Positions 1 to 64,000 of a DNA stretch of 64,000 nucleotides are shown here, piece by piece. The stretch covers positions 48,687-112,686 of the forward strand of contig CANQBW010000001.1 in the NCBI GenBank assembly GCA_947589565.1, written 5' to 3'. The position numbers were made by a program, and so were the translations under genes. The notes beneath the pieces are model-generated. The model was not told where the DNA came from, ran no database searches, and was given only the letters and a program-made list of their open reading frames with translations. The stretch comes from an uncultured Clostridia bacterium (lineage in GTDB: Bacteria > Bacillota > Clostridia > Christensenellales > Borkfalkiaceae). The stretch's first letter is position 1. Every line of letters starts with the position of its first letter.

Positions 1-787
1 CGGCCGCATAGCGCGGCAGAACGTTAAGGTAAGAAAGAGGCGGCTCCGAAAAGAGGACATCCCCCTCGGGCGGCGTTCCGAAGCAGCGGGCATAGGCGAA
101 CATCGCCCGCGGCGCGGCGTTATTGAACCAGCCGCAGTCGACAATTTCCTCGGGCTCACATGCCCCCATGAAGTGCCAGCCGTCCGAAAAGAGCACTTCC
201 ACCCAGGCATGATTGTCGTCGCAATGCGACCAGAGGGGCGCATAGACCTGTCTTGCGGGGATCCCGACCGCCCGAAGCGCATTGACCGCAAAGACGGACT
301 CCTCCCCGCATCTTCCCGTTGCGGAGAGATATGCGGAGAGCGCGGAGCGCGTCCTCTCGTCGCTGCCGTGATAGGAGACGTGCTCGGCGCAGAACTCGTT
401 GACGGCGAGGGCGGCATTTTCCAAGGAAAGTCCCTCGAGTCTCTCCTCTAAAAGGGAGAAAAAGAGTTCGCGGCAGTCGGAGAGCGCCTCGTCGTTGACG
501 CGCGGGTGCAGAACATAGGACAAAAAGACCCGCTCGGGCAAATCTTTGGCAAAGGGAGAATGTTCCCGCAAATAGAGCCCGTGCTCTGCGAACTTCAAAA
601 AGAGGGAAAAGTCGTACCTTCCCCAATCGGCTGCGGGACTGTTTGCATAGAGCCACTTGAGAAGGAATTGAAGTTCCCCCCTCTGCGCTTCGATTTGAGA
701 GGAAATTTCCAAGAAAAGTCCCTCTCCGACCTTGGATTTGCAGCCCGCAAATTCTTCTGTTGTCTTTGTGATGAGTGTTGAAGTCAT
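1..787 (-). CDS. transglutaminase-like (Cys-His-Asp core) domain protein; 3' end runs off the window
   Basis: Absent from the ORF track because there is no stop inside the window. Manual minus-strand translation from ATG 787 gives MTSTLITKTTEEF...SATGRCGEESVFAVNALRAVGIPARQVYAPLWSHCDDNHAWVEVLFSDGWHFMGACEPEE. The Cys (GRCGEES), His (DNHAW) and Asp (SDGW) spacing is the transglutaminase-core signature. Confidence 0.7.
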   Translation of the reverse strand, partial: MTSTLITKTTEEFAGCKSKVGEGLFLEISSQIEAQRGELQFLLKWLYANSPAADWGRYDFSLFLKFAEHGLYLREHSPFAKDLPERVFLSYVLHPRVNDEALSDCRELFFSLLEERLEGLSLENAALAVNEFCAEHVSYHGSDERTRSALSAYLSATGRCGEESVFAVNALRAVGIPARQVYAPLWSHCDDNHAWVEVLFSDGWHFMGACEPEEIVDCGWFNNAAPRAMFAYARCFGTPPEGDVLFSEPPLSYLNVLPRYAA

Positions 788-810
788 AGGTGGTTTTTCT
801 TTTCTATACT

Positions 811-1247
811 TGACAGTGGTAAAAAGCGATGTCATTCCGAGCGTAGTCGACGACGCGCCCATTCTATTGTTTTTCCAAGCGCGGCGCACGAGCCGTAGGC
901 GAAGTATGAATCCCCTTAGCAAGCGACGGGACGTTTTTAAAATCGCTTTACAACATTCTATCGACCGAGGGGATCCATTCGACTTCGCGGCTTAAGCCGC
1001 TCCGCTCAGGATGACAAGTGGAATAACATGTCATTCTGAGCAGGCACCCGCAGGGTGCCGTCGTCGAAGAATCTCGCTTTTTGTTCTAAAATCCCTCGGT
1101 GCGAGCAGGGTTTCCCTGCGCTGCACGACTCAATTAGCCGAGCCTCGGCTTCTTGTTAAACAAGGCGACCGCGAGGACGTGGCATGTGAAGGCGCAAAAG
1201 TCAATTTCCTCGACGATAAATATTGCGCAGCAAGATTTTCGTCGAAA
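811..1247. repeat. modular intergenic repeat block R1 (modules A, B, C-inverted, F hairpin)
   Basis: 831-915 closely matches 18850-18929 and 31981-32065. 1078-1127 matches 17677-17723. 1205-1247 is the terminal hairpin module and directly abuts the cutC stop. Contains the local palindromes GCGGCTTAAGCCGC and CACCCGCAGGGTG. Confidence 0.85.
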
Positions 1248-1988
1248 TTAAAACCCATGTACGATTTTAGAACATTCGGAAAATTCCCCCTCGTCGGTGA
1301 AAAAGAGAGTGTCCTCGCGGACATTCGCAAAGCCCATGTTGACTTCTTCGCGCAAGAATTTCATCTTGCTCTTGATCGGTCTCTTGCAGGAGGCGTGAAA
1401 GACGTTGATCCCGCACGTTTCATGCAGATACACAATATTGCTCCGTCCGATTCCTCCGCCCGCCATGATGTCGAGCTCTTCCCCCGCCCGAAGGACGAGT
1501 TCCTTTAAAAGTCCCGCCCCCTCGCGGGCGGTGGGACGCTGTCCCGAGGTCAGAATGGTGTCAAAGCCGAGCGACTTCGCTGCTTTGAGCGCTTCAAAGG
1601 GGTCTCGGCACTTGTCGAAGGCACGGTGGAGCGTCATCTGTCCCCCTCCCGCGCGCTCACAGACCTGCAATAAAAACTCCCCGTCGAGGTCGCCGTCCTC
1701 CGTCAGGGCGCCGACGACGATTCCGTCCGCCCCGTAGCTGTCAAAGAGCTCGATCTCCCGCAAAATCTGCTCGCGCTCCTTTTTTCCATAGAGAAAATCC
1801 CCGCCGCGGGGCCGAATGAGCACGCGAATGGGGATGGGAAAATCCCTCCTCACCTGTTCGAAGAGGGCGATCGAGGGGGTGACGCCTCCGATTGAGAGCT
1901 GTCCGCACAGTTCGAGCCGGTCCGCGCCGCCCCGTACCGCGGCCGCCGCCGAACGATAGGAATCCACACATGCTTCGATGATCGCCAT
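1248..1988 (-). CDS. cutC: copper homeostasis protein CutC family
   Basis: ORF 1248..2021, with the start moved to ATG 1988 (MAIIEACVDS) behind a GGAGGGG SD. CutC-like blocks present: ADRLELC, IRPRGGDF, HRAFD, ILTSGQ, MAGGGI. Confidence 0.85.
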   Translation of the reverse strand: MAIIEACVDSYRSAAAAVRGGADRLELCGQLSIGGVTPSIALFEQVRRDFPIPIRVLIRPRGGDFLYGKKEREQILREIELFDSYGADGIVVGALTEDGDLDGEFLLQVCERAGGGQMTLHRAFDKCRDPFEALKAAKSLGFDTILTSGQRPTAREGAGLLKELVLRAGEELDIMAGGGIGRSNIVYLHETCGINVFHASCKRPIKSKMKFLREEVNMGFANVREDTLFFTDEGEFSECSKIVHGF

Positions 1989-2050
1989 ATTTTTCCCCTC
2001 CTTTTGACACGATTTTACCACAGCCGAGAAGAGAAGTCAAACGCTCGCGG

Positions 2051-2221
2051 TCAATTTTCCTCCTTTTCCCCTTCCTCCGCCCCCTCTTCGATCATTTCGT
2101 CAAATCCTTTCAGCGCGGCAAAGGGCGCAAACTGCGCCGCCCGCTCGGCGCGGGGCATTCGGGGATGATTCTTCGGCTCATAGTGCGGAAGATTTAAGAT
2201 GTCGTCGTAATTCTTTTCCAT
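2051..2221 (-). CDS. small protein coupled to the Y-family polymerase (possibly YolD-like)
   Basis: A 56-aa ORF below the track cutoff, found by hand: MEKNYDDILNLPHYEPKNHPRMPRAERAAQFAPFAALKGFDEMIEEGAEEGEKEEN. Its ATG shares one base with the polymerase TAA (TAATG). The RAAQFAPFAAL motif resembles small partners of Firmicute Y-family polymerases; this assignment is from memory and tentative. Confidence 0.5.
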   Translation of the reverse strand: MEKNYDDILNLPHYEPKNHPRMPRAERAAQFAPFAALKGFDEMIEEGAEEGEKEEN

Positions 2222-3690
2222 TATTTTTTATGCCCCCCGATCGTATTGTTCCGCTCGATCGCCGTCGCCCCCTCCTCGAGGTCGAGCCCCTTGACAAGAG
2301 AGTTTTTTCCGAACTTCTCTTGAATTTTGAGAACCGTCTCCTGAAGCGCCTGCTCCTTTTGCTCCTTGGCGCTCTCCTTGGGGGAGAGAGAGGTAAAGAT
2401 GTCGAGCTGCCTCGGCGCATTTTCGCCGCGCAGCCTGCAATAGGTGAGGTTGAGTCTTCTCACGGTCAGATCGGGAGAGACGATTTTTTTGTAGAGCTCG
2501 GCTGCGGCTTTTGTGAGTTTTGCAGAGAGCGAAGTGTACTCCCCCACATGTGCGGTGCCGTGCGCATGTTTGGGAATCTCCCTGCCGTATCGGTCGAAGA
2601 CGACCTCTCCCGTGTATTTTTTTCTTCTTGCGGGGTCCTTGAGATTTTCTCGGTCATATCCCACCGTGAGGACGATCTGATCGGTCATAAGTCCCTTCTT
2701 TTCGAGGTCGAGGGCGAGCGAAGTCGCCATTTCTTTTAAGACAAGCAGCCCTTTTTCAAAGGAGTACGGCTCGGAGAGGACCTGTCCCGAGGCGAGCGAA
2801 GTCTCCCGCGGGCGGTATGCCTTGATCTCTGCGATCGTGCAGGGCTCCCACCCCCAGGCGTGGTCGATGAGAAGTTCCGCATTCACCCCGAAGAGGGAAT
2901 AGAGCAGATCTTCGTTTCTCAAAGAACAGCGGGCGACGTCCCCCATGGTCGTCATGCCGCGGGAGAGAAGACGCTTCTGATACCCCTTCCCCACCCGCCA
3001 GAAGTCGGTGATCGGCTCATGCGCCCAGAGGGTCTTTCGATAGGAAAATTCGTCAAGTTCTGCAATGCGTACGCCGTTTTCGTCGGCGGGCACATGTTTT
3101 GCGACGATATCCATCGCCACCTTTGCAAGATAGAGGTTGGGACCGATCCCCGCCGTCGCCGTGATCCCCGTCTTTTGGAAGACCTCGAGTATGATCTTCA
3201 TGGCAAGCTCTTTCGGGGAAATTTTATAGAGGTTGAGATATGCGGTGACGTCAAAGAAGACTTCGTCGATCGAATAGATATGCATGTCCTCGGGCGCGAC
3301 AAACTGACGGTAGATGTCCACGATCTTGGAGGAATATTCAAGGTAGAACGCCATTCTCGGCGGCGCAGCGATGAAATCGAGCTCGAGCGAAGGGTCCTTC
3401 TCCAACTTTTCAAAAATATAGGACTTTCCCGAAAATTTTCCCCCGGGCGCACGGCGGCGGCGAGCGGAATTGATCTCCTTGACCTTCTCCAGAACCTCGA
3501 AGAGGCGGGGTCTTCCGGGGATCCCATACGCCTTGAGGGCGGGAGAGACGGCGAGGCAGATCGTCTTTTCGGTGCGCGACTCGTCCGCGACGACAAGATT
3601 GACCTTTAAAGGGTCAAGCCCCCGTTCGACGCATTCGACGGAGGCATAAAAGGATTTTAAATCGATTGCAAGATAAACTTTGTCCATCAA
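2221..3690 (-). CDS. Y-family DNA polymerase (UmuC/ImpB/DinB superfamily, UvrX/YqjW-like)
   Basis: 489-aa ORF. The N-terminal YLAIDLKSFYASVE is the Y-family catalytic motif (compare DMDAFYASVE in DinB). Length is typical for the family. Confidence 0.85.
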   Translation of the reverse strand: MMDKVYLAIDLKSFYASVECVERGLDPLKVNLVVADESRTEKTICLAVSPALKAYGIPGRPRLFEVLEKVKEINSARRRRAPGGKFSGKSYIFEKLEKDPSLELDFIAAPPRMAFYLEYSSKIVDIYRQFVAPEDMHIYSIDEVFFDVTAYLNLYKISPKELAMKIILEVFQKTGITATAGIGPNLYLAKVAMDIVAKHVPADENGVRIAELDEFSYRKTLWAHEPITDFWRVGKGYQKRLLSRGMTTMGDVARCSLRNEDLLYSLFGVNAELLIDHAWGWEPCTIAEIKAYRPRETSLASGQVLSEPYSFEKGLLVLKEMATSLALDLEKKGLMTDQIVLTVGYDRENLKDPARRKKYTGEVVFDRYGREIPKHAHGTAHVGEYTSLSAKLTKAAAELYKKIVSPDLTVRRLNLTYCRLRGENAPRQLDIFTSLSPKESAKEQKEQALQETVLKIQEKFGKNSLVKGLDLEEGATAIERNNTIGGHKK

Positions 3691-4427
3691 ACATTCTCCG
3701 CGGGCGTTTCCTTTTCCCGCAGAATTTCCGCAACGCGGAAGATCGACTTTGCCTGAGCAGTCACCTTCCCCTTGGAAATGTACAAATCGTCTTTGTTTTT
3801 CTTGTTCAGCACGAGTTTTCCCTCACAGGCGAAGTTGAGGCGAAGGAGAGAAATTTCCTGTCCGCGCTCCTTACAGTGTTCCAAGAAAGGGAGCAGGGAG
3901 GAGAGCAGGAAGGCGTCGATCCAGCCCTCCAAAAGGTCCTTCCAGCCCTCCATCTCGATGATCGATGAGAATCCCTCGAACGCGGGGTCTCCGCGGGAGA
4001 GTTTGAGCTCTTTCAAAAAGAGAACTTTGCCGTTTTCGCCGTAGGAATAGACATGATCGACGGTTACGATCATCTCTTCCCCTTTGAGAAAATTCTCCCA
4101 AGGAATGGGATGTTCCTGCCAGAAGAGCATGACTGCCTTCCTTAGCAGCTTTGCGGACTTTTGGATCATATTTTGCGCAAGGAGCTGAAGGGAGAAGAGG
4201 AAGATGAGGGAAAATACCCCGACTCCCAAAGAGACATAGAAAATGATGTCATAGACGGGGTTTTCCGACCCCTCCGGCTCGAGTTCCGAGGCGACCTCGA
4301 CGATCAGACAGATCACCATCAGAACGATGGAGACGATCGCCAAAGCTGCCGCGATCTTTTTGCGCCTTTTGAATTGATCGACGCGGAATTTTCCGTCGTC
4401 CGATCTCATGTACTCTTCGAACGTCAT
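3687..4427 (-). CDS. hypothetical membrane protein
   Basis: 246-aa ORF whose stop overlaps the polymerase start by 4 nt. Two hydrophobic helices (AAALAIVSIVLMVICLIV, IIFYVSLGVGVFSLIFLFSL) precede a soluble C-terminal domain. No family recognised. Confidence 0.6.
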   Translation of the reverse strand: MTFEEYMRSDDGKFRVDQFKRRKKIAAALAIVSIVLMVICLIVEVASELEPEGSENPVYDIIFYVSLGVGVFSLIFLFSLQLLAQNMIQKSAKLLRKAVMLFWQEHPIPWENFLKGEEMIVTVDHVYSYGENGKVLFLKELKLSRGDPAFEGFSSIIEMEGWKDLLEGWIDAFLLSSLLPFLEHCKERGQEISLLRLNFACEGKLVLNKKNKDDLYISKGKVTAQAKSIFRVAEILREKETPAENV

Positions 4428-4430
4428 AAT

Positions 4431-5171
4431 TTACCCCATGACAAGATTGACTCTGTGCGTCAAGATATGGCGGATCGCAAAGAAACTTCCCACATCGAAC
4501 GCCGCATAGATCCCAATGAGCGTCCACATGACGGCGTGCACATTGTTGACCTGCACGAAGGACATGACCGCGACGTAAGCATAGGACAGCACAAAGGAGA
4601 CGCCGAAGAAGAGCAAGACCGTGACAAGCTTTCTCTTATTCGTGAAGAGCTGTCCGATCGAGAGAATGAGATAGAAATAGAAGAACCCCGACGGGATCGT
4701 GAGAATGCCGTACAAGATAAACTCGAACGTCACGAGCGGGTCTGCAATGAGCAGCTCATAGAGTGCGGGAAAGGCATCTTGAAGAAGTCCCATGATCCCA
4801 AACTCCAGCAGAGGAGTTGCAATGAGAAAACTCACCAAGGAGACGACCGCGCAAGCGGCGGAGACGATGAGTGCGGAGAGAAGTTTCGCCCAGATGAGCT
4901 GCGCGGCAGTCACGGGCAGCGAGAAAGTCAGATACCCCTCCCCCGTAAACATCGACTTATAGAACCGTTCGGCGCTGACGACGACGGGCACAGCGCTCAA
5001 AATGATTGCGCAAAACAGAAAGAGAATATAGAGCAGCACGAAGAGCGGACTCTCCGCGGCGATCGCAAAGGTGATGCGGGTGAGGATCGCAAGCAGCAGA
5101 ATGGCACCCGCAAAGAAGGCGAGCGTGCGAAAGAGTGCGATGAACTCGTGTTTCATGAGTTTTCCTACCAT
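4431..5171 (-). CDS. putative ABC exporter permease (multi-TM)
   Basis: Start moved to ATG 5171 (MVGKLMKHEF) behind GGGAGG; it overlaps the upstream ATPase stop. About six hydrophobic segments. The call rests on position directly after an ABC ATPase. Confidence 0.65.
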   Translation of the reverse strand: MVGKLMKHEFIALFRTLAFFAGAILLLAILTRITFAIAAESPLFVLLYILFLFCAIILSAVPVVVSAERFYKSMFTGEGYLTFSLPVTAAQLIWAKLLSALIVSAACAVVSLVSFLIATPLLEFGIMGLLQDAFPALYELLIADPLVTFEFILYGILTIPSGFFYFYLILSIGQLFTNKRKLVTVLLFFGVSFVLSYAYVAVMSFVQVNNVHAVMWTLIGIYAAFDVGSFFAIRHILTHRVNLVMG

Positions 5172-5863
5172 TTGAATACCTCCCGGAAGAGCGCATCGAT
5201 GCTCTTTCCCTCTTTGACGCGCGTCTCGTCGACGTTGCCGCTCCTGACGACGCAGCCTCTCTCCAAAAAGATGAAGTGAGAGAGGGTGCGCTCGATGTCG
5301 CTGATCAGGTGGGTGCACAGAAAGATGGTCGCCCCCTCGGGTTTGTTGAGCATGATCGTGTCGAGAATAAAATCCCGCGCCGCGGGATCCACGCCCGCGA
5401 TCGGTTCATCCAAGATAAAGAGCTTCGCATTCCTCGACATCGTGCAGATGAGCCCGAGTTTTTCCTGATTGCCCTTCGAAAGGGTCTTGATCTTCTGATT
5501 CGGGCTGACGCCGAGCCGCGAGAGCATGGATTCCGCCCGATTCCGATCGAAATCTTCGAAGAAGTCCGCAAAATACTTGACTTGCTCCTCGACGCGCATC
5601 CACTTGCAGAGGTAATTCGCGTCGGGAAGATAGGCAGTCACAGCCTTCGTCTTCGGTGAGGGCCTCTCCCCGTCGATGAGGATCTCCCCCCGTTCGGGCT
5701 GAAGCATTCCCATAGCGAGCTTTATGAGCGTCGTCTTCCCGCTCCCGTTGGGGCCCAAGAGCCCCACGATCCCGCCCGGCTCCACGGAAAGATCCACGTC
5801 GCAGAGCGCGATCATGGAGCCGTAGCGGAAACACAGTTTTCTACATTCCAAGATAGGTTTCAT
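5165..5863 (-). CDS. ABC transporter ATP-binding protein
   Basis: Start moved to ATG 5863 (MKPILECRKL) behind AAAGGAGGGG. Walker A GPNGSGKT, signature LSKGNQEK, Walker B LFILDEP. The upstream part of the 370-aa track ORF overlaps the next gene. Confidence 0.9.
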   Translation of the reverse strand: MKPILECRKLCFRYGSMIALCDVDLSVEPGGIVGLLGPNGSGKTTLIKLAMGMLQPERGEILIDGERPSPKTKAVTAYLPDANYLCKWMRVEEQVKYFADFFEDFDRNRAESMLSRLGVSPNQKIKTLSKGNQEKLGLICTMSRNAKLFILDEPIAGVDPAARDFILDTIMLNKPEGATIFLCTHLISDIERTLSHFIFLERGCVVRSGNVDETRVKEGKSIDALFREVFKW

Positions 5864-5886
5864 ATTCCCCTCCTTTTGATTTTTTG

Positions 5887-6213
5887 TTATGCGACCACCC
5901 GTTCGATGGGCTTTCCCCCCGCAAGCGCCTCCGCCTTGGGCGAGAACCCGAAGCGGATACGGATCAAAACTTCCTCCCCCTCGAAGGGCGCCCTGAGCAT
6001 ACAGCGGCGGACATTCGTCCCCGAAAACTCGTCGACTAAATTTCCGTCCAGATAGAGTTTGGCGCTTCTGATCTTCACTTCCGCGACGAGAAGTTTTCCG
6101 CGGTACAGCCAGGTGAAGCGCTTCTTCATCAAATTCAGATAGATACAATTTATGAGCGCGATGACAAACAGCACGCCGCCGAAGCCGAGCGGCAAATACA
6201 AGCTCCAATCCAT
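5887..6213 (-). CDS. small hypothetical membrane protein
   Basis: 108-aa ORF with one N-terminal TM helix (LPLGFGGVLFVIALINCIYL). First gene after 30-bp element A, co-oriented with the ABC genes. Confidence 0.5.
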   Translation of the reverse strand: MDWSLYLPLGFGGVLFVIALINCIYLNLMKKRFTWLYRGKLLVAEVKIRSAKLYLDGNLVDEFSGTNVRRCMLRAPFEGEEVLIRIRFGFSPKAEALAGGKPIERVVA

Positions 6214-6234
6214 AATTTATCCTCAATATCCATA

Positions 6235-6264
6235 TGTTATGTCTGACATAATACTTCGCAAAAT
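6235..6264 (-). promoter_or_regulatory. 30-bp palindrome-containing element, copy A (promoter/operator candidate)
   Basis: Minus strand reads ATTTTGCGAAGTATTATGTCAGACATAACA, with core palindrome TATGTCAGACATA. It can be read as TTGCGA-16 nt-TAACAT. Lies 22 nt upstream of the 5887..6213 ORF. Confidence 0.5.
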
Positions 6265-6273
6265 AGCAAAAAA

Positions 6274-6465
6274 TCAATTTTCGCCGTTCGAATCTCCGTG
6301 TTTCCGCTCTTCCTTTGTGCCCTTTCGTCGTCTGACGGACTCGGTGAGCAAAAATTCGATCTGCCCGTTGAGCGAGCGGAAGTCCTCTTCCGCCCAGCGG
6401 GAGAGTTCGGAAAACAGCGTCGGCGAGAGGCGCAATGGTACTTGTTTCTTTTCGTTATCCTTCAT
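6274..6465 (-). CDS. ribbon-helix-helix (Arc/CopG-like) DNA-binding protein
   Basis: 63 aa. KKQVPLRLSPTLFSELSRWAEEDFRSLNGQIEFLL fits the strand-helix-helix pattern of Arc/MetJ/CopG repressors. Confidence 0.6.
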   Translation of the reverse strand: MKDNEKKQVPLRLSPTLFSELSRWAEEDFRSLNGQIEFLLTESVRRRKGTKEERKHGDSNGEN

Positions 6466-6480
6466 GAGCCCTCCTTAAAA

Positions 6481-7608
6481 TTATTTTCCGAACATGATCT
6501 TTTCACTCGACAGCATCCTTGATATGAGCAGTACGAGCAGCGCGGAATAGACGAGATTCAGTCCGAACGCCGCGAGCGTCAACAGAACCGGCGCACCACC
6601 CGCGAGGATCTCTTCCATCACAAACACGCTGTTGAACACGGGCACGACTACCGCCCAGTCCCCCACGTTGGAGACAAAGGACGTGATGAGGGAGAGCACC
6701 ATCATGAGGATCATGACGACGCTCGTAAACGCCGACGCCTCCTTGACGCTCCGCGAGAACGCCGAGACGGTGGAGATCATCGAGACGATCAGGGGCACAA
6801 GCCCCATAATCGAGAGGAAGAGCAGCAGATAGCTGACAAAGCCATAGCTTTGGAAGAAGACGGAGAAGCTGATCCCCATCATTTTCGGCAGCGAGAATGC
6901 GATGCCGAGAAAGCTCGAAGCAGCTCCCAGAGATGCAATGCAGCAGAGGGGCAGAATCTTGCCGAGCGCGATATCCGACCGTCTGACCGAAGTCGCGAGA
7001 ATGGTCGTGAGCGTCCCCCGCTCCTTCTCCCCGGCGACCGATTCGAGTGTCACGCTCATGCACGCCGAGAAGATAAAGGTGACGACGAGCATGGGAAGCA
7101 CGCTCTTCATGATCATCTTGCCCAAGCTCTCCTGGGTGAGGAAGCTGTGCGGCACGATCGAAAATCTCATTCCGCAGGTCTGAAGAACGGAGTTTGCGAG
7201 GGCGTAAAAGGATTCCCCGGTGCCCTCATCGACGTCGCTCGAGGTATAATAGATGTCCACCGTTGCTCCCGCGTCGAACGAGGCGTCGAAATTCTCCGAA
7301 AAGATGAGATAGGCGTTCGCCTCTCCCTTTTCGACCGCATCGATCGCCTCTTCCGAAGAGGAAACCTCGAGAAATTCAATGCTCGAGCCCGTCCCGATCA
7401 CGGTATTTTCGAGGATCGAGACGATCTGCGACTGCCCCGAAAGATAGACTTTGTAGTCATATTTTGCGGGCTCCGTCTCGTGAATGACCTCTCCGAGCAC
7501 GCTGTAGAGCAAAAAGATGAAGAGTCCCGGCATGAGGAGGGTCATGATCAGCCGCGGATCGTGGAAAAAGCGGTGAAATTCCTTCCGCATGAGCGCAGCA
7601 AGTTTCAT
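6481..7608 (-). CDS. ABC-2 type transporter permease (NatB-like architecture)
   Basis: 375 aa with an N-terminal TM, a large loop of about 150 aa, then five TM helices. The start overlaps the upstream ATPase stop by 4 nt. Confidence 0.75.
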   Translation of the reverse strand: MKLAALMRKEFHRFFHDPRLIMTLLMPGLFIFLLYSVLGEVIHETEPAKYDYKVYLSGQSQIVSILENTVIGTGSSIEFLEVSSSEEAIDAVEKGEANAYLIFSENFDASFDAGATVDIYYTSSDVDEGTGESFYALANSVLQTCGMRFSIVPHSFLTQESLGKMIMKSVLPMLVVTFIFSACMSVTLESVAGEKERGTLTTILATSVRRSDIALGKILPLCCIASLGAASSFLGIAFSLPKMMGISFSVFFQSYGFVSYLLLFLSIMGLVPLIVSMISTVSAFSRSVKEASAFTSVVMILMMVLSLITSFVSNVGDWAVVVPVFNSVFVMEEILAGGAPVLLTLAAFGLNLVYSALLVLLISRMLSSEKIMFGK

Positions 7609-8399
7609 AACACGTCCCCCTTGATCCCGTGATAGATTTCAAAAAATTTCTCTTCGAGAGAGAGGTCCCCGCAGAGGTCTTCAAGCGTCCCCTCGGCGAT
7701 CATTCTCCCGTCGATGATGATCCCCGCGCGATCGCAGAGCTTTTCAACGAGCGAAAAGATGTGCGTGGAGAGAAGAATACTCTTCCCCATCGCCTTGAGT
7801 TCAAGCAAGAAGTCAGTGACGACTTTCGCCGTGAGTACATCCAAGCCGTTGGTCGGCTCGTCGAAGATGACGACTTCGGGGTCGTGCACGATGGAGACGA
7901 CGAGGGAAATTTTTTGCGCCATGCCCGTGGAGAGGTCGGCAACGCGCACTTCTGCAAACCTGTCGATCCCGAACCGCGTAAAAAGCTCCTTCTTTCTCGC
8001 TGCGAGCGTAGCTTTGTCCACGCCGTGCATCGCACCGAAGAAATCGAAGAGATAGTCGGGAGTAAAGAATCCCTCTAATTTGAGCTCCCCCGTCATGAAC
8101 CCCATGCAGTCGCGCACCCGCGCGGCCTCTTTGCAGACGGAGTGTCCCATTACGAACGCATCCCCCTCATCCGGTTTGATGAGAGTCGAGAGCATTCGAA
8201 GAGTCGTCGTCTTGCCCGCGCCGTTGGGCCCGAGCAAGCCGTATATTTCGCCGCCGTAAGCGGAAAAAGAGAGTCCGTTTACGGCGACCTTGCGCGTGAG
8301 ATCGGTCTTTTCGATCCTGCGCTGTTTTCGTGAAATCGAGAAGGTTTTCTTGAGATTTTCCGCTCGGACGATCTCTTTTAACCCGTTTATGTCTGACAT
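7605..8399 (-). CDS. ABC transporter ATP-binding protein (NatA-like)
   Basis: Walker A GPNGAGKTT, signature LSTGMAQK, Walker B VIFDEPTNGLD. The track ORF begins at TTG 8411. The first ATG is 8399 (MSDINGLKEI) and lies inside 30-bp element B. Confidence 0.85.
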   Translation of the reverse strand: MSDINGLKEIVRAENLKKTFSISRKQRRIEKTDLTRKVAVNGLSFSAYGGEIYGLLGPNGAGKTTTLRMLSTLIKPDEGDAFVMGHSVCKEAARVRDCMGFMTGELKLEGFFTPDYLFDFFGAMHGVDKATLAARKKELFTRFGIDRFAEVRVADLSTGMAQKISLVVSIVHDPEVVIFDEPTNGLDVLTAKVVTDFLLELKAMGKSILLSTHIFSLVEKLCDRAGIIIDGRMIAEGTLEDLCGDLSLEEKFFEIYHGIKGDVL

Positions 8400-8414
8400 A
8401 GTACCTCGCAAAAG
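8385..8414 (-). promoter_or_regulatory. 30-bp palindrome-containing element, copy B
   Basis: Minus strand reads CTTTTGCGAGGTACTATGTCAGACATAAAC. It overlaps the start codon of the NatA-like ATPase; the ATG of the palindrome is the candidate start. Confidence 0.45.
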
Positions 8415-8443
8415 GGTAATTTTTAATGTATGATCTTAAAAAA

Positions 8444-9379
8444 TCAGTAAATGCTGCCCGTCCCCACCACCGGCTGCGCGTCTCTGTTGCCGCAGAGAAC
8501 GACAAGAAGATTGGAGACCATCTGCGCCTTGCGCTCGTCGTCGAGTTCGACGATGTTGTCCTCGGAAAGGCGATTGAGCGCCATCTGCACCATGGAGACG
8601 GCCCCCTCGACGATCTTCTGCCGTGCCGCAATGATCGCGGACGCCTGCTGGCGTTGGAGCATTGCCGCGGCGATCTCGGGCGCATAGGCAAGGTGGGAAA
8701 TGCGAGCCTCCAAAATTTCGATGCCCGCCATGTCCGCACGCATCTGGATCTCCCCTTTGAGGACGTCTGCGATCTCCTGTGCACTGCCGCGGAGAGATTT
8801 TTCATCCCCGCTCGAGGAAACGTCGTAAGGATACTGCCGTGCGACCTGACGGATCGCCGCGTCACACTGTGTCGAAAGATAAGCGGCGTAGTTGTTGACA
8901 TTGAAGACGGCACGCGCCGTATTTGTGATCCTCCAGATGACGACAACGGAAATTTCGATGGGATTGCCCTCCTCATCGTTGACCTTCTGGCGGTCGTTGT
9001 TGAGGGTCATTGCCTTCAAAGAGAGCTTTCTGGCGATCCCGACCGTTCCCCGCGCGGGGTTGACCGCCGAGCAGAAGGGATTCACCCAATAGAATCCGTC
9101 GCGCTTGATCGTCCCGTAATATTTCCCGAAAAGGGTCAGGACATATGCCTCGTTGGGCTGAAGCAGCTTGAAGCCGGGGATCATCAAAACACCCGCAATA
9201 ATCAACACCACAGTGAGCGCGACAAACGCAGAATGAATTGCCCATAAAAGCGGAATCGAGGCGGCAGCAGCCGCAAAGATCAAGATCACGACAAAGAGCA
9301 TCGCCCATCCGTTCTTTTCGCGTGCGCTTCTTTCGTCCACGGAATGATCAAACGAAAGAACGTTGTTATTTTGTTCCAT
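8444..9379 (-). CDS. SPFH/Band 7 (stomatin/prohibitin-like) domain membrane protein
   Basis: Start moved to ATG 9379 (MEQNNN) 5 nt after GGAGGG; the track start is a TTG inside the SD. Two N-terminal TM helices, then an SPFH-type body ([30 protein letters not shown] ... [14 protein letters not shown]). Confidence 0.85.
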
Positions 9380-9395
9380 GTTTCCCTCCAAAAAG

Positions 9396-9445
9396 TGATA
9401 TCATTTTGATATCATTATAATAGCACTTTCAAAGAAAGCTGTCAA
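9396..9445 (-). promoter_or_regulatory. sigma-A type promoter of the SPFH gene with a tandem TGATATCATT repeat downstream of the -10
   Basis: Minus strand reads TTGACA (9445-9440), 17-nt spacer, TATTAT (9422-9417). A 10-bp direct repeat at 9396-9405 and 9407-9416 has 11-bp phasing, and each copy contains GATATC. Confidence 0.55.
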
Positions 9446-9457
9446 GCGTTTGAAGGC

Positions 9458-9494
9458 AAAAAAAGGCCCGAAACGGAAAAATTTTCCGCTCGGG
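9458..9494 (-). terminator. intrinsic terminator after ynbB
   Basis: Minus strand reads CCCGAGCGGAAAA / TTTTCCGTTTCGGG, an imperfect stem followed by CCTTTTTTT. Confidence 0.55.
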
Positions 9495-9508
9495 TCGGGT
9501 GTTTTCAA

Positions 9509-10732
9509 TCAGAGAAGCTTTTTGAGGATCTCCCGACAGGCAAGTTTGCAGTGCTCATAGGTGAGTCCCCCCTGAAAATAGGCGGTGTACGGCTCGCGGA
9601 TCGGGGCATCCGCGCTCAATTCGATGCTCGCCCCCGCGACGAAGGTGCCTGCCGCCATGATGACCTTGCAGTCGTAGCCGGGCATATCCCATGCCTCGAG
9701 GCGGACAAAGGAGTCCACCGGGGAGCACTCCTGCACCGATTGAATGAAATCGGTGAGCTGCTTTTCCGTTTTGAATGTAATCGCACGCGTGATGTCCGCG
9801 GGAATTACATCGAGTTTTGGAAAATTCTCGTAGCCGAGCGCGTCCATGCAGCCGCCGATGAGAAGTCCCCCTTTCAGCGCCTGCGCGACGACGTGCGGCG
9901 CGAGGAAAAATCCCTGATAATATGGTTGATAGCCGTAGGCATAGGAGCCGATCTCCCCGCCGACGGAGGGCGCGGTGAGACGGTTCTCGCAAAGAGCGAT
10001 ATACCTTTCTTTTCCCGCAAGATAGCCGCCCGTGGGCGCAAGACCGCCCCCGGGGTTCTTGATGAGAGAGCCGACGATCATGTCCGCGCCGACTTCGGTC
10101 GGCTCTTTTATTTCTACAAATTCGCCGTAGCAGTTGTCCACGAAGAGACACCCCTCAAACCCGCAACCGCGGCAGAAAAAACACATCTTTTGGATTTCCT
10201 CGACGGAGAAGGCGTCGCGAAGTTCATATCCGCGCGAGCGCTGCATGTAGACCATCGCATACTTTTGCCCTTTGAGAAGGTTTTCCGCCTTTTTCAGATC
10301 GGGTTTTCCGTCGGGCAAGAGCGGAAGAATTTCCGCCGTAATTCCGAAATCCAAAAGAGAGCCGTTGCCCTTTCCCCAAACGACGCCGCGGAGGGTATCG
10401 TAGGGCTCCCCCGTCAGAAATAAAATTTTGTCCCCGGGACGTAAGATCCCGAACAGTGCGACCGTCAACGCGTGCGTTCCAGAGAGAATCGAGGGCGAGA
10501 CGATGGCGCGCTCCGCGCCGAAGGTCCGCGCATAGATGCGTGCGAGGGTCTCTCTCCCCTCGTCCCCGTAGCCGTAGCCGGTAGAGCCGTTGAAATGACG
10601 CAGCGCGACCCGCTCCTCCTTGAACGCGCGAAGAACTTTCTCTTGGTTGAAGAGTGCGATCTCGTCGATCCGCGCAAAATTTTCTTTGAGTTTTCCCTCT
10701 TGCTCCGCGATAAATTCCTCAATTTTGTCCAT
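9509..10732 (-). CDS. ynbB: PLP-dependent YnbB / 'aluminium resistance' family protein (Cys/Met-metabolism lyase fold)
   Basis: 407 aa. Contains FNGSTGYGYGDEGRETLARIYARTF...SGTHALTVALFGILRPGDKILFLTGEPYDTL, typical of the YnbB family, which commonly follows miaA in Firmicutes. Confidence 0.8.
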   Translation of the reverse strand: MDKIEEFIAEQEGKLKENFARIDEIALFNQEKVLRAFKEERVALRHFNGSTGYGYGDEGRETLARIYARTFGAERAIVSPSILSGTHALTVALFGILRPGDKILFLTGEPYDTLRGVVWGKGNGSLLDFGITAEILPLLPDGKPDLKKAENLLKGQKYAMVYMQRSRGYELRDAFSVEEIQKMCFFCRGCGFEGCLFVDNCYGEFVEIKEPTEVGADMIVGSLIKNPGGGLAPTGGYLAGKERYIALCENRLTAPSVGGEIGSYAYGYQPYYQGFFLAPHVVAQALKGGLLIGGCMDALGYENFPKLDVIPADITRAITFKTEKQLTDFIQSVQECSPVDSFVRLEAWDMPGYDCKVIMAAGTFVAGASIELSADAPIREPYTAYFQGGLTYEHCKLACREILKKLL

Positions 10733-11627
10733 AAATCTCTATGACCTCCCGCGCCGCAGGTTTGACGTCCTTGGGCGTGATCCAATGCAAATTCTGCGTC
10801 TTTTTGAAAAAAGTCAGCTGTCTTTTGGCATAATTGCGGGTATTTTTCTTGATTATGTCTGACATAGTACTATGCAAATCGCCGTTTTTCAAAGATTCGA
10901 TGACTTCTTTGTACCCAATCCCCTGCATACACTGCGCAGTTTCCTTCACGCCGCTTGCAAGAAGCCCCCTCACCTCTTCGACGAGTCCCGCCTCTATCAT
11001 CTCGTCCACGCGGCGGTCGATCCGCACATAGAGCTCCTCTCGCGGGAAGGAAAAGGCAAAGGCGGAGAAGGGATAGCGGGGAATGGGCAAATCGTGCTGT
11101 TCGGACTTCTTTTTGCCCGTTGCTTCAAAAATTTCGAGCGCACGAATGACCCGTTTTTCGTCGTTGGGGTGCAATTTTTCCGCGCTCTCGGGGTCCACTT
11201 CCTTCAGCTTTTCATAGAGAAATTGCTGCCCCTTTTCGCGGGAGAGCGCCTCGAGGCGGGCGCGGATATTTTCGTCCTTGGGGGTATTTCCGTAGGAATT
11301 GCGATAGAGCAGCGCATTCAGATAGAATCCTGTTCCGCCGCAAAGGATCGGCGTCTTCCCGCGCGACAAAATGTCCTCTAAGATGGGAAGCGCCATCTTT
11401 TCGTAGTCACCGACGGAGAAATTTTGGGTGGGTTCAACGACGTCGATCATGTGGTGGACGACTCCCCCGCGCTCTTTTAACGTTGGCTTTGCCGTCCCGA
11501 TATTCAATCCTTTATAAACAAGAAGGGCGTCGACGGAGATAATTTCTCCATTTAAAAGTTTTGCGCACTCGACAGAGAGGGCGGTCTTCCCCGAGGCGGT
11601 GGGCCCGCAGATGACGAGAATTTTCAT
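10719..11627 (-). CDS. miaA: tRNA dimethylallyltransferase
   Basis: P-loop GPTASGKT, ISVDALLVYKGLNIGTAKP, and C-terminal NTRNYAKRQLTFF. Confidence 0.92.
   Translation of the reverse strand: MKILVICGPTASGKTALSVECAKLLNGEIISVDALLVYKGLNIGTAKPTLKERGGVVHHMIDVVEPTQNFSVGDYEKMALPILEDILSRGKTPILCGGTGFYLNALLYRNSYGNTPKDENIRARLEALSREKGQQFLYEKLKEVDPESAEKLHPNDEKRVIRALEIFEATGKKKSEQHDLPIPRYPFSAFAFSFPREELYVRIDRRVDEMIEAGLVEEVRGLLASGVKETAQCMQGIGYKEVIESLKNGDLHSTMSDIIKKNTRNYAKRQLTFFKKTQNLHWITPKDVKPAAREVIEIYGQN
10851..10880 (-). promoter_or_regulatory. 30-bp palindrome-containing element, copy C (inside the miaA 3' region)
   Basis: Minus strand reads GATTTGCATAGTACTATGTCAGACATAATC. It encodes DLHSTMSDII of MiaA and lies 119-148 nt upstream of the ynbB ATG. 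Confidence 0.45.
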
Positions 11628-13459
11628 ACGATGCGCTTGAAGAGCTTCTCAAGCTCCGATTTTTTCATCTTGACGCAGGCGGGTCTGCCGTGCGGGCACT
11701 TGATGCCCATGTCCCCGTCCATGCCCTCGAGGAGGGCGCGAACTTCCCCGTCCGAAAGCTGCTCGCCGCCCTTGACTGCCGCCTTGCAAGCCATCATTGC
11801 GAGTCTGTCCTTGAAAATTTCGCTGAGTTTGATCGCCCGGAGCGTCTCCAAAGAGGAGAGCACCTCGGAGAAAAATGCTTTGAGGTCGATCCCCGTCAGC
11901 TCCGCGGGATGGGAGGAAATTTTAAAGCTGCTGCCGCCAAATTCCTCGATTTCGAAGCCGAGCTCCCGGAAATTTTGAAGATTTTTCTGCAAAAAGACAA
12001 ATTCCTGCGGATTTACATTCAGAATATAGGGCAAAAGCAGCGACTGCGCCGCAATTTCCCTTTGATCCGCCCGCGCCTTCAACTTGTCGTAGAGCAGCCG
12101 CTCATGCGCGGCATGTTGGTCGACGAAGTAGGCAGCGTCCCCCATTTCATAGATGAGATAGGTGTGAAAGAGCTCCCCCTTGTAGACGAGAAGGTGCGGA
12201 TCGACCCTGTCCTGCCGAGGAGCTTGGCGCAGAAGACGCTGATTCTCCGCGAAGACGTCCTCTTCGGGGGCTTCGTATTCGCTCGAGGCCAAGGTATAGG
12301 CGCTCTGCGTGCGGCGCTGCTCGAAGGGAAGATTTTTTCCCACTTCCGAGACGACGAAATGAAGTTCTTCCCTCGCCTCGCGGTAGCTCATTTGGGGAGA
12401 GGGCGTATTTTGAACGATTTCTGCTTCTTTCGGCGCGGGCTCTTCCTTCAATGCGGGAAGTTCCGCCAGAAATTCAAGCGCCTTGGAACTTCCGTCGAGC
12501 ACAGAGGAGACAACAGAATAGACGCTCCCATAGACGACCTGATTGTCCGCAAAGCGGACGTCTGCCTTGTTGGGATGGACGTTGACGTCCACGATCTCGG
12601 GCGGAAGGGAGAGGGAGAGAATATAAAAGGGATACTGCCGCTTCATGAGGTAGCGGGAGTAGGCGTTTAAAATGGCGAGCGAAACCGTCTGGTTGACAAC
12701 ATAACGCCCGTTGACAAACAGGGACTGGTAGGTCCTGTTCGACTTGTAGAAATTGGTATTTCCGAGAAAGCCCGTGAGGTGCAAGCCGTTCTTTGTCGCG
12801 TCGAGCTCATAACAATTTTCAAGGGCGGACGCGCCGTAGATGATCGCGATCGCGCTCTTGAGCCCGTCGCCGAGGGTCTTGAGACGCAACTTTCCGTTGA
12901 GAAGATAGGTAAAGGAGACCTGCGGCTTCATGAGCGCACAGCGAATGACGACGTTGGTGACGTCCGCCTCCTCCTGCGATTCCGATTTGAGGAATTTTCG
13001 TCTTGCGGGGGTGTTGAAGAAGAGCTCTTCGACGGTCACCTGCGTGCCGTCCGCACCCGCCGAGGGCAGAATCTCCCCCAAAACTCCCCCATCGCAGGAG
13101 AGAGAGAAGCACTCCTCCCCTCTTCTTCTCGATACGATCTTCATGCGGGAGACGGAGGCGATGGAGGCGACCGCCTCGCCGCGGAAGCCGAGGGTCGCGA
13201 TGCGCTCCAAGTCCTCCGCCGAGGAGAGCTTGCTCGTCGCATGGGGAAGAAAGGCCTTTTTGAGGTCACTCTTCTCGATCCCGCAGCCGTTGTCGGTGAC
13301 GCGCAAAAACTTTCCCCCCGCCGTTGTCTCGACGGTGATCTCCGTCGCGCCCGCGTCGAGGGCATTTTCGATGAGCTCCTTGGCGACGGAATAGGGCCGG
13401 TCGACGACCTCTCCCGCCGCGATCCGATTGAAGACCTCGGGCGAAAGAATATTGATCAT
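11624..13459 (-). CDS. mutL: DNA mismatch repair protein MutL
   Basis: Start set to ATG 13459 (MINILSPEVFNRIAAGEVV), which overlaps the mutS TGA (ATGA). GHKL ATPase motifs ELIENALDAG and DNGCGI are present. Confidence 0.93.
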   Translation of the reverse strand: MINILSPEVFNRIAAGEVVDRPYSVAKELIENALDAGATEITVETTAGGKFLRVTDNGCGIEKSDLKKAFLPHATSKLSSAEDLERIATLGFRGEAVASIASVSRMKIVSRRRGEECFSLSCDGGVLGEILPSAGADGTQVTVEELFFNTPARRKFLKSESQEEADVTNVVIRCALMKPQVSFTYLLNGKLRLKTLGDGLKSAIAIIYGASALENCYELDATKNGLHLTGFLGNTNFYKSNRTYQSLFVNGRYVVNQTVSLAILNAYSRYLMKRQYPFYILSLSLPPEIVDVNVHPNKADVRFADNQVVYGSVYSVVSSVLDGSSKALEFLAELPALKEEPAPKEAEIVQNTPSPQMSYREAREELHFVVSEVGKNLPFEQRRTQSAYTLASSEYEAPEEDVFAENQRLLRQAPRQDRVDPHLLVYKGELFHTYLIYEMGDAAYFVDQHAAHERLLYDKLKARADQREIAAQSLLLPYILNVNPQEFVFLQKNLQNFRELGFEIEEFGGSSFKISSHPAELTGIDLKAFFSEVLSSLETLRAIKLSEIFKDRLAMMACKAAVKGGEQLSDGEVRALLEGMDGDMGIKCPHGRPACVKMKKSELEKLFKRIV

Positions 13460-15990
13460 AGATACTTCTCCTTCCACTCCGAGAGAATGGTCAGAGCCTG
13501 CATGGGCGAGAGAAGGTCGGGATTGAGTTCCCTCAATTCCCGAATGAGTCCCTCATCGGACTCTTCTTCCTCCTCTTCGGGAAGATTTTTGCGGGTGATC
13601 TCGTTCTTTTCGAGCTGTTTGAGGAGAACTTTGGCGCGGGAAATGACCTCTTCGGGAACCCCTGCAAGGGCGGCAACTTCCACGCCGAAGGAGCGGGAGG
13701 CTCCCCCGCGGACGATCTTCCGCAAAAAGACGACGGAGCCCCCCACTTCGCGCACGCTGATCTTGTAATTTTTGACGCCCGGGAGCTTTCCCTCGAGCTG
13801 GGTGAGTTCATGATAATGGGTGGCGAACAGCGTCTTCGCGCGTACATTCTCATTGAGGTGTTCGATGACAGACCAGGCGATGGAGAGCCCGTCATAGGTA
13901 CTCGTTCCGCGCCCGACTTCGTCCAAGATGAGAAGACTTCTCTTCGTCGCGTTTCTTAAAATGTTTGCAACTTCCGTCATCTCGACCATGAAGGTACTCT
14001 TGTCCGAAATGATGTTGTCGCTCGCGCCGATGCGCGTAAAGATGCGATCGCAGAGGGGTACGGTCGCCTCCTTTGCGGGGACGAAACTGCCCAAATGCGC
14101 CATGAGCACGATGAGGGCATTCTGCCTTAAATAGGTGCTCTTACCCGCCATGTTGGGACCCGTGATGATGAGCGTCCTGTTCTCTCCCCCGTCTAAAGAG
14201 CAGTCGTTGGGGACAAACCGCTCGCGGGAAATCTCCTCCACGACGGGATGTCTCCCCTCTTTGACGGAGAGGGCTCCCTCTTCGACGATGATTGGTCTAA
14301 AGTATTTTTTCTCCTTTGCGATCGTGGCGAGGGCGAGAAAACAGTCGAGCCGCGCGATCGCCTCGGAAATTTTTTGCAGAATGGGGATATTCTTCTCGAG
14401 CATTTCGAAGATCTCCGAAAAGAGCTGCTGTTCGATGGCGTCCGCCTTTTCGGAACTGCCGAGAATGTCGCTCTCGAGGACTTTGAGCTCCTCGGTGAAG
14501 TATCGCTCGCCGTTTGAGATCGTCTGTTTGCGGATATAGCTGTAGGGAACAAGATCGCGGAAGGCATTCGAGACCTCGATATAGTAGCCGAAGACGCGGT
14601 TGAATCCCACCTTGAGGGACTTGATCCCCGTCTTCTCCCGCTCCCGCGCCTCGAGCCGGGAGACGAGCTCCTTGGAGTTCTTGCCCTTCTCGCGCAATTC
14701 GTCGAGCCGCTTGTTGAAGCCCGCCTTGATAAAGTTCCCCTCGCGCAGAAGTCCCGCGTTGTCCGAAAACGCGCTGTCGAGGAGCTCACAAATTTCTTTG
14801 GGATCGACAAGATCGTTCAAGATCTCCTTCAAAAGCGGAGAAGTAAAGCCGGAGAGCTTCATCTTAAGGCCGGGAATCAATGAGAGCGACTTTGAAAGGG
14901 CGACGCAGTCCCGCGGCTGAAGGTTGCCGTTGCCGATCTTTCCCGTCAGCCGTTCGACGTCGTGCATTCCCGAGAGGGATTCGGCGATCCCCATGCGAAT
15001 GACCGAGGCATCGAAGAGCTCCTGCACCGCATCGAGCCGCTCTTCGATCTTTGCCCGATCCAAGAGAGGTTTTAAGATCATGGAACTTAAGAGCCTTGCG
15101 CCCATGCCCGTCTTCGTCTTGTCGAGGAGCCACAAAAGAGAGCCGTACTTCTTGCCGTCCGCGTTGTTGCGCAAAATGTCCAAATTTTTGACCGCGATGG
15201 GATCGAGGACCATATACTCGCCCGCCGTGAAGAGGGTGAGTTTATTGATGTTTTTGATGGAGCGCTTCTGCGTCTCGGTCAGATATTCGAGGAGCGCACC
15301 CGCCGCACGGACGCAGACGGGACGGTCTTCGAGTCCCAACGCCTCCATGCCCGAGACGTTCAGCTGTTCGCGCAGCATTTTTTCGGCATGGGCGCTCTCG
15401 AACGCCCACGGAAGATAGCAGGTGAAGGGCGGAAGACTCTCCTTCTGCGGAAATTTCCCGAAGGTCATCAGAATTTCGCTGTTGCAGACGATCTCCGAGA
15501 CGGAGAGATTATAAAGTTCGGAGAGAAGTTTCTCCGCGCTCTCGACTTCCGAGACGCAGAACTCCCCCGTCGTGATGTCGGCATAGGCGTAGGCAAACTT
15601 CCCCTCACACTCGCAGCAGCAGGCGATGAAGTTGTTTTTCTTCGAATCCAGAAGATCGCTCTCGATGACGGTCCCCGCCGAGACGACGCGCACGACCCCC
15701 CGCTCCACGGGTCCCTTCTTGGGGTCGGTGAGCTGTTCGCAGATGGCGACCTTGCAGCCCGCCTCGACGAGTTTTGCAAGATACCCGTCTACCGCATGGT
15801 AGGGTATACCGCACATGGGCGCACGCTCCTCCTCGCCGCAGTCCCTGCCCGTGAGGGTCAGATCGAGAATTTTCGACGCCTTTTCCGCATCCTCGAAGAA
15901 CATCTCATAAAAGTCCCCCAGCCGAAAGAAGACGATACAGTCGGGATACTCGTCCTTGACCGTTCTCCAATATTTCATCATGCTTGTCAT
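13456..15990 (-). CDS. mutS: DNA mismatch repair protein MutS
   Basis: 844 aa. Contains FFRLGDFYEMF, Walker A GPNMAGKST, DEVGRGTSTYDG and ATHYHEL. Confidence 0.96.
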   Translation of the reverse strand: MTSMMKYWRTVKDEYPDCIVFFRLGDFYEMFFEDAEKASKILDLTLTGRDCGEEERAPMCGIPYHAVDGYLAKLVEAGCKVAICEQLTDPKKGPVERGVVRVVSAGTVIESDLLDSKKNNFIACCCECEGKFAYAYADITTGEFCVSEVESAEKLLSELYNLSVSEIVCNSEILMTFGKFPQKESLPPFTCYLPWAFESAHAEKMLREQLNVSGMEALGLEDRPVCVRAAGALLEYLTETQKRSIKNINKLTLFTAGEYMVLDPIAVKNLDILRNNADGKKYGSLLWLLDKTKTGMGARLLSSMILKPLLDRAKIEERLDAVQELFDASVIRMGIAESLSGMHDVERLTGKIGNGNLQPRDCVALSKSLSLIPGLKMKLSGFTSPLLKEILNDLVDPKEICELLDSAFSDNAGLLREGNFIKAGFNKRLDELREKGKNSKELVSRLEAREREKTGIKSLKVGFNRVFGYYIEVSNAFRDLVPYSYIRKQTISNGERYFTEELKVLESDILGSSEKADAIEQQLFSEIFEMLEKNIPILQKISEAIARLDCFLALATIAKEKKYFRPIIVEEGALSVKEGRHPVVEEISRERFVPNDCSLDGGENRTLIITGPNMAGKSTYLRQNALIVLMAHLGSFVPAKEATVPLCDRIFTRIGASDNIISDKSTFMVEMTEVANILRNATKRSLLILDEVGRGTSTYDGLSIAWSVIEHLNENVRAKTLFATHYHELTQLEGKLPGVKNYKISVREVGGSVVFLRKIVRGGASRSFGVEVAALAGVPEEVISRAKVLLKQLEKNEITRKNLPEEEEEESDEGLIRELRELNPDLLSPMQALTILSEWKEKYL

Positions 15991-17306
15991 AGCCTGTTCT
16001 CCTCCGTGCCGTAAAGAGAGACGCCGTTCGCTTGCCCAATCCTGAGCGTGACGAACTCGCCGATCAAATTCTTATCGCTTGCAAAATAGCCCATTCTGCC
16101 CTCCTCGTTCCTGCCGAGGTAGAGTTTTTTCTTCTCATCGAAGTCCTCGCAGAGAATTTCCGTCCTCTTTCCGACGAAGCGCGCGCTCTTTTTCCGCGTG
16201 TTCTCGTTGACCTTCTCCACGAGGCGCATGATGCGGTCCTTTGCGGTCTCCTCGTCGATCTTTCCCTCCATTGCGGCGGCCTTGGTCCCCGTGCGGGGGG
16301 AATAGATGAAGGTGAACGCCGAGGAAAAGTCCGCCTCTTCGACGAGGGAGAGGGTGTCTTGAAACTCCTCCTCCGTCTCCGTGGGAAAGCCCACGATGAG
16401 GTCGCTCGTCACATCGCAGCCGGGGATCATCTCCCGCAGCATGGCGATCTCTTCCAGATATTTTTCGCGGGTGTAGCGCCTGTTCATGAGGGAGAGAATA
16501 CGATTGTTTCCCGACTGCGCGGGAAGGTGCAGAAGGTTGCAGACGTTCTCTCTTTTTGCCATGACGGAGGCAAGCTCCCGCGTGAAGTCCTTGGGATGAG
16601 AGGTCATGAACCGCACCCGATACTTTCCCCCGAAGGAAGCGCAGGCGGAGAGAAGCTCGGGAAAGCTCATTTCCCCCCTTCCGTCGCTGTTGAAGGAGTT
16701 GACGTTCTGCCCGAGAAGCGTAATTTCCTTATAGCCCTCTTCTAAGAGTCCCTCAACTTCGCGCAAAATATCTTTGGCGCTTCTCGAACGCTCCCTGCCC
16801 CGAACATAGGGCACAATGCAGTAGGTGCAGAAGTTGTTGCAGCCGTAGGTGATGTTCACCCAGGCGTTGGGATAGCTTGTCCGAACGGGACTTATCCCGT
16901 CCTCCGTCTCTCCCCGCTCATCATGCACGGAGAGCAGGAATTTTTTGACTCTTCTCCTCTGTTCGATGAGAGAGGAGAGCTCCCCCAAATTGTGGGTGCC
17001 GAAGATGATATCGATGAAGGGAAACTTCTTTTTGAGGATTTCCGCTTTTCCCGCCTCCTGCGTCATACAGCCGCCGACGGCGATGAGAAGATACTTCTTC
17101 TCCCGCTTGAGCTTTTTGAGTGCGCCGATGTTTCCGAAGGCGTGATTTTCGGCGTTTTCGCGGATACAGCAGGTGTTGAAGACGATGATGTCCGCCTCTT
17201 CGAGGGGAACTTCCTTTTCGTAGCCGAGCCCCTTCAAAACGCCCGCGATCTTCTCCGACTCATGCAGATTCATCTGACAGCCGTATGTGACGATGTGATA
17301 GTTCAT
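15987..17306 (-). CDS. miaB: tRNA-2-methylthio-N6-dimethylallyladenosine synthase
   Basis: Start moved to ATG 17306 (MNYHIVTYGCQMN) behind AAAGGGA. Radical-SAM motif CNNFCTYCIVP. The 35-codon upstream extension in the track lies inside repeat block R2. Confidence 0.9.
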   Translation of the reverse strand: MNYHIVTYGCQMNLHESEKIAGVLKGLGYEKEVPLEEADIIVFNTCCIRENAENHAFGNIGALKKLKREKKYLLIAVGGCMTQEAGKAEILKKKFPFIDIIFGTHNLGELSSLIEQRRRVKKFLLSVHDERGETEDGISPVRTSYPNAWVNITYGCNNFCTYCIVPYVRGRERSRSAKDILREVEGLLEEGYKEITLLGQNVNSFNSDGRGEMSFPELLSACASFGGKYRVRFMTSHPKDFTRELASVMAKRENVCNLLHLPAQSGNNRILSLMNRRYTREKYLEEIAMLREMIPGCDVTSDLIVGFPTETEEEFQDTLSLVEEADFSSAFTFIYSPRTGTKAAAMEGKIDEETAKDRIMRLVEKVNENTRKKSARFVGKRTEILCEDFDEKKKLYLGRNEEGRMGYFASDKNLIGEFVTLRIGQANGVSLYGTEENRL

Positions 17307-17324
17307 AAATAATCCCTTTAATAT

Positions 17325-17943
17325 TTCGAACGAAATCTTCCTACGGAATCTTTCGTTCGAGGAAATGAGCTTGTTTGCCTTGATTTTTTTGGTCGTCTCG
17401 TTCGCTTTCACAACAATGTGCGTCCTGTGGGGCGCCTATTGAGTACTGCAGCGCAAAAGCGTGGTTTTGCTCGCACACATTATTTTTTAAAACAAAGGAC
17501 TGATTTCTGCTTGCTTAGGGGATTCCCGTTCGCTGCGCTCACTTTACTTCGCCTACGGCTCGTGCGCCGCGTATGGATTCTCAATAGAACGACGCGTCGT
17601 CGACTTCGCTCAGGATGACAGATCAAAAAGCGTTGTCATGTTGAGCGGAACGAAGTGAAGTCGAAACATCTCGCCCTTTGTTCTAAATCCATCGGTGCGA
17701 GCAGGGTTTCCCTGCGCTGCACGCCCCTGTTTGCGAGCCACCGCACGCTTCTTGTCGTTTGAAACGAATGAGAGTGGAGCGTTGCATTCCTGCTCAACAG
17801 CCCGGTGGGCTGTGAGTGCAACGCGACAGCCGAGCTGGTGGCGAGGCGTGGTGAGGCGGGCGCTACCGCCGAACCGGGCTATGGGAACTCGAAAGCTCAT
17901 TTCCTCGACGATAAATATTCCGAAGGAAGATTTTCGTCGAAAT
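17325..17943. repeat. modular repeat block R2: foldback element with inverted ~45-nt hairpin termini
   Basis: The left end 17325-17372 (TTTCGAACGAAATCTTCC..CGAGGAAATGAGC) is the inverted counterpart of the right end 17898-17943. Internal modules: C (17391-17425), A inverted (17518-17620), B (17677-17723). Fills the whole cobB-miaB spacer. Confidence 0.85.
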
Positions 17944-18639
17944 TCAAGACAGTACTTTTCCCACTTTTTCATGCAGGACGAGGTCGCAGCGGTCGTCGTA
18001 GGGTGTCGCGTCGCGGTTGATGAGGACGGAATATCTGCCGCGGAAGTAGTCGATGAATCCCGCCGCGGGATAGACGGAGAGAGAAGTCCCCGCAACGATG
18101 AGCATGTCCGCATGTCTGATCGCGTCGATCGCGCCGCGGACGGTGTCCTCGTCGAGCGGCTCACCGTAGAGGACGACGTCGGGCTTGATAAGTCCCCCGC
18201 AGGGACACTTGGGAACTCCGGAACTTTTCGCAATTTCCTCCGCCGAGAAGAATTTTCCGCATTTGAGGCAGTGATTTCTGTGAATGCTGCCGTGCAGCTC
18301 ATAGACTCGCTTGCTCCCCGCCTTTTGGTGGAGTCCGTCGATGTTCTGGGTGACGATCGCAAGGAGTTTCCCCTCTCTCTCCCACTCGGCGAGCTTTTTG
18401 TGCGCGGCGTTGGGCTGCGCCCAAAGCGGGAGCATCTTGTCCCGATAAAATTTATAAAATTCCTCGGTATGCGAGAAAAAGTAGTCGCTCGAGAGAATGG
18501 TCTCGGGCGGAACATCGTATTTTTGCCGATAGAGCCCGTCCTCCGAACGAAAGTCGGGAATGCCGCTCTCCGTCGAGACCCCCGCCCCGCCGAAAAAGAC
18601 GATCTTCGAGCTCTCTTCGATCATTTCTTGAAAAGTCAT
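17944..18639 (-). CDS. cobB: NAD-dependent protein deacylase (Sir2 family)
   Basis: GAGVSTESGIPDFRS, TQNIDGLH, and the Zn ribbon CLKC...CPCGG. Confidence 0.9.
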   Translation of the reverse strand: MTFQEMIEESSKIVFFGGAGVSTESGIPDFRSEDGLYRQKYDVPPETILSSDYFFSHTEEFYKFYRDKMLPLWAQPNAAHKKLAEWEREGKLLAIVTQNIDGLHQKAGSKRVYELHGSIHRNHCLKCGKFFSAEEIAKSSGVPKCPCGGLIKPDVVLYGEPLDEDTVRGAIDAIRHADMLIVAGTSLSVYPAAGFIDYFRGRYSVLINRDATPYDDRCDLVLHEKVGKVLS

Positions 18640-18669
18640 ATATTTCTCCCGATTTCTACGAAAAGCATC

Positions 18670-18945
18670 CTTCTGTCATTCTGAGTGGAGCGAAGCGGAA
18701 TCGAAGAATCCCCCCGGTCATTATACAAGAAGTATTGCGCTTCCCTACGCCGCTCTATTTTCCCTATTATAACATATCCAACCAAAAATTTCAACAAAAA
18801 TCACGGGTTACTTTTTCGTTTTCCCCTGTCATCCTGAGCGGAGTGGCGTAGCCACGAAGTCGACGACGCGCCATTCTATTGTTTTTCCAAGCGCGGCGCA
18901 CGAGCCGTAAGCGAGTAATGGATCCCCCCGATCGTTAGATTGTTG
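18670..18945. repeat. modular repeat block R3
   Basis: 18673-18713 reads TGTCATTCTGAGTGGAGCGAAGCGGAATCGAAGAATCCCC. 18828-18929 is a module A copy with an extra GTGGCGTAGCCAC hairpin, and from 18850 on it is near-identical to 831-915. Confidence 0.8.
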
Positions 18946-19013
18946 TATTTTTCTTCACTCTCCCGAACATTTCCTGCGGGATAATTTCTTTTTCAAGGAA
19001 AATACTGTTTTTG

Positions 19014-21362
19014 ATGAAAAAATCTATCAAAATTCTTTTGATCGCGCTCGGCGTGCCGCTTTTGATCTTGATTGGGGCTGTCATCTTTTACTGTTCGGTG
19101 ACGGCGGGCGTCAAGCTCGATTTGAGCAAGCTCACATTGAACCAAACCACCGTCGAAATTTTCGATCGCCACGGCGATCCCGTCGAAAAGGAGAGCGCGG
19201 GAGAGATCGTCCCCTTCGACGAACTCCCCAAGTCCGCTCCCCTCGCCTTTGTCGCCGTCGAGGACAAACGGTTTTACGAGCACAACGGTCTCGACTATAA
19301 GCGCATTGCAAAGGCAGCCCTCATCAACCTGAAGAGTTTCTCCTTCCGCGAGGGAGCCTCGACCATCTCCCAGCAGCTCATCAAAAACACCCATCTCTCC
19401 AACGAAAAGACCCTCACGCGGAAGCTCAAGGAAATGAAACTCACCCGTCAGATGGAGAAGACGCTCTCAAAGGACGAAATTTTAGAGCTCTATCTCAACA
19501 CGATCTACTTCGGGCACAGCGCCTTCGGCATTGAAAATGCGGCAAACTTCTACTTCGGACACAGTGCAAGAGAACTTCTTCCCGCGGAGAGCGCGACGCT
19601 CGCCGCCCTCGTCAAATCCCCCAACCGCTATTCCCCCTTCCAGGATCCCGAAAAATGCCTCTCCCGCAGAAATTTTGTCTTGAAGCTCATGAAGGAGCAG
19701 CAAATTCTCTCCGAGGAAGAGTACAAAACGGCAAAACAAGTCCCCCTTCCCACGGAGCCGACCCTCTCGAAAAAGAGGAGCTTTTATCTGACCTACGTCT
19801 TTGAGGAGCTCTCCGAAATTTTCCCCGACTTTCGATCGGGCGATTCGCTGCGCGTCTACACCTATCTCGACAAAAATTTGCAGGAAACGCTCGAACGGGA
19901 GGAGACGACAAGCGACGTCATTCGCCTTGTGCGGGGAAATGCGGACAACTCCATCAAGGCGATCCATTCGACCTGCGGGATCCCCAAGCGGCTGCCCGCC
20001 TCCACCATCAAGCCGCTCGCAGTCTACGCGCCCGCGATCGAGGAAGACCTGCTCTCCCCCGCGACTCCCATTCTCGACGAGAAAATTTCCTTCTCGGACT
20101 ACTCCCCCAAAAATTACTCGGGAAACTACGAGGGCTACATGAGCGCACGCTACGCCCTCTCGCGGAGCGTCAATGTGCCCGCCGTGAAAGTTTTAAATTC
20201 TCTCGGGATCGACAAGGCGGCAAAATATCTCGAAAAGATGGGACTTTCGATTCCGGAAGAGGACAAGACGCTCGCCCTCGCCCTCGGCGGCATGAAAGAA
20301 GGGTTCTCCCTTCCCGCCCTCGCGGACGCCTATTCGGTCTTTGCAAGGGAGGGAGCATTCTCCTCCTCTTCGACGATCGCGAAAGTGGAAAACAAGGCGG
20401 GCGAACTTCTCTATGACAGAAGGACGCTCTCTGCCACCAAAAACGGAGAGGGCGAAAACAAAGTTTTTTCGGAAGAGACCTGCGTTCTCATCAACGACAT
20501 GCTCAAGACCGCAGCAAAGGAGGGAACGGCGAGAAAGCTCAAAAGTCTCCCCTTTTCGGTGTGCGCCAAGACGGGCACGGCGGGAAACGATCGCGGAAAC
20601 ACCGACGCTTACACGATCGCCTACACCTATGAGGACGTCGTCGCCGTCTGGCTGGGAAACAGGGACAATTCCCCCATTCAAGAGACAGGCGGGGGTGCGG
20701 CGGCAAATGAGACGCTCCGCATTTTAAAGGCGCTCTATAAAGAGCATTCGCCCGAGGAATTTCCCGCTTCGGAGAATGTCGTCACCGTCGCCTTAGACCG
20801 CGAGGAATATGAGGAAAATCATCGGCTGCTCGTCATGGACCCGACCGCGCCCGACTATCTTGCCCTGCATGAGCTCTTCAAAAAGTCGGCGATCCCCGAG
20901 GGCACGAGCACCAAGTTCCATGCGCCGAAAATACAAAAACCGCTCATTTCTGTGAAAAATGGAGCGGTTGAGATAATACTATGTCAGACATATTACTATG
21001 ATTACGAGGTAAAAAGAGAAAGTGAAGGTCAAATTTCCGTCATTTACAGGGGAAGTTACCGAAAAAACATCGTAGATAACTCCGTGCAGGGCGGAAAGCG
21101 CTACACCTATACGATCACCCCCTTCTATCAGGGGATCGAGGGCGAGAGCATCACACTCCCCTCCGTCTTTGTCGAAAGCAAAGAGGAACTTCCCGACGAT
21201 TGGTGGGAAACTTACAATTTGAACTCCTCTTTGGATTTCAATGCTTCTTCGATCAATTCCTTTACAGGGAGCTTATTCTCCTCTTCTTCCACAAAGCGAA
21301 GGTTCGGCTTGATCGCGGGAAAGTCGGGCAGAAAGACCGTGCAGCAGTCCTCAAACGGCTGA
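19014..21362 (+). CDS. class A penicillin-binding protein (glycosyltransferase + transpeptidase)
   Basis: The track ORF starts at TTG 19011; ATG 19014 gives MKKSIKILL. GT51 motifs EDKRFYEHNG and GASTISQQ. Transpeptidase motifs STIKP, SRS.N and KTGT. The last ~50 codons overlap thiI on the opposite strand. Confidence 0.9.
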   Translation: MKKSIKILLIALGVPLLILIGAVIFYCSVTAGVKLDLSKLTLNQTTVEIFDRHGDPVEKESAGEIVPFDELPKSAPLAFVAVEDKRFYEHNGLDYKRIAKAALINLKSFSFREGASTISQQLIKNTHLSNEKTLTRKLKEMKLTRQMEKTLSKDEILELYLNTIYFGHSAFGIENAANFYFGHSARELLPAESATLAALVKSPNRYSPFQDPEKCLSRRNFVLKLMKEQQILSEEEYKTAKQVPLPTEPTLSKKRSFYLTYVFEELSEIFPDFRSGDSLRVYTYLDKNLQETLEREETTSDVIRLVRGNADNSIKAIHSTCGIPKRLPASTIKPLAVYAPAIEEDLLSPATPILDEKISFSDYSPKNYSGNYEGYMSARYALSRSVNVPAVKVLNSLGIDKAAKYLEKMGLSIPEEDKTLALALGGMKEGFSLPALADAYSVFAREGAFSSSSTIAKVENKAGELLYDRRTLSATKNGEGENKVFSEETCVLINDMLKTAAKEGTARKLKSLPFSVCAKTGTAGNDRGNTDAYTIAYTYEDVVAVWLGNRDNSPIQETGGGAAANETLRILKALYKEHSPEEFPASENVVTVALDREEYEENHRLLVMDPTAPDYLALHELFKKSAIPEGTSTKFHAPKIQKPLISVKNGAVEIILCQTYYYDYEVKRESEGQISVIYRGSYRKNIVDNSVQGGKRYTYTITPFYQGIEGESITLPSVFVESKEELPDDWWETYNLNSSLDFNASSINSFTGSLFSSSSTKRRFGLIAGKSGRKTVQQSSNG
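20966..20995. promoter_or_regulatory. 30-bp palindrome-containing element, copy E (inside the PBP gene)
   Basis: Plus strand reads GGTTGAGATAATACTATGTCAGACATATTA. It has the perfect TATGTCAGACATA core. The flanks are themselves partly symmetric (ATAATAC / GTATTAT-like), so orientation is ambiguous. Confidence 0.4.
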
Positions 21363-22363
21363 ATGGACGTCTCGTAGGAGCCGATCTTTTTGGAGAGCTC
21401 GATGATCTCATCCTTGTCGAATCCGATGAGCGGACGAAGGACGGGAAGGGTTACGACCGCATTCGACGAGGTGATCCCCTCGATCGTCTGGCTTGCGACC
21501 TGTCCCAAACTCTCCCCCGTTATGAGGCAGTTTGCGCACGTTTCCTTTGCGACGATCTCGGCGATGCGGAACATGAATCTCCTTAAAAGCGTTACATTGA
21601 GTTCCTTTGCGCAGGTCTTATGAATTTCTTCCTGAATGTGGGCGACGTTGACCGTGATGAGGCTCTCCGAGAGGGAGTATCCCGACAGAATTTTGCTCAA
21701 CGTCTTGACCTTTTCCTTCGCGCCGTCGTTGGTGTAAGGGTAGCTGTGGAAGTGCAAAAGTTTTACGCCCATGCCGCGCTTTGCCATCATGTAGCCCGCG
21801 ACGGGAGAGTCGATCCCCCCCGAAATGAGAAGGAGCCCCTTCCCGGAAGTTCCGACGGGCATTCCGCCCGCCCCCTTTTCGTAGGAGCCGAAGACGAGCG
21901 CGGTGCCGTTTTCGCGGATATCGAGATACACTGTGTGTTCGGGGGTGTGAACGTCCACTTTCAAAGAGGGAAAATCGTGCAGCAGTCTTCCCCCGATCGC
22001 AGCGCTCAGCTCCATGCTCGTCATGGGGTATTTTTTATCGGCGCGATGGGTGTCCACCTTGAAAGTGCCGTCTTGTGGTGCAAACAGCTTTGCCGCCGCA
22101 TAAATTTCGTCGAGAGAATTTCCGACGACCAGCCCCCGCGAATAGGAATGAATGCCGAACACCCGTTTAAGGCGGGACATAATTTCCTCTTCCAACTCCT
22201 CGGGATAGCCTGCAAGCAGATATCTGCCGCTCGTGCGGTGCAGTTCATGGCGAATGCCGCGCATCGCACGCTCCAAATTGACCATAAAAATTCGCTCGAA
22301 GAAGCCGCGGTTCTTTCCCTTCAGATGAATTTCAGAATATCGAATGATGATGACTCTCTCCAT
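21212..22363 (-). CDS. thiI: tRNA 4-thiouridine synthase ThiI (no rhodanese domain)
   Basis: Start set to ATG 22363 (MERVIIIRYSEIHLKGKNR), which shares one base with the nifS TGA. PP-loop motif LLISGGIDSPVA. Confidence 0.9.
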   Translation of the reverse strand: MERVIIIRYSEIHLKGKNRGFFERIFMVNLERAMRGIRHELHRTSGRYLLAGYPEELEEEIMSRLKRVFGIHSYSRGLVVGNSLDEIYAAAKLFAPQDGTFKVDTHRADKKYPMTSMELSAAIGGRLLHDFPSLKVDVHTPEHTVYLDIRENGTALVFGSYEKGAGGMPVGTSGKGLLLISGGIDSPVAGYMMAKRGMGVKLLHFHSYPYTNDGAKEKVKTLSKILSGYSLSESLITVNVAHIQEEIHKTCAKELNVTLLRRFMFRIAEIVAKETCANCLITGESLGQVASQTIEGITSSNAVVTLPVLRPLIGFDKDEIIELSKKIGSYETSIQPFEDCCTVFLPDFPAIKPNLRFVEEEENKLPVKELIEEALKSKEEFKL

Positions 22364-23469
22364 CAGAGTTTCTCCTTCCACTCCCGTGCGCACGCATTCA
22401 ATGCGTCTGCCGCGGTCAAAATTTCCTTCTCCGTGATCTCGGGGAAAAAGCTCATGCGAAGGACGCCGTCAAGTACGTCCTCGGGATACCCGCACGCCTT
22501 TAAAATGCGGCTGTGGGGGTGCTTTGAGGAACACGCGCTCCCCGTTCCGACGATGACGCCGTTTAAATCAAGCATTCTCTGTAAAACTTCCCCCCTCATG
22601 CCCCGCGCCGAGACCGTCAAAATATACGGCGAGCCCGCTTCCGTCGAAATGCGGGTGAAAATTTCCGGGTCGAGGGAGGAAAAGAGCAATTCCCGAAGTT
22701 TTAAAAACTTCTCCGCGCGCACTTTCAGATCCTTCAGCTCCTGCGCCGCATAGAAAAAGCACAAAATTCCGAGTACATTCTCGGTGCCGCTCCTGAGATT
22801 CCCCTCCTGTCCGCCGCCGAACAGGTAGCTTTGCGGAAGGGTCCCCTTGCGAAAGAGCAGCGCCCCCGTCCCCTTGATCCCGCCGATCTTGTGGGCGCTG
22901 ACGGAATAGAGGTCGATCTCCTTTCCGAGCCGAACCGGGATCTTTCCGAACGCCTGAACGCCGTCGCTGTGAAATTTGCAGCGCGGATTTTTGCGCTTGA
23001 CCGCCTTGGCGAGAGCATTGATGTCGTTGACCGCCCCCGTCTCGCTGTTGACATGGACGACGGAGACGAGGGAAGTCTTCTCATCCACCAGGGAGAGAAG
23101 CTCCTCTTCCGTCACGCTTCCGTCCTTTTCCACCCTTGCAAATCTCGGCTCCACGCCGAAATCCTTACATTTTTTAAAACAATTCTCCACGGCGGGGTGC
23201 TCCCCCATCGTTGTGACGGCGTTTCCGCGCCGCGCAAAGGAGAAGATCGCCTGATTGTCCGCCTCGGTGCCCCCCGAGGTGAAGAGGAGCGAGAACTCGG
23301 GAAATAACTCCGTGAAAAATTCCCGCGCCCGCTCGATCTCTCTTCGAACATTCACCGCCTCCGCGTACTGCGCGGAGGGATTGAAATAGTTTTCGGCATA
23401 GAACTTCTCCGCCCGCTCAAGCGCTTCTTTCACGGGCGCAGTCGTTGCCGCATTGTCAAGATAGATCAT
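22363..23469 (-). CDS. nifS: cysteine desulfurase (NifS/IscS class V aminotransferase)
   Basis: MIYLDNAATT, SAHKIGGIKGTG (PLP lysine), and GSACSS (active-site Cys loop). Confidence 0.9.
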   Translation of the reverse strand: MIYLDNAATTAPVKEALERAEKFYAENYFNPSAQYAEAVNVRREIERAREFFTELFPEFSLLFTSGGTEADNQAIFSFARRGNAVTTMGEHPAVENCFKKCKDFGVEPRFARVEKDGSVTEEELLSLVDEKTSLVSVVHVNSETGAVNDINALAKAVKRKNPRCKFHSDGVQAFGKIPVRLGKEIDLYSVSAHKIGGIKGTGALLFRKGTLPQSYLFGGGQEGNLRSGTENVLGILCFFYAAQELKDLKVRAEKFLKLRELLFSSLDPEIFTRISTEAGSPYILTVSARGMRGEVLQRMLDLNGVIVGTGSACSSKHPHSRILKACGYPEDVLDGVLRMSFFPEITEKEILTAADALNACAREWKEKL

Positions 23470-26400
23470 TAAAATTCCACTCTGCCTTCATAGACCTTCT
23501 GCACGGCGCCCTCGAGGATAACTCTGCCGTCCGAGGTGTAGCGCACGATGAGGTCGCCCCCCTTGACTTTGACGGTGACGTCGACGTCCCGTTTGCAGAG
23601 CCCCTTCTCGACGCAAGCGACGACTGCCGCCGCCGCGCCCGTTCCGCAGGCATAGGTCTCCCCCGTGCCCCGCTCGAAGGCGCGCATCTTGATCGTCGCC
23701 TCGTTGACAAGACGAATGAAGACGACGCTCGCCTCGTGCGGGAAGTATTTGCTCGAACCGATCTTGGTGCCGAGCTCCTCGACGTCGACGTCCTCCACCC
23801 TGTCGCAGAACATGACGCAGTGGGGCGTTCCGACGCGGACGGGGGTGACGAGGTAGGTGACTTCGTCGATCGTGATGGGAAGATCGAAGTTTCTGTCCCC
23901 CTTGGGAAGTTTCTCAAAGCCGAGAACGGGCGCACCGAGGTCCGCGCTCGCGGATGCGACCGCGCCGCCGAACCGATAGACGCGCACCTCGCGAATGCCG
24001 CCGATCGTCTCGATCTTCATCGCCTCCTTCTTGACTCTTCCCGTCTCATAGAGGTACTTTGCGACGCAGCGCACGGCGTTTCCGACCATGTCGCTCTCCA
24101 TGCCGTCGTGGTCGAAGATGCGCATCCGCGCGTCCGCCTGTTCGGACTTCTCGATGAGGACGATCCCGTCCCCGCCGATCCCATAATGACGGTTTGCAAA
24201 GTTGACCGCGAGGGACTCGGGGCAGGTGATCTCCCCGTTTCCGTCCTCAAACAGGATATAGTCGTTCCCGCAGGACTGCATCTTGACGAAGGAGAGCTGC
24301 AATTTATGCTTGCGGAGACGGTTGATGTCCACGAGCTCGGTGTTGTACTGGGTGAATTTGCTCGCGATGATGTCGCAGAGGGCGTTTGCCGTATCGAGAG
24401 AAGTCAAAACGGTCACGCCGAGCAGCACCGCATGATGATGCAATTCGATATAGTCGTTGATGGAGTCGACGTCCGTCTTTCCCGTGTAGATGATGTAGTC
24501 GATCTTGCCTTGGTCCATGAGCTCGGAGACCTGCTTGGTCGCCTTGAGCCGCTCGACGACCGTGACGTCGATGCCGAGCGCGGAGATCACCTTCGCGGTG
24601 CCCGCCGTCGCATACAGATTGCAGCCGAGGTCGGAGAACTTCTTCGCGATCGAGACGATCTCGAACTTATCCTGGTCGTTGACGGTGAAATACACGCCGA
24701 CGGGGTGCTGTTTGGTCGGATGGCACATCTTGAATCCCGCCGAGACAAGTCCCTTGAAGAGGGCCTCCTCGATCGTCTTGCCGATGCCGAGGACCTCCCC
24801 CGTCGACTTCATCTCGGGGCCGAGTTGGGAGTTGACGTCGTTGAGCTTTTCGAAGCTGAAGACGGGCACCTTGACGGCGACATAGGGAGAATCGGGATAC
24901 AGCCCCGTGCCGTAGCCGAGTCTCTTGAGCTTTGCGCCCGCCATGATCCTGGTCGCAAGCTCCACCATCGGCACCCCCGTGACCTTGGAAATGTAGGGGA
25001 TCGTCCGCGAAGCGCGGGGATTTACCTCAATGACGTACAATTCATTGTGATAAATGAGATATTGAATGTTGATGAGCCCCTTCGTCTTGAGCTCGAGCGC
25101 GAGCTGCGTCGAGACTTCGACGATGCGCTCCTTCATCGCGTCGCTCAAGTGATAAGGCGGGTATACTGCGATGGAGTCCCCCGAGTGGACGCCCGCCCGC
25201 TCCACATGCTGCATGATGCCGGGGATCAGAACGTCCACGCCGTCCGAAATGGCGTCGACTTCGAGCTCCGTGCCCATCAGATACTTGTCGCAGAGGACTG
25301 GATTTTCAATGTGCTGCGACAAAATCACGTCCATATAGCGGGAGATGTCGTTCTCGGTGAAGGCGATCGTCATGTTCTGCCCGCCGATGACATAGGAGGG
25401 CCGCAGAAGGACGGGATAGCCGAGCTTTTCGGCGGCCTCGAAGGCCTGTTCCTTGGTCATGACCGTGAGCCCCTTGGGACGGGCGATGTGATACTGCTCC
25501 AAAAGTTCGTCGAACCGCTCCCTGTCCTCGGCGATGTCGACGCTGTCCGCGCTCGTTCCCAAAATGCGGACTCCCTTCTTGGCAAGGTACCCGCAGAGCT
25601 TGATCGCGGTCTGCCCGCCGAAGGTGATGACGACGCCGTAGGGCTTCTCCACGTCGATGACGTTCTGCACGTCCTCGGGAGTCAAGGACTCGAAGTACAG
25701 CCTGTCCGCCGTATCGAAGTCGGTGGAGACCGTCTCGGGATTGTTGTTGATGATGATGACCTCATAACCGAGGGATTTGAGGGTCCACACGCAGTGGACG
25801 GAGGAATAGTCGAACTCGATGCCCTGTCCGATGCGGATGGGACCGGAGCCGATGACGATGACCCTCTTTTTCTGCGATTTTTTCACGAAGGAGACCGCCT
25901 CGTCGTGCTCCAAGGGGTCGTAGGTCGAATAGAAATAGGGCGTCTGCGCCGAGAACTCGGCGGCGCAGGTGTCGACCATCTTGAAACATGCCCTGCGATG
26001 GGTGACTTTGTTCCCCGTGAGCATCTCGAGGGCAAAGTCGGTGTAGCCGAGCTTCTTCGCCGCAAGATACTCCGCGCGGGTGAGCTTCTTTCCCTTGATA
26101 CTCTGCTCGAAATCCACCAAATTTTTGAGCTTATTTAAAAACCAGCGGTCGATCTTCGTGATGTGGAAAATCTCGTCGGGCGTGATCCCCGCATGAAGAG
26201 CGGCGAAGACGACAAAGAGCCGCTCGTCCGTCATCTTTTCAAGTTCTTGATAGAGCTCCTCTTTGGTGAGCTTGGAGAATTTGGGCGCGTTGAGGGTGGA
26301 CAGAGAAATTTCCGCGCCGCGGACCGCCTTCATGATCGCCTGCTCGAAGGAGGAGCCGATCGCCATGACCTCGCCCGTCGCCTTCATGCGCGAGCCCAAG

Positions 26401-27512
26401 TCCCGCTTCGCATACAAGAATTTATCGAAGGGCCACTTGGGGAGTTTGACGACGACATAGTCGAGCGCGGGCTCGAGGCAGGCGTAGGTCTTGCCCGTGA
26501 CGTCGTTTCTGATCTCGTCGAGGGTATAGCCGAGCGCGATCTTGGTCGCGACCTTTGCGATGGGATAGCCCGTCGCCTTGCTCGCAAGCGCGGAGGAGCG
26601 CGACACGCGCGGATTGACTTCGATGACGGCGTACTCGAAACTGTCGGGATTCAAAGCAAACTGGCAGTTGCATCCCCCCTCGATGCCGAGCTCCGAAATG
26701 ATGTTGATGGAGGCGGTGCGGAGCATCTGATACTCCTTGTCCGAGAGCGTCACGGCGGGCGCGATGACGATGGAATCCCCCGTGTGAATGCCGACGGGGT
26801 CGAAGTTCTCCATGGAACAGACGGTGATAACGTTCCCCGCGCTGTCCCTGATCACTTCGAACTCGATCTCCTTCCATCCGCCGATGTATTTTTCGATGAG
26901 GACCTGCGTGATCGGGGAGAGCATGAGCCCGTTGTGGGCGATGAGACGAAGCTCCTCCTCCGTCCGCGCGACACCCCCTCCCGCGCCGCCCAAGGTAAAG
27001 GCGGGACGCACGATGACGGGATAGCCGAGGCTCTCTGCGATCTTGACGCAGTCCTCTACATGATATGCAATGTCCGAGGGAACGACGGGCTGACCGATCT
27101 TCTTCATCGTCTCCTTGAAGAGTTCCCGGTCCTCGGCACGGTCGATGGCGTCGAGGTTGGCGCCGATGAGTTTGACCCCCCACTCGTCCAAAAATCCGCT
27201 CTTTGCGAGCGTACAGCCCATGGTAAGGCCCGTCTGTCCGCCCAAGGAGGCGAGAAGGGAATCGGGCCTCTCCTTGATGATCACCCGCTTTAAGGAATCC
27301 TCCGTCAGAGGTTCCAAATAAATTTCATCTGCGAGCATTCTGTCCGTCATGATGGTGGCGGGATTGCTGTTGCAGAGCACGACGTTGACCCCCGCGTCCT
27401 TCAGAACGCGGCACGCCTGTGCGCCCGCATAGTCGAACTCGGCGGCTTGTCCGATCACGATGGGACCGGAGCCGATCACCAATACCTTTTTGATCTCACT
27501 TTTCTTGGGCAT
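23469..27512 (-). CDS. carB: carbamoyl-phosphate synthase large subunit fused in frame to diaminopimelate epimerase
   Basis: A single 1347-codon ORF. Residues 1 to about 1070 are canonical CarB: two ATP-grasp halves and an MGS-like tail ending VLTSLDTANAL...INRLRK. The last ~277 aa are DapF: FVKMQSCGNDYI, GNAVRC and ETYACGTGAAAA, with both catalytic Cys present. Confidence 0.85.
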   Translation of the reverse strand: MPKKSEIKKVLVIGSGPIVIGQAAEFDYAGAQACRVLKDAGVNVVLCNSNPATIMTDRMLADEIYLEPLTEDSLKRVIIKERPDSLLASLGGQTGLTMGCTLAKSGFLDEWGVKLIGANLDAIDRAEDRELFKETMKKIGQPVVPSDIAYHVEDCVKIAESLGYPVIVRPAFTLGGAGGGVARTEEELRLIAHNGLMLSPITQVLIEKYIGGWKEIEFEVIRDSAGNVITVCSMENFDPVGIHTGDSIVIAPAVTLSDKEYQMLRTASINIISELGIEGGCNCQFALNPDSFEYAVIEVNPRVSRSSALASKATGYPIAKVATKIALGYTLDEIRNDVTGKTYACLEPALDYVVVKLPKWPFDKFLYAKRDLGSRMKATGEVMAIGSSFEQAIMKAVRGAEISLSTLNAPKFSKLTKEELYQELEKMTDERLFVVFAALHAGITPDEIFHITKIDRWFLNKLKNLVDFEQSIKGKKLTRAEYLAAKKLGYTDFALEMLTGNKVTHRRACFKMVDTCAAEFSAQTPYFYSTYDPLEHDEAVSFVKKSQKKRVIVIGSGPIRIGQGIEFDYSSVHCVWTLKSLGYEVIIINNNPETVSTDFDTADRLYFESLTPEDVQNVIDVEKPYGVVITFGGQTAIKLCGYLAKKGVRILGTSADSVDIAEDRERFDELLEQYHIARPKGLTVMTKEQAFEAAEKLGYPVLLRPSYVIGGQNMTIAFTENDISRYMDVILSQHIENPVLCDKYLMGTELEVDAISDGVDVLIPGIMQHVERAGVHSGDSIAVYPPYHLSDAMKERIVEVSTQLALELKTKGLINIQYLIYHNELYVIEVNPRASRTIPYISKVTGVPMVELATRIMAGAKLKRLGYGTGLYPDSPYVAVKVPVFSFEKLNDVNSQLGPEMKSTGEVLGIGKTIEEALFKGLVSAGFKMCHPTKQHPVGVYFTVNDQDKFEIVSIAKKFSDLGCNLYATAGTAKVISALGIDVTVVERLKATKQVSELMDQGKIDYIIYTGKTDVDSINDYIELHHHAVLLGVTVLTSLDTANALCDIIASKFTQYNTELVDINRLRKHKLQLSFVKMQSCGNDYILFEDGNGEITCPESLAVNFANRHYGIGGDGIVLIEKSEQADARMRIFDHDGMESDMVGNAVRCVAKYLYETGRVKKEAMKIETIGGIREVRVYRFGGAVASASADLGAPVLGFEKLPKGDRNFDLPITIDEVTYLVTPVRVGTPHCVMFCDRVEDVDVEELGTKIGSSKYFPHEASVVFIRLVNEATIKMRAFERGTGETYACGTGAAAAVVACVEKGLCKRDVDVTVKVKGGDLIVRYTSDGRVILEGAVQKVYEGRVEF
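23472..24302 (-). other. dapF: DapF (diaminopimelate epimerase) domain portion of the carB ORF
   Basis: The junction reads ...NRLRKHK|LQLSFVKMQSCGNDYILF at about 24300-24311. There is no stop, and no SD precedes the internal Met codon at 24281. Confidence 0.8.
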
Positions 27513-28578
27513 TTTGTTTCTCCTTTTTCATGCGTGAAAGAAACCCGTCGAAGAGGTAGTTTGCGTCGTGCGGACCGCCGCAGGCTTCGGGATGGAACTG
27601 TACGGTCTCCGCATCGAGGTCGGGATAGCTCATCCCCTCGCAGGTCCCGTCGTTGGCGTTGACGAAGGTCTCTCTTCCGCAAGAGACCGTCTCCGACAGC
27701 ACTTCATAGCCGTGGTTCTGGCTCGTGACGAACACCTTTCCGCTTGCAAGCTCCTTGACGGGCTGGTTGGCGCCGCGGTGTCCGTACTTCATCTTTCGCG
27801 TCTTTCCGCCCATCGCGAGGGCGAAGAGCTGATGCCCGAGGCAGATGCCGAAGATCGGCTTTTTGCCCGCAAGTTCTCTGATGATTTTGATCTCCGCTTC
27901 ATCGTCTGCGGGATCTCCGGGACCGTTCGTCAGCATGATGCCGTCGGGATGAAGGGCAAGCGCCTGTTCCGCAGGATACTCCGCGGGCACGACCGCGACC
28001 TTGCAGCCGCGGCGGACAAGTTCCCGCACAATGTTCTCCTTTGCGCCGTAGTCATAGAGGACGACAAAGTACTCCCCGCCCTCATTGAGAATGTGAACAT
28101 TCTTACAGGTGACAGCCTGCAGTGCCCCGCTCACCCGATATCTTTTCAGCGCGTCGAAATCGGTGAAGGGGCGGAAGGAGATCGCCGCATTCATGACGCC
28201 GTGTTCGCGGACGATCTTCGTAAGCTCCCGCGTGTCCACGCCGTAGATCGCGGGAATATTACTTTTCTTTAAAAAATCCTCAATGGTTCCCTCCGAGCGG
28301 AAGTTCGAGGGAGCCTCACAGCGCTCCCGCACGACATAGCCGAAGACATGGCTCCTGTCCCCCTCCTTGTCGGGCGTCACCCCGTAGTTTCCGATGAGCG
28401 GAAAGGTCTGCGTGACGATCTGTCCATAGTAGCTCGGATCGGTGAGCGTCTCGAGGTAGCCGGTCATGCCCGTCGTAAAGACGAGTTCGCCGATGGTTTC
28501 GCGCTCCGCGCCGAAGGATATGCCCTCGAACACCCTTCCGTCTTCCAGCGTGAGATAAGCCTTTTTTTTCATTTTCAT
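27496..28578 (-). CDS. carA: carbamoyl-phosphate synthase small (glutaminase) subunit
   Basis: TGMTGYLETLTDPSY, ICLGHQL (catalytic Cys), and HRGANQPV. The start could be ATG 28578 or 28572. Overlaps the carB start by 17 nt. Confidence 0.92.
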   Translation of the reverse strand: MKMKKKAYLTLEDGRVFEGISFGAERETIGELVFTTGMTGYLETLTDPSYYGQIVTQTFPLIGNYGVTPDKEGDRSHVFGYVVRERCEAPSNFRSEGTIEDFLKKSNIPAIYGVDTRELTKIVREHGVMNAAISFRPFTDFDALKRYRVSGALQAVTCKNVHILNEGGEYFVVLYDYGAKENIVRELVRRGCKVAVVPAEYPAEQALALHPDGIMLTNGPGDPADDEAEIKIIRELAGKKPIFGICLGHQLFALAMGGKTRKMKYGHRGANQPVKELASGKVFVTSQNHGYEVLSETVSCGRETFVNANDGTCEGMSYPDLDAETVQFHPEACGGPHDANYLFDGFLSRMKKEKQNAQEK

Positions 28579-28611
28579 CCCTTAGCCCTGTATTTTTTCA
28601 TATTTTTCAGA

Positions 28612-28641
28612 TAGTATGTCAGACATAATACTATGCAAATC
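28612..28641 (-). promoter_or_regulatory. 30-bp palindrome-containing element, copy D (candidate carA promoter/operator)
   Basis: Minus strand reads GATTTGCATAGTATTATGTCTGACATACTA. It can be read as TTGCAT-16 nt-TACTAT. It begins at the thioesterase TGA and ends 33 nt before the carA ATG. Confidence 0.5.
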
Positions 28642-29395
28642 ACGTTTTTTCGGGGTCTCGACTCCCGAATTTTAAGAAAAAACGGGAAATCGCCTCTGCT
28701 CCGCACCACGCTTCGCAGACAGTCGATTCCCCTTCCGTCTTTTTGAAAAAGGAAAGCTCCGCGCCTTCCTTTGCTTGATTGATATATGCAATTTGAAAAT
28801 TCTTGATGGGACGGTCGAGCTCTTGAAGAGAAAAACAATCGGTGAAGAGATCGGCGTAGTAGGTATTGTTCAAATGGAAATAATGGTCGAGACGGGAGAA
28901 GCCGACCGACGTCTTGAACACAAGCTGCTTTTCTTGATCGAGTTTTTTGATCTGCCAATTCACCGAGGGAAAGATCTTTCTCGGATTGTAGGGGCACTTC
29001 TCGTTCGCCTCGCCAAGATAGTCGGGCGTGAGAAGCGAAAAGCTCTTCAAATCAACAAGGCACCAGCGGGAAGCCATGTCGCATACACGCTCTCCCCTCT
29101 GATTTTTCATCGCATAGTCCCGCTCGAAGATGACGTGACGGGGCGGCAGCGGCCAGGTCTCCACGGTAATCGTATCCCCGATTTTTACGGGGGCATAGAG
29201 CTCGCCCACGGTGTGAACGGTGATAAAAGCGAGCCCTTTCGGCTTTAAATCATCGTAGCCGAACTGCAGCTCGTCCGCACTCGAACACGCCGACTCCTGC
29301 GCCAAAGAGAGCAGCGTCGAGAGTCTGATGCGATCATACGCGTCAAAATCCGTGTAGCGGATCTGAAATTCCCGTCTGTGGCAGTACTCGTTCAT
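28640..29395 (-). CDS. acyl-ACP thioesterase
   Basis: 251 aa with a double hot-dog layout. REFQIRYTDFDAYDRIRLSTLL...TVETWP...RDY resembles the FatA/B-type acyl-ACP thioesterase family. Confidence 0.8.
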   Translation of the reverse strand: MNEYCHRREFQIRYTDFDAYDRIRLSTLLSLAQESACSSADELQFGYDDLKPKGLAFITVHTVGELYAPVKIGDTITVETWPLPPRHVIFERDYAMKNQRGERVCDMASRWCLVDLKSFSLLTPDYLGEANEKCPYNPRKIFPSVNWQIKKLDQEKQLVFKTSVGFSRLDHYFHLNNTYYADLFTDCFSLQELDRPIKNFQIAYINQAKEGAELSFFKKTEGESTVCEAWCGAEAISRFFLKFGSRDPEKT

Positions 29396-29404
29396 ATCCT
29401 TTTG

Positions 29405-29433
29405 ATTATAGCACCATTTTCAAGGAAAGTCAA
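29405..29433 (-). promoter_or_regulatory. sigma-A promoter of the thioesterase gene (very short leader)
   Basis: Minus strand reads TTGACT (29433-29428), 17 nt, TGC-TATAAT (29410-29405). The ATG is only 9 nt after the -10. Confidence 0.6.
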
Positions 29434-29451
29434 CGAGAATTTAGCCCTTTT

Positions 29452-30150
29452 TCAAACGGAAGAGGACAAAAATCCGATCGCGCCCGAAAAGATCGCCTGA
29501 ACGAGCTTTCCCCGGTATTCGTCGCTCAAAAGGAGCTTTTCGTCCTCGGCATTGGACAAAAATCCGCACTCGACGATGACGGCGGGATAGCGGTTGCAGT
29601 TGAGAATGAAGTAGTCCCCGACGAGCGCCTGCGATTTCTTGACGCACTCGGGCATATTGTTCAATTTGCTTTGAATATTTTCTGCAAGCGCACGGCTGCT
29701 CTCCGAGTTCGCGCGGTAGAAGACCTGACCGCCCCGGCGGCTCTTTTGCGTGAAAAAATTCTGGTGGATGGAGATGACGACGGCGGGGTCGCTCTCGTTG
29801 ATGATCTCTGCGCGCTTTTGCATGTCGCGCTTTTTGTAGCCGGGGGTCGCCGCGCCGTAGAGTCCCGCCTCCGTCTTTCGCGTCAGAATGACGTTGAATC
29901 CCGCCTCTTCGAACCTTTGCTGCAACAAAAAGGTGATCTCGAGGTTGAACTCGCTCTCCTTTTTCTTGGAATTGACGCCGAGCACCCCGCCGTCGATGCC
30001 GCCGTGTCCCGCGTCGAGGACGATGGTCAGCCGCTGGGCGGAGGCCGCCGTGCGGGAGAGCGCGAAGAAGCAGAAGACAAGCGTCAAAATCACGGTCAGC
30101 GTGAGCGCCGCCGCGCCGAGAAGCACTCTGTGCCGATAAAAAACATTCAT
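29452..30150 (-). CDS. cwlD: N-acetylmuramoyl-L-alanine amidase (Amidase_3, CwlD-like)
   Basis: N-terminal TM, then LDAGHGGIDGG, ESEFNLEI and ISIHQN. Size and architecture match CwlD. Confidence 0.8.
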   Translation of the reverse strand: MNVFYRHRVLLGAAALTLTVILTLVFCFFALSRTAASAQRLTIVLDAGHGGIDGGVLGVNSKKKESEFNLEITFLLQQRFEEAGFNVILTRKTEAGLYGAATPGYKKRDMQKRAEIINESDPAVVISIHQNFFTQKSRRGGQVFYRANSESSRALAENIQSKLNNMPECVKKSQALVGDYFILNCNRYPAVIVECGFLSNAEDEKLLLSDEYRGKLVQAIFSGAIGFLSSSV

Positions 30151-30233
30151 GCCCTATTTTATGTGCGGGACAGGCGGTTTACCCCGAAAATTTTCTTTTT
30201 TGAGGTTTTTTTGACAAAAAATGCTCTCAGTCC

Positions 30234-30262
30234 TTGACCTTTGGTTTTGCCTTTGCTATAAT
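30234..30262 (+). promoter_or_regulatory. sigma-A promoter of the degV-family gene
   Basis: TTGACC (30234-30239), 17 nt, TGC-TATAAT (30257-30262). Confidence 0.6.
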
Positions 30263-30292
30263 AATGTAAAATTTCATATTTGGAGAGTGTTT

Positions 30293-31165
30293 ATGGAACG
30301 CGTAAAAATCGTAACCGATTCGAACAGCGGCATCACTCAGAGGGAAGCGGAAAAACTGGGAATTTCCGTGCTCCCGATGCCCTTTCTGATCGACGGAAAA
30401 CAGTTCTTCGAGGACATCGACCTGAGCCAGGAGGAATTTTACAAACACCTCACGCTCGACGCCTCTGTTTCGACCTCGCAGCCCTCGGTCGGCGCAGTCA
30501 CAGATCTTTGGGACAGTCTTCTCAAAGAGGAAGACTGCAAGATCATTCACATTCCCATGTCGAGCGGACTCTCGGAGTCCTGCCACACGGCGATGGGACT
30601 TGCAAAGTCCTACGAGGGAAAAGTGCTCGTCGTCGACAACCAAAGAATCTCCGTCACGCAGAAGCGGAGCGTCTACGACGCGATCGCCCTTCGGGACAGA
30701 GGGCTCTCCGCGGAGGAGATCAAAGACGCGCTGATGGGGAGCAAGTTCGACAGCTCCATCTATATTTCCCTCGACACCTTGAAATACCTCAAGAAGGGCG
30801 GACGGCTCACGCCCGCGGCTGCCCTCATCGGCACCATTTTAAAGATCAAGCCCGTCTTGCAGATCCAGGGTGAAAAACTCGACGCCTTCAAGAAGGTCAA
30901 CACCCTGAAAAAGGCGAAGGAAGTCATGATCGAGGCCATAAAGCACGACTTTGAGACGAGGTTCAAGGAGTTTTGCGACAGAGGCGAAATGTCCCTCTTC
31001 ATCGCGCACACGGCGATCGAGGAGGAGGCAAATCATTTTGCCGAAGAAATTCGCGCGGCGTTCCCGAACGTCCCCCTCACCTTCATCGATCCCCTCTCGC
31101 TGAGCGTGTCCTGCCACATCGGCCCCGGCGCCCTCGCCATCGCCTGCGCAAGAACGCTGAAATGA
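30293..31165 (+). CDS. DegV family fatty-acid-binding protein
   Basis: Start moved to ATG 30293 (MERVKIVTDSNSGI) behind GGAGAG. DegV blocks TSQPS, LKYLKKGGR and HIGPGA are present. Confidence 0.9.
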   Translation: MERVKIVTDSNSGITQREAEKLGISVLPMPFLIDGKQFFEDIDLSQEEFYKHLTLDASVSTSQPSVGAVTDLWDSLLKEEDCKIIHIPMSSGLSESCHTAMGLAKSYEGKVLVVDNQRISVTQKRSVYDAIALRDRGLSAEEIKDALMGSKFDSSIYISLDTLKYLKKGGRLTPAAALIGTILKIKPVLQIQGEKLDAFKKVNTLKKAKEVMIEAIKHDFETRFKEFCDRGEMSLFIAHTAIEEEANHFAEEIRAAFPNVPLTFIDPLSLSVSCHIGPGALAIACARTLK

Positions 31166-31179
31166 TTTATTTTGAACCT

Positions 31180-31213
31180 GCGCCCCGCGGCCATCGCCGC
31201 GGGGCGCCTTTTG
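31180..31213 (+). terminator. intrinsic terminator after degV
   Basis: GCGCCCCGCGGC-CATC-GCCGCGGGGCGC (12-bp stem) followed by CTTTTG. Confidence 0.65.
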
Positions 31214-31221
31214 AATGACGG

Positions 31222-31399
31222 TAAAATTCCAAATAAAAGGCGCGTTGGAAAATCACACTTTTCCATAAGCGCACTCAAGTTGCCGAACCCTTTCGGCTTA
31301 TTGTCGTTTGAAACGAACGAGACGACCAGGCTGTGGGAACTCGAGAGCTCATTTCCTCGAACGTAAATATTTCCGTAGGAAAGATTTCGTTCGAAAAAT
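31222..31399. repeat. modular repeat block R4 (lone 'right arm', ends in the F hairpin)
   Basis: Collinear with the reverse complement of 31757-31921 (GCGCGTTGGRAAATC..TTTTCCATAAGCGCACTCAA..ATTGTYGT..GAACGAGACGACC..CATTTCCTCGA..). The hairpin at 31352-31396 lies 6 nt beyond the XRE stop. Confidence 0.85.
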
Positions 31400-31402
31400 T
31401 TT

Positions 31403-31612
31403 CTACCAATCCTTCTTCCCGCAAAGTTCATCGATGGAAACAGAGAAGAGATCGGAGAGCAGCCAAAGGCAGGAGAGAGTCGGCTCCGTCTTTTTTTGCT
31501 CCCATTCGCTGACACACTGCTGCGTCACCCCTATCTTTTTGGCGAGCGCAGCCTGCGACATTTTATTCTCTATGCGGAAAGCCCTTAAATTTTCCGCAAA
31601 TTTGGTTTCCAT
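31403..31612 (-). CDS. XRE-family helix-turn-helix transcriptional regulator
   Basis: Start moved to ATG 31612 (METKFAENLRAFRIENKMSQAALAKKIGVTQQCVSEWEQKKTEP). This is a canonical HTH_3 domain. No purine-rich SD precedes the ATG. Confidence 0.8.
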   Translation of the reverse strand: METKFAENLRAFRIENKMSQAALAKKIGVTQQCVSEWEQKKTEPTLSCLWLLSDLFSVSIDELCGKKDW

Positions 31613-31645
31613 AAAAATAATATACAATTATTCTTGTATTTTTAC

Positions 31646-31674
31646 TTGACAAACAAGTTTAATTGTGATAATAT
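31646..31674 (+). promoter_or_regulatory. near-consensus extended -10 promoter, divergent from the XRE gene
   Basis: TTGACA (31646-31651), 17 nt, TGA-TAATAT (31666-31674). Confidence 0.65.
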
Positions 31675-31700
31675 TTTGATGGACAAGGTGAGGCTGTCTG

Positions 31701-31754
31701 ATGAGGAAGAAAATGCGCGGTGGGTTCAACTCGCCGCGCATTTACTTGTTTTAG
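31701..31754 (+). CDS. candidate 17-codon sORF (MRKKMRGGFNSPRIYLF)
   Basis: GGTGAGG (31687-31693) lies 7 nt before the ATG, about 20 nt downstream of the predicted TSS. The 3' half is embedded in a hairpin. No homology is known to me. Confidence 0.25.
   Translation: MRKKMRGGFNSPRIYLF
31713..31752 (+). terminator. hairpin plus T-rich tail (weak terminator or attenuator)
   Basis: ATGCGCGG (31713-31720) pairs perfectly with CCGCGCAT (31734-31741), followed by TTACTTGTTTT. Confidence 0.4.
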
Positions 31755-31756
31755 GT

Positions 31757-32075
31757 TTCGGCAAAAATCTTGCTGCGCAATATTTTTGTCGAGGAAATGG
31801 ACTTTTCTGCCTTGATTAGTTTGGTCGTCTCGGTCGCTTTCACAACAATGTGCGTCCCGTGGGGCGCAAATTGAGTGCGCTTATGGAAAATGCGATTTCC
31901 CAACGCGCAGTTTATTTAGAACTAAGGGCGAGATGTTTCGACTCCGCTTCGCTCCGCTCAACATGACAGCGGATAACGATGTCATTCCGAGCGCAGTCGA
32001 CGACGCGCCGTTCTATTACTTATCAAAGCGCGACGCACGAGCCGTAAGGCGAGTATGAATCCCCTTGGTCATTAG
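31757..32075. repeat. modular repeat block R5 ('left arm' plus module A)
   Basis: F-hairpin variant at 31757-31798, module C at 31823-31857, the inverted counterpart of R4 up to about 31921, and module A at 31981-32065. Confidence 0.85.
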
Positions 32076-32105
32076 AATGCCCATATTACGAAAAGCGTTG
32101 CGGGG

Positions 32106-32140
32106 TCCGGGACACATCGCAAGTGTCCCGGAATTTTTTT
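32106..32140 (+). terminator. strong plus-strand intrinsic terminator with no annotated plus-strand gene upstream
   Basis: TCCGGGACAC-ATCGCAA-GTGTCCCGGA (10-bp stem) followed by ATTTTTTT. It is followed by a second hairpin, GCTACTTTTTT..AAAAAAGTAGC (32142-32172). Confidence 0.65.
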
Positions 32141-32221
32141 GCGCTACTTTTTTGTATTCGTAAAAAAGTAGCAAACGCTCGTCATGCGGAAACGACAATC
32201 AAAAGCGGATTGACGCAAAAC

Positions 32222-32254
32222 AGAAAATTTAAAAAAGGTTTTTTCGAAACCTTT
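32222..32254 (-). terminator. intrinsic terminator after recG
   Basis: Minus strand reads AAAGGTTT-CGAAA-AAACCTTT followed by TTTAAATTTTC. The first arm overlaps the stop codon. Confidence 0.5.
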
Positions 32255-34259
32255 AATTTAGTACCACATCCTTCAAGCTCTCGAATTTTTCGAGGGCGGA
32301 AGTTTTAATCTCCTCGAGGTTCAGCTTTTGGGCGAACGCCTCGTCGGAGAGCTTCTTTGCGAGAAAGATCATCTCGGTGGAGTACTTTAAATTTTCGATA
32401 TCCTTTAAAATTCTGCCGCTCTGGCGGGTCCCGAAGAAGTCGCCGCTTCCGCGAAGCTCTAAATCCTTCTCCGCGAGGGCGAAGCCGTCGGAAGTCGTCT
32501 TCAGAATCCCAAGCCGCTCCCGCGCCGTCTCGCTGTCGCTGTCTGTCAATAAAAAGCAATAGCTCTTCTCGCTCCCCCGCCCCACTCTGCCGCGCAGCTG
32601 GTGCAATTGGGAGAGCCCGAACCGCTCCGCATTGTAGATGACCATGATGGTGGCGTCGGGAACGTCGATCCCGACCTCGATGACCGTCGTCGAGACGAGG
32701 CAATCGTAAACTTTTCTCTTAAAGTCCTCCATGATCTGCGCCTTTTCCTTCTCCTTCATTCTGCCGTGGAGAAGGGCAAAGCGGACAGTCGGAAGTCTCC
32801 CCTTCAACTCCTCGAAGAGCTCGGTCACCGAGGTGATCTCCCCCTCCGCCTCGTCGATCTTGGGGCAGACGAAGTAAGCCTGCTTTCCGCTCTTCGTCTC
32901 GCGGGCGATGTAGGAAAGCATGTCCTCATACTTATAGGCGGGAATGATCGAAGTGGAAATCTCCTGCCGCGCCTTGGGCTTGTCGGGGATCGTCGTGATG
33001 TCGAGGTCGCCGTAGAAAATGAGAGAGAGCGTCCGCGGAATGGGCGTCGCGGACATGACGAGAACGTCGGGAGAGTCCCCCTTTTCACTGAGCGCGTTGC
33101 GCTGGCTGACGCCAAAGCGGTGCTGTTCGTCGCAGACGCAGAAGGCAAGTTCACGGAAATGAACGTCCCCCTGCAAAACCGCATGGGTGCCGCAGAGGAT
33201 GTCGATCTCCCCCTTTTTGAGTTTTTCCTTGATCTCCCGCTTCTCTTTTGCCGTACAGCCCCCCGAAAGATACCCTACCCGGTATTCGGGAAAGACATTT
33301 TTGAGGACGGAATAGTTCTGCGCCGCCAAAACTTCGGTCGGAGAGAGGTAGACCGCCTGGAATCCCGACCTCACTGCCATGTAAATTCCCGTCAAGGCGA
33401 CTGCCGTCTTTCCGCTGCCGACGTCCCCCTGCAACAGGCGGTTCATGCAGTGGGGAGAGGTCAGATTGTCGTAGATTTCTTTGACGGCGTTCTGCTGTCC
33501 CTCCGTAAATTCGAAGCGGAAACGCTTTTGAAATTCGGCAACTTCGCGGCGGGTCACCGTGTACTTCCGCGAGCGCACCTGATTTTTGTCCCCTTTGATG
33601 AGCTTGAACGCGCTGATGAGGATAAAGTACTCCTCGAGCGCGACGCGGTTGCTGCACTCGCTCAACTCCCGCTGCGACTGCGGCTGATGGACGCCGAGAA
33701 ACGCCTCCCGGAGGGAGGAGAGCTTGTATTTTTCGCAAAGCGTCTTCGGAATGACCGTCCCGATCGGCTCCAATGTGAGCGCCGTGCGGATGCTCTCCCG
33801 CACCACCCGCTGGGTGAGTCCCCCTTTCAGCGGATAGACAGGAACCATTCCCCGCAGGTTTTTGCTGCGCCAGACCGATTCGAAGGAGGGATTGACGAGG
33901 CAGATCTGATGTCCGTACTTGTTCTGCACTCTGCCATAGAAGAGGTACTCTCCCGGTTTCAATCGAGCGGCAAGATAGGGCATATTGAACCAGACCGCCG
34001 AGAAGGTGACGCCGTCCTGTTCGAGCCAGGCGCGGAAGTACTTGAGTTTTCCCGCAAAGCGCATGGCGTCCACCTTGACGAGACGGCATAAAAAAAGACC
34101 GCTATCATTGTGGAGAACATCTCTGACCGATAGACGGTTCGTCATATCCAGATAACCGCGGGGAAAATAGCGGACGAGCTGTTTGCTGTCCGTCACTCCC
34201 GCTTTTTGAAAGTCCTTCGCGTACTTCTCGCCGATGCCGCGTATCAATTTGAGATCCAT
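32253..34259 (-). CDS. recG: ATP-dependent DNA helicase RecG
   Basis: 668 aa. Wedge domain, then Walker A GDVGSGKT, DEQHRFG, SATPIPRT and QLHQLRGRVGRG. Confidence 0.95.
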   Translation of the reverse strand: MDLKLIRGIGEKYAKDFQKAGVTDSKQLVRYFPRGYLDMTNRLSVRDVLHNDSGLFLCRLVKVDAMRFAGKLKYFRAWLEQDGVTFSAVWFNMPYLAARLKPGEYLFYGRVQNKYGHQICLVNPSFESVWRSKNLRGMVPVYPLKGGLTQRVVRESIRTALTLEPIGTVIPKTLCEKYKLSSLREAFLGVHQPQSQRELSECSNRVALEEYFILISAFKLIKGDKNQVRSRKYTVTRREVAEFQKRFRFEFTEGQQNAVKEIYDNLTSPHCMNRLLQGDVGSGKTAVALTGIYMAVRSGFQAVYLSPTEVLAAQNYSVLKNVFPEYRVGYLSGGCTAKEKREIKEKLKKGEIDILCGTHAVLQGDVHFRELAFCVCDEQHRFGVSQRNALSEKGDSPDVLVMSATPIPRTLSLIFYGDLDITTIPDKPKARQEISTSIIPAYKYEDMLSYIARETKSGKQAYFVCPKIDEAEGEITSVTELFEELKGRLPTVRFALLHGRMKEKEKAQIMEDFKRKVYDCLVSTTVIEVGIDVPDATIMVIYNAERFGLSQLHQLRGRVGRGSEKSYCFLLTDSDSETARERLGILKTTSDGFALAEKDLELRGSGDFFGTRQSGRILKDIENLKYSTEMIFLAKKLSDEAFAQKLNLEEIKTSALEKFESLKDVVLN

Positions 34260-34278
34260 AGGCGTTCCCTTAGGGTAA

Positions 34279-34312
34279 GGAAATCAAAATAGAGCGGGCA
34301 TTTCGCCCGCCC
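34279..34312 (-). terminator. intrinsic terminator after yloV
   Basis: Minus strand reads GGGCGGGC-GAAAT-GCCCGCTC followed by TATTTTGATTT. Confidence 0.5.
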
Positions 34313-34317
34313 TTTTC

Positions 34318-35970
34318 TCATTCCAAAGACAAGATATAATAGTAGACGGGCTGTCCGCCGTTGTGGTAATCGACGTCGCAGTCGGGGAATGCCGCGGAGA
34401 CCTTTTCCGCGAGCGCGGCAGCGTCTTCCTCGGTGACGTTCTCGCCGTAGTAGAGGGTGATGACCTCGTGCGAGTCCTCTTTGAGCTTATCCAACAAGGC
34501 AAGAACCGTCTCTTCGATGTTGTTGCTCTTTGCGAGGATCTTCTTGTCGTCGAGGCCGATGATGTCCCCCTCTTCGATGTTGAAACCGTTGACATTCGTC
34601 GTGCGGACGGCGTAGGTGACCTGTCCCGCCTTGACGTTGTCGAGCGCGTGGATCATGTTCGTCTTGTTCTCCTCGAGACTTGCATCGGGAGAGAAGGCGA
34701 GCGCAGCGGCAAAGCCCTGCGGCACGTTCTTGGTCGGAATGACGTGGATCGTGCGGTTCTCGACGAGCGCCTTTGCCTGCTCCGCCGCGAGAATGATGTT
34801 CTTGTTGTTGGGGAAGACGAAGACGTTGTCGGCGTTGATCTTCTGCACCGCCGTCGCGATGTCCGAGGCGGAGGGGTTCATCGTCTGCCCGCCCTCGATG
34901 ACGCGGTCGACGAAGAGGTCCTTGAAAATTTCCGAGATCCCCTCTCCCGCGCAGATGGCGAGCATTCCCTGCTCCTTCTTCTCCGCGGCGATCTTAGCCT
35001 TGAGCGCCCTGTTCTGTTCGAGCATGTTCTCGATCTTGGGTCTGTCCAATTCGCCGAGGGCGAGGGCATAGGTGAGCGCGACGCCGGGCGCATTCGTGTG
35101 GACATGGACTTTGATGAGCTCCAAGTCTCCGATACAGATGACGGAGTCGCCGATGCTCATGAGGTTTTCACGCAATTTGTCGATGTCGGCAAGGGTCGTG
35201 CTCTTCTTCAAGTTGATGACGAAAAATTCGGTGCAGTAGGCGAACTGGATTTCGCCGAGGTCCATGTTGATGATGTCGGAGTTGTCTCCGAAATCCGCGT
35301 CGAGGGAGGCATGGGACTTCGCCGCCTCCGTCTGCACCTCCGAGACGATCTCCTCTCCCATGAGGGCGGCCTGGAAGCCGCGCATGATCGTCATGAGCCC
35401 GACGCCGCCCGAGTCGACGACGCCCGCTTTCTTTAAGACGGGGAGAAGTTCGGGAGTCTTTGCAAGCGCACGGTCCCCCTCTTCGATGATGGCGGGAAGA
35501 AACTCCTCGAAGTCGCGGTACTTGCCCGCGTTCTTCATCGCAAACTCGCTCATCATGCGGACGACGGTCAGAATGGTGCCCTCTTTCGGGATCGCGACGG
35601 CGTTGTAGGCGACCTTGGTGCCCGACTCCATCGCCTTGGCAAAGGTGCGGGTATCCACCTCGGGCTTGCTCTGCCGCAAGATGAGACAGATCCCGCGGAA
35701 GATCTGCGAGAGAATGACGCCCGAATTGCCGCGCGCACCGCGCAGCGCACCCTTCGAGACGACGTCGCAGACTTCCATAAAATTATTGGAGGATGTTCCT
35801 TTGAGCTCCTTGACGGCGGATTGCAGGGTGAGAGACATATTCGTCCCTGTATCGCCGTCCGGAACGGGGAAGACGTTCAGCGCGTCCACCTTTGCGCGAT
35901 TGTTCTCGAGCATCTTTGCGCTCACGAGAACCATCTTCCGGAACATCGCGCAGTTTATCGTTTTCTGCAT
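34318..35970 (-). CDS. yloV: DAK2 domain fusion protein YloV
   Basis: 550 aa. Contains VFPVPDGDTGTNM. Size and position (asp23-yloV-recG) match B. subtilis. Confidence 0.9.
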   Translation of the reverse strand: MQKTINCAMFRKMVLVSAKMLENNRAKVDALNVFPVPDGDTGTNMSLTLQSAVKELKGTSSNNFMEVCDVVSKGALRGARGNSGVILSQIFRGICLILRQSKPEVDTRTFAKAMESGTKVAYNAVAIPKEGTILTVVRMMSEFAMKNAGKYRDFEEFLPAIIEEGDRALAKTPELLPVLKKAGVVDSGGVGLMTIMRGFQAALMGEEIVSEVQTEAAKSHASLDADFGDNSDIINMDLGEIQFAYCTEFFVINLKKSTTLADIDKLRENLMSIGDSVICIGDLELIKVHVHTNAPGVALTYALALGELDRPKIENMLEQNRALKAKIAAEKKEQGMLAICAGEGISEIFKDLFVDRVIEGGQTMNPSASDIATAVQKINADNVFVFPNNKNIILAAEQAKALVENRTIHVIPTKNVPQGFAAALAFSPDASLEENKTNMIHALDNVKAGQVTYAVRTTNVNGFNIEEGDIIGLDDKKILAKSNNIEETVLALLDKLKEDSHEVITLYYGENVTEEDAAALAEKVSAAFPDCDVDYHNGGQPVYYYILSLE

Positions 35971-36004
35971 GAGAGATTTCTACTCCTTTTCTCCGCAAAC
36001 GCTC

Positions 36005-36355
36005 TCACAGCTTTAAGCCCATAACGTTTACGTTTACGGTGTCCACAAACATACCCGTGAACCGTTCGACCTTGTATTTGATGGCTTCCTTCAGCGACTC
36101 CGCAACTGCTTCGATGGAGACGCCGTACTTTATCAGAACATAGATATCGATATAGATGCGGTTGCCGCTCGTCGTCACTTTGACGCCCTTGCCGCCCGCC
36201 TCTTTTCCGAACAGCCCCGCAAGCGTGTCCGTAAAGCGGCGCGCAACGGTATCCACGATGCCATAGCTCTCCATCGCGGCTTGTTGTACGATCTTTGCGA
36301 TCGCCAGGTCGGAAATTGAAATTTTTCCGTATGCGTTACTCGTGCTGACAGACAT
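36005..36355 (-). CDS. Asp23/Gls24 family envelope stress protein (YloU-like)
   Basis: 116 aa. [25 protein letters not shown]...[16 protein letters not shown] is the typical Asp23 pattern. Confidence 0.9.
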
Positions 36356-36475
36356 TTCTTTTTTCCCGTTTGATTCCTACTTCCTATTTTATCCTATTAT
36401 TCCACATTTGGCAAGCATTATTAGAAAAATTTTTTGATTCCGACCAAAAAAAAACAATTTCCGCCCCTTTTTTAA

Positions 36476-36504
36476 TTGCTTTTTTTCATGAAAAATGTTA
36501 TGAT
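36476..36504 (+). promoter_or_regulatory. sigma-A promoter of rpmB
   Basis: TTGCTT (36476-36481), 17 nt, TGT-TATGAT (36499-36504). Confidence 0.55.
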
Positions 36505-36546
36505 ACCTTTAGTTTGATTCGCAATAACCCTATCGGAGGTGATAAT

Positions 36547-36735
36547 ATGTCGAGAGTATGCAGCGTATGCGGAAAGGGCCGCGCTTCGGGAAACAACGTG
36601 AGCCATTCCAACCGCAAGACGAAGAGAACGTTTGAAGCCAATGTGCAGAAGGTCACTTACAAGGCGGACGGAAAAGTCACGACCGACTATGTCTGCGCAA
36701 GATGCTTGAAGAGCAACAAGATCGAGCGCGTTTAA
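36547..36735 (+). CDS. rpmB: 50S ribosomal protein L28
   Basis: Start moved to ATG 36547 behind [41 protein letters not shown] is canonical L28. Confidence 0.95.
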
Positions 36736-36747
36736 CCGCACAAAAAA

Positions 36748-36777
36748 GACGGTTCGGCAATCTGCCGAGCCGTTTTT
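36748..36777. terminator. bidirectional intrinsic terminator (rpmB / dipeptidase)
   Basis: GACGGTTCGGCA-ATC-TGCCGAGCCGT, with TTTTC on the plus strand and CTTTTTTG on the minus strand. Confidence 0.65.
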
Positions 36778-37677
36778 CTATTCCAAAACATCTTTGAAGA
36801 AGCGAAGGGCGTTTCCTTTCGCGATCTTTTCCGCAACGCGCGGGGAAAATTCTTTTTCGAAGCGCGATAAAAGGCGCGGAACGTCCTTTGGACCCTTTAT
36901 AAAAGCATTTTCCTCTGTGCCGTCGAAGTCGCTGCCGAGGCACAAAATATCCTCGCCGCCGACGTTTAAAAGATGCCTCGCATGTCGAAGAAGTCCCTCT
37001 CTCTGCTCCTCGGGGGTGCGGTCGGAGGAGATAAAATCCATGCAGAAGGGAAGGCCGATCACCCCGCCGCTGTCCGCAATCAAGCGAATCTGCCTGTCCT
37101 CTAAATTCCGCGCGTGGGAAAGGACCGCCTCTGCCCCCGAATGACTCGCGAGAAAGGGTTTCCCCCGCTCTTTACAGACAGAAGCGACGTCTTCGACAAG
37201 CTTGTCGCTCCCGTGGGAGACGTCGACCGCCATGGAAAGATCGCACATTTTTGCGACGACTTCTCTTCCGAAGGCTGTCAGTCCCCTCTCCTTTTCGCGG
37301 AACTTGGGATCGCCGCGGAAGTTGGGACTTCCGATCTCGTTGTCAAAATTCCAGGTCAGGGTGATGAGCCGCACCCCCCGCGCATGGAAATATGCGAGTT
37401 TTTCAAGGCTCCCCTCGAGCGCACCGCCCTCCTCCACCGAGAGAAGGGCGTTGATTTTTTCGGATTGAATGTCCGAAAACTTCCGCACGGGAGAAATGCC
37501 GCCTTTTGAAAGTTCGTCAAACTTTTCGAAGAGGGCGTTCGCCTTGTCAAAGAGACGCTCGCCCGAAACGAACGCCGCAAAGACCTGCATTAGACAGTCC
37601 CCCTCTTCGAGGTTCTCTCTTTTGACGCATGGCTTCGGACTCAAAAGCGCGTCGCAGTGCAAATCGATATATTTCAT
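36778..37677 (-). CDS. membrane dipeptidase (peptidase M19 family)
   Basis: Start moved to ATG 37677 (MKYIDLHCDALL). DVSHGSDK and ASHSGA blocks fit the renal-dipeptidase-like fold. Confidence 0.75.
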   Translation of the reverse strand: MKYIDLHCDALLSPKPCVKRENLEEGDCLMQVFAAFVSGERLFDKANALFEKFDELSKGGISPVRKFSDIQSEKINALLSVEEGGALEGSLEKLAYFHARGVRLITLTWNFDNEIGSPNFRGDPKFREKERGLTAFGREVVAKMCDLSMAVDVSHGSDKLVEDVASVCKERGKPFLASHSGAEAVLSHARNLEDRQIRLIADSGGVIGLPFCMDFISSDRTPEEQREGLLRHARHLLNVGGEDILCLGSDFDGTEENAFIKGPKDVPRLLSRFEKEFSPRVAEKIAKGNALRFFKDVLE

Positions 37678-37735
37678 TTCCGATAGAAGAGCCGCACGAT
37701 GCAGCCCAAAACCTTCGGCAGTTTCAAGCAAATAA

Positions 37736-38347
37736 TCATATTATCTCCCGATTAAAAATCACAAGCAAAAAGCCTTCTTTCACGCGGAAGGAGCATTCTT
37801 CCCCCTCCGCGAGATTGGAAATTCCGCGCGTGGAGCCCGTTTTCAGCCAAAGATCCTCCTCCGCATACTTGAGCCCCCGCATTTCCATGATATGCGCGTC
37901 CCCGCCGAAGGGCAACAGGGAAACCGTCTGTCCGCTTTTTGCGGCAAAGCGATATTCTCCCTCGCCGAGAAGGGAAATTTGGGAGTCATTGTTGACCATC
38001 GTCGCCCGAACGCCCGCCTTCGCCGCTCTGTAAAGAAGGTGAAGGTTTCCGAGAAAATGATCCTCCCGCCTTCCCCCGCCGCCGAAGATGAGAATTTCTT
38101 CGGGAGAGAGCGAGACCGCGCGGTCGAGGGCGATCTCCCCGTCCGTCATGTCCTTTTCGGAAGGGTAGATTTTGCTCGGCGGAGGGTCGGGAGTTCCCAC
38201 GACGGAGTCGAAGTCGCCGACGTTTTCATCGATGCGGACTCTCCCCTTCGCCCAATTGTAGGCGCCGTCGCAGCAGATGACATAGGCGTCTTTAACGTCG
38301 ATCTTCCCGCGGTAGGGCTCGCCGTTTAGAAGAATGACCGCTCTCAT
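37736..38347 (-). CDS. thiN: thiamine pyrophosphokinase
   Basis: ILLNGE, CCDGAYNW, GDFDSV and C-terminal beta-domain motifs. Follows rpe as in B. subtilis (yloS). Confidence 0.85.
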   Translation of the reverse strand: MRAVILLNGEPYRGKIDVKDAYVICCDGAYNWAKGRVRIDENVGDFDSVVGTPDPPPSKIYPSEKDMTDGEIALDRAVSLSPEEILIFGGGGRREDHFLGNLHLLYRAAKAGVRATMVNNDSQISLLGEGEYRFAAKSGQTVSLLPFGGDAHIMEMRGLKYAEEDLWLKTGSTRGISNLAEGEECSFRVKEGFLLVIFNREII

Positions 38348-38988
38348 CCGCGCAGCCTCGCGATCGTCTTTTTCATATCGGGGGAGCGGAACACGGCGCT
38401 GCCCGCCACGATGACGTTTGCGCCCGCCTCTCTGATCTCCTTTACGTTCTCCTCGGTCACGCCGCCGTCGATCTCGATGTCGGGCGTAAAGCCGTGGGAA
38501 ATACAGAAATTTTTGAGTTTTTCGAGCTTTTCAAGGCTCTCGGGGATAAACTTTTGTCCGCCCCAGCCGGGGTGAACGCTCATCACGAGGAGCATGTCCG
38601 CCTCTTCCGCGGCGGGGAAGAGTTTTTCGATCGCGGTCTCGGGGTTGACGACTGCGCCCGCCTTGACCCCGAGCGATTTGATCATTCTCATGACCTTCAA
38701 AACGTCGCACGCCTCCGCATGGACGGTGATATAGTCCGCCCCCGCCTTGGCGAAGTCCTCGATATGCGTCTCGGGGTGCAGGACCATGAGATGACAATCG
38801 AGGGGAAGACGGGTGTGCGGGCGAAGATTTTTCACCATCTGTGCCCCGAAGGTGATGGGCGGGACGAAATTTCCGTCCATGACGTCGCAGTGCACGAGGT
38901 CGGCGCCGCTCTTTTCGAGTTTTTCGACCGCCTCCCCCGCCGCGGAAAAGTCGCACGACAGAATGGACGGCGCAATTTTCATGTTCAT
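38344..38988 (-). CDS. rpe: ribulose-phosphate 3-epimerase
   Basis: MNMKIAPSILSCDF, HCDVMDGNFVP, MSVHPGWGGQKF. The start could be 38988 or 38982. Confidence 0.92.
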   Translation of the reverse strand: MNMKIAPSILSCDFSAAGEAVEKLEKSGADLVHCDVMDGNFVPPITFGAQMVKNLRPHTRLPLDCHLMVLHPETHIEDFAKAGADYITVHAEACDVLKVMRMIKSLGVKAGAVVNPETAIEKLFPAAEEADMLLVMSVHPGWGGQKFIPESLEKLEKLKNFCISHGFTPDIEIDGGVTEENVKEIREAGANVIVAGSAVFRSPDMKKTIARLRG

Positions 38989-38995
38989 AGTTTCT

Positions 38996-39592
38996 CTACT
39001 CATAGAAAAATTCCTCTGCAAGTTGATGGTTCGTTTTATAGTACAGTCTGCCGTCTTCGGCGTAGAAGGTCTCGTTCTCCTCGTTTACCGTGAAGGAGTA
39101 GACGACCTTAAAGAGAACGTCGAACGTCTCCCCCTCGGGATCGAGGTCGCGGATCCCCCAAAAACAGTCGTCAATGTAGGTCAGTTCCTTGAGGTTTTTG
39201 CCGATATGGACGGTCAGAACGATCGTCTCGTACTCGTCTCCTTGCGGAACGGTGACATCGTGACAGCCGTAGACGTCCTCTCCCCCATCGACCCAAAGGG
39301 AGAAGGGACAGGGAAACCCCCTTCCGATGTATCCGCCGAGCATAGTGACGGGAATGCCCTCGAAGGTATCGGGGATCGTAAACTCCCTCTTTTCCCCCGC
39401 CTCGCAGCCGTAGCAGAACGCCTTCTTGGTCAATTTATTGTATCCGATGTTCATGCCGTCCTCCGTCACGGCGTCCTCGTACTGCGCGAGGATAAACACC
39501 AAGATGAGGACGAACGGAAAGATCAGAAGCGCCATAAGGATACAGGTGAACGAGATCGCGATGACTTTGATCGCCTTTGCATTTTTTTTCAC
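38996..39592 (-). CDS. hypothetical membrane-anchored protein
   Basis: The track ORF (303 aa) overlaps rlmN. Trimmed to GTG 39592 behind GGGGGAGAAAG (VKKNAKAIKVIAISFTCILMALLIFPFVLILVFILA), and that GTG overlaps the rlmN TGA. One TM, then a Cys-rich soluble domain of about 160 aa. No family recognised. Confidence 0.55.
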   Translation of the reverse strand: MKKNAKAIKVIAISFTCILMALLIFPFVLILVFILAQYEDAVTEDGMNIGYNKLTKKAFCYGCEAGEKREFTIPDTFEGIPVTMLGGYIGRGFPCPFSLWVDGGEDVYGCHDVTVPQGDEYETIVLTVHIGKNLKELTYIDDCFWGIRDLDPEGETFDVLFKVVYSFTVNEENETFYAEDGRLYYKTNHQLAEEFFYE

Positions 39593-40635
39593 GGTCTTTC
39601 TCCCCCGAGGAACCTTGCCCTCAGCTGCCCGCAGGCGCCGCCGATGTCGGAGCCCATGCTGCGGCGGAAGGTCGCGGAGATGCCCTCTTCTTCTAAAAAT
39701 TTTAAAAACCGTTGCGCCTCTTGGTCGGAGGCGGAAAGGAGCGTCCGCTCCTTCACCTCGTTGAGTTTGATGAGATTGACATGGCAGGGCCTGCCTTTCA
39801 GGAGTTTTGCAAGGGCGCGGGCATGATCTTCGTCGCTGTTCTCCCCCGTGATGAGGGTGTATTCGAAGATGTATCTTCTTCCCGTCGCCTCGAAGTAGGC
39901 GGAACACGCCTTTAAAATTTCCGAAATCGAGTATTTTGCGGCGATCGGCATGGTGCGGCGGCGCTCCTCGTCGGTGACGGCGTGCAGAGAGATCGCAAGG
40001 GTCAGAGGAATGCCCTCGTCCTTGAATTTGTAAATTTCGGGCACGATCCCGCAGGTCGAGAGGCTGATATTGCGCGCGCCGATGTTGATCCCCCCCTCCG
40101 CGGTGACATTTTTCAAGAATTTGACGACATTTTCATAGTTGTCGAAGGGCTCGCCGCTCCCCATGAGGACGAGATTTTTGACGGCTCTGTTCTTTAAATT
40201 TCCCCCTTCGAGGCGGTTGACCGTCGTAACCTGAGCAAGAATTTCCCCCGCCGTGAGATTTCTTTTGAGTCCGCCTAACGTCGAGGCGCAGAATTTACAG
40301 CCCATTCTGCACCCGACCTGCGTGGAGACGCACTGCGAATTTCCGTAGTCGTGGCGCATGAAGACGCCTTCGATGAGGTTTCCGTCCGAAAGAGAGAACA
40401 GAAATTTTTCTGTCTCTCCGTCTGAAGAAGAAAATTTCTCGACGACTTTCACAGGCTCGTCCTCAAACCGTTCGAGAAGTTTTTCTCGGAAAGCGGAAGA
40501 CACGGGAAGAGCGGAAATTTTCTTCCCCTGCATGAGCCCTAAATAAATTTGTTCCGCGCGGAACTTCTTTTCCCCCATTCTCTCGACGAGAGAAAAAATT
40601 TCCTCGCGCGTAAGATCTTGCAAAATTTCCTTCAT
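39589..40635 (-). CDS. rlmN: 23S rRNA/tRNA A2503 C2-methyltransferase (radical SAM)
   Basis: FRAEQIY, CVSTQVGCRMGCKFCAST, GSGEPFDNY, and the C-terminal GSDIGGACGQL. Confidence 0.95.
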   Translation of the reverse strand: MKEILQDLTREEIFSLVERMGEKKFRAEQIYLGLMQGKKISALPVSSAFREKLLERFEDEPVKVVEKFSSSDGETEKFLFSLSDGNLIEGVFMRHDYGNSQCVSTQVGCRMGCKFCASTLGGLKRNLTAGEILAQVTTVNRLEGGNLKNRAVKNLVLMGSGEPFDNYENVVKFLKNVTAEGGINIGARNISLSTCGIVPEIYKFKDEGIPLTLAISLHAVTDEERRRTMPIAAKYSISEILKACSAYFEATGRRYIFEYTLITGENSDEDHARALAKLLKGRPCHVNLIKLNEVKERTLLSASDQEAQRFLKFLEEEGISATFRRSMGSDIGGACGQLRARFLGGERP

Positions 40636-41858
40636 ACTCTCCTCATTTTGGCGACGAAAAATCCCGCGCCGAACGCCCTATCCGGCAAGAATTGAATGCC
40701 GCACTTCGTCTTTTCATGGGGAAGGGGCGAAGTGAGCGGTAAACCGCTAAATTCTTTATTTTCCTTTAAAAAATCCTCTGCCGCACCGTCGTTCTCCTCT
40801 TCCAAAATCGAACAAGTCGAATAGTACAAAGTTCCGCCCGGTTTTACATAGCGGGCACAATTGCTTAAAATCGCCCGTTGAATTTTTAAAAGCGCGGGAA
40901 AATCCTCCTCTTTTTTGCGCAAGGGAAGGTCGGGATTCTCCGCAACCGTTCCAAGTCCCGTACAGGGAACATCGCACAGAACTCCGTCGAAAAAGCTCTC
41001 CCATTCGGGCCTATAAACCGAGGAATCTTCCTCGAAAATTTGAATATTTTGGACGTTCATGCGCTTTGCATAGCTTCCGATGAGCTCCGCGCGATGGGGA
41101 TAAACTTCCGCGGCGTACACTTCCCGGCATTTTTCGGACAAAAGCACGCTCTTGCCGCCGGGAGCCGCGCAGGCGTCGAGAAGTTTGTCACAAGGGTCGA
41201 TACAGCCGCAGATCGCGACGCTCCCGACCGACTGAAAGGTGTAATTCCCCTTGAAAAAGTTCTCGTCCCTCGTGAAATTGGGAAAGAGAAAGACCTTTTC
41301 AAAGGGCGTATTCTCATGCGGAAGGGTGAGATACTCCTCCTCTCCCCTTAAAAAGCGCACGCTGACGCCGCGGCTTCTTGCAAGCAGAATGGACTCCGCC
41401 CGCTCACCGTATTGAGCCCTGATTTTCTTCACCGCAAAGAGCGGAAAGTTCGAAAGGAGCGCAAGTTTTTCGTCCCCTTCGGGAAGGACGATCTTCTCTT
41501 CGTCGAAGGAGCGAAGGAAGGCATTGACGAATCCCCCCATACCCCCCTTCCCCATGCGTTTGAGAAGGTCGACCGCCGTGTCCGTGACCATGTAGCGAGG
41601 TTTCTTTAAAAATATCAGATGATAGAGCGATATTTTGAGCAAGATGCGCACGGGCTGTTTGGGACTCTTTTGCGCAAAGGTTTTGATCGCGAGGGACAGA
41701 TATCCGTCGTTTTCAAGCACGCCGTAAACTGTTTTTACAGTGTGGGCGCGATTCGAAGGCTCCAGATCGACCTCGCTCAAAGCAATTTTGAGGTGTGCGC
41801 CCTGCGCATAGATTTTGTTCAAGACGCGGTAGGCGTCATAGAAGGGATTGCTTTTCAA
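40632..41858 (-). CDS. rsmB: 16S rRNA m5C967 methyltransferase RsmB/Sun
   Basis: NusB-like N-terminus, DACAAPGGK, DGVLCDVPCTGLGT and YSTCS. Confidence 0.88.
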   Translation of the reverse strand: MKSNPFYDAYRVLNKIYAQGAHLKIALSEVDLEPSNRAHTVKTVYGVLENDGYLSLAIKTFAQKSPKQPVRILLKISLYHLIFLKKPRYMVTDTAVDLLKRMGKGGMGGFVNAFLRSFDEEKIVLPEGDEKLALLSNFPLFAVKKIRAQYGERAESILLARSRGVSVRFLRGEEEYLTLPHENTPFEKVFLFPNFTRDENFFKGNYTFQSVGSVAICGCIDPCDKLLDACAAPGGKSVLLSEKCREVYAAEVYPHRAELIGSYAKRMNVQNIQIFEEDSSVYRPEWESFFDGVLCDVPCTGLGTVAENPDLPLRKKEEDFPALLKIQRAILSNCARYVKPGGTLYYSTCSILEEENDGAAEDFLKENKEFSGLPLTSPLPHEKTKCGIQFLPDRAFGAGFFVAKMRRV

Positions 41859-42753
41859 ACTTCTGCCCCTTGGAAAGTTTTCTTCCGTTGAGATAGTCCC
41901 GTGCGGACATGACCCTTCCGCCCGCGGGCTGCAAAGATAAAATTTCGACGGCGCCCTTCCCGCACTTGATAACGAGCCCCTCTTTGGGCGACGCGGAGAG
42001 AATTTCCCCGCACTCCCCCTCCATTGCGGAAACTTCTTTCGCTAAATAAAAATTTAAGGTCTGTCCCCCGACGGTCGCATAGGCGAGCGGGGCGGGAGAG
42101 AGCCCGCGAATGAGCCCGCTCACTTCTTTTGCGGGCTTTGTAAAATCCACCTCGGTGCGGGAAACCTTTTTGCAGACAAAGCCCTCCCCCTGTCTTTGAA
42201 GGGAAATTTCGCCGCGCGCGATTCTGTCGATCGCCTCGCCGATCATCTCCCCCGCAAGATGGGAGAGTTTTTCGCCGAGCGTGCCCGCCGTATCGTCCTC
42301 CGCGATGGGGATTTTTCGGGAAAAGAGAATGTCGCCCGTGTCGAGGCCGAGCTCCGTCTTCATGATCGTAATTCCCGTCTCCTTCTCCCCTTCCATGATG
42401 GCGCGGGCGATGGGCGCAGCTCCCCTGTAGCGCGGAAGAAGGGAAGCGTGGATGTTCCAAACGCCCAAGGGGAAGAGGTTTAAGATATCCTCTCTCAAAA
42501 TTTTCCCGTAGGCGCAGGTGACCATGAGGTCGGCTTTGAGCGCCTCGAGCTCCTCTCGGTGCGCGCTCAAGTCCTCAAATTGAAAGACTTTGAGCCCCTC
42601 TGCCGCAACTTTGACGGGGGGCGGCGTCAAAATGCCCTTCCTTCCCTGCTTTTTGTCGGGCTGGGTGAGGACGGCGACGACCTCTCCCCGCTCCATGAGC
42701 TTTTTTAAGGGGCAGAGGGCAAATTCGGGAGTTCCCGCAAACAGAATCTTCAT
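41836..42753 (-). CDS. fmt: methionyl-tRNA formyltransferase
   Basis: MKILFAGTPEFA, NIHASLLPRYRGAAPI. Confidence 0.95.
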   Translation of the reverse strand: MKILFAGTPEFALCPLKKLMERGEVVAVLTQPDKKQGRKGILTPPPVKVAAEGLKVFQFEDLSAHREELEALKADLMVTCAYGKILREDILNLFPLGVWNIHASLLPRYRGAAPIARAIMEGEKETGITIMKTELGLDTGDILFSRKIPIAEDDTAGTLGEKLSHLAGEMIGEAIDRIARGEISLQRQGEGFVCKKVSRTEVDFTKPAKEVSGLIRGLSPAPLAYATVGGQTLNFYLAKEVSAMEGECGEILSASPKEGLVIKCGKGAVEILSLQPAGGRVMSARDYLNGRKLSKGQKFEKQSLL

Positions 42754-43209
42754 TTAATCCTCCGCGTCGTGCACGTCTTTGGAAAGATCGGTATAGAGAA
42801 TGCCGTCCAAGTGGTCGAGTTCATGGCAGACGGCGCGGGCGAAGAAATCGCGGGCGACGAGGGAATACTTGTCCCCGTTCCTGTCCTGAAAGATGATCTT
42901 GACCTTGTCGGGACGGGTGACGGTGCCCGCCTTTCCCTTGACGGAGAGACACCCTTCGGGACCCGTCTGCTCCCCCTTCTTCCAGATGAATTTGGGGTTG
43001 ATGAACTCGAAGTAGCCCTCCTCGACGTCGACGACGACGGCGCGAATGGGAACGCCCACCTGGGGAGCCGCAAGTCCCGCCCCCTTCGCCTCTTTCAAGG
43101 TCTCCTTCATGTTGTCGAGAAGCTCACAAAGCGCCGGGTCGAAGCGGGTGACCGTCTTGCATGTCTCCCGCAAGACGGGACTTCCCACCTGTAAAATTTC
43201 CAATAGCAT
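42754..43209 (-). CDS. def: peptide deformylase
   Basis: GAGLAAPQVG, EGCLS, HELDHL. Confidence 0.95.
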   Translation of the reverse strand: MLLEILQVGSPVLRETCKTVTRFDPALCELLDNMKETLKEAKGAGLAAPQVGVPIRAVVVDVEEGYFEFINPKFIWKKGEQTGPEGCLSVKGKAGTVTRPDKVKIIFQDRNGDKYSLVARDFFARAVCHELDHLDGILYTDLSKDVHDAED

Positions 43210-43219
43210 ACCTTTTCTC

Positions 43220-45385
43220 CTAATTTAAATTCGCGGGATTTTCTTCCACATAGATCAAGACGTTCTTGAATTTCGCCGAGGTCGCGACCTCGTAAATATC
43301 TTTTAAAACCGATCCATCCAACAGGCGCATGAGCACCTGAAAGCGGTATTTTCTCTGAATGCGCCCCACGGGCGCACGCATCCGATTGAAAAAGAGAAAT
43401 TTTTCTCTGTTCTTTTCGTAGATTAAAGAAAGTTTTCCATAGACCTCGCGCAAAGCTTCGATGGTCTCCGCCTCCGTCTCGCCGACCGCCATGACGCGCA
43501 CGATCTTCGAAAAGGGCGGAAAGGACATGCTCTCCCGGATCGCAATTTCGTTTTGATAAAAGCCCTCGAAGTCGTAGTTTGCCGCAAAGCGCAGGATATA
43601 ATTTTCGGGCTCGTAGGTCTGCAAGATGACCGTGCCGGGGCTCTCCGCCCTTCCGCTCCTGCCGCCGACCTGCGTCACGAGCTGAAAGGTCCTCTCCCCG
43701 CTCCGATAGTCGGAGAAGTGCAGGCTCATGTCCGCGTCGAGAATGCCGACGAGGGTGACATGGGGAAAGTCATGGCCCTTGGCGACCATCTGCGTGCCGA
43801 CGAGAATGTCCCCCTCCCGCCTTGCAAAGGCGCTCAAAATTTTATAATGTCCCTCCTTTTGGGAGGCGGTGTCGTTGTCGAGGCGCAGAATGCGTGCAGA
43901 GGGGAAAAGCGTCTGAAGTTCCTTTTCGACGCGCTGCGTGCCCGTCCCCTTATAGCCGAAGTGAAGTCCCCCGCACTCGGGACAGGCCCTTGGGACATGA
44001 TATTTCGTCCCGCAGTAGTGGCATTTGAGACAATTTTCCTCGCTGTGATAGGTGAGGGAGACGTCGCAGTTCTCGCACTTTGCGGCATACCCGCAGTCGC
44101 GGCAGATGAGGCTCTGCGAATATCCCCTGCGGTTGAGGAACAAAATCGCCTGGTCCCCCTTCTTGAGGCACTCCCGAAGACTCTCCCTCAAGTGCATTGA
44201 GAAGGGCGAAGGATTTCCGCGGCGGGTCTCAAGGCGCATGTCCACGATCTTGACTTCGGGCATGGGCCTCTTTAAGATGCGCTCATCAAGGCGCACGAGC
44301 TGATATTCTCCCGCAAGCGCGGAGCGGAAGCTCTCCACCGAGGGGGTCGCACTCCCCATCACGATCTTACAATTATGATAGTGCGCTCTCAGTTTTGCGA
44401 TCTCCGCCGTCGAATAGCGGGGGGCGCTCTCCTGGCGGTAACTTCCGTCGTGCTCCTCGTCGATCACGATGATCCCGAGCTCTTCGATGGGTGCAAAGAC
44501 CGCGGAGCGTGCGCCGACGGCGATCTTTGCGCTCCCCTCTCTCAGGCGCATCCACTCGTCGTAGCGCTCTCCCGCAGAGAGCCTGCTGTGCAGGATCGCC
44601 ACATCGTTTCCAAATCTTCCTCTAAGTTTCCTTAACATTTGCGGGGTGAGAGAGATCTCGGGGACGAGGAAGATCGCCCCTTTCCCTCTTTGGAGGGACT
44701 CCTCGATGAGGCGAAGATAAATTTCCGTCTTGCCGCTCCCCGTCACGCCGAAGAGAAGGCTGACCTGCTTTTTTGTTTTTTCGATCTCTCTCAGCGCCCT
44801 CTCCTGCGCCTCGGTGAGGGTGGGACGGACGTCCTCTCCCTCTGCCCGCTTGTAGGGCTCCCGAAGAACGCTCTTTTCTTGAAAAGAGAGAAGTCCCCTC
44901 TCTTTGAGGGCATTGACGGCTCCCCCGAAGCGTTCGCGGAGAAGGGGCGCGGGCGTCTCCCCGTTTTCTTTTAAAAAGTCTGCAAGTTCCCGCTGCTTTT
45001 GGGCGCGGGGGGGAATTTCAGCGGGGTCTCCCGAAAGAGAGACGATCGTGATCAACTTCTCATGCACCTTTCCGCTGCGCATTTCGGCGGGCAGAAAGAG
45101 CCGCAAAGAGAGCGCGAGCGGGCAGAAGTATCTTGCCGAAATTTTTTGGCTTAAGGAGACGCACTCCTCGGGAAGAGACCCCTCTTCCACGCGATAAATT
45201 TGTTTGAGTTTGCTCTTTTCGAAGACGCTCTCCGACTTGACACGCATGACAAAGCCCGTCTCCGTCCGTCTCCCGAAGGGAACGGTGACGCGCATTCCCG
45301 CCTTTACGGTATCCTCGCAGATGTATTCGAAAATTTTGTCCACATCGCTGTGCGCGATGTCGACGATGACCTCACAAATCTTCAT
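43220..45385 (-). CDS. priA: primosomal protein N' (replication restart helicase)
   Basis: Walker A GVTGSGKT, DEEHD, and the Cys4 Zn-binding insert CRDCGY..CENC..CHYCG..CPECG. Confidence 0.95.
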   Translation of the reverse strand: MKICEVIVDIAHSDVDKIFEYICEDTVKAGMRVTVPFGRRTETGFVMRVKSESVFEKSKLKQIYRVEEGSLPEECVSLSQKISARYFCPLALSLRLFLPAEMRSGKVHEKLITIVSLSGDPAEIPPRAQKQRELADFLKENGETPAPLLRERFGGAVNALKERGLLSFQEKSVLREPYKRAEGEDVRPTLTEAQERALREIEKTKKQVSLLFGVTGSGKTEIYLRLIEESLQRGKGAIFLVPEISLTPQMLRKLRGRFGNDVAILHSRLSAGERYDEWMRLREGSAKIAVGARSAVFAPIEELGIIVIDEEHDGSYRQESAPRYSTAEIAKLRAHYHNCKIVMGSATPSVESFRSALAGEYQLVRLDERILKRPMPEVKIVDMRLETRRGNPSPFSMHLRESLRECLKKGDQAILFLNRRGYSQSLICRDCGYAAKCENCDVSLTYHSEENCLKCHYCGTKYHVPRACPECGGLHFGYKGTGTQRVEKELQTLFPSARILRLDNDTASQKEGHYKILSAFARREGDILVGTQMVAKGHDFPHVTLVGILDADMSLHFSDYRSGERTFQLVTQVGGRSGRAESPGTVILQTYEPENYILRFAANYDFEGFYQNEIAIRESMSFPPFSKIVRVMAVGETEAETIEALREVYGKLSLIYEKNREKFLFFNRMRAPVGRIQRKYRFQVLMRLLDGSVLKDIYEVATSAKFKNVLIYVEENPANLN

Positions 45386-45390
45386 TCTCT

Positions 45391-45428
45391 TTGGAAAAAA
45401 GCAAAATACCCCGCCTTTTTTGCGGGGT
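45391..45428 (-). terminator. intrinsic terminator between rpoZ and priA
   Basis: Minus strand reads CCCCGC-AAAAAAG-GCGGGG followed by TATTTTGCTTTTTT. It ends only ~6 nt before the priA ATG. Confidence 0.6.
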
Positions 45429-45491
45429 AGTTGAGCGTTAAAGGTGACAGAGTTCGTCGCCTAAGGCGACGGAAATTGAACCCCCGTCGCC

Positions 45492-45713
45492 TCAATCCTT
45501 TACGCTCTTGACGCGTCCGCTCATGATCTCCTTGCAGGCGAGCACGATCTCCTTCTGCTTGCCGGGAAGTTCGGTCGTTCCCGTGGACTGCATCTGCTCG
45601 ATGATCTGGCGGGTGCGCTTTGCGGCGACCACGCACAGTTCATAGCGGCTGATCGGCTCTTCCGGCGTGCCGAGTTTTCTGACCAAATCGTCTACCGAGG
45701 GTTCGTTTACCAT
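45492..45713 (-). CDS. rpoZ: DNA-directed RNA polymerase subunit omega
   Basis: 73 aa. SRYELCVVAAKRTRQI is the omega signature. Follows gmk. Confidence 0.88.
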   Translation of the reverse strand: MVNEPSVDDLVRKLGTPEEPISRYELCVVAAKRTRQIIEQMQSTGTTELPGKQKEIVLACKEIMSGRVKSVKD

Positions 45714-45724
45714 ATGCTATCTCC

Positions 45725-46282
45725 TTATCCGATGGATTTTTCTTTCTTTACGATCTCCAGAAGCCCTTTTTCGGCATCCTTCAGATCGGCGTTGACGAGA
45801 GTATAGTCGAACAAATTGCCCTTTTCAAGTTCGAACTTTGCGCGGGCAATGCGCTCCTTGAGGGAATCCTCCTCTTCCGTGCCGCGGCCCTTGAGTCTTC
45901 TTTCAAGTTCCTCTTCGCTGGGCGGTGCGATCATGACGAGCACCGCAGAGGGATAATTTTTCTTGACGTTTAAAGCTCCCACGACGTCGATCTCGAGAAG
46001 GACGGAGCTTTTTTTCAGCGTCTCCTCGACGAAACTTCGGGGAGTTCCGTAGTAGTTTCCGAAATGCTCGTCGTACTCCAGAAACTCGCCGCGGGAAATT
46101 TTCGTTTCAAACTCCTCTCTTGAGAGAAAGAAATAGCTCTTCCCTTCTGATTCACCCGGTCTCGGCTTTCTCGTCGTGCAGGAGACGGAGAGGGCGAACT
46201 GCCCGCTTCTCATCAGCCGCTCCACGAGCGTGCCCTTGCCCACGCCCGACGGGCCCGAGACGACCAAAAGAATATTTTTCAT
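45725..46282 (-). CDS. gmk: guanylate kinase
   Basis: Start moved to ATG 46282 (MKNILLVVSGPSGVGKGT), overlapping the yicC stop. Also TTRKPRPGE. Confidence 0.95.
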   Translation of the reverse strand: MKNILLVVSGPSGVGKGTLVERLMRSGQFALSVSCTTRKPRPGESEGKSYFFLSREEFETKISRGEFLEYDEHFGNYYGTPRSFVEETLKKSSVLLEIDVVGALNVKKNYPSAVLVMIAPPSEEELERRLKGRGTEEEDSLKERIARAKFELEKGNLFDYTLVNADLKDAEKGLLEIVKKEKSIG

Positions 46283-47151
46283 TCGAGGTTCTGGATCTGC
46301 TCGCGAATCTTTTCGATCTCGTTCTTCATCGCAAGGGCGCTCTTTGTGAGGAGAACGTCGTTCGACTTGCTGCAGATCGTATTGCACTCCCTGTTAAATT
46401 CCTGCACCAGAAAATCAAGCTTTCTTCCGACAAGCTCCTCTGTGCAGATCTTATAAAATTGCGCGATATGGCTCTCGAGGCGCGTGAGTTCCTCGTCGAT
46501 GTTGCACTTGTCGGCAAAGAGGGCGGCCTCCGTCAGAATGCGGCTCTCGTCCGCCTTGCCCTCCAAGTATTCGTTCATGCGATCGAGAAGTTTCTTTTGA
46601 TAGTTCTCCGAAACGAGGGGCGCCCGCGCGGAAATTTCCGTCCGAAGTTCCTCAATGCACTTCAGGCGCACGAGGATGTCCTCTTTGAGACGCTCCCCCT
46701 CCCTCTTTCTCATCGCCTTGAGATTTTCGACGGCAAGAAGAAGGGCCTTTTCAACGCCCTTTTCAAACGCCTCGTCGGGAGTTTTCTCCTCCTCCTGCGT
46801 CAGAACATCGGGCGCACGGAGAAGTCCGCTCAAAGTAAGATCGTCCGAGAGGGCGGGAAATCTCTCCTTGAGCTCCGTGTAAGCGTTGAAGTAGGCGGAA
46901 GCTGCGGCATGATCCACATAGAACTGCTTACCCTTTTCACGCTTGTCGAGAAATCCGACGAAGGCTTCGACGTGTCCGCGCGAGAGATGGGTGCGAAGGG
47001 TCTCGCGAATTTTCTCCTCAAAGGGAGAGAGAAGATGGGGCGTTTTAAGCGAAAGGTCCAAAAAGCGGTTGTTCACCGACTTGAGCTCCACCCAGATGTC
47101 GAGCCCGTTCTCGCTGTATTCTCCCCTGCCGAAGCCGGTCATGCTGTACAT
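46279..47151 (-). CDS. yicC: YicC/YloC family endoribonuclease
   Basis: MYSMTGFGRGE, SVNNRFLD, and the C-terminal DEELTRL...EFNRE..TI.SK. Confidence 0.9.
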   Translation of the reverse strand: MYSMTGFGRGEYSENGLDIWVELKSVNNRFLDLSLKTPHLLSPFEEKIRETLRTHLSRGHVEAFVGFLDKREKGKQFYVDHAAASAYFNAYTELKERFPALSDDLTLSGLLRAPDVLTQEEEKTPDEAFEKGVEKALLLAVENLKAMRKREGERLKEDILVRLKCIEELRTEISARAPLVSENYQKKLLDRMNEYLEGKADESRILTEAALFADKCNIDEELTRLESHIAQFYKICTEELVGRKLDFLVQEFNRECNTICSKSNDVLLTKSALAMKNEIEKIREQIQNLE

Positions 47152-47192
47152 TCCCGTATCCCCCTCGTAGAAATTTCCGTCTATTCTACATG

Positions 47193-47221
47193 ATTATAGC
47201 ACAACTTTTCCGAATTTTCAA
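47193..47221 (-). promoter_or_regulatory. near-consensus sigma-A promoter of yicC-gmk-rpoZ
   Basis: Minus strand reads TTGAAA (47221-47216), 17 nt, TGC-TATAAT (47198-47193). Confidence 0.65.
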
Positions 47222-47234
47222 GCCGTTTGTGTGA

Positions 47235-51456
<4,222 letters not shown>

Positions 51457-51469
51457 AATTTCTTTTGAG

Positions 51470-51936
51470 TAGGTTTCGTCGAAAAGCTCGCTTCGCGATC
51501 TTTCTCGACGAGGAAATAGACCATTTTGCCTTGAATTGCTTGGTCGTCTCGTTCGCTTTCACGACAATAAGCGTGCGGTGGCTCGCAAACAGGGGCGTGC
51601 AGCGCAGGGAAACCCTGCTCGCACCATGGGATTGCAAAAACGTCCCGTCGATAGCTTAGGGGATCCATTACTCGCCTTAAGGCTCGTGCGCCGCGTATGG
51701 ATTCTCAATAAAACGACGCGTCGTCGACTGCGCTCGGAATGACATCGCTTTTTACATGCCCTTCTAAATTTTACTGCGCGGAGCAAAACCACGCTTTTGC
51801 GGCAGCGCCCTCAATTTGCGCGACCCTTCGCGCTTATTGTCGTGAAAGCGACCGTGAGAGTGACTTAATCAAGGCAAAAAGGCAAGTTTCCTCGAACGTA
51901 AATATTTCCGAAGGAAAGATTTCGTTCGAAAATAGA
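51470..51936. repeat. modular repeat block R6: foldback element with inverted hairpin termini
   Basis: Left terminus 51474-51516 (an F variant) and right terminus 51887-51931 (F inverted). Internal modules: C (51542-51575), B inverted (51596-51625), A inverted (51658-51743), and an inverted arm at 51790-51886. Fills the whole spacer between the 51938 ORF and pcrA. Confidence 0.85.
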
Positions 51937-51937
51937 G

Positions 51938-52333
51938 TTATACTCTTCCCTTTATCTCAAACTCATACTCCCGCTTGAAGCGCTCGAGTGCCTTTAAGTA
52001 CTTGTCCGAGAGTTCGAGCATGTATCTCTGCTTTTCGGAATAGCTGAGGGTCGCGTAATATTCCTTGTCGGTGAGCCTTCCGATCGCGTCGGACACTTCC
52101 CCCTCGCAGAGAAGAAGATCGCGGACTTTGAGGTAGAACTCGTCTTTGGTGTCGTCGCCTCTGATCTCGGTGACGACCTTCTGCTGGAAATAGCGCTCCA
52201 TCTTGCTTTCGTTGATCCCTTGCTGCTTGGCATGATTGCGTTCGTTGTCCAGTTTCGCTTCACATTCCTTCCAGAACCCCTTCTTCATGCGCTGCTTCGC
52301 CTCTTTTGCAAGCATCTTTAGCGTTCTTTCCAT
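51938..52333 (-). CDS. hypothetical protein (charged, helical)
   Basis: Start moved to ATG 52333 (MERTLKMLAKEAK) behind GGAGGAG. 131 aa and K/E-rich. No family recognised. Follows rpsU. Confidence 0.5.
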   Translation of the reverse strand: MERTLKMLAKEAKQRMKKGFWKECEAKLDNERNHAKQQGINESKMERYFQQKVVTEIRGDDTKDEFYLKVRDLLLCEGEVSDAIGRLTDKEYYATLSYSEKQRYMLELSDKYLKALERFKREYEFEIKGRV

Positions 52334-52417
52334 TTCTCCTCCTTTTTTTCGTCGGCTTTCGCCCCGAATCGACATTCTTGAGAAAAAAATTCCGTAACAA
52401 AGCGTTACGGAATTTCC

Positions 52418-52594
52418 TTAGTTTCTGCTTCTCTTTCTCGCTGCTTCGGATTTCTTTCTCTTTTTCACGGAAGGCTTCTCGTAAAATTCCTTTTTACGAA
52501 GATCCCCGATGATCCCGTCGCGGGAGCACTTTCTCTTGAAACGGCGAAGCGCGCTCTCCAAATTTTCATTTTCACCGACTCTGATCGTGGACAT
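52418..52594 (-). CDS. rpsU: 30S ribosomal protein S21
   Basis: Start moved to ATG 52594 behind [36 protein letters not shown] is canonical S21. Confidence 0.95.
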
Positions 52595-52634
52595 TCTCTC
52601 TACCCTCCTTCGCCGAAGCACTTAGTTCTCTATT

Positions 52635-52663
52635 ATTATAGCAAATACCGGCTTCGCTGTCAA
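52635..52663 (-). promoter_or_regulatory. consensus sigma-A promoter of rpsU
   Basis: Minus strand reads TTGACA (52663-52658), 17 nt, TGC-TATAAT (52640-52635). Confidence 0.7.
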
Positions 52664-52698
52664 TTTTTTTTACGGAGGATTTTTTATTTTTTTGCCTT

Positions 52699-54471
52699 TT
52701 ATTTCTTCTTCCCGATAAGCTTCTTCACGAAGTCGGGAAGCTTCTGGTCGGGCATGTCGATGTCGGCGTCGTCGTCCTCTGCTTCCGCATGGGGAGCGGG
52801 AGGATTGTTCTTATAGGGATCGTATCCGGGCACAGACTCCTGCCGGGAATAGTTGTACTCCTGCTGCGGCTGCTGCTGGGGATATCCCTGCTGAGGCTGC
52901 TGCGGATAATTCTGCGGCTGCTGTTGAGGATATTGCGCCTGCCGGGGATAATTCTGACCCTGCGGATATCCCTGCTGCGGCTGCTGGTAGCCCTGCCCCT
53001 GCTGTTGAGGATAGCCCTGCGTGCGGGGGTCATAGTAGCCCTGCTGGGGCGCACCACGCTGCACCGAGCTTGCGGGGGGCATATCCGAGAAATTCTTCTG
53101 CGGCTGCGCGGGCTGACGGTAGCGGTCCGCGGGCGGGTTCTGCGGAAGACCGTCCTGACGGTACTGCGTCGGCGGGTTCTGTCTCGGCTGTCCATAGGGA
53201 TCCGCGGGATTTTGCCTCGGCTGCGCGTAAGGATCCGCGGGCGGATTCTGGCGATACTGTCCGTCCGGACGGTAGTCTGCGGGCGGATTCTGGCGGGGCG
53301 GCTGCCCATAGGGATCAACAGGCGGATTCTGGCGGGGCGGCTGCGGCGCAAAGGGACTGCGCGAAGTCGTCTGCTGCTGATTGGAGACCTGGTTGAGGTT
53401 GTAGGCAGGCTGGCGGGAAATTCTCGCCCCCTTCTGAAGTTCGGGATGGATGCCCGAGGAAGGGAATCCCGTCGCGATGACCGTCACTTCCACTTCGTCG
53501 CGGATATTTTCGTCGATACATGCGCCGAAGATGATGTTCGCGGAGTAGTCGACGACACTGTGAATGAGGTTTGCGGCAAGGCGGACCTCGTCAAAGGTGA
53601 GGTCATTCCCGCCGACGATGTTTAAAATGACGCCCGTCGCGCCCTCGATGGTCGTCTCGAGCAAGGGGCAGCTGACCGCGAGGCGGACTGCCTCGATGAT
53701 CCTGTTCTCCCCCTTTGCGACGCCGACGCCCATGTGCGCAAGTCCCCTGTCCTTGAGGACGGCTTTGACGTCCGCAAAGTCGAGGTTGATGAGCGCGGGC
53801 GTGACGATGAGGTCCGCGATCCCGCGGATGCCCTGCTTCAAGACTTCATCAGCGACGCGGAGAGCCTCCTGCATCGGTGCGTTCTTGGGAACGACGTCGC
53901 CGATCTTTTCGTTGGGAATGATGATGAGGGTATCGACATATTTTTTGAGGTTGTCGAGCCCCTTTGCGGTGTTGTCCATGCGGTGCTTTCCCTCGAAGGA
54001 GAAGGGCTCCGTGACGACCGCGACCGTCAGAATTTTGAGGTCCTTGGCGATCTTGGCGATGACGGGAGCCGCGCCCGTTCCGGTGCCGCCTCCCATGCCC
54101 GCCGTGATGAAGAGAAGATCGGTGTTTTCGACCGCCTTGACGAGGACGTCCTTGTCCTCCTCCGCAGCCATGCGCCCGATCTCGGGATCCGCGCCCGCGC
54201 CGAGTCCCTTGGTGAGCTTTGCGCCGATCTGGATCTTCGTCTCCGCCTTGTTGCAGGCGAGGATCTGCGCGTCGGTATTCACGGCGACGTATTTCGCGCT
54301 CGTGATTCCCGCATCGATCATGCGGTTGACGGCGTTGTTGCCCGCGCCGCCCACGCCGATGACCTTGATCCGCGCCTTGCCGTTGAGCTCGGGCTCCTGA
54401 TGGGTGTCCGCAGGGCGATCGTTCGGAATATTTTCTCTCCCCCACATGGAAGAATTGTTGTCGTTATACAT
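52699..54471 (-). CDS. ftsZ: cell division protein FtsZ with an unusually long repetitive C-terminal linker
   Basis: GVGGAGNNAVNRM and GMGGGTGTGAAPVIA. The globular core ends near residue 345. A P/Q/Y/G-rich stretch of about 225 aa follows, then the conserved C-terminal peptide DIDMPDQKLPDFVKKL. Confidence 0.95.
   Translation of the reverse strand: MYNDNNSSMWGRENIPNDRPADTHQEPELNGKARIKVIGVGGAGNNAVNRMIDAGITSAKYVAVNTDAQILACNKAETKIQIGAKLTKGLGAGADPEIGRMAAEEDKDVLVKAVENTDLLFITAGMGGGTGTGAAPVIAKIAKDLKILTVAVVTEPFSFEGKHRMDNTAKGLDNLKKYVDTLIIIPNEKIGDVVPKNAPMQEALRVADEVLKQGIRGIADLIVTPALINLDFADVKAVLKDRGLAHMGVGVAKGENRIIEAVRLAVSCPLLETTIEGATGVILNIVGGNDLTFDEVRLAANLIHSVVDYSANIIFGACIDENIRDEVEVTVIATGFPSSGIHPELQKGARISRQPAYNLNQVSNQQQTTSRSPFAPQPPRQNPPVDPYGQPPRQNPPADYRPDGQYRQNPPADPYAQPRQNPADPYGQPRQNPPTQYRQDGLPQNPPADRYRQPAQPQKNFSDMPPASSVQRGAPQQGYYDPRTQGYPQQQGQGYQQPQQGYPQGQNYPRQAQYPQQQPQNYPQQPQQGYPQQQPQQEYNYSRQESVPGYDPYKNNPPAPHAEAEDDDADIDMPDQKLPDFVKKLIGKKK
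52762..53436 (-). repeat. low-complexity / degenerate tandem-repeat coding region (FtsZ linker)
   Basis: Repeated PRQNPPADPYGQ-like units, then QGYPQQQ-like units. At the DNA level there are reiterated GGCGGATTCTGGCGGGGCGGCTGC and CTGCTG-rich tracts. Confidence 0.8.
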
Positions 54472-54473
54472 GC

Positions 54474-55619
54474 TTAACCTCCGAATAAACTTGAAAATGC
54501 TCCTCCGCTTGCGCGGTTGTCTTTGCAGGCCATGTCGATGAGCGCAATGCGCGAACTCATGGACGGTTTATTGTAATAGGGCAGATCGGGCGCAAGTTGC
54601 TCGCAGACCGTATTCAGCCGCCTTGACATATGTTCGAGTGCGCCGCGGATGCCGTCGAGCCCCTCTCCCGTCACAAAGATGGGCTTTGAAGAGAGTTCGT
54701 CGCTCTCGCAGCTCTCCAGAAAGAGAGCGACTTGCTCGCACAGCTCGTCCAATCCCGCCTTGACCTCTTCGACGAACGCCCCGGCGGGTACCTCGTAGTA
54801 CCTCCCCTTCCATCCGACCTCACGCGCTTTCGCGTCTCTTTTGAGATACAGATTGGAGCGGGTGAGCAAGGTGACCGCAGCCTCGTAGGGAAGATGGAAC
54901 CTCTCCATGAGCCTGACCGCGATCTGACCCTGTCCCGCCCAGAAGGTGCGCTGCTGTAAGATCGCCCCTCCCATGACGATGCCGATCGTCGAAGAGAGAT
55001 ATCCCACATCGAGGAAGATCGCGCATTCGTCGCGCTGGTCGGCGGTGAGAAGATTCATCGCCATCGCGTAGTCTGTGGGAAGATATTTGAGTAAGATTTT
55101 CTGACCGCCGAACACCTGTTCCATGGCGCTCGTAAAATAATCGGAACAGTAGAAATAGGACAAAATTCCCGTCAAAGACGAGGAGTAGATGCCCACGGGA
55201 TCGACAATACGGCGGTTGTCCGAGGTAAAGAAGATGGCGCTCGAAACGCGGATGAGCCGATAGCCGTCGAGATTTTCGACGCCGCTGTCGTAAAGTGCGT
55301 CGATCTCCCGCTCCCCCAACTTTTTGCGCTTGGGGAAGGAGAGAGACTGCTCCTTCAAAACCACCCGCATGAACTCCCCGGGGACCCCGATGTAGAGCGT
55401 CTTGAAACGCTTTCCGCAGATGCGCTCCACGCCCTCGAGCGCGCGCAGGGCGGCATGAGTAAATTCTTCGATGTTGAAAAATTCGCCCTTCTGATAGCCG
55501 CCGTACGGCTCCGTCTTGCTCGCCTTGAATGCAAACGTGCTGTTTACGCCCATTTCGCCCACAAAAACGGCGACTTCCGACGACCGCACGTCCATGACCG
55601 CTACACTCTTGCCCGCCAA
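54474..55619 (-). CDS. ftsA: cell division protein FtsA-like (actin/ASKHA fold)
   Basis: TTG start 55619, 6 nt after GGAGGAG. VAVMDVRSSEVAVFVGE, IGVPGEF, IFLDVGY. Sits immediately upstream of ftsZ, and the ftsZ SD lies in its last codons. Confidence 0.75.
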   Translation of the reverse strand: MAGKSVAVMDVRSSEVAVFVGEMGVNSTFAFKASKTEPYGGYQKGEFFNIEEFTHAALRALEGVERICGKRFKTLYIGVPGEFMRVVLKEQSLSFPKRKKLGEREIDALYDSGVENLDGYRLIRVSSAIFFTSDNRRIVDPVGIYSSSLTGILSYFYCSDYFTSAMEQVFGGQKILLKYLPTDYAMAMNLLTADQRDECAIFLDVGYLSSTIGIVMGGAILQQRTFWAGQGQIAVRLMERFHLPYEAAVTLLTRSNLYLKRDAKAREVGWKGRYYEVPAGAFVEEVKAGLDELCEQVALFLESCESDELSSKPIFVTGEGLDGIRGALEHMSRRLNTVCEQLAPDLPYYNKPSMSSRIALIDMACKDNRASGGAFSSLFGG

Positions 55620-55649
55620 TTGCTTCTCCTCCGTAAATACTCATTTATA

Positions 55650-55678
55650 ATTGTAACAAAAATCACGGCGAATGTCAA
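55650..55678 (-). promoter_or_regulatory. sigma-A promoter of ftsA-ftsZ, embedded in a hairpin
   Basis: Minus strand reads TTGACA (55678-55673), 17 nt, TACAAT (55655-55650). The arms AATCACGGC (55661-55669) and GCCGTGATT (55685-55693) flank the -35 and are followed by TTTTG on the minus strand, so this may also terminate the upstream gene. Confidence 0.55.
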
Positions 55679-55725
55679 GGATTTGCCGTGATTTTTTCAA
55701 AACAGCGAAAACTTTTTCTAAAACA

Positions 55726-55769
55726 ACTTTCCTCGAGCGAAAGATTCCGCAGGAAGATTTCGTTCGAAA
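55726..55769. repeat. solitary F hairpin module (R7)
   Basis: TTTCCTCGAGCGAAAGATTCC-GCA-GGAAGATTTCGTTCGAAA, directly abutting the lipoprotein stop (55770). Confidence 0.8.
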
Positions 55770-57257
55770 TTACGTTAAACTGATTTTTACCGTGATTTGA
55801 TTGCTCTCGGTAAGGATCTCCTTCCACTCCTCCGCGGAAAGGCCCTGTATGTGTCCGAGTTTGGTATAGCTCCAGGAGTTACTGCCGTAGAAGAGGACGA
55901 TCTGATTTCCCGAGTAGAGAATGACGTCCCCCGCCTCGGTCGTCATTTGCGTGTCGCTCCGCGGAAGGGTATGCCCCAAATTTCCGACTTTCTCAAAACC
56001 GCCGTAGTCGCTCGCGGTATAGGTAATGTCCCCCTCTTTCAGAAGTTCGATCAGGGCCTCTACTGCGGCGTTTTGTTCGAGCTTCACCGAAATTTTATGG
56101 TCGTTGATGAAAAGGAAAATTTCGTCCTTCATCTCTTCCTCCTCTTGCGCACCCCCTTCGTCGAACAATTTTAGTCTGAGCGCGGGAACAACGCCGAGCG
56201 AAGTGAAATACACATATTGATTGTACTCGGAATATCCGCCGCCGTCCACATAACGGGCGTAAAAATCATATCGGTCGTTGGAAGATCGCAGCCACCAGCG
56301 TGCGCCTCCGTCCATGTTCAATCCCTGCGCCTTTGCGTAGTCGGTCGCATCGAGCGCTCTCTCTTCGTCGGAGGAAAAATACGCCGCGTTCGTCGCTTCA
56401 TCATAACTCAAGAGGTAGAGTTTGTCGCCGTCTCCGAAGAGATTTTTCTGTTCCCCTTCCGAGAACGCCGTCCGATAGAAGTCACCGTTCAAAAATTCCC
56501 GAACAGAGCTTGCCTCATAGTCGTTTGCCTTGTGTCCGTTCTCCCCCTTTGCCGCGGGAAAAAACTCATGACTGTCAAGGACTTTCTCGCTTAAGAGGAG
56601 AGCATACCCGTCCGCCTTTTCCAAGACGCGCCAGGAGAGCGTTTCATACAAAAACCAATATGTTTCGTTTATGGAATAGCCGTTTTCGTCCTGATAGCTG
56701 CGGTTTTCCGTGCCCTCGCTCCTCGTATCGTTGGGACGATAGCTCGAAAAGCGCACCCCTCGGTACCTGTTTGATCGATATTCAACATCGACATACTCCA
56801 TAAACTCGGAAACTTCCCCGCCGATGTAATATTGGTAAGAGGTCCGCTCTTCCGTTTCGCCGAGAGCATTGAGATCGGTTATAAGACCGCTATCCGTCAC
56901 CCGCGACTGCGGGTAGCTTCCGAAATAGACCGTCTTTCCGTCCTCACTCACCTTGTACGCCTGATCCGATTCGGAAGATTCCGTCTCTGGATCGTCGGGA
57001 TTAGCCGGCGTTGACGGCTCTTCGATCGGCTCACTCGGTGTTTGCTGCTGATTCCCGTTTTGACTGCCCTCCTCTTTTTCGCCGCCGCCTGCGTCGGACT
57101 CGTTTTCACGATCGGATCCTTCGGGGGCAGGCGTCTCGCCGCCACTGATTTCGGAACCATTTCCTTGAACGGAACTTTCGCGGTTTTCTCCGCACGCCGC
57201 AAAGGCAAGACAAAATACGAAGATGATCGCCGTCAAAACCGTCAAAAATTTCCGCAT
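55770..57257 (-). CDS. lipoprotein with a C-terminal cyclophilin-like domain
   Basis: Signal peptide with lipobox LAFAAC, then an acidic S/E/G/P-rich linker. The central domain has a VYFGSYPQ motif. The C-terminal ~120 aa (IFLFINDHKISVKLEQN...VILYSGNQIVLFYGSNSWSYTKLG) resembles cyclophilin-like fold proteins; that assignment is from memory. Confidence 0.7.
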   Translation of the reverse strand: MRKFLTVLTAIIFVFCLAFAACGENRESSVQGNGSEISGGETPAPEGSDRENESDAGGGEKEEGSQNGNQQQTPSEPIEEPSTPANPDDPETESSESDQAYKVSEDGKTVYFGSYPQSRVTDSGLITDLNALGETEERTSYQYYIGGEVSEFMEYVDVEYRSNRYRGVRFSSYRPNDTRSEGTENRSYQDENGYSINETYWFLYETLSWRVLEKADGYALLLSEKVLDSHEFFPAAKGENGHKANDYEASSVREFLNGDFYRTAFSEGEQKNLFGDGDKLYLLSYDEATNAAYFSSDEERALDATDYAKAQGLNMDGGARWWLRSSNDRYDFYARYVDGGGYSEYNQYVYFTSLGVVPALRLKLFDEGGAQEEEEMKDEIFLFINDHKISVKLEQNAAVEALIELLKEGDITYTASDYGGFEKVGNLGHTLPRSDTQMTTEAGDVILYSGNQIVLFYGSNSWSYTKLGHIQGLSAEEWKEILTESNQITVKISLT

Positions 57258-57268
57258 GGGTCTCTCCT

Positions 57269-58255
57269 TTATAAATTCTTTTGGAAGAACGCCTCGATCT
57301 TGTCGAAGGGAATGATATCCTTTCTGTCGTAGAGGTCGGTATGCACGGCGTTCGGAATGATGAGAAGTTCCTTATTCCCAGCGTATTTGCTGTCCTTGAT
57401 CATCGCGGCGTAGGCGTCCTTCGAGAAGTAACAGGAGTGTGCCTTTTCGCCGTGAATGAGAAGGACTGCGCTCCGAATCTCGTTGCTATATGTCAAAATG
57501 GGCATATTCATAAAGGAGAGCGAGGAGGTCTTGTTCCAGCCGCCGTTGCTGTTGAGACTGCGGACATGGTATCCCCGTTTTGTCTTGTAGTAGTCATAAT
57601 AATCTTTTACGAAGAAAGGAGCGTCCGCGGGAAGCGGATCGACAACTCCCCCGCCGAGCTCGTAATTTCCGTTCTTGTAATCCTTGATACGCTGTTCGTT
57701 GAGGGCTTTTTTCGTCTCGAAGCGCGCCTCTTCGCTGTCTGCCTCGTCGAAATAGCCTTTGGCATTGACGCGGGTCATGTCGTACATGGTAGAAGAAACG
57801 GTCGCCTTGATCCGCGTATCCATCGCGGCGGCATTCAAAGCCATTCCGCCCCAACCGCAGATTCCCAAAATGCCGATTTTTTCGGGATCGACGTCCTCAC
57901 GGCAGGAGAGGTAGTCGACGGCGGCGCAAAAGTCCTCGGTGTTGATGTCGGGAGAGGCGACATAGCGGGGAAGTCCTCCGCTTTCGCCCGTAAAGGAAGG
58001 GTCGAAGGCGATCGCAAGGAAGCCGCGCTCGGCAAGTTCCTGCGCATACAGTCCCGAAGATTGCTCCTTGACCGCACCGAAGGGCCCGCAGACCGCGATC
58101 GCGGGAAGTTTCCCCTTTCTGCCTTTCGGCTGATACACGTCGCAAGCGAGGGTGATCCCATAGCGGTTGTGGAATGTCGCCTTGGAGTGCTCCACCCTAT
58201 CGCTCTTTTTAAATACTTTATCCCATTTTTCCGTCAACTGCAATTTCTCTTCCAT
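57269..58255 (-). CDS. alpha/beta hydrolase (dienelactone-hydrolase-like, Cys at the nucleophile elbow)
   Basis: 328 aa. The G-I-C-G-W-G-G elbow sits where the GxSxG motif normally lies. LIHGEKAH and HTDLYD supply candidate acid/His residues. Confidence 0.75.
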   Translation of the reverse strand: MEEKLQLTEKWDKVFKKSDRVEHSKATFHNRYGITLACDVYQPKGRKGKLPAIAVCGPFGAVKEQSSGLYAQELAERGFLAIAFDPSFTGESGGLPRYVASPDINTEDFCAAVDYLSCREDVDPEKIGILGICGWGGMALNAAAMDTRIKATVSSTMYDMTRVNAKGYFDEADSEEARFETKKALNEQRIKDYKNGNYELGGGVVDPLPADAPFFVKDYYDYYKTKRGYHVRSLNSNGGWNKTSSLSFMNMPILTYSNEIRSAVLLIHGEKAHSCYFSKDAYAAMIKDSKYAGNKELLIIPNAVHTDLYDRKDIIPFDKIEAFFQKNL

Positions 58256-58381
58256 TTTTTATCTCCTCCTTGCCATATCATAACTCTTTTGCTTTCATAT
58301 GTCAAATACTTATATTTTATAGATAAATATGCTTTACAGTTATACTTTTTCGTGCTATGATTTTTTGAGAAGGAGAAAAAC

Positions 58382-59278
58382 ATGGAACTGAGGGAACTCA
58401 AATATTTTTTGGCGGTCGCGCGGGAAGAGAGCATTCTGAAGGCTTCGGAAAAGCTCTATGTCTCCCAGCCCAATCTCTCGCGGCAGATGAAGGGATTGGA
58501 AGAGGAACTCGGGCAGCAGCTCTTTCTTCGCGGGAGCAGAAAGATCACACTCACCGAGGCGGGGGAACTTCTCAAAAAACGCGCAGAGGAGCTTTTGGAA
58601 CTGTATGAAAAGACGAGAGCGGAACTCTCCTCCCCCATCACGGAAGTTGCGGGCGACGTCTGGATCGGCGGGGGCGAAAGCCATGCCATGAGGCTCATTG
58701 CAAGGACTGCGCAGACGGTGCACCGGAAATTTCCGGACGTGCATGTCCGTCTCTTCAGCGGAGACGTTGCGGGAACGACGGAAAAATTGGACAAGGGTTT
58801 GCTCGACTTCGGCGTCCTCATCGAGCCCGCCGATCTATCGAAATATGACTCTCTGCGACTCCCCCTCACGGACACTTGGGGAGTTCTCATGAGGAGGGAC
58901 AGCCTCCTCGCGGAGAGAGACTTCGTTACGCCGAAGGACCTGTGGGACAAGCCGCTCATATGCTCCGAACATTCCCTTGAAAAGAGCATGATCTCCGACT
59001 GGTTTCAAAAAAAGGTGGGCGAGCTCAACGTCATCGGCACATACAACCTGCTCTACAACGCCTCCTTGCTCGTGCGGGAAGGATTCGGCTACGCCGTCTG
59101 TCTTGACAAGATCATTCCGAGCGATGAAGAAATTACCTTCCGTCCCCTGTTCCCGCAAGTCGTCTCTCATCTCGATCTCGTCCGGAAGAAGAACCAAATC
59201 TTCCCCAAATGCTGCGAAGTCTTTTTGAAGGAACTGAAAAGCATCCTCGATTTACCCTCAATGAAACAGTGCAATTAA
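58382..59278 (+). CDS. LysR family transcriptional regulator
   Basis: MELRELKYFLAVAREESILKASEKLYVSQPNLSRQMKGLEEELG is a canonical LysR wHTH. Divergent from the hydrolase gene. Confidence 0.92.
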   Translation: MELRELKYFLAVAREESILKASEKLYVSQPNLSRQMKGLEEELGQQLFLRGSRKITLTEAGELLKKRAEELLELYEKTRAELSSPITEVAGDVWIGGGESHAMRLIARTAQTVHRKFPDVHVRLFSGDVAGTTEKLDKGLLDFGVLIEPADLSKYDSLRLPLTDTWGVLMRRDSLLAERDFVTPKDLWDKPLICSEHSLEKSMISDWFQKKVGELNVIGTYNLLYNASLLVREGFGYAVCLDKIIPSDEEITFRPLFPQVVSHLDLVRKKNQIFPKCCEVFLKELKSILDLPSMKQCN

Positions 59279-59284
59279 GTAGTA

Positions 59285-59738
59285 TCGCCGCGCTACTTTC
59301 GTAGCGCGGCGCACTGGACTTTGTTCTGAATTGCTCTTTAATAAGGACGAGATTCTTACTCGCCCCTTTCCTTTAAGGACGAGATTCTTCAACTGCGCAA
59401 CGCGTTGCGTTGCTCCGTTCAGAATGACAGGAAAGGTGCTCGTGCGCCGCGCTTCGATAAGCAATAGAACGGCGCGTCGTCGACTCCACTTCGTTCCGCT
59501 CAACATGACAGGAAAGGGGCTCGTGCGCCGCGCTACTTTCGTAGCGCGGCGCATCGCTCTTTGTTCTGAAATTACTGCGCGGAGCAGAATCGCCATTCTG
59601 CGGCAGCGCACCCTATACGCGCCCCACCGGACGCACATTGTTAAACAAGGCGACCGTGAGAGTGAGCAAGTGAAGGTACGGCGGTTCATTTCCTCGACAA
59701 AAATATTGCGCAGCAAGATTTTTGCCGAAACAAAATTT
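59285..59738. repeat. modular repeat block R8
   Basis: GC hairpin CGCCGCGCTACTTTCGTAGCGCGGCG at about 59289-59314, repeated at about 59527-59552. AAGGACGAGATTCTT occurs twice. A partial inverted module A lies at 59436-59510, an inverted arm at 59570-59688, and an F variant at 59689-59730, 8 nt from the lipoprotein stop. Confidence 0.85.
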
Positions 59739-61547
59739 TTACATTTCCACTTTATGATCCCCGCACAGGATACAAATTTCGCGCGTGGAGCCGTCCTCCT
59801 CCTTCTCAACGTCCTTTGCGCCGAGAAGAGAACTTGTATACATGCTGAAGACGTAAGTCGTTTCATGAACGACTGTTCCGTTCGCGTCCTTTTGTGTGAA
59901 CGTGACGATGAAATAGTCCTCGTCCGCAAAATAATTTGCATCATAGTTCGCCCTTCCGGTGTAGACGTCCGAGGCGTAGGTCATAAGCAGCTCTAAGACG
60001 TCTTCGTAATCGTCCTCAAAGTCATCGTAGAACTCCTCGACGAGGCTCGCGCCCTCCGTCTTCTTTCCGCCCTTTTCGGTGACGCTCTTCGTTCCGTCTG
60101 TTGTGACGGTCTCCCCGTCCTTGACCCTCTTGATGCGGATCCCCTCCGTATTGTAGAGGTCGAGGACCATCTCGCATTCCTCTTTGCCGTCGACCGAGGT
60201 CTTGATATGATAGTTGTTGTTTGCAAAGACCGCTTCCAAGCCTCCGCTCGCCCTTGTGCGCGTGATAGAGATCAGAGAGCCGAACATGTTCTGAGCCGTA
60301 GTTGACTCGATGGGACCGACTTCCTTGTCGAAGATCGATTCGTCGGGGTAGACTTCAAAATCCAACCATGTGGGCTGTCCTTCCATCTCGGTCACGTCCA
60401 CGGGATCGGGAATTTCGATGGGATAGTTCCCGACGAGCACTCTCACGGTAGCGTCCTCTCCCGCAGCGGGGGGCTGGGAAATGTCGTACATCAGCTGGCT
60501 CTGAGAATTATAATTCAATCCCGCGATCTTGTTGCCGAGAAGGGCATATTCCACAGTGATATTTTCGGTGAGCACACCGCCGTAGCCCATTCCGTAATCA
60601 ACGTTGTTGACGAGTGTGACCTCGAGCTTGAGCACAGTATATTCTCCCTCCGTGCGGTAGGAGACCCTGATATCATGTCCGAACAGGCTCGGCGCGATGG
60701 AGAAGGTTCCCCAGAGGTTGTAGACGGCATTTTCGGCGAGCGACAGGCCGCTGTCCTTGAAGTTGTAGCCGTAGATGACGCTCTCATACTCCTCATACGC
60801 TGCGTCCCCCTCCGCAATGTAATTGATGGGATCCGTCTCTCCCGTGTTGGGCTCCCGCAGGTTGATCTGACATTTCAGATCCTTGCTCGACTTGAGATCT
60901 TCCTCCAAGCCCGAGAGCTTATAGCTCCACAGAACGGAACCCCCCTGAATGACGCGGAATGAGATGTCGCCCTCCGCAAAGCCGCAGCCGATACCGAGTT
61001 TTCGGGTCGCAGCGTCCACAAAATCCTCCACACGGTCGATATCATTCTCCGAAGTGACAGCGGTGAAATTCCCCTCGAAGATATCGTCGGTCAAGTTGTC
61101 CTTGTCGGGATCATCTGCTGAAGGTTTGTCCGTTCCGGGATCCTCTGTTCCCGGATCGTCTGTGCCGGGATCCTCTGTTCCCGGATCGTCTGTGCCGGGA
61201 TCGCCTGTGTCGGGTTTATCCTTGCCGGGATCGCCCGTATCCGGTTTCTCTTTATCCGTATCACCTGTGTCGGGTTTATCCTTGCCGGGATCGCCCGTAT
61301 CGGGTTTAGAATAATCGGGGTCGGGATAGCCGCAGACGACGCATTTTCCCTCCTCAAAGAGATGGGGCTGTTTCCCCGAGATCTCGTCCGTGTGTTCGCA
61401 GGTCGCCTTGTGCCAGTGATCGGTCGAGTTCTTGCTCCACTCCTCCGAAAATGTATGCGTATGCGCAGTCTCTCCGCAGGCAGACATCGCAAAGACAGCC
61501 GCCGACAGTAGCGCACAGACGGAGAAGAGCGTTTTTTTATGCTTCAT
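59739..61547 (-). CDS. lipoprotein with a His/Cys-rich module and a PDTGDPGKDK tandem repeat
   Basis: Start moved to ATG 61547 (MKHKKTLFSVCALLSAAVFAMSAC lipobox). Contains HTHTFSEEWSKNSTDHWHKATCEHTD...CVVCGY, then D/P/G/T/K repeats, then a domain of about 430 aa with no family recognised. Confidence 0.7.
   Translation of the reverse strand: MKHKKTLFSVCALLSAAVFAMSACGETAHTHTFSEEWSKNSTDHWHKATCEHTDEISGKQPHLFEEGKCVVCGYPDPDYSKPDTGDPGKDKPDTGDTDKEKPDTGDPGKDKPDTGDPGTDDPGTEDPGTDDPGTEDPGTDKPSADDPDKDNLTDDIFEGNFTAVTSENDIDRVEDFVDAATRKLGIGCGFAEGDISFRVIQGGSVLWSYKLSGLEEDLKSSKDLKCQINLREPNTGETDPINYIAEGDAAYEEYESVIYGYNFKDSGLSLAENAVYNLWGTFSIAPSLFGHDIRVSYRTEGEYTVLKLEVTLVNNVDYGMGYGGVLTENITVEYALLGNKIAGLNYNSQSQLMYDISQPPAAGEDATVRVLVGNYPIEIPDPVDVTEMEGQPTWLDFEVYPDESIFDKEVGPIESTTAQNMFGSLISITRTRASGGLEAVFANNNYHIKTSVDGKEECEMVLDLYNTEGIRIKRVKDGETVTTDGTKSVTEKGGKKTEGASLVEEFYDDFEDDYEDVLELLMTYASDVYTGRANYDANYFADEDYFIVTFTQKDANGTVVHETTYVFSMYTSSLLGAKDVEKEEDGSTREICILCGDHKVEM
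61135..61307 (-). repeat. in-frame tandem repeat (15/30/60-nt periodicity) inside the lipoprotein gene
   Basis: CCGGGATCCTCTGTTCCCGGATCGTCTGTG is perfectly duplicated at 61135-61164 and 61165-61194. GTCGGGTTTATCCTTGCCGGGATCGCCCGTATC recurs at 61210 and 61270. Confidence 0.9.
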
Positions 61548-61620
61548 GAATGTTTTCCCCCTCATACTTGTACTGTCCCTATTTTATCACCTATGGCGTG
61601 ATTTGTCAATACCTATATTT

Positions 61621-61985
61621 TAGTTTCGAACGAAATCTTCCCTTCGGGAATATTTACGTTCGAGGAAATGAGCTTGTTTGCCTTGATTAAGTTGTCCTCT
61701 CGTTCGCTTTCACAACAATGTGCGTCCCATGGGGCGACTTCGCTACGCTCCGCTCAACATGACAGTGGTAAAAAACATGTCATTCTGAGCGAAGTGGCTT
61801 AAGCCACGGAGTCGAAAGTGAGCGCAGCGAACGTGAATCCCCTAAGCAAGCGACGGGACGTTCCTAAAATCGTAATACCACATTCTAACGACCGGGGGGA
61901 TTCATACTCACCTAAAGGCTCGTGCGCCGCATATGGATTCTCAATAGAACGGCGCGTCGTCGACTGCGCTCAGAATGACAACGTT
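61621..61985. repeat. modular repeat block R9
   Basis: F hairpin at 61624-61668, module C at 61692-61727, TGACAGTGGTAAAAA (as at 811-825), the GTGGCTTAAGCCAC hairpin, AAGCGACGGGACGTT (as at 920-934), and inverted module A at 61895-61980. Confidence 0.85.
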
Positions 61986-61992
61986 TTTTAAA

Positions 61993-63228
61993 TCACCGCA
62001 AAAATCGTCGGGTATATAAAAGGTCGACGTCCTCGAAGAGGTGGTTCGGGGTCCAGGGAATGAGGATATCGGGCAAAACGCCCCTGCCGCGCATTCCCTT
62101 CCCCTCGTCGATCGCCCTGCTGCGCGAGGTGGGATAATGCAAAACGTAATCTCCGAAATCGCAATACGCTAAATTCGAATAGTCCAAAAATCCCATCGTC
62201 GGACGGCCGACCACAGTAACTTTGTCGAGTTTTTTGAAAATTTGGACAAAGCTCTCCCCCGAAGAGCCGCAGCCGTCATCCGTCAGAACGACGACCTTTT
62301 CCGGAAGGCAGGTGCCCTGCTCCGCAAAGAAAAGGTTGTCCTCTTTCATGGACACGAAGCCTTTGCCCCTGTTTTCGATCTGCTCCTCGATGCGCTCGGT
62401 TAAATATCGGCGCACCTCTTCGGACGCAGAACTTTCGAGGTAACTTTGATATAATTTGATGCGGTTTTGGGCGTTGCGCTCGGTGCAGAGGATCTCCTCT
62501 TCCGAAGAGAAGATCGGCTTTCCGCAGAGGGGGTCGTCCTCTTTGAGGCAATATTTCAGAAGGGGCAAAAACACCGTGTCGCTGCCGCCGCAGTTTTCCC
62601 GCACGTCGAAGATGAGAAAGCGGGAATGCTCGATCTCCACTCTGTTTCTTTCGAGAAAAGATTGCATTTCCATCTCGTCGAAAAAGTTGAAAAATCGCAA
62701 AAGGAGCGTATTTTCGTCGATTTTTTGCGCCTCAAAAGAGGGTCTCTTTGTCCTTTCGATCCCCGTCTTGACGGGATACGAAGTGCATTTCCCGCCCCTT
62801 CGGACGGTCAGTTCTTTGGAAAAGGAGATGATCTTCTCCCAAGCCTCTCCCTGCCTATCCTCTGCTTCAAAAAAGAAGTCGGGAAACTTCTCTGCGGTTT
62901 CGGGAATGCTCGCGCCGTCGATTTTTAGAATCTCGTCTCCCTTGAGGAGAGTATCTTTTTCGGAATTTGTGACAAAGAGACTGTCTTGAAAGCGCCTTAA
63001 GCGAAAGCCGATCGACCGATCGTCGCCTTTCCGATAAAAATACAGGTGCCCGCGGACGCCGAAAGAGGCAAGATATTGTTCGACGGCAAAGAGAAAGTCC
63101 CTCTCTCCCATTTGACCGGAAATGCCGCGGAGAAACTTTTCCGCATCTCCGCCCGAAAGGTCTCTGCAAAACGAGGCGTCCGTCTTGCAGATTTCAACAA
63201 TTTCCCGTGCAATTTCCGTCTTTTTCAT
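61993..63228 (-). CDS. S41 family peptidase (tail-specific/Tricorn-core-like), cytoplasmic type
   Basis: Start moved to ATG 63228 (MKKTEIAREI) behind GAGGAG. FDVRENCGGSD and DDGCGSSGESF (Ser nucleophile region) fit peptidase S41. Confidence 0.72.
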   Translation of the reverse strand: MKKTEIAREIVEICKTDASFCRDLSGGDAEKFLRGISGQMGERDFLFAVEQYLASFGVRGHLYFYRKGDDRSIGFRLRRFQDSLFVTNSEKDTLLKGDEILKIDGASIPETAEKFPDFFFEAEDRQGEAWEKIISFSKELTVRRGGKCTSYPVKTGIERTKRPSFEAQKIDENTLLLRFFNFFDEMEMQSFLERNRVEIEHSRFLIFDVRENCGGSDTVFLPLLKYCLKEDDPLCGKPIFSSEEEILCTERNAQNRIKLYQSYLESSASEEVRRYLTERIEEQIENRGKGFVSMKEDNLFFAEQGTCLPEKVVVLTDDGCGSSGESFVQIFKKLDKVTVVGRPTMGFLDYSNLAYCDFGDYVLHYPTSRSRAIDEGKGMRGRGVLPDILIPWTPNHLFEDVDLLYTRRFLR

Positions 63229-63311
63229 TGGCTCCTCTTTTGAAAAACAATAAGCCGCAAAATTGCGGCAAATTGTAATAGAATTTATTTCGACAACTCG
63301 CAATATCGCTT

Positions 63312-63575
63312 GTTTGACGACCGGGGGGATCCTTCAACTTCGCTGACGCTTCGTTCAGGATGACGTCGTTTTCTACCACTGTCATGTTGAGCGAAACGAA
63401 GTGGAGTCGAAACATCTCTACCTTATTGTCAGAACAAAGGACGAGATTCTTACTCGCCTAAAGGCTCGTGAGGCGCGTATGGATTCTCTATAGAACGACG
63501 CGCCTTCGACTGCGCTCAGAATGACAATTTTTTTTCCTCGAACGAAAGATTCCGCAGGAAGATTTCGTTCGAAAC
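63312..63575. repeat. modular repeat block R10
   Basis: GACCGGGGGGAT (as at 61890), a CAGGATGAC..GTCATGTTGAGCG hairpin, AAGGACGAGATTCTTACTCGCC (as at 59343), inverted module A at about 63445-63525, and the F hairpin at 63533-63574, 1 nt from the next stop codon. Confidence 0.85.
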
Positions 63576-64000
63576 TTATATCGGCATATCCGTTCTATGT
63601 TCGCTGACGGAGATCTGTCCCTCGGAGCCGGGGGTGATGAGTTCGACGATGTCGAAGAAGCCGCACAGCCGCTCGACGCCCTCGAGAGAGAGGTACTTGT
63701 CGACGGCGGCGTCCGCCTTCTCCTGCGTCAGGTTGCAGGGTTCGTAGATATCGATGCGCACCCCGCCCCGCGTCATGATCTGCATATAGCTTGCGCCCGC
63801 GAGCGCGCTGCCGGGCTCCGCCAGAACGACGGAGCGCACGTCCGAACGCGCCGAGCCGAAAGTCTCCGAAAACGCCTTAACATAGGCGTTTGCCGCGAGA
63901 AAGTTTATATCATTGACCTGTTCCCCCGCACGCAGGGAGAGCGAAAAGCCCTCGAGCAAAATATTTTCGCCCGAGGAACGGTTGACGTTCTCCTCCTTGT
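63576..64000 (-). CDS. hypothetical protein, 5' end outside the window
   Basis: The reading frame stays open to the window edge (…KEENVNRSSGENILLEGFSLSLRAGEQ…SVSEHRTDMPI*). Co-oriented with its neighbours. No family recognised. Confidence 0.45.
   Translation of the reverse strand, partial: KEENVNRSSGENILLEGFSLSLRAGEQVNDINFLAANAYVKAFSETFGSARSDVRSVVLAEPGSALAGASYMQIMTRGGVRIDIYEPCNLTQEKADAAVDKYLSLEGVERLCGFFDIVELITPGSEGQISVSEHRTDMPI

Follow-up and report, generated by a model that had tools for sequence, protein, structure and literature searches.

In the window, by which we mean the whole stretch of 64,000 nucleotides that was analysed, a single reading frame joins the large subunit of carbamoyl-phosphate synthase (CPS), CarB, to a domain of the diaminopimelate epimerase (DapF) type. 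CPS serves in textbooks as an example of allosteric control, and DapF is a target for antibiotics. An earlier note on this DNA took the fusion to be either an accident of stop-codon loss between adjacent genes or a real bifunctional protein. The locus raises the question of whether the fusion is genuine, and what a DapF-type domain might do at the end of CarB.

Organization of the locus and the CarB moiety

The fused gene lies between carA and an aminotransferase gene, with the following features:

27496..28578, minus strand: carA, CPS small subunit, glutamine amidotransferase (Pfam CPSase_sm_chain and GATase)
23469..27512, minus strand: carB fused to the DapF-type domain, one ORF, 1347 codons followed by a TAA stop (ORF list)
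24357..27512, minus strand: CarB moiety, residues 1-1052, with two ATP-grasp synthetase units, oligomerisation domain and allosteric domain (NF003671, TIGR01369, Pfam)
24402..24662, minus strand: MGS-like allosteric domain of CarB, residues 951-1037 (PF02142, 44 bits)
24294..24356, minus strand: CarB C-terminal tail and junction, residues 1053-1073, FTQYNTELVDINRLRKHKLQL (NTELVDIN..R motif, fixed length)
23472..24293, minus strand: DapF-derived domain with degenerate active site, residues 1074-1347 (TIGR00652, match to 2OTN, Foldseek)
24279..24281, minus strand: Met1078, a conserved internal DapF methionine (Met6 in E. coli), not a start (no Shine-Dalgarno sequence, SD)
22363..23469, minus strand: class-V aminotransferase (cysteine desulfurase-like), downstream of the fusion
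21212..22393: thiI ORF, next after the aminotransferase

The uninterrupted frame through CarB and the DapF-type part is as the earlier note had read it, and GC3 is the same in the two halves (0.82 and 0.83). By ORF coordinates, the 3' end of carA overlaps the start of carB by 17 nt, and carA is located immediately 5' of the fused gene also at other loci with called genes. At the other end, the ATG of the aminotransferase shares one base with the TAA stop of the fusion (TAATG).

The window gene's CarB half is most likely a functional CPS large subunit. Residues 1-1052 match NF003671 with 1444 bits (cut-off 599) and the CarB part matches TIGR01369 with 1404 bits (cut-off 1027), which agrees with the earlier view that CarB is complete through its MGS-like domain. 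The Pfam domains CPSase_L_D1 and CPSase_L_D2 (two copies each), CPSase_L_D3 and MGS are present, and the gene for the small subunit adjoins. Of 16 positions that correspond to ATP-site residues in structures of E. coli CPS, all 16 have the E. coli residue in each of 60/60 sequences. E. coli CarB (b0033, 1073 residues) aligns end to end over residues 1-1067 and shares both ATP-grasp sites, the oligomerisation and MGS-like allosteric domains and a carA gene directly upstream, whereas the window protein has approximately 280 additional C-terminal residues with the DapF fold. The effector site also differs: K954, T974, T977 and T1016 are conserved among the UMP/IMP-site residues, three others are substituted (K993R, N1015Y, T1017K), and further differences are E892V and Y1040V.

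The junction between the two halves is gapless in 59 + 120 sequences, and in alignment A1 its residues N, T, E, L, D and R do not vary. The natural C-terminus of E. coli CarB (...EMHAQIK) aligns to ...DINRLRK, leaving a linker of approximately 2-3 residues, in agreement with the earlier estimate of at most that length. In AlphaFold2 models, read from pLDDT and pTM, the junction has a pLDDT of 51-58 in a 418-residue model and of 82-89 (pTM 0.79) in a model that also contains the CarB catalytic domain. Because the junction is confidently modelled only with the CarB catalytic domain present, the models indirectly suggest a defined placement of the DapF-type domain beside the allosteric domain.

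Separate synthesis of the DapF part from Met1078 was considered and rejected. An SD is absent before this codon in 45/59 orthologs and is a mere 4-mer in the other 14, the methionine is conserved within DapF itself, and ATA replaces its codon in one ortholog. The start of carB is preceded by an SD match of at least 6 nt in 50/59 orthologs. We found no promoter-like site on the minus strand near Met1078. These results bear out the claim that the DapF part has no translation of its own.

Fold and active site of the DapF-type domain

The domain belongs to the DapF family by sequence and fold. Residues 1074-1345 match TIGR00652 with 222.5 bits (cut-off 114.65), the top match in the PDB is 2OTN (2e-53), and Foldseek gives target-normalised TM-scores of 0.82-0.89 to DapF structures. 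The model for the bifunctional DapF/glutamate racemase of the Chlamydia type (NF038284) scores 100 bits, below its cut-off of 350. Further Foldseek matches include 3-hydroxyproline dehydratase, PhzF and the O-ureidoserine racemase DcsC (7VDY).

We numbered the active-site positions after E. coli DapF (from NC_000913.3), with Cys73 in the motif AQCGNGARC and Cys217 in QACGSGA:

24111..24113, minus strand: Asp1134 at the Asn64 position (distal-carboxylate ligand of diaminopimelate, DAP)
24084..24086, minus strand: Val1143 (GTC) at the catalytic Cys73 position (alignment to E. coli DapF)
23826..23828, minus strand: Thr1229 at the Asn157 position (distal-carboxylate ligand)
23727..23729, minus strand: Ser1262 at the Asn190 position (distal-carboxylate ligand)
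23646..23648, minus strand: Cys1289, retained equivalent of catalytic Cys217 (alignment)

The first catalytic cysteine is absent. The window reads ESDM-V-GNAVRC, and phmmer alignments to solved structures concur (2OTN 'egksCgnglrc' and 9MRO 'epemCgngirc' against 'esdmVgnavrc' in the window). The codon of Val1143, GTC, is two substitutions away from TGC. The earlier statement of two intact catalytic cysteines is therefore incorrect: only the Cys217 equivalent is kept, and the cysteine of GNAVRC that had been cited corresponds to the non-catalytic Cys79. The description of the domain as a full-length DapF holds for its length and fold, but not for its active site. Cys1081, at DapF position 9, is unlikely to be a relocated catalytic thiol: a cysteine is also found there in 34/150 sampled representative (mostly standalone) DapFs and is missing from 34/179 fusions, and the variation there between L, A, I and T is that of a buried hydrophobic position.

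The distal site, which in DapF includes the DAP ligands Asn64, Asn157, Asn190, Arg209 and Glu208 (PMC8225329), is also altered. Three of the five ligands are replaced in the window (N64D, N157T, N190S), while Arg209 and Glu208 are kept, as are the equivalents of Asn11 and Asn75. At the dimer interface, Tyr1341 occupies the position of Tyr268, which is needed for activity of E. coli DapF (PMC6061791). Compared with canonical DapF (EC 5.1.1.7; PDB 2OTN, 1GQZ/2GKE, 4IJZ), the domain thus shares the two-lobed fold, with 29-37% identity, and the residues Cys217, Glu208, Arg209, Asn11, Asn75 and Tyr268; it differs in being fused rather than free, in Cys73 and in the three asparagines.

DapF chemistry depends on a thiolate-thiol pair (PMC6061791, PMC8225329). 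Activity of the E. coli C73A/C217A mutant was undetectable (PMC6061791), and Cys-to-Ser mutants retained less than 0.1% (PMC8225329). By analogy with these mutants of other DapFs, and because of Val1143 and the replacements N64D, N157T and N190S, the domain in the window is most likely not a diaminopimelate epimerase.

Distribution of the fusion and loss of the catalytic cysteines

The fused frame is uninterrupted in 58/58 related species loci with enough flanking sequence, and the junction frame is intact in approximately 240 metagenomic proteins. Proteins that carry the source labels Oscillospiraceae, Syntrophomonadaceae, Treponema and Chitinivibrionia share this architecture, and a full-length fusion of 1349 residues is present on a 1.68 Mb contig. 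The ratio dN/dS is 0.17 for the DapF-type domain and 0.08 for CarB; both halves are under purifying selection, and the DapF-type domain is not decaying. That this genome lost a stop codon by accident is contradicted by the fused species, the gapless junction and the selection on both halves. Nor is the fusion a rare oddity, since the architecture is abundant in public data and extends over several phyla by source labels. Separate carB and dapF genes in relatives had been named beforehand as evidence against the fusion; the opposite is seen, and relatives are uniformly fused. The fusion is old, common to many anaerobic bacteria and kept by natural selection. Literature searches found no paper describing a CarB-DapF fusion, consistent with the earlier note, which knew of none, and no paper linking CPS and DapF.

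An unfused carB-dapF adjacency that could represent a precursor was not found, and the nearest standalone dapF genes are located elsewhere, two of them in a purA-dapF-aminotransferase arrangement. No second dapF was found within the 64 kb window, nor within approximately 6 kb of the fusion in 80 related loci. The standalone Cys/Cys DapF P0241, which is placed inside a Cys-less clade of the neighbour-joining (NJ) tree, was rejected as the second dapF of this lineage: its nearest relative is only 55% identical, and it forms an isolated lineage. A literature search on lysine auxotrophy in Christensenellales yielded no more than indirect context.

Among 179 window-type fusions, none has a cysteine at position 73, while Cys217 is kept in 170; on the tree, the window falls in a derived clade without Cys73. 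The Cys/Cys pair is present in 78/299 sampled fused domains, compared with 121/129 and 118/118 standalone DapFs, in counts that are not phylogenetically independent. Parsimony on the NJ tree, which is approximate, gives at least 14 independent changes at the catalytic cysteines, and 15/16 separate clades without Cys73 consist of fused proteins. Position 73 is replaced by Ala, Gly, Val or Met, some lineages lack both cysteines (S/S, S/A), and the loss types G/C, A/C, S/S and S/A are seen nearly only in fused proteins. The Cys73 base has been lost in the clade of the window (gut Clostridia labelled Gallimonas, Borkfalkia and Christensenellaceae), and other fused lineages have repeatedly undergone similar losses.

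Other DapF modules of multidomain proteins behave differently. In an aminotransferase-DapF protein (P0202) and a DapF-Mur ligase protein (P0238), the partners are neighbours of DapF in the DAP/peptidoglycan pathway and the DapF parts keep Cys/Cys, whereas CarB shares no pathway with DAP and the dyad is often lost from its DapF module.

The rest of the pocket is often retained. In 225 fusions without Cys73, pocket residues are 93% conserved against a background of 68%. The pocket is complete save Cys73 in 50/59 close relatives of the window, with all five distal-site ligands kept. In the group of the Oscillospiraceae-labelled protein P0141, N11, N157, N190, E208, R209 and T219 are conserved in 119-120/120 sequences, even where the cysteines are missing. 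The Tyr268 position is Tyr in 143 and Phe in 33 (together 176) of the 179 window-type fusions. A distant fused subgroup has an eroded pocket (N11D, N190Y/F, G76P).

As read from the sequences, CarB with an additional DapF-fold domain at its C-terminus is a widespread architecture that has gone unremarked, and the catalytic dyad of this domain has been lost repeatedly under continuing selection. The names given to the fused proteins in public data are limited to 'carbamoyl-phosphate synthase large subunit' and 'diaminopimelate epimerase, partial'. Whatever the role of the domain, automated annotation labels fragments of these fusions 'diaminopimelate epimerase'; metabolic reconstructions of gut Clostridia (Christensenellaceae-like metagenome-assembled genomes and others) may wrongly credit DapF activity, and therefore may wrongly credit meso-DAP and lysine synthesis as well.

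Possible roles of the domain

We consider it fairly probable that an active CarB carries a DapF-derived pseudo-epimerase domain that has been retained because it serves in regulation (ligand sensing) or in structure. An old fusion has joined the DapF-derived domain to the end of the CarB allosteric domain, and we hypothesize that the resulting pseudoenzyme module senses a small amino-acid-type ligand and signals to the adjacent allosteric domain. Alternatively or additionally, the module might aid assembly of CPS via the DapF dimer interface. For a non-catalytic role through protein-protein contact there is a precedent in E. coli DapF, which activates RppH by binding (PDB 6D13; PMC6061791), although that DapF is separate and catalytically competent and its partner is an RNA pyrophosphohydrolase, while the window domain is covalently attached to CarB and has lost a catalytic base. 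The retention of Cys217, Glu208 and Arg209, which makes a single-base or otherwise altered chemistry conceivable, and a score well above the curated DapF equivalog cut-off argue against a pseudo-epimerase.

More tentatively, the domain could be a new allosteric input module of CPS, an ex-enzyme ligand sensor that would bind DAP in most lineages and possibly another amino acid in those, such as that of the window, whose distal site has been remodelled. Positioned beside the MGS-like domain, such a sensor would couple the synthesis of arginine and pyrimidine precursors to the aspartate-family, cell-wall or lysine pool. We speculate that the repeated loss of catalytic cysteines from a retained binding pocket is the signature of a recurrent transition from enzyme to sensor. 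The three changed pocket ligands weaken the case for a DAP sensor in this particular genome, and fit either a different ligand or a role in structure alone. A regulatory domain would control CPS in a new way, and would be a clear case from nature of an enzyme turned sensor.

Rather unlikely is a structural relic, in which no ligand is bound and folding or oligomerisation of CarB came to need the domain, for instance through a DapF-type dimer that tethers two CarAB units. The conserved Tyr268 position, the fixed linker length, the eroded pockets of the window's sub-lineage and of the distant subgroup, and a dN/dS twice that of CarB are in agreement with such a relic. However, the retention of all pocket residues but Cys73 in most close relatives, and the near-invariant pocket of the P0141-type proteins even without cysteines, would not be expected of a functionless pocket.

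A true bifunctional enzyme, with the C-terminal domain acting as LL-/meso-diaminopimelate epimerase and as the working DapF of the genome, is improbable here. The TIGR00652 match and DapF fold, the kept residues, the purifying selection and the lack of a second dapF in the window and around the related loci favour it, as does the existence of Cys/Cys relatives; and in genomes that produced meso-DAP or lysine without another dapF or ddh, the domain would need to be active. Against it stand the absence of Cys73 throughout the window-type fusions, the absent or nearly absent activity of DapF mutants without the thiolate-thiol pair, the removal of three hydrogen-bond donors to the distal carboxylate, and varied, repeated losses that are nearly confined to the fused context. 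The earlier suggestion of a real bifunctional protein is therefore unlikely for this genome; bifunctionality is plausible only for relatives with Cys/Cys, such as P0141 (MGI6497870.1, 1349 residues), which resembles the window protein in architecture, junction motif, linker length and carA-carB::dapF order, but differs in keeping both catalytic cysteines and the entire pocket.

More doubtful still is a neofunctionalised enzyme, in which Cys1289 as the single base, together with a changed distal site, would support another reaction or act on another amino acid. The fold superfamily has acquired new activities in this way: in 3-hydroxyproline dehydratase and PhzF, a changed catalytic pair or changed specificity residues are linked to new activities. 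In the Dab racemase PddB, distal-site residues of the DapF fold are replaced (PMC8225329). The frequent retention of Cys217 would also fit. Yet these proteins and DcsC, in which replacements at the distal site or catalytic pair alter the function of the fold, are free-standing and have a conserved alternative catalytic set, whereas the replacements at position 73 in the fused domains are inert and heterogeneous and, together with the S/S and S/A lineages, look like lost catalysis. A conserved new residue was looked for in the fusions and not found, and the cysteine at position 9 appears to be buried-type variation shared with representative DapFs.

An artefact, in which a missed stop, a frameshift or a chimeric assembly fused two genes, has a negligible probability: metagenome assemblies do break within carB (L094 and L095 contain N runs, and L093 has an in-frame TAG), but approximately 170 codons upstream of the junction, and the intact frames of independent assemblies, the gapless junction and the equal GC3 rule out a sequencing or assembly error at the junction itself. 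The same breaks account for an apparent two-gene split into a CarB of 875-890 residues and an MGS+DapF protein of 445-449 residues, which we rejected as a true gene arrangement. The N runs are scaffold gaps; the carB motif in which the single in-frame TAG falls is ultra-conserved, and gene callers begin anew at Met901.

Architecture of the fusion gene

The window gene is a single uninterrupted frame of 1347 codons, as the earlier note had stated, in which carB is joined to a dapF-like sequence. It lies in a packed block of minus-strand genes (window 21212-28578):

Genes of the fusion locus
27496-28578, minus strand: carA, overlapping the carB start by 17 nt
23469-27512, minus strand: carB::dapF-like ORF, 1347 codons, TAA stop
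3' of the fusion: class-V aminotransferase gene (cysteine desulfurase-like), its ATG overlapping the fusion stop by one base (TAATG)
Downstream, after the desulfurase-like gene: thiI, its ORF overlapping that of the desulfurase

Because stop and start codons overlap or abut, the arrangement suggests one translationally coupled operon of CPS and thiamine/4-thiouridine sulfur-transfer genes. In other lineages the genes flanking the fusion differ (argJ, OTCase, purF/purC, gerA).

Residues 1-1052 of the fusion constitute a complete CarB according to Pfam and NCBIfam models (NF003671, 1444 bits; TIGR01369, 1404 bits), with both ATP-grasp units, the oligomerisation domain and, as had been claimed, an entire MGS-like allosteric domain (951-1037). 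All 16 ATP-site residues checked, which we take to be those of the E. coli CPS structures, are invariant in 60/60 sequences. The DapF-family domain occupies residues 1074-1345 (TIGR00652, 222 bits; cut-off 114.65). The C-terminus of E. coli CarB (...EMHAQIK, from NC_000913.3) aligns to ...DINRLRK of the fusion, so DapF strand 1 begins 2-3 residues past the normal CarB end, matching the linker length proposed before. GC3 is equal in the two halves (0.82 and 0.83). Two long antisense ORFs opposite carB, at 23445-26138 (plus strand, 897 aa) and 26163-27293 (plus strand, 376 aa), are in all likelihood not real genes but shadow ORFs of a gene whose GC3 is 82%.

As the earlier note had supposed, the DapF part is not made separately. 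Among the orthologs compared, a Shine-Dalgarno match of at least 6 nt precedes the carB start in 50/59 genes; at the internal Met1078 there is none in 45/59 and only a 4-mer in 14/59. Met1078 corresponds to the conserved DapF Met6, its codon is ATA in one of the 59 genes, and no minus-strand promoter-like site was found near it. We therefore rejected Met1078 as a separate start.

In an AF2 model of the C-terminal 418 residues (mean pLDDT 86.5, pTM 0.66) the junction has low confidence. Target-normalised TM-scores of the DapF-like part against solved DapFs are 0.82-0.89. With the carbamate-phosphorylation domain present, in an 808-residue construct (pTM 0.79), junction pLDDT rises to 82-89. This rise is only suggestive of the conserved tail packing on CarB, which may position the extra domain.

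Distribution of the fusion and origin of split entries

The CarB-DapF fusion is real, old and common. With the C-terminal 418 residues as query, 791 proteins were found at E<=1e-10; of the best 120, almost every one combines MGS and DAP_epimerase domains. A scan of GTDB species representatives returned 527 related stretches, of which the best 80 loci all span the junction (61-77% identity) and are labelled uncultured Clostridia, Christensenellaceae, Ca. Gallimonas, Borkfalkia and Scatosoma; taxon names throughout are the labels given by the sources. Upstream DNA suffices in 58 loci, and in every one of them a single stop-to-stop frame of 1352-1447 codons has the same MPK(R/K) start and ends at the DapF C-terminus. 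The junction, with its conserved motif NTELVDI(N/C)x(L/M)R...FxKM, is gapless in these loci and the window, and also in 120 metagenomic proteins down to ~50% identity. An artefact at the junction is thus excluded, and the accident or artefact considered in the earlier note is contradicted by 58 of 58 relatives.

The check for fused CPSase_L and DAP_epimerase proteins in relatives, which that note had proposed, found many, also outside Clostridia by label. When the DapF part alone was searched exhaustively, further fused forms ranked at the top, including the full-length protein P0141 (1349 aa), which is encoded directly after carA on a 1.68 Mb contig of GCA_050950425.1 and recorded only as 'carbamoyl-phosphate synthase large subunit [Oscillospiraceae bacterium]'. 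Its C-terminus gave at least 8000 matches; every one of the best 120 is a fusion, and their labels include Oscillospiraceae, Ruminococcus, Syntrophomonadaceae, Treponema/Spirochaetes and Chitinivibrionia. No description of the architecture turned up in full-text literature searches.

NCBI lists partial proteins as 'diaminopimelate epimerase, partial', JGI as 'carbamoyl-phosphate synthase large subunit'. Three unrelated assemblies have the fused carB broken just upstream of Met901, by runs of N (L094:3941-4001 and L095:3896-4001) or by an in-frame TAG replacing the conserved Lys of PYxAVKVPVF (L093:4940-5001). These sites correspond to window residues ~880-901 (about 24810-24870) and fall at the ultra-conserved carB motif AVKVPVFSFEKL..GPEMKSTGEV. 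Gene callers then restart at Met901, giving the many 'MGS+DapF' database proteins of 445-449 aa, which we reject as artefacts. The cause looks like metagenome assemblies breaking at this stretch, which accounts for the many 'partial' epimerase entries.

Loss of the catalytic cysteine and conservation of the pocket

E. coli DapF, whose numbering is used here for DapF positions, has its catalytic cysteines in AQCGNGARC (Cys73) and QACGSGA (Cys217). The earlier note had taken both to be intact, citing what is the equivalent of the non-catalytic Cys79. By HMM alignment position 73 is Val1143 of the fusion (ESDM-V-GNAVRC), and phmmer alignments to solved DapFs agree (2OTN, ...ksCgnglrc; 9MRO, ...emCgngirc). 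Since its codon, GTC, differs from TGC by two substitutions, Val1143 is not a single-base error. Among the 179 fusions of the window's own group, position 73 is Ala in 137, Gly in 30, Ser in 8, Thr in 2 and Val and Met in one each, and never Cys; Cys217 is retained in 170. In the P0141-type group 78/120 are Cys/Cys, the others being G/C, A/C, S/S, S/A and further combinations in unambiguous alignments. As controls, 121/129 standalone representatives are Cys/Cys (several exceptions are pieces of fusions), as are 118/118 diverse standalone DapFs. Fisher's exact test gives about 1e-42 to 1e-51, although the sequences are not independent. A combined NJ tree was built with the two catalytic columns left out; on it, by parsimony, position 73 must have changed at least 14 times. 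Of 16 maximal Cys73-less clades 15 are fused and one is truly standalone; the window-type sequences form a single clade.

According to published work the thiolate-thiol pair is required: activity of the E. coli DapF variant C73A/C217A is undetectable (PMC6061791), and Cys-to-Ser variants of DapF and its homolog PddB retain <0.1% (PMC8225329). At position 9, beside the GND motif, Cys is present in 145/179 fusions, among them the whole close group of the window with its 59 members (Cys1081, window 24270-24272), but in only 34/150 sampled representative DapFs. This Cys was probably inherited from the ancestor as a variant of the buried core; a compensating role is conceivable.

The DapF-like domain remains under selection. 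Median dN/dS is 0.17 for this part and 0.08 for CarB (768 species pairs with unsaturated dS). In 225 Cys73-less fusions substrate-pocket residues are 93% conserved against a column background of 68%, and in the P0141-type group N11, N157, N190, E208, R209 and T219 are kept in 119-120/120, even without the cysteines. Tyr268, which functions in dimerisation (PMC6061791), is Tyr or Phe in 176/179. The window protein is more eroded than its relatives, combining C73V with N64D, N157T and N190S at positions that hydrogen-bond the distal carboxylate of DAP (PMC8225329). Its closest relatives, L008 and L020, share T73, N64D and N157A/S. Apart from position 73, the pocket is intact in 50/59 sequences.

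Possible role of the DapF-like domain

The most economical history is that an active DapF was fused long ago to CarB (Cys/Cys fusions still exist) and that catalysis was then lost repeatedly, whereas selection kept the fold and usually also the pocket. We conclude that the window genome encodes a presumably active CarB with a probable C-terminal pseudo-epimerase. The domain may still serve in ligand sensing, relayed to the adjacent allosteric domain, or it may act structurally or in dimerisation. That a DapF fold can modulate another enzyme has a precedent in E. coli DapF, which activates RppH non-catalytically (PMC6061791). Less likely rivals are a genuinely bifunctional enzyme, which the missing Cys73 speaks against, a new chemistry and a pure relic.

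Neither the window nor the ~6 kb around the fusion in 80 loci contains a separate canonical dapF or ddh. The wall of Christensenella minuta is reported to contain LL-DAP (PMC7937921), which would make wall synthesis less dependent on DapF; the link to the window's organism is indirect. Gut-metagenome standalone Cys/Cys dapF genes occur in a conserved order purA - dapF - class I/II aminotransferase (L085:455-3988, L090:3373-7117). Two other fusions join DapF to neighbours in the DAP/peptidoglycan pathway, a class I/II aminotransferase, probably DapL (P0202, 687 aa), and a Mur ligase (P0238, 776 aa); unlike most CarB fusions, both keep Cys73 and Cys217.

No arg, pyr or DAP genes were found elsewhere in the window, which is otherwise ordinary core chromosome and includes:

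Other ORFs of the window
2221-3690, minus strand: DNA polymerase IV-like, 489 aa, partial match (residues ~105-343)
52699-54471, minus strand: FtsZ, 590 aa
54474-55619, upstream of the FtsZ ORF: ftsA-like, 50 bits, far under the FtsA cut-off of 176

The polymerase-like ORF scores 170 bits against a cut-off of 381, with ~100 N-terminal residues unmatched. TIGR00065 covers only residues 29-347 of FtsZ, so that about 240 aa remain as a C-terminal extension, which is unusually long.
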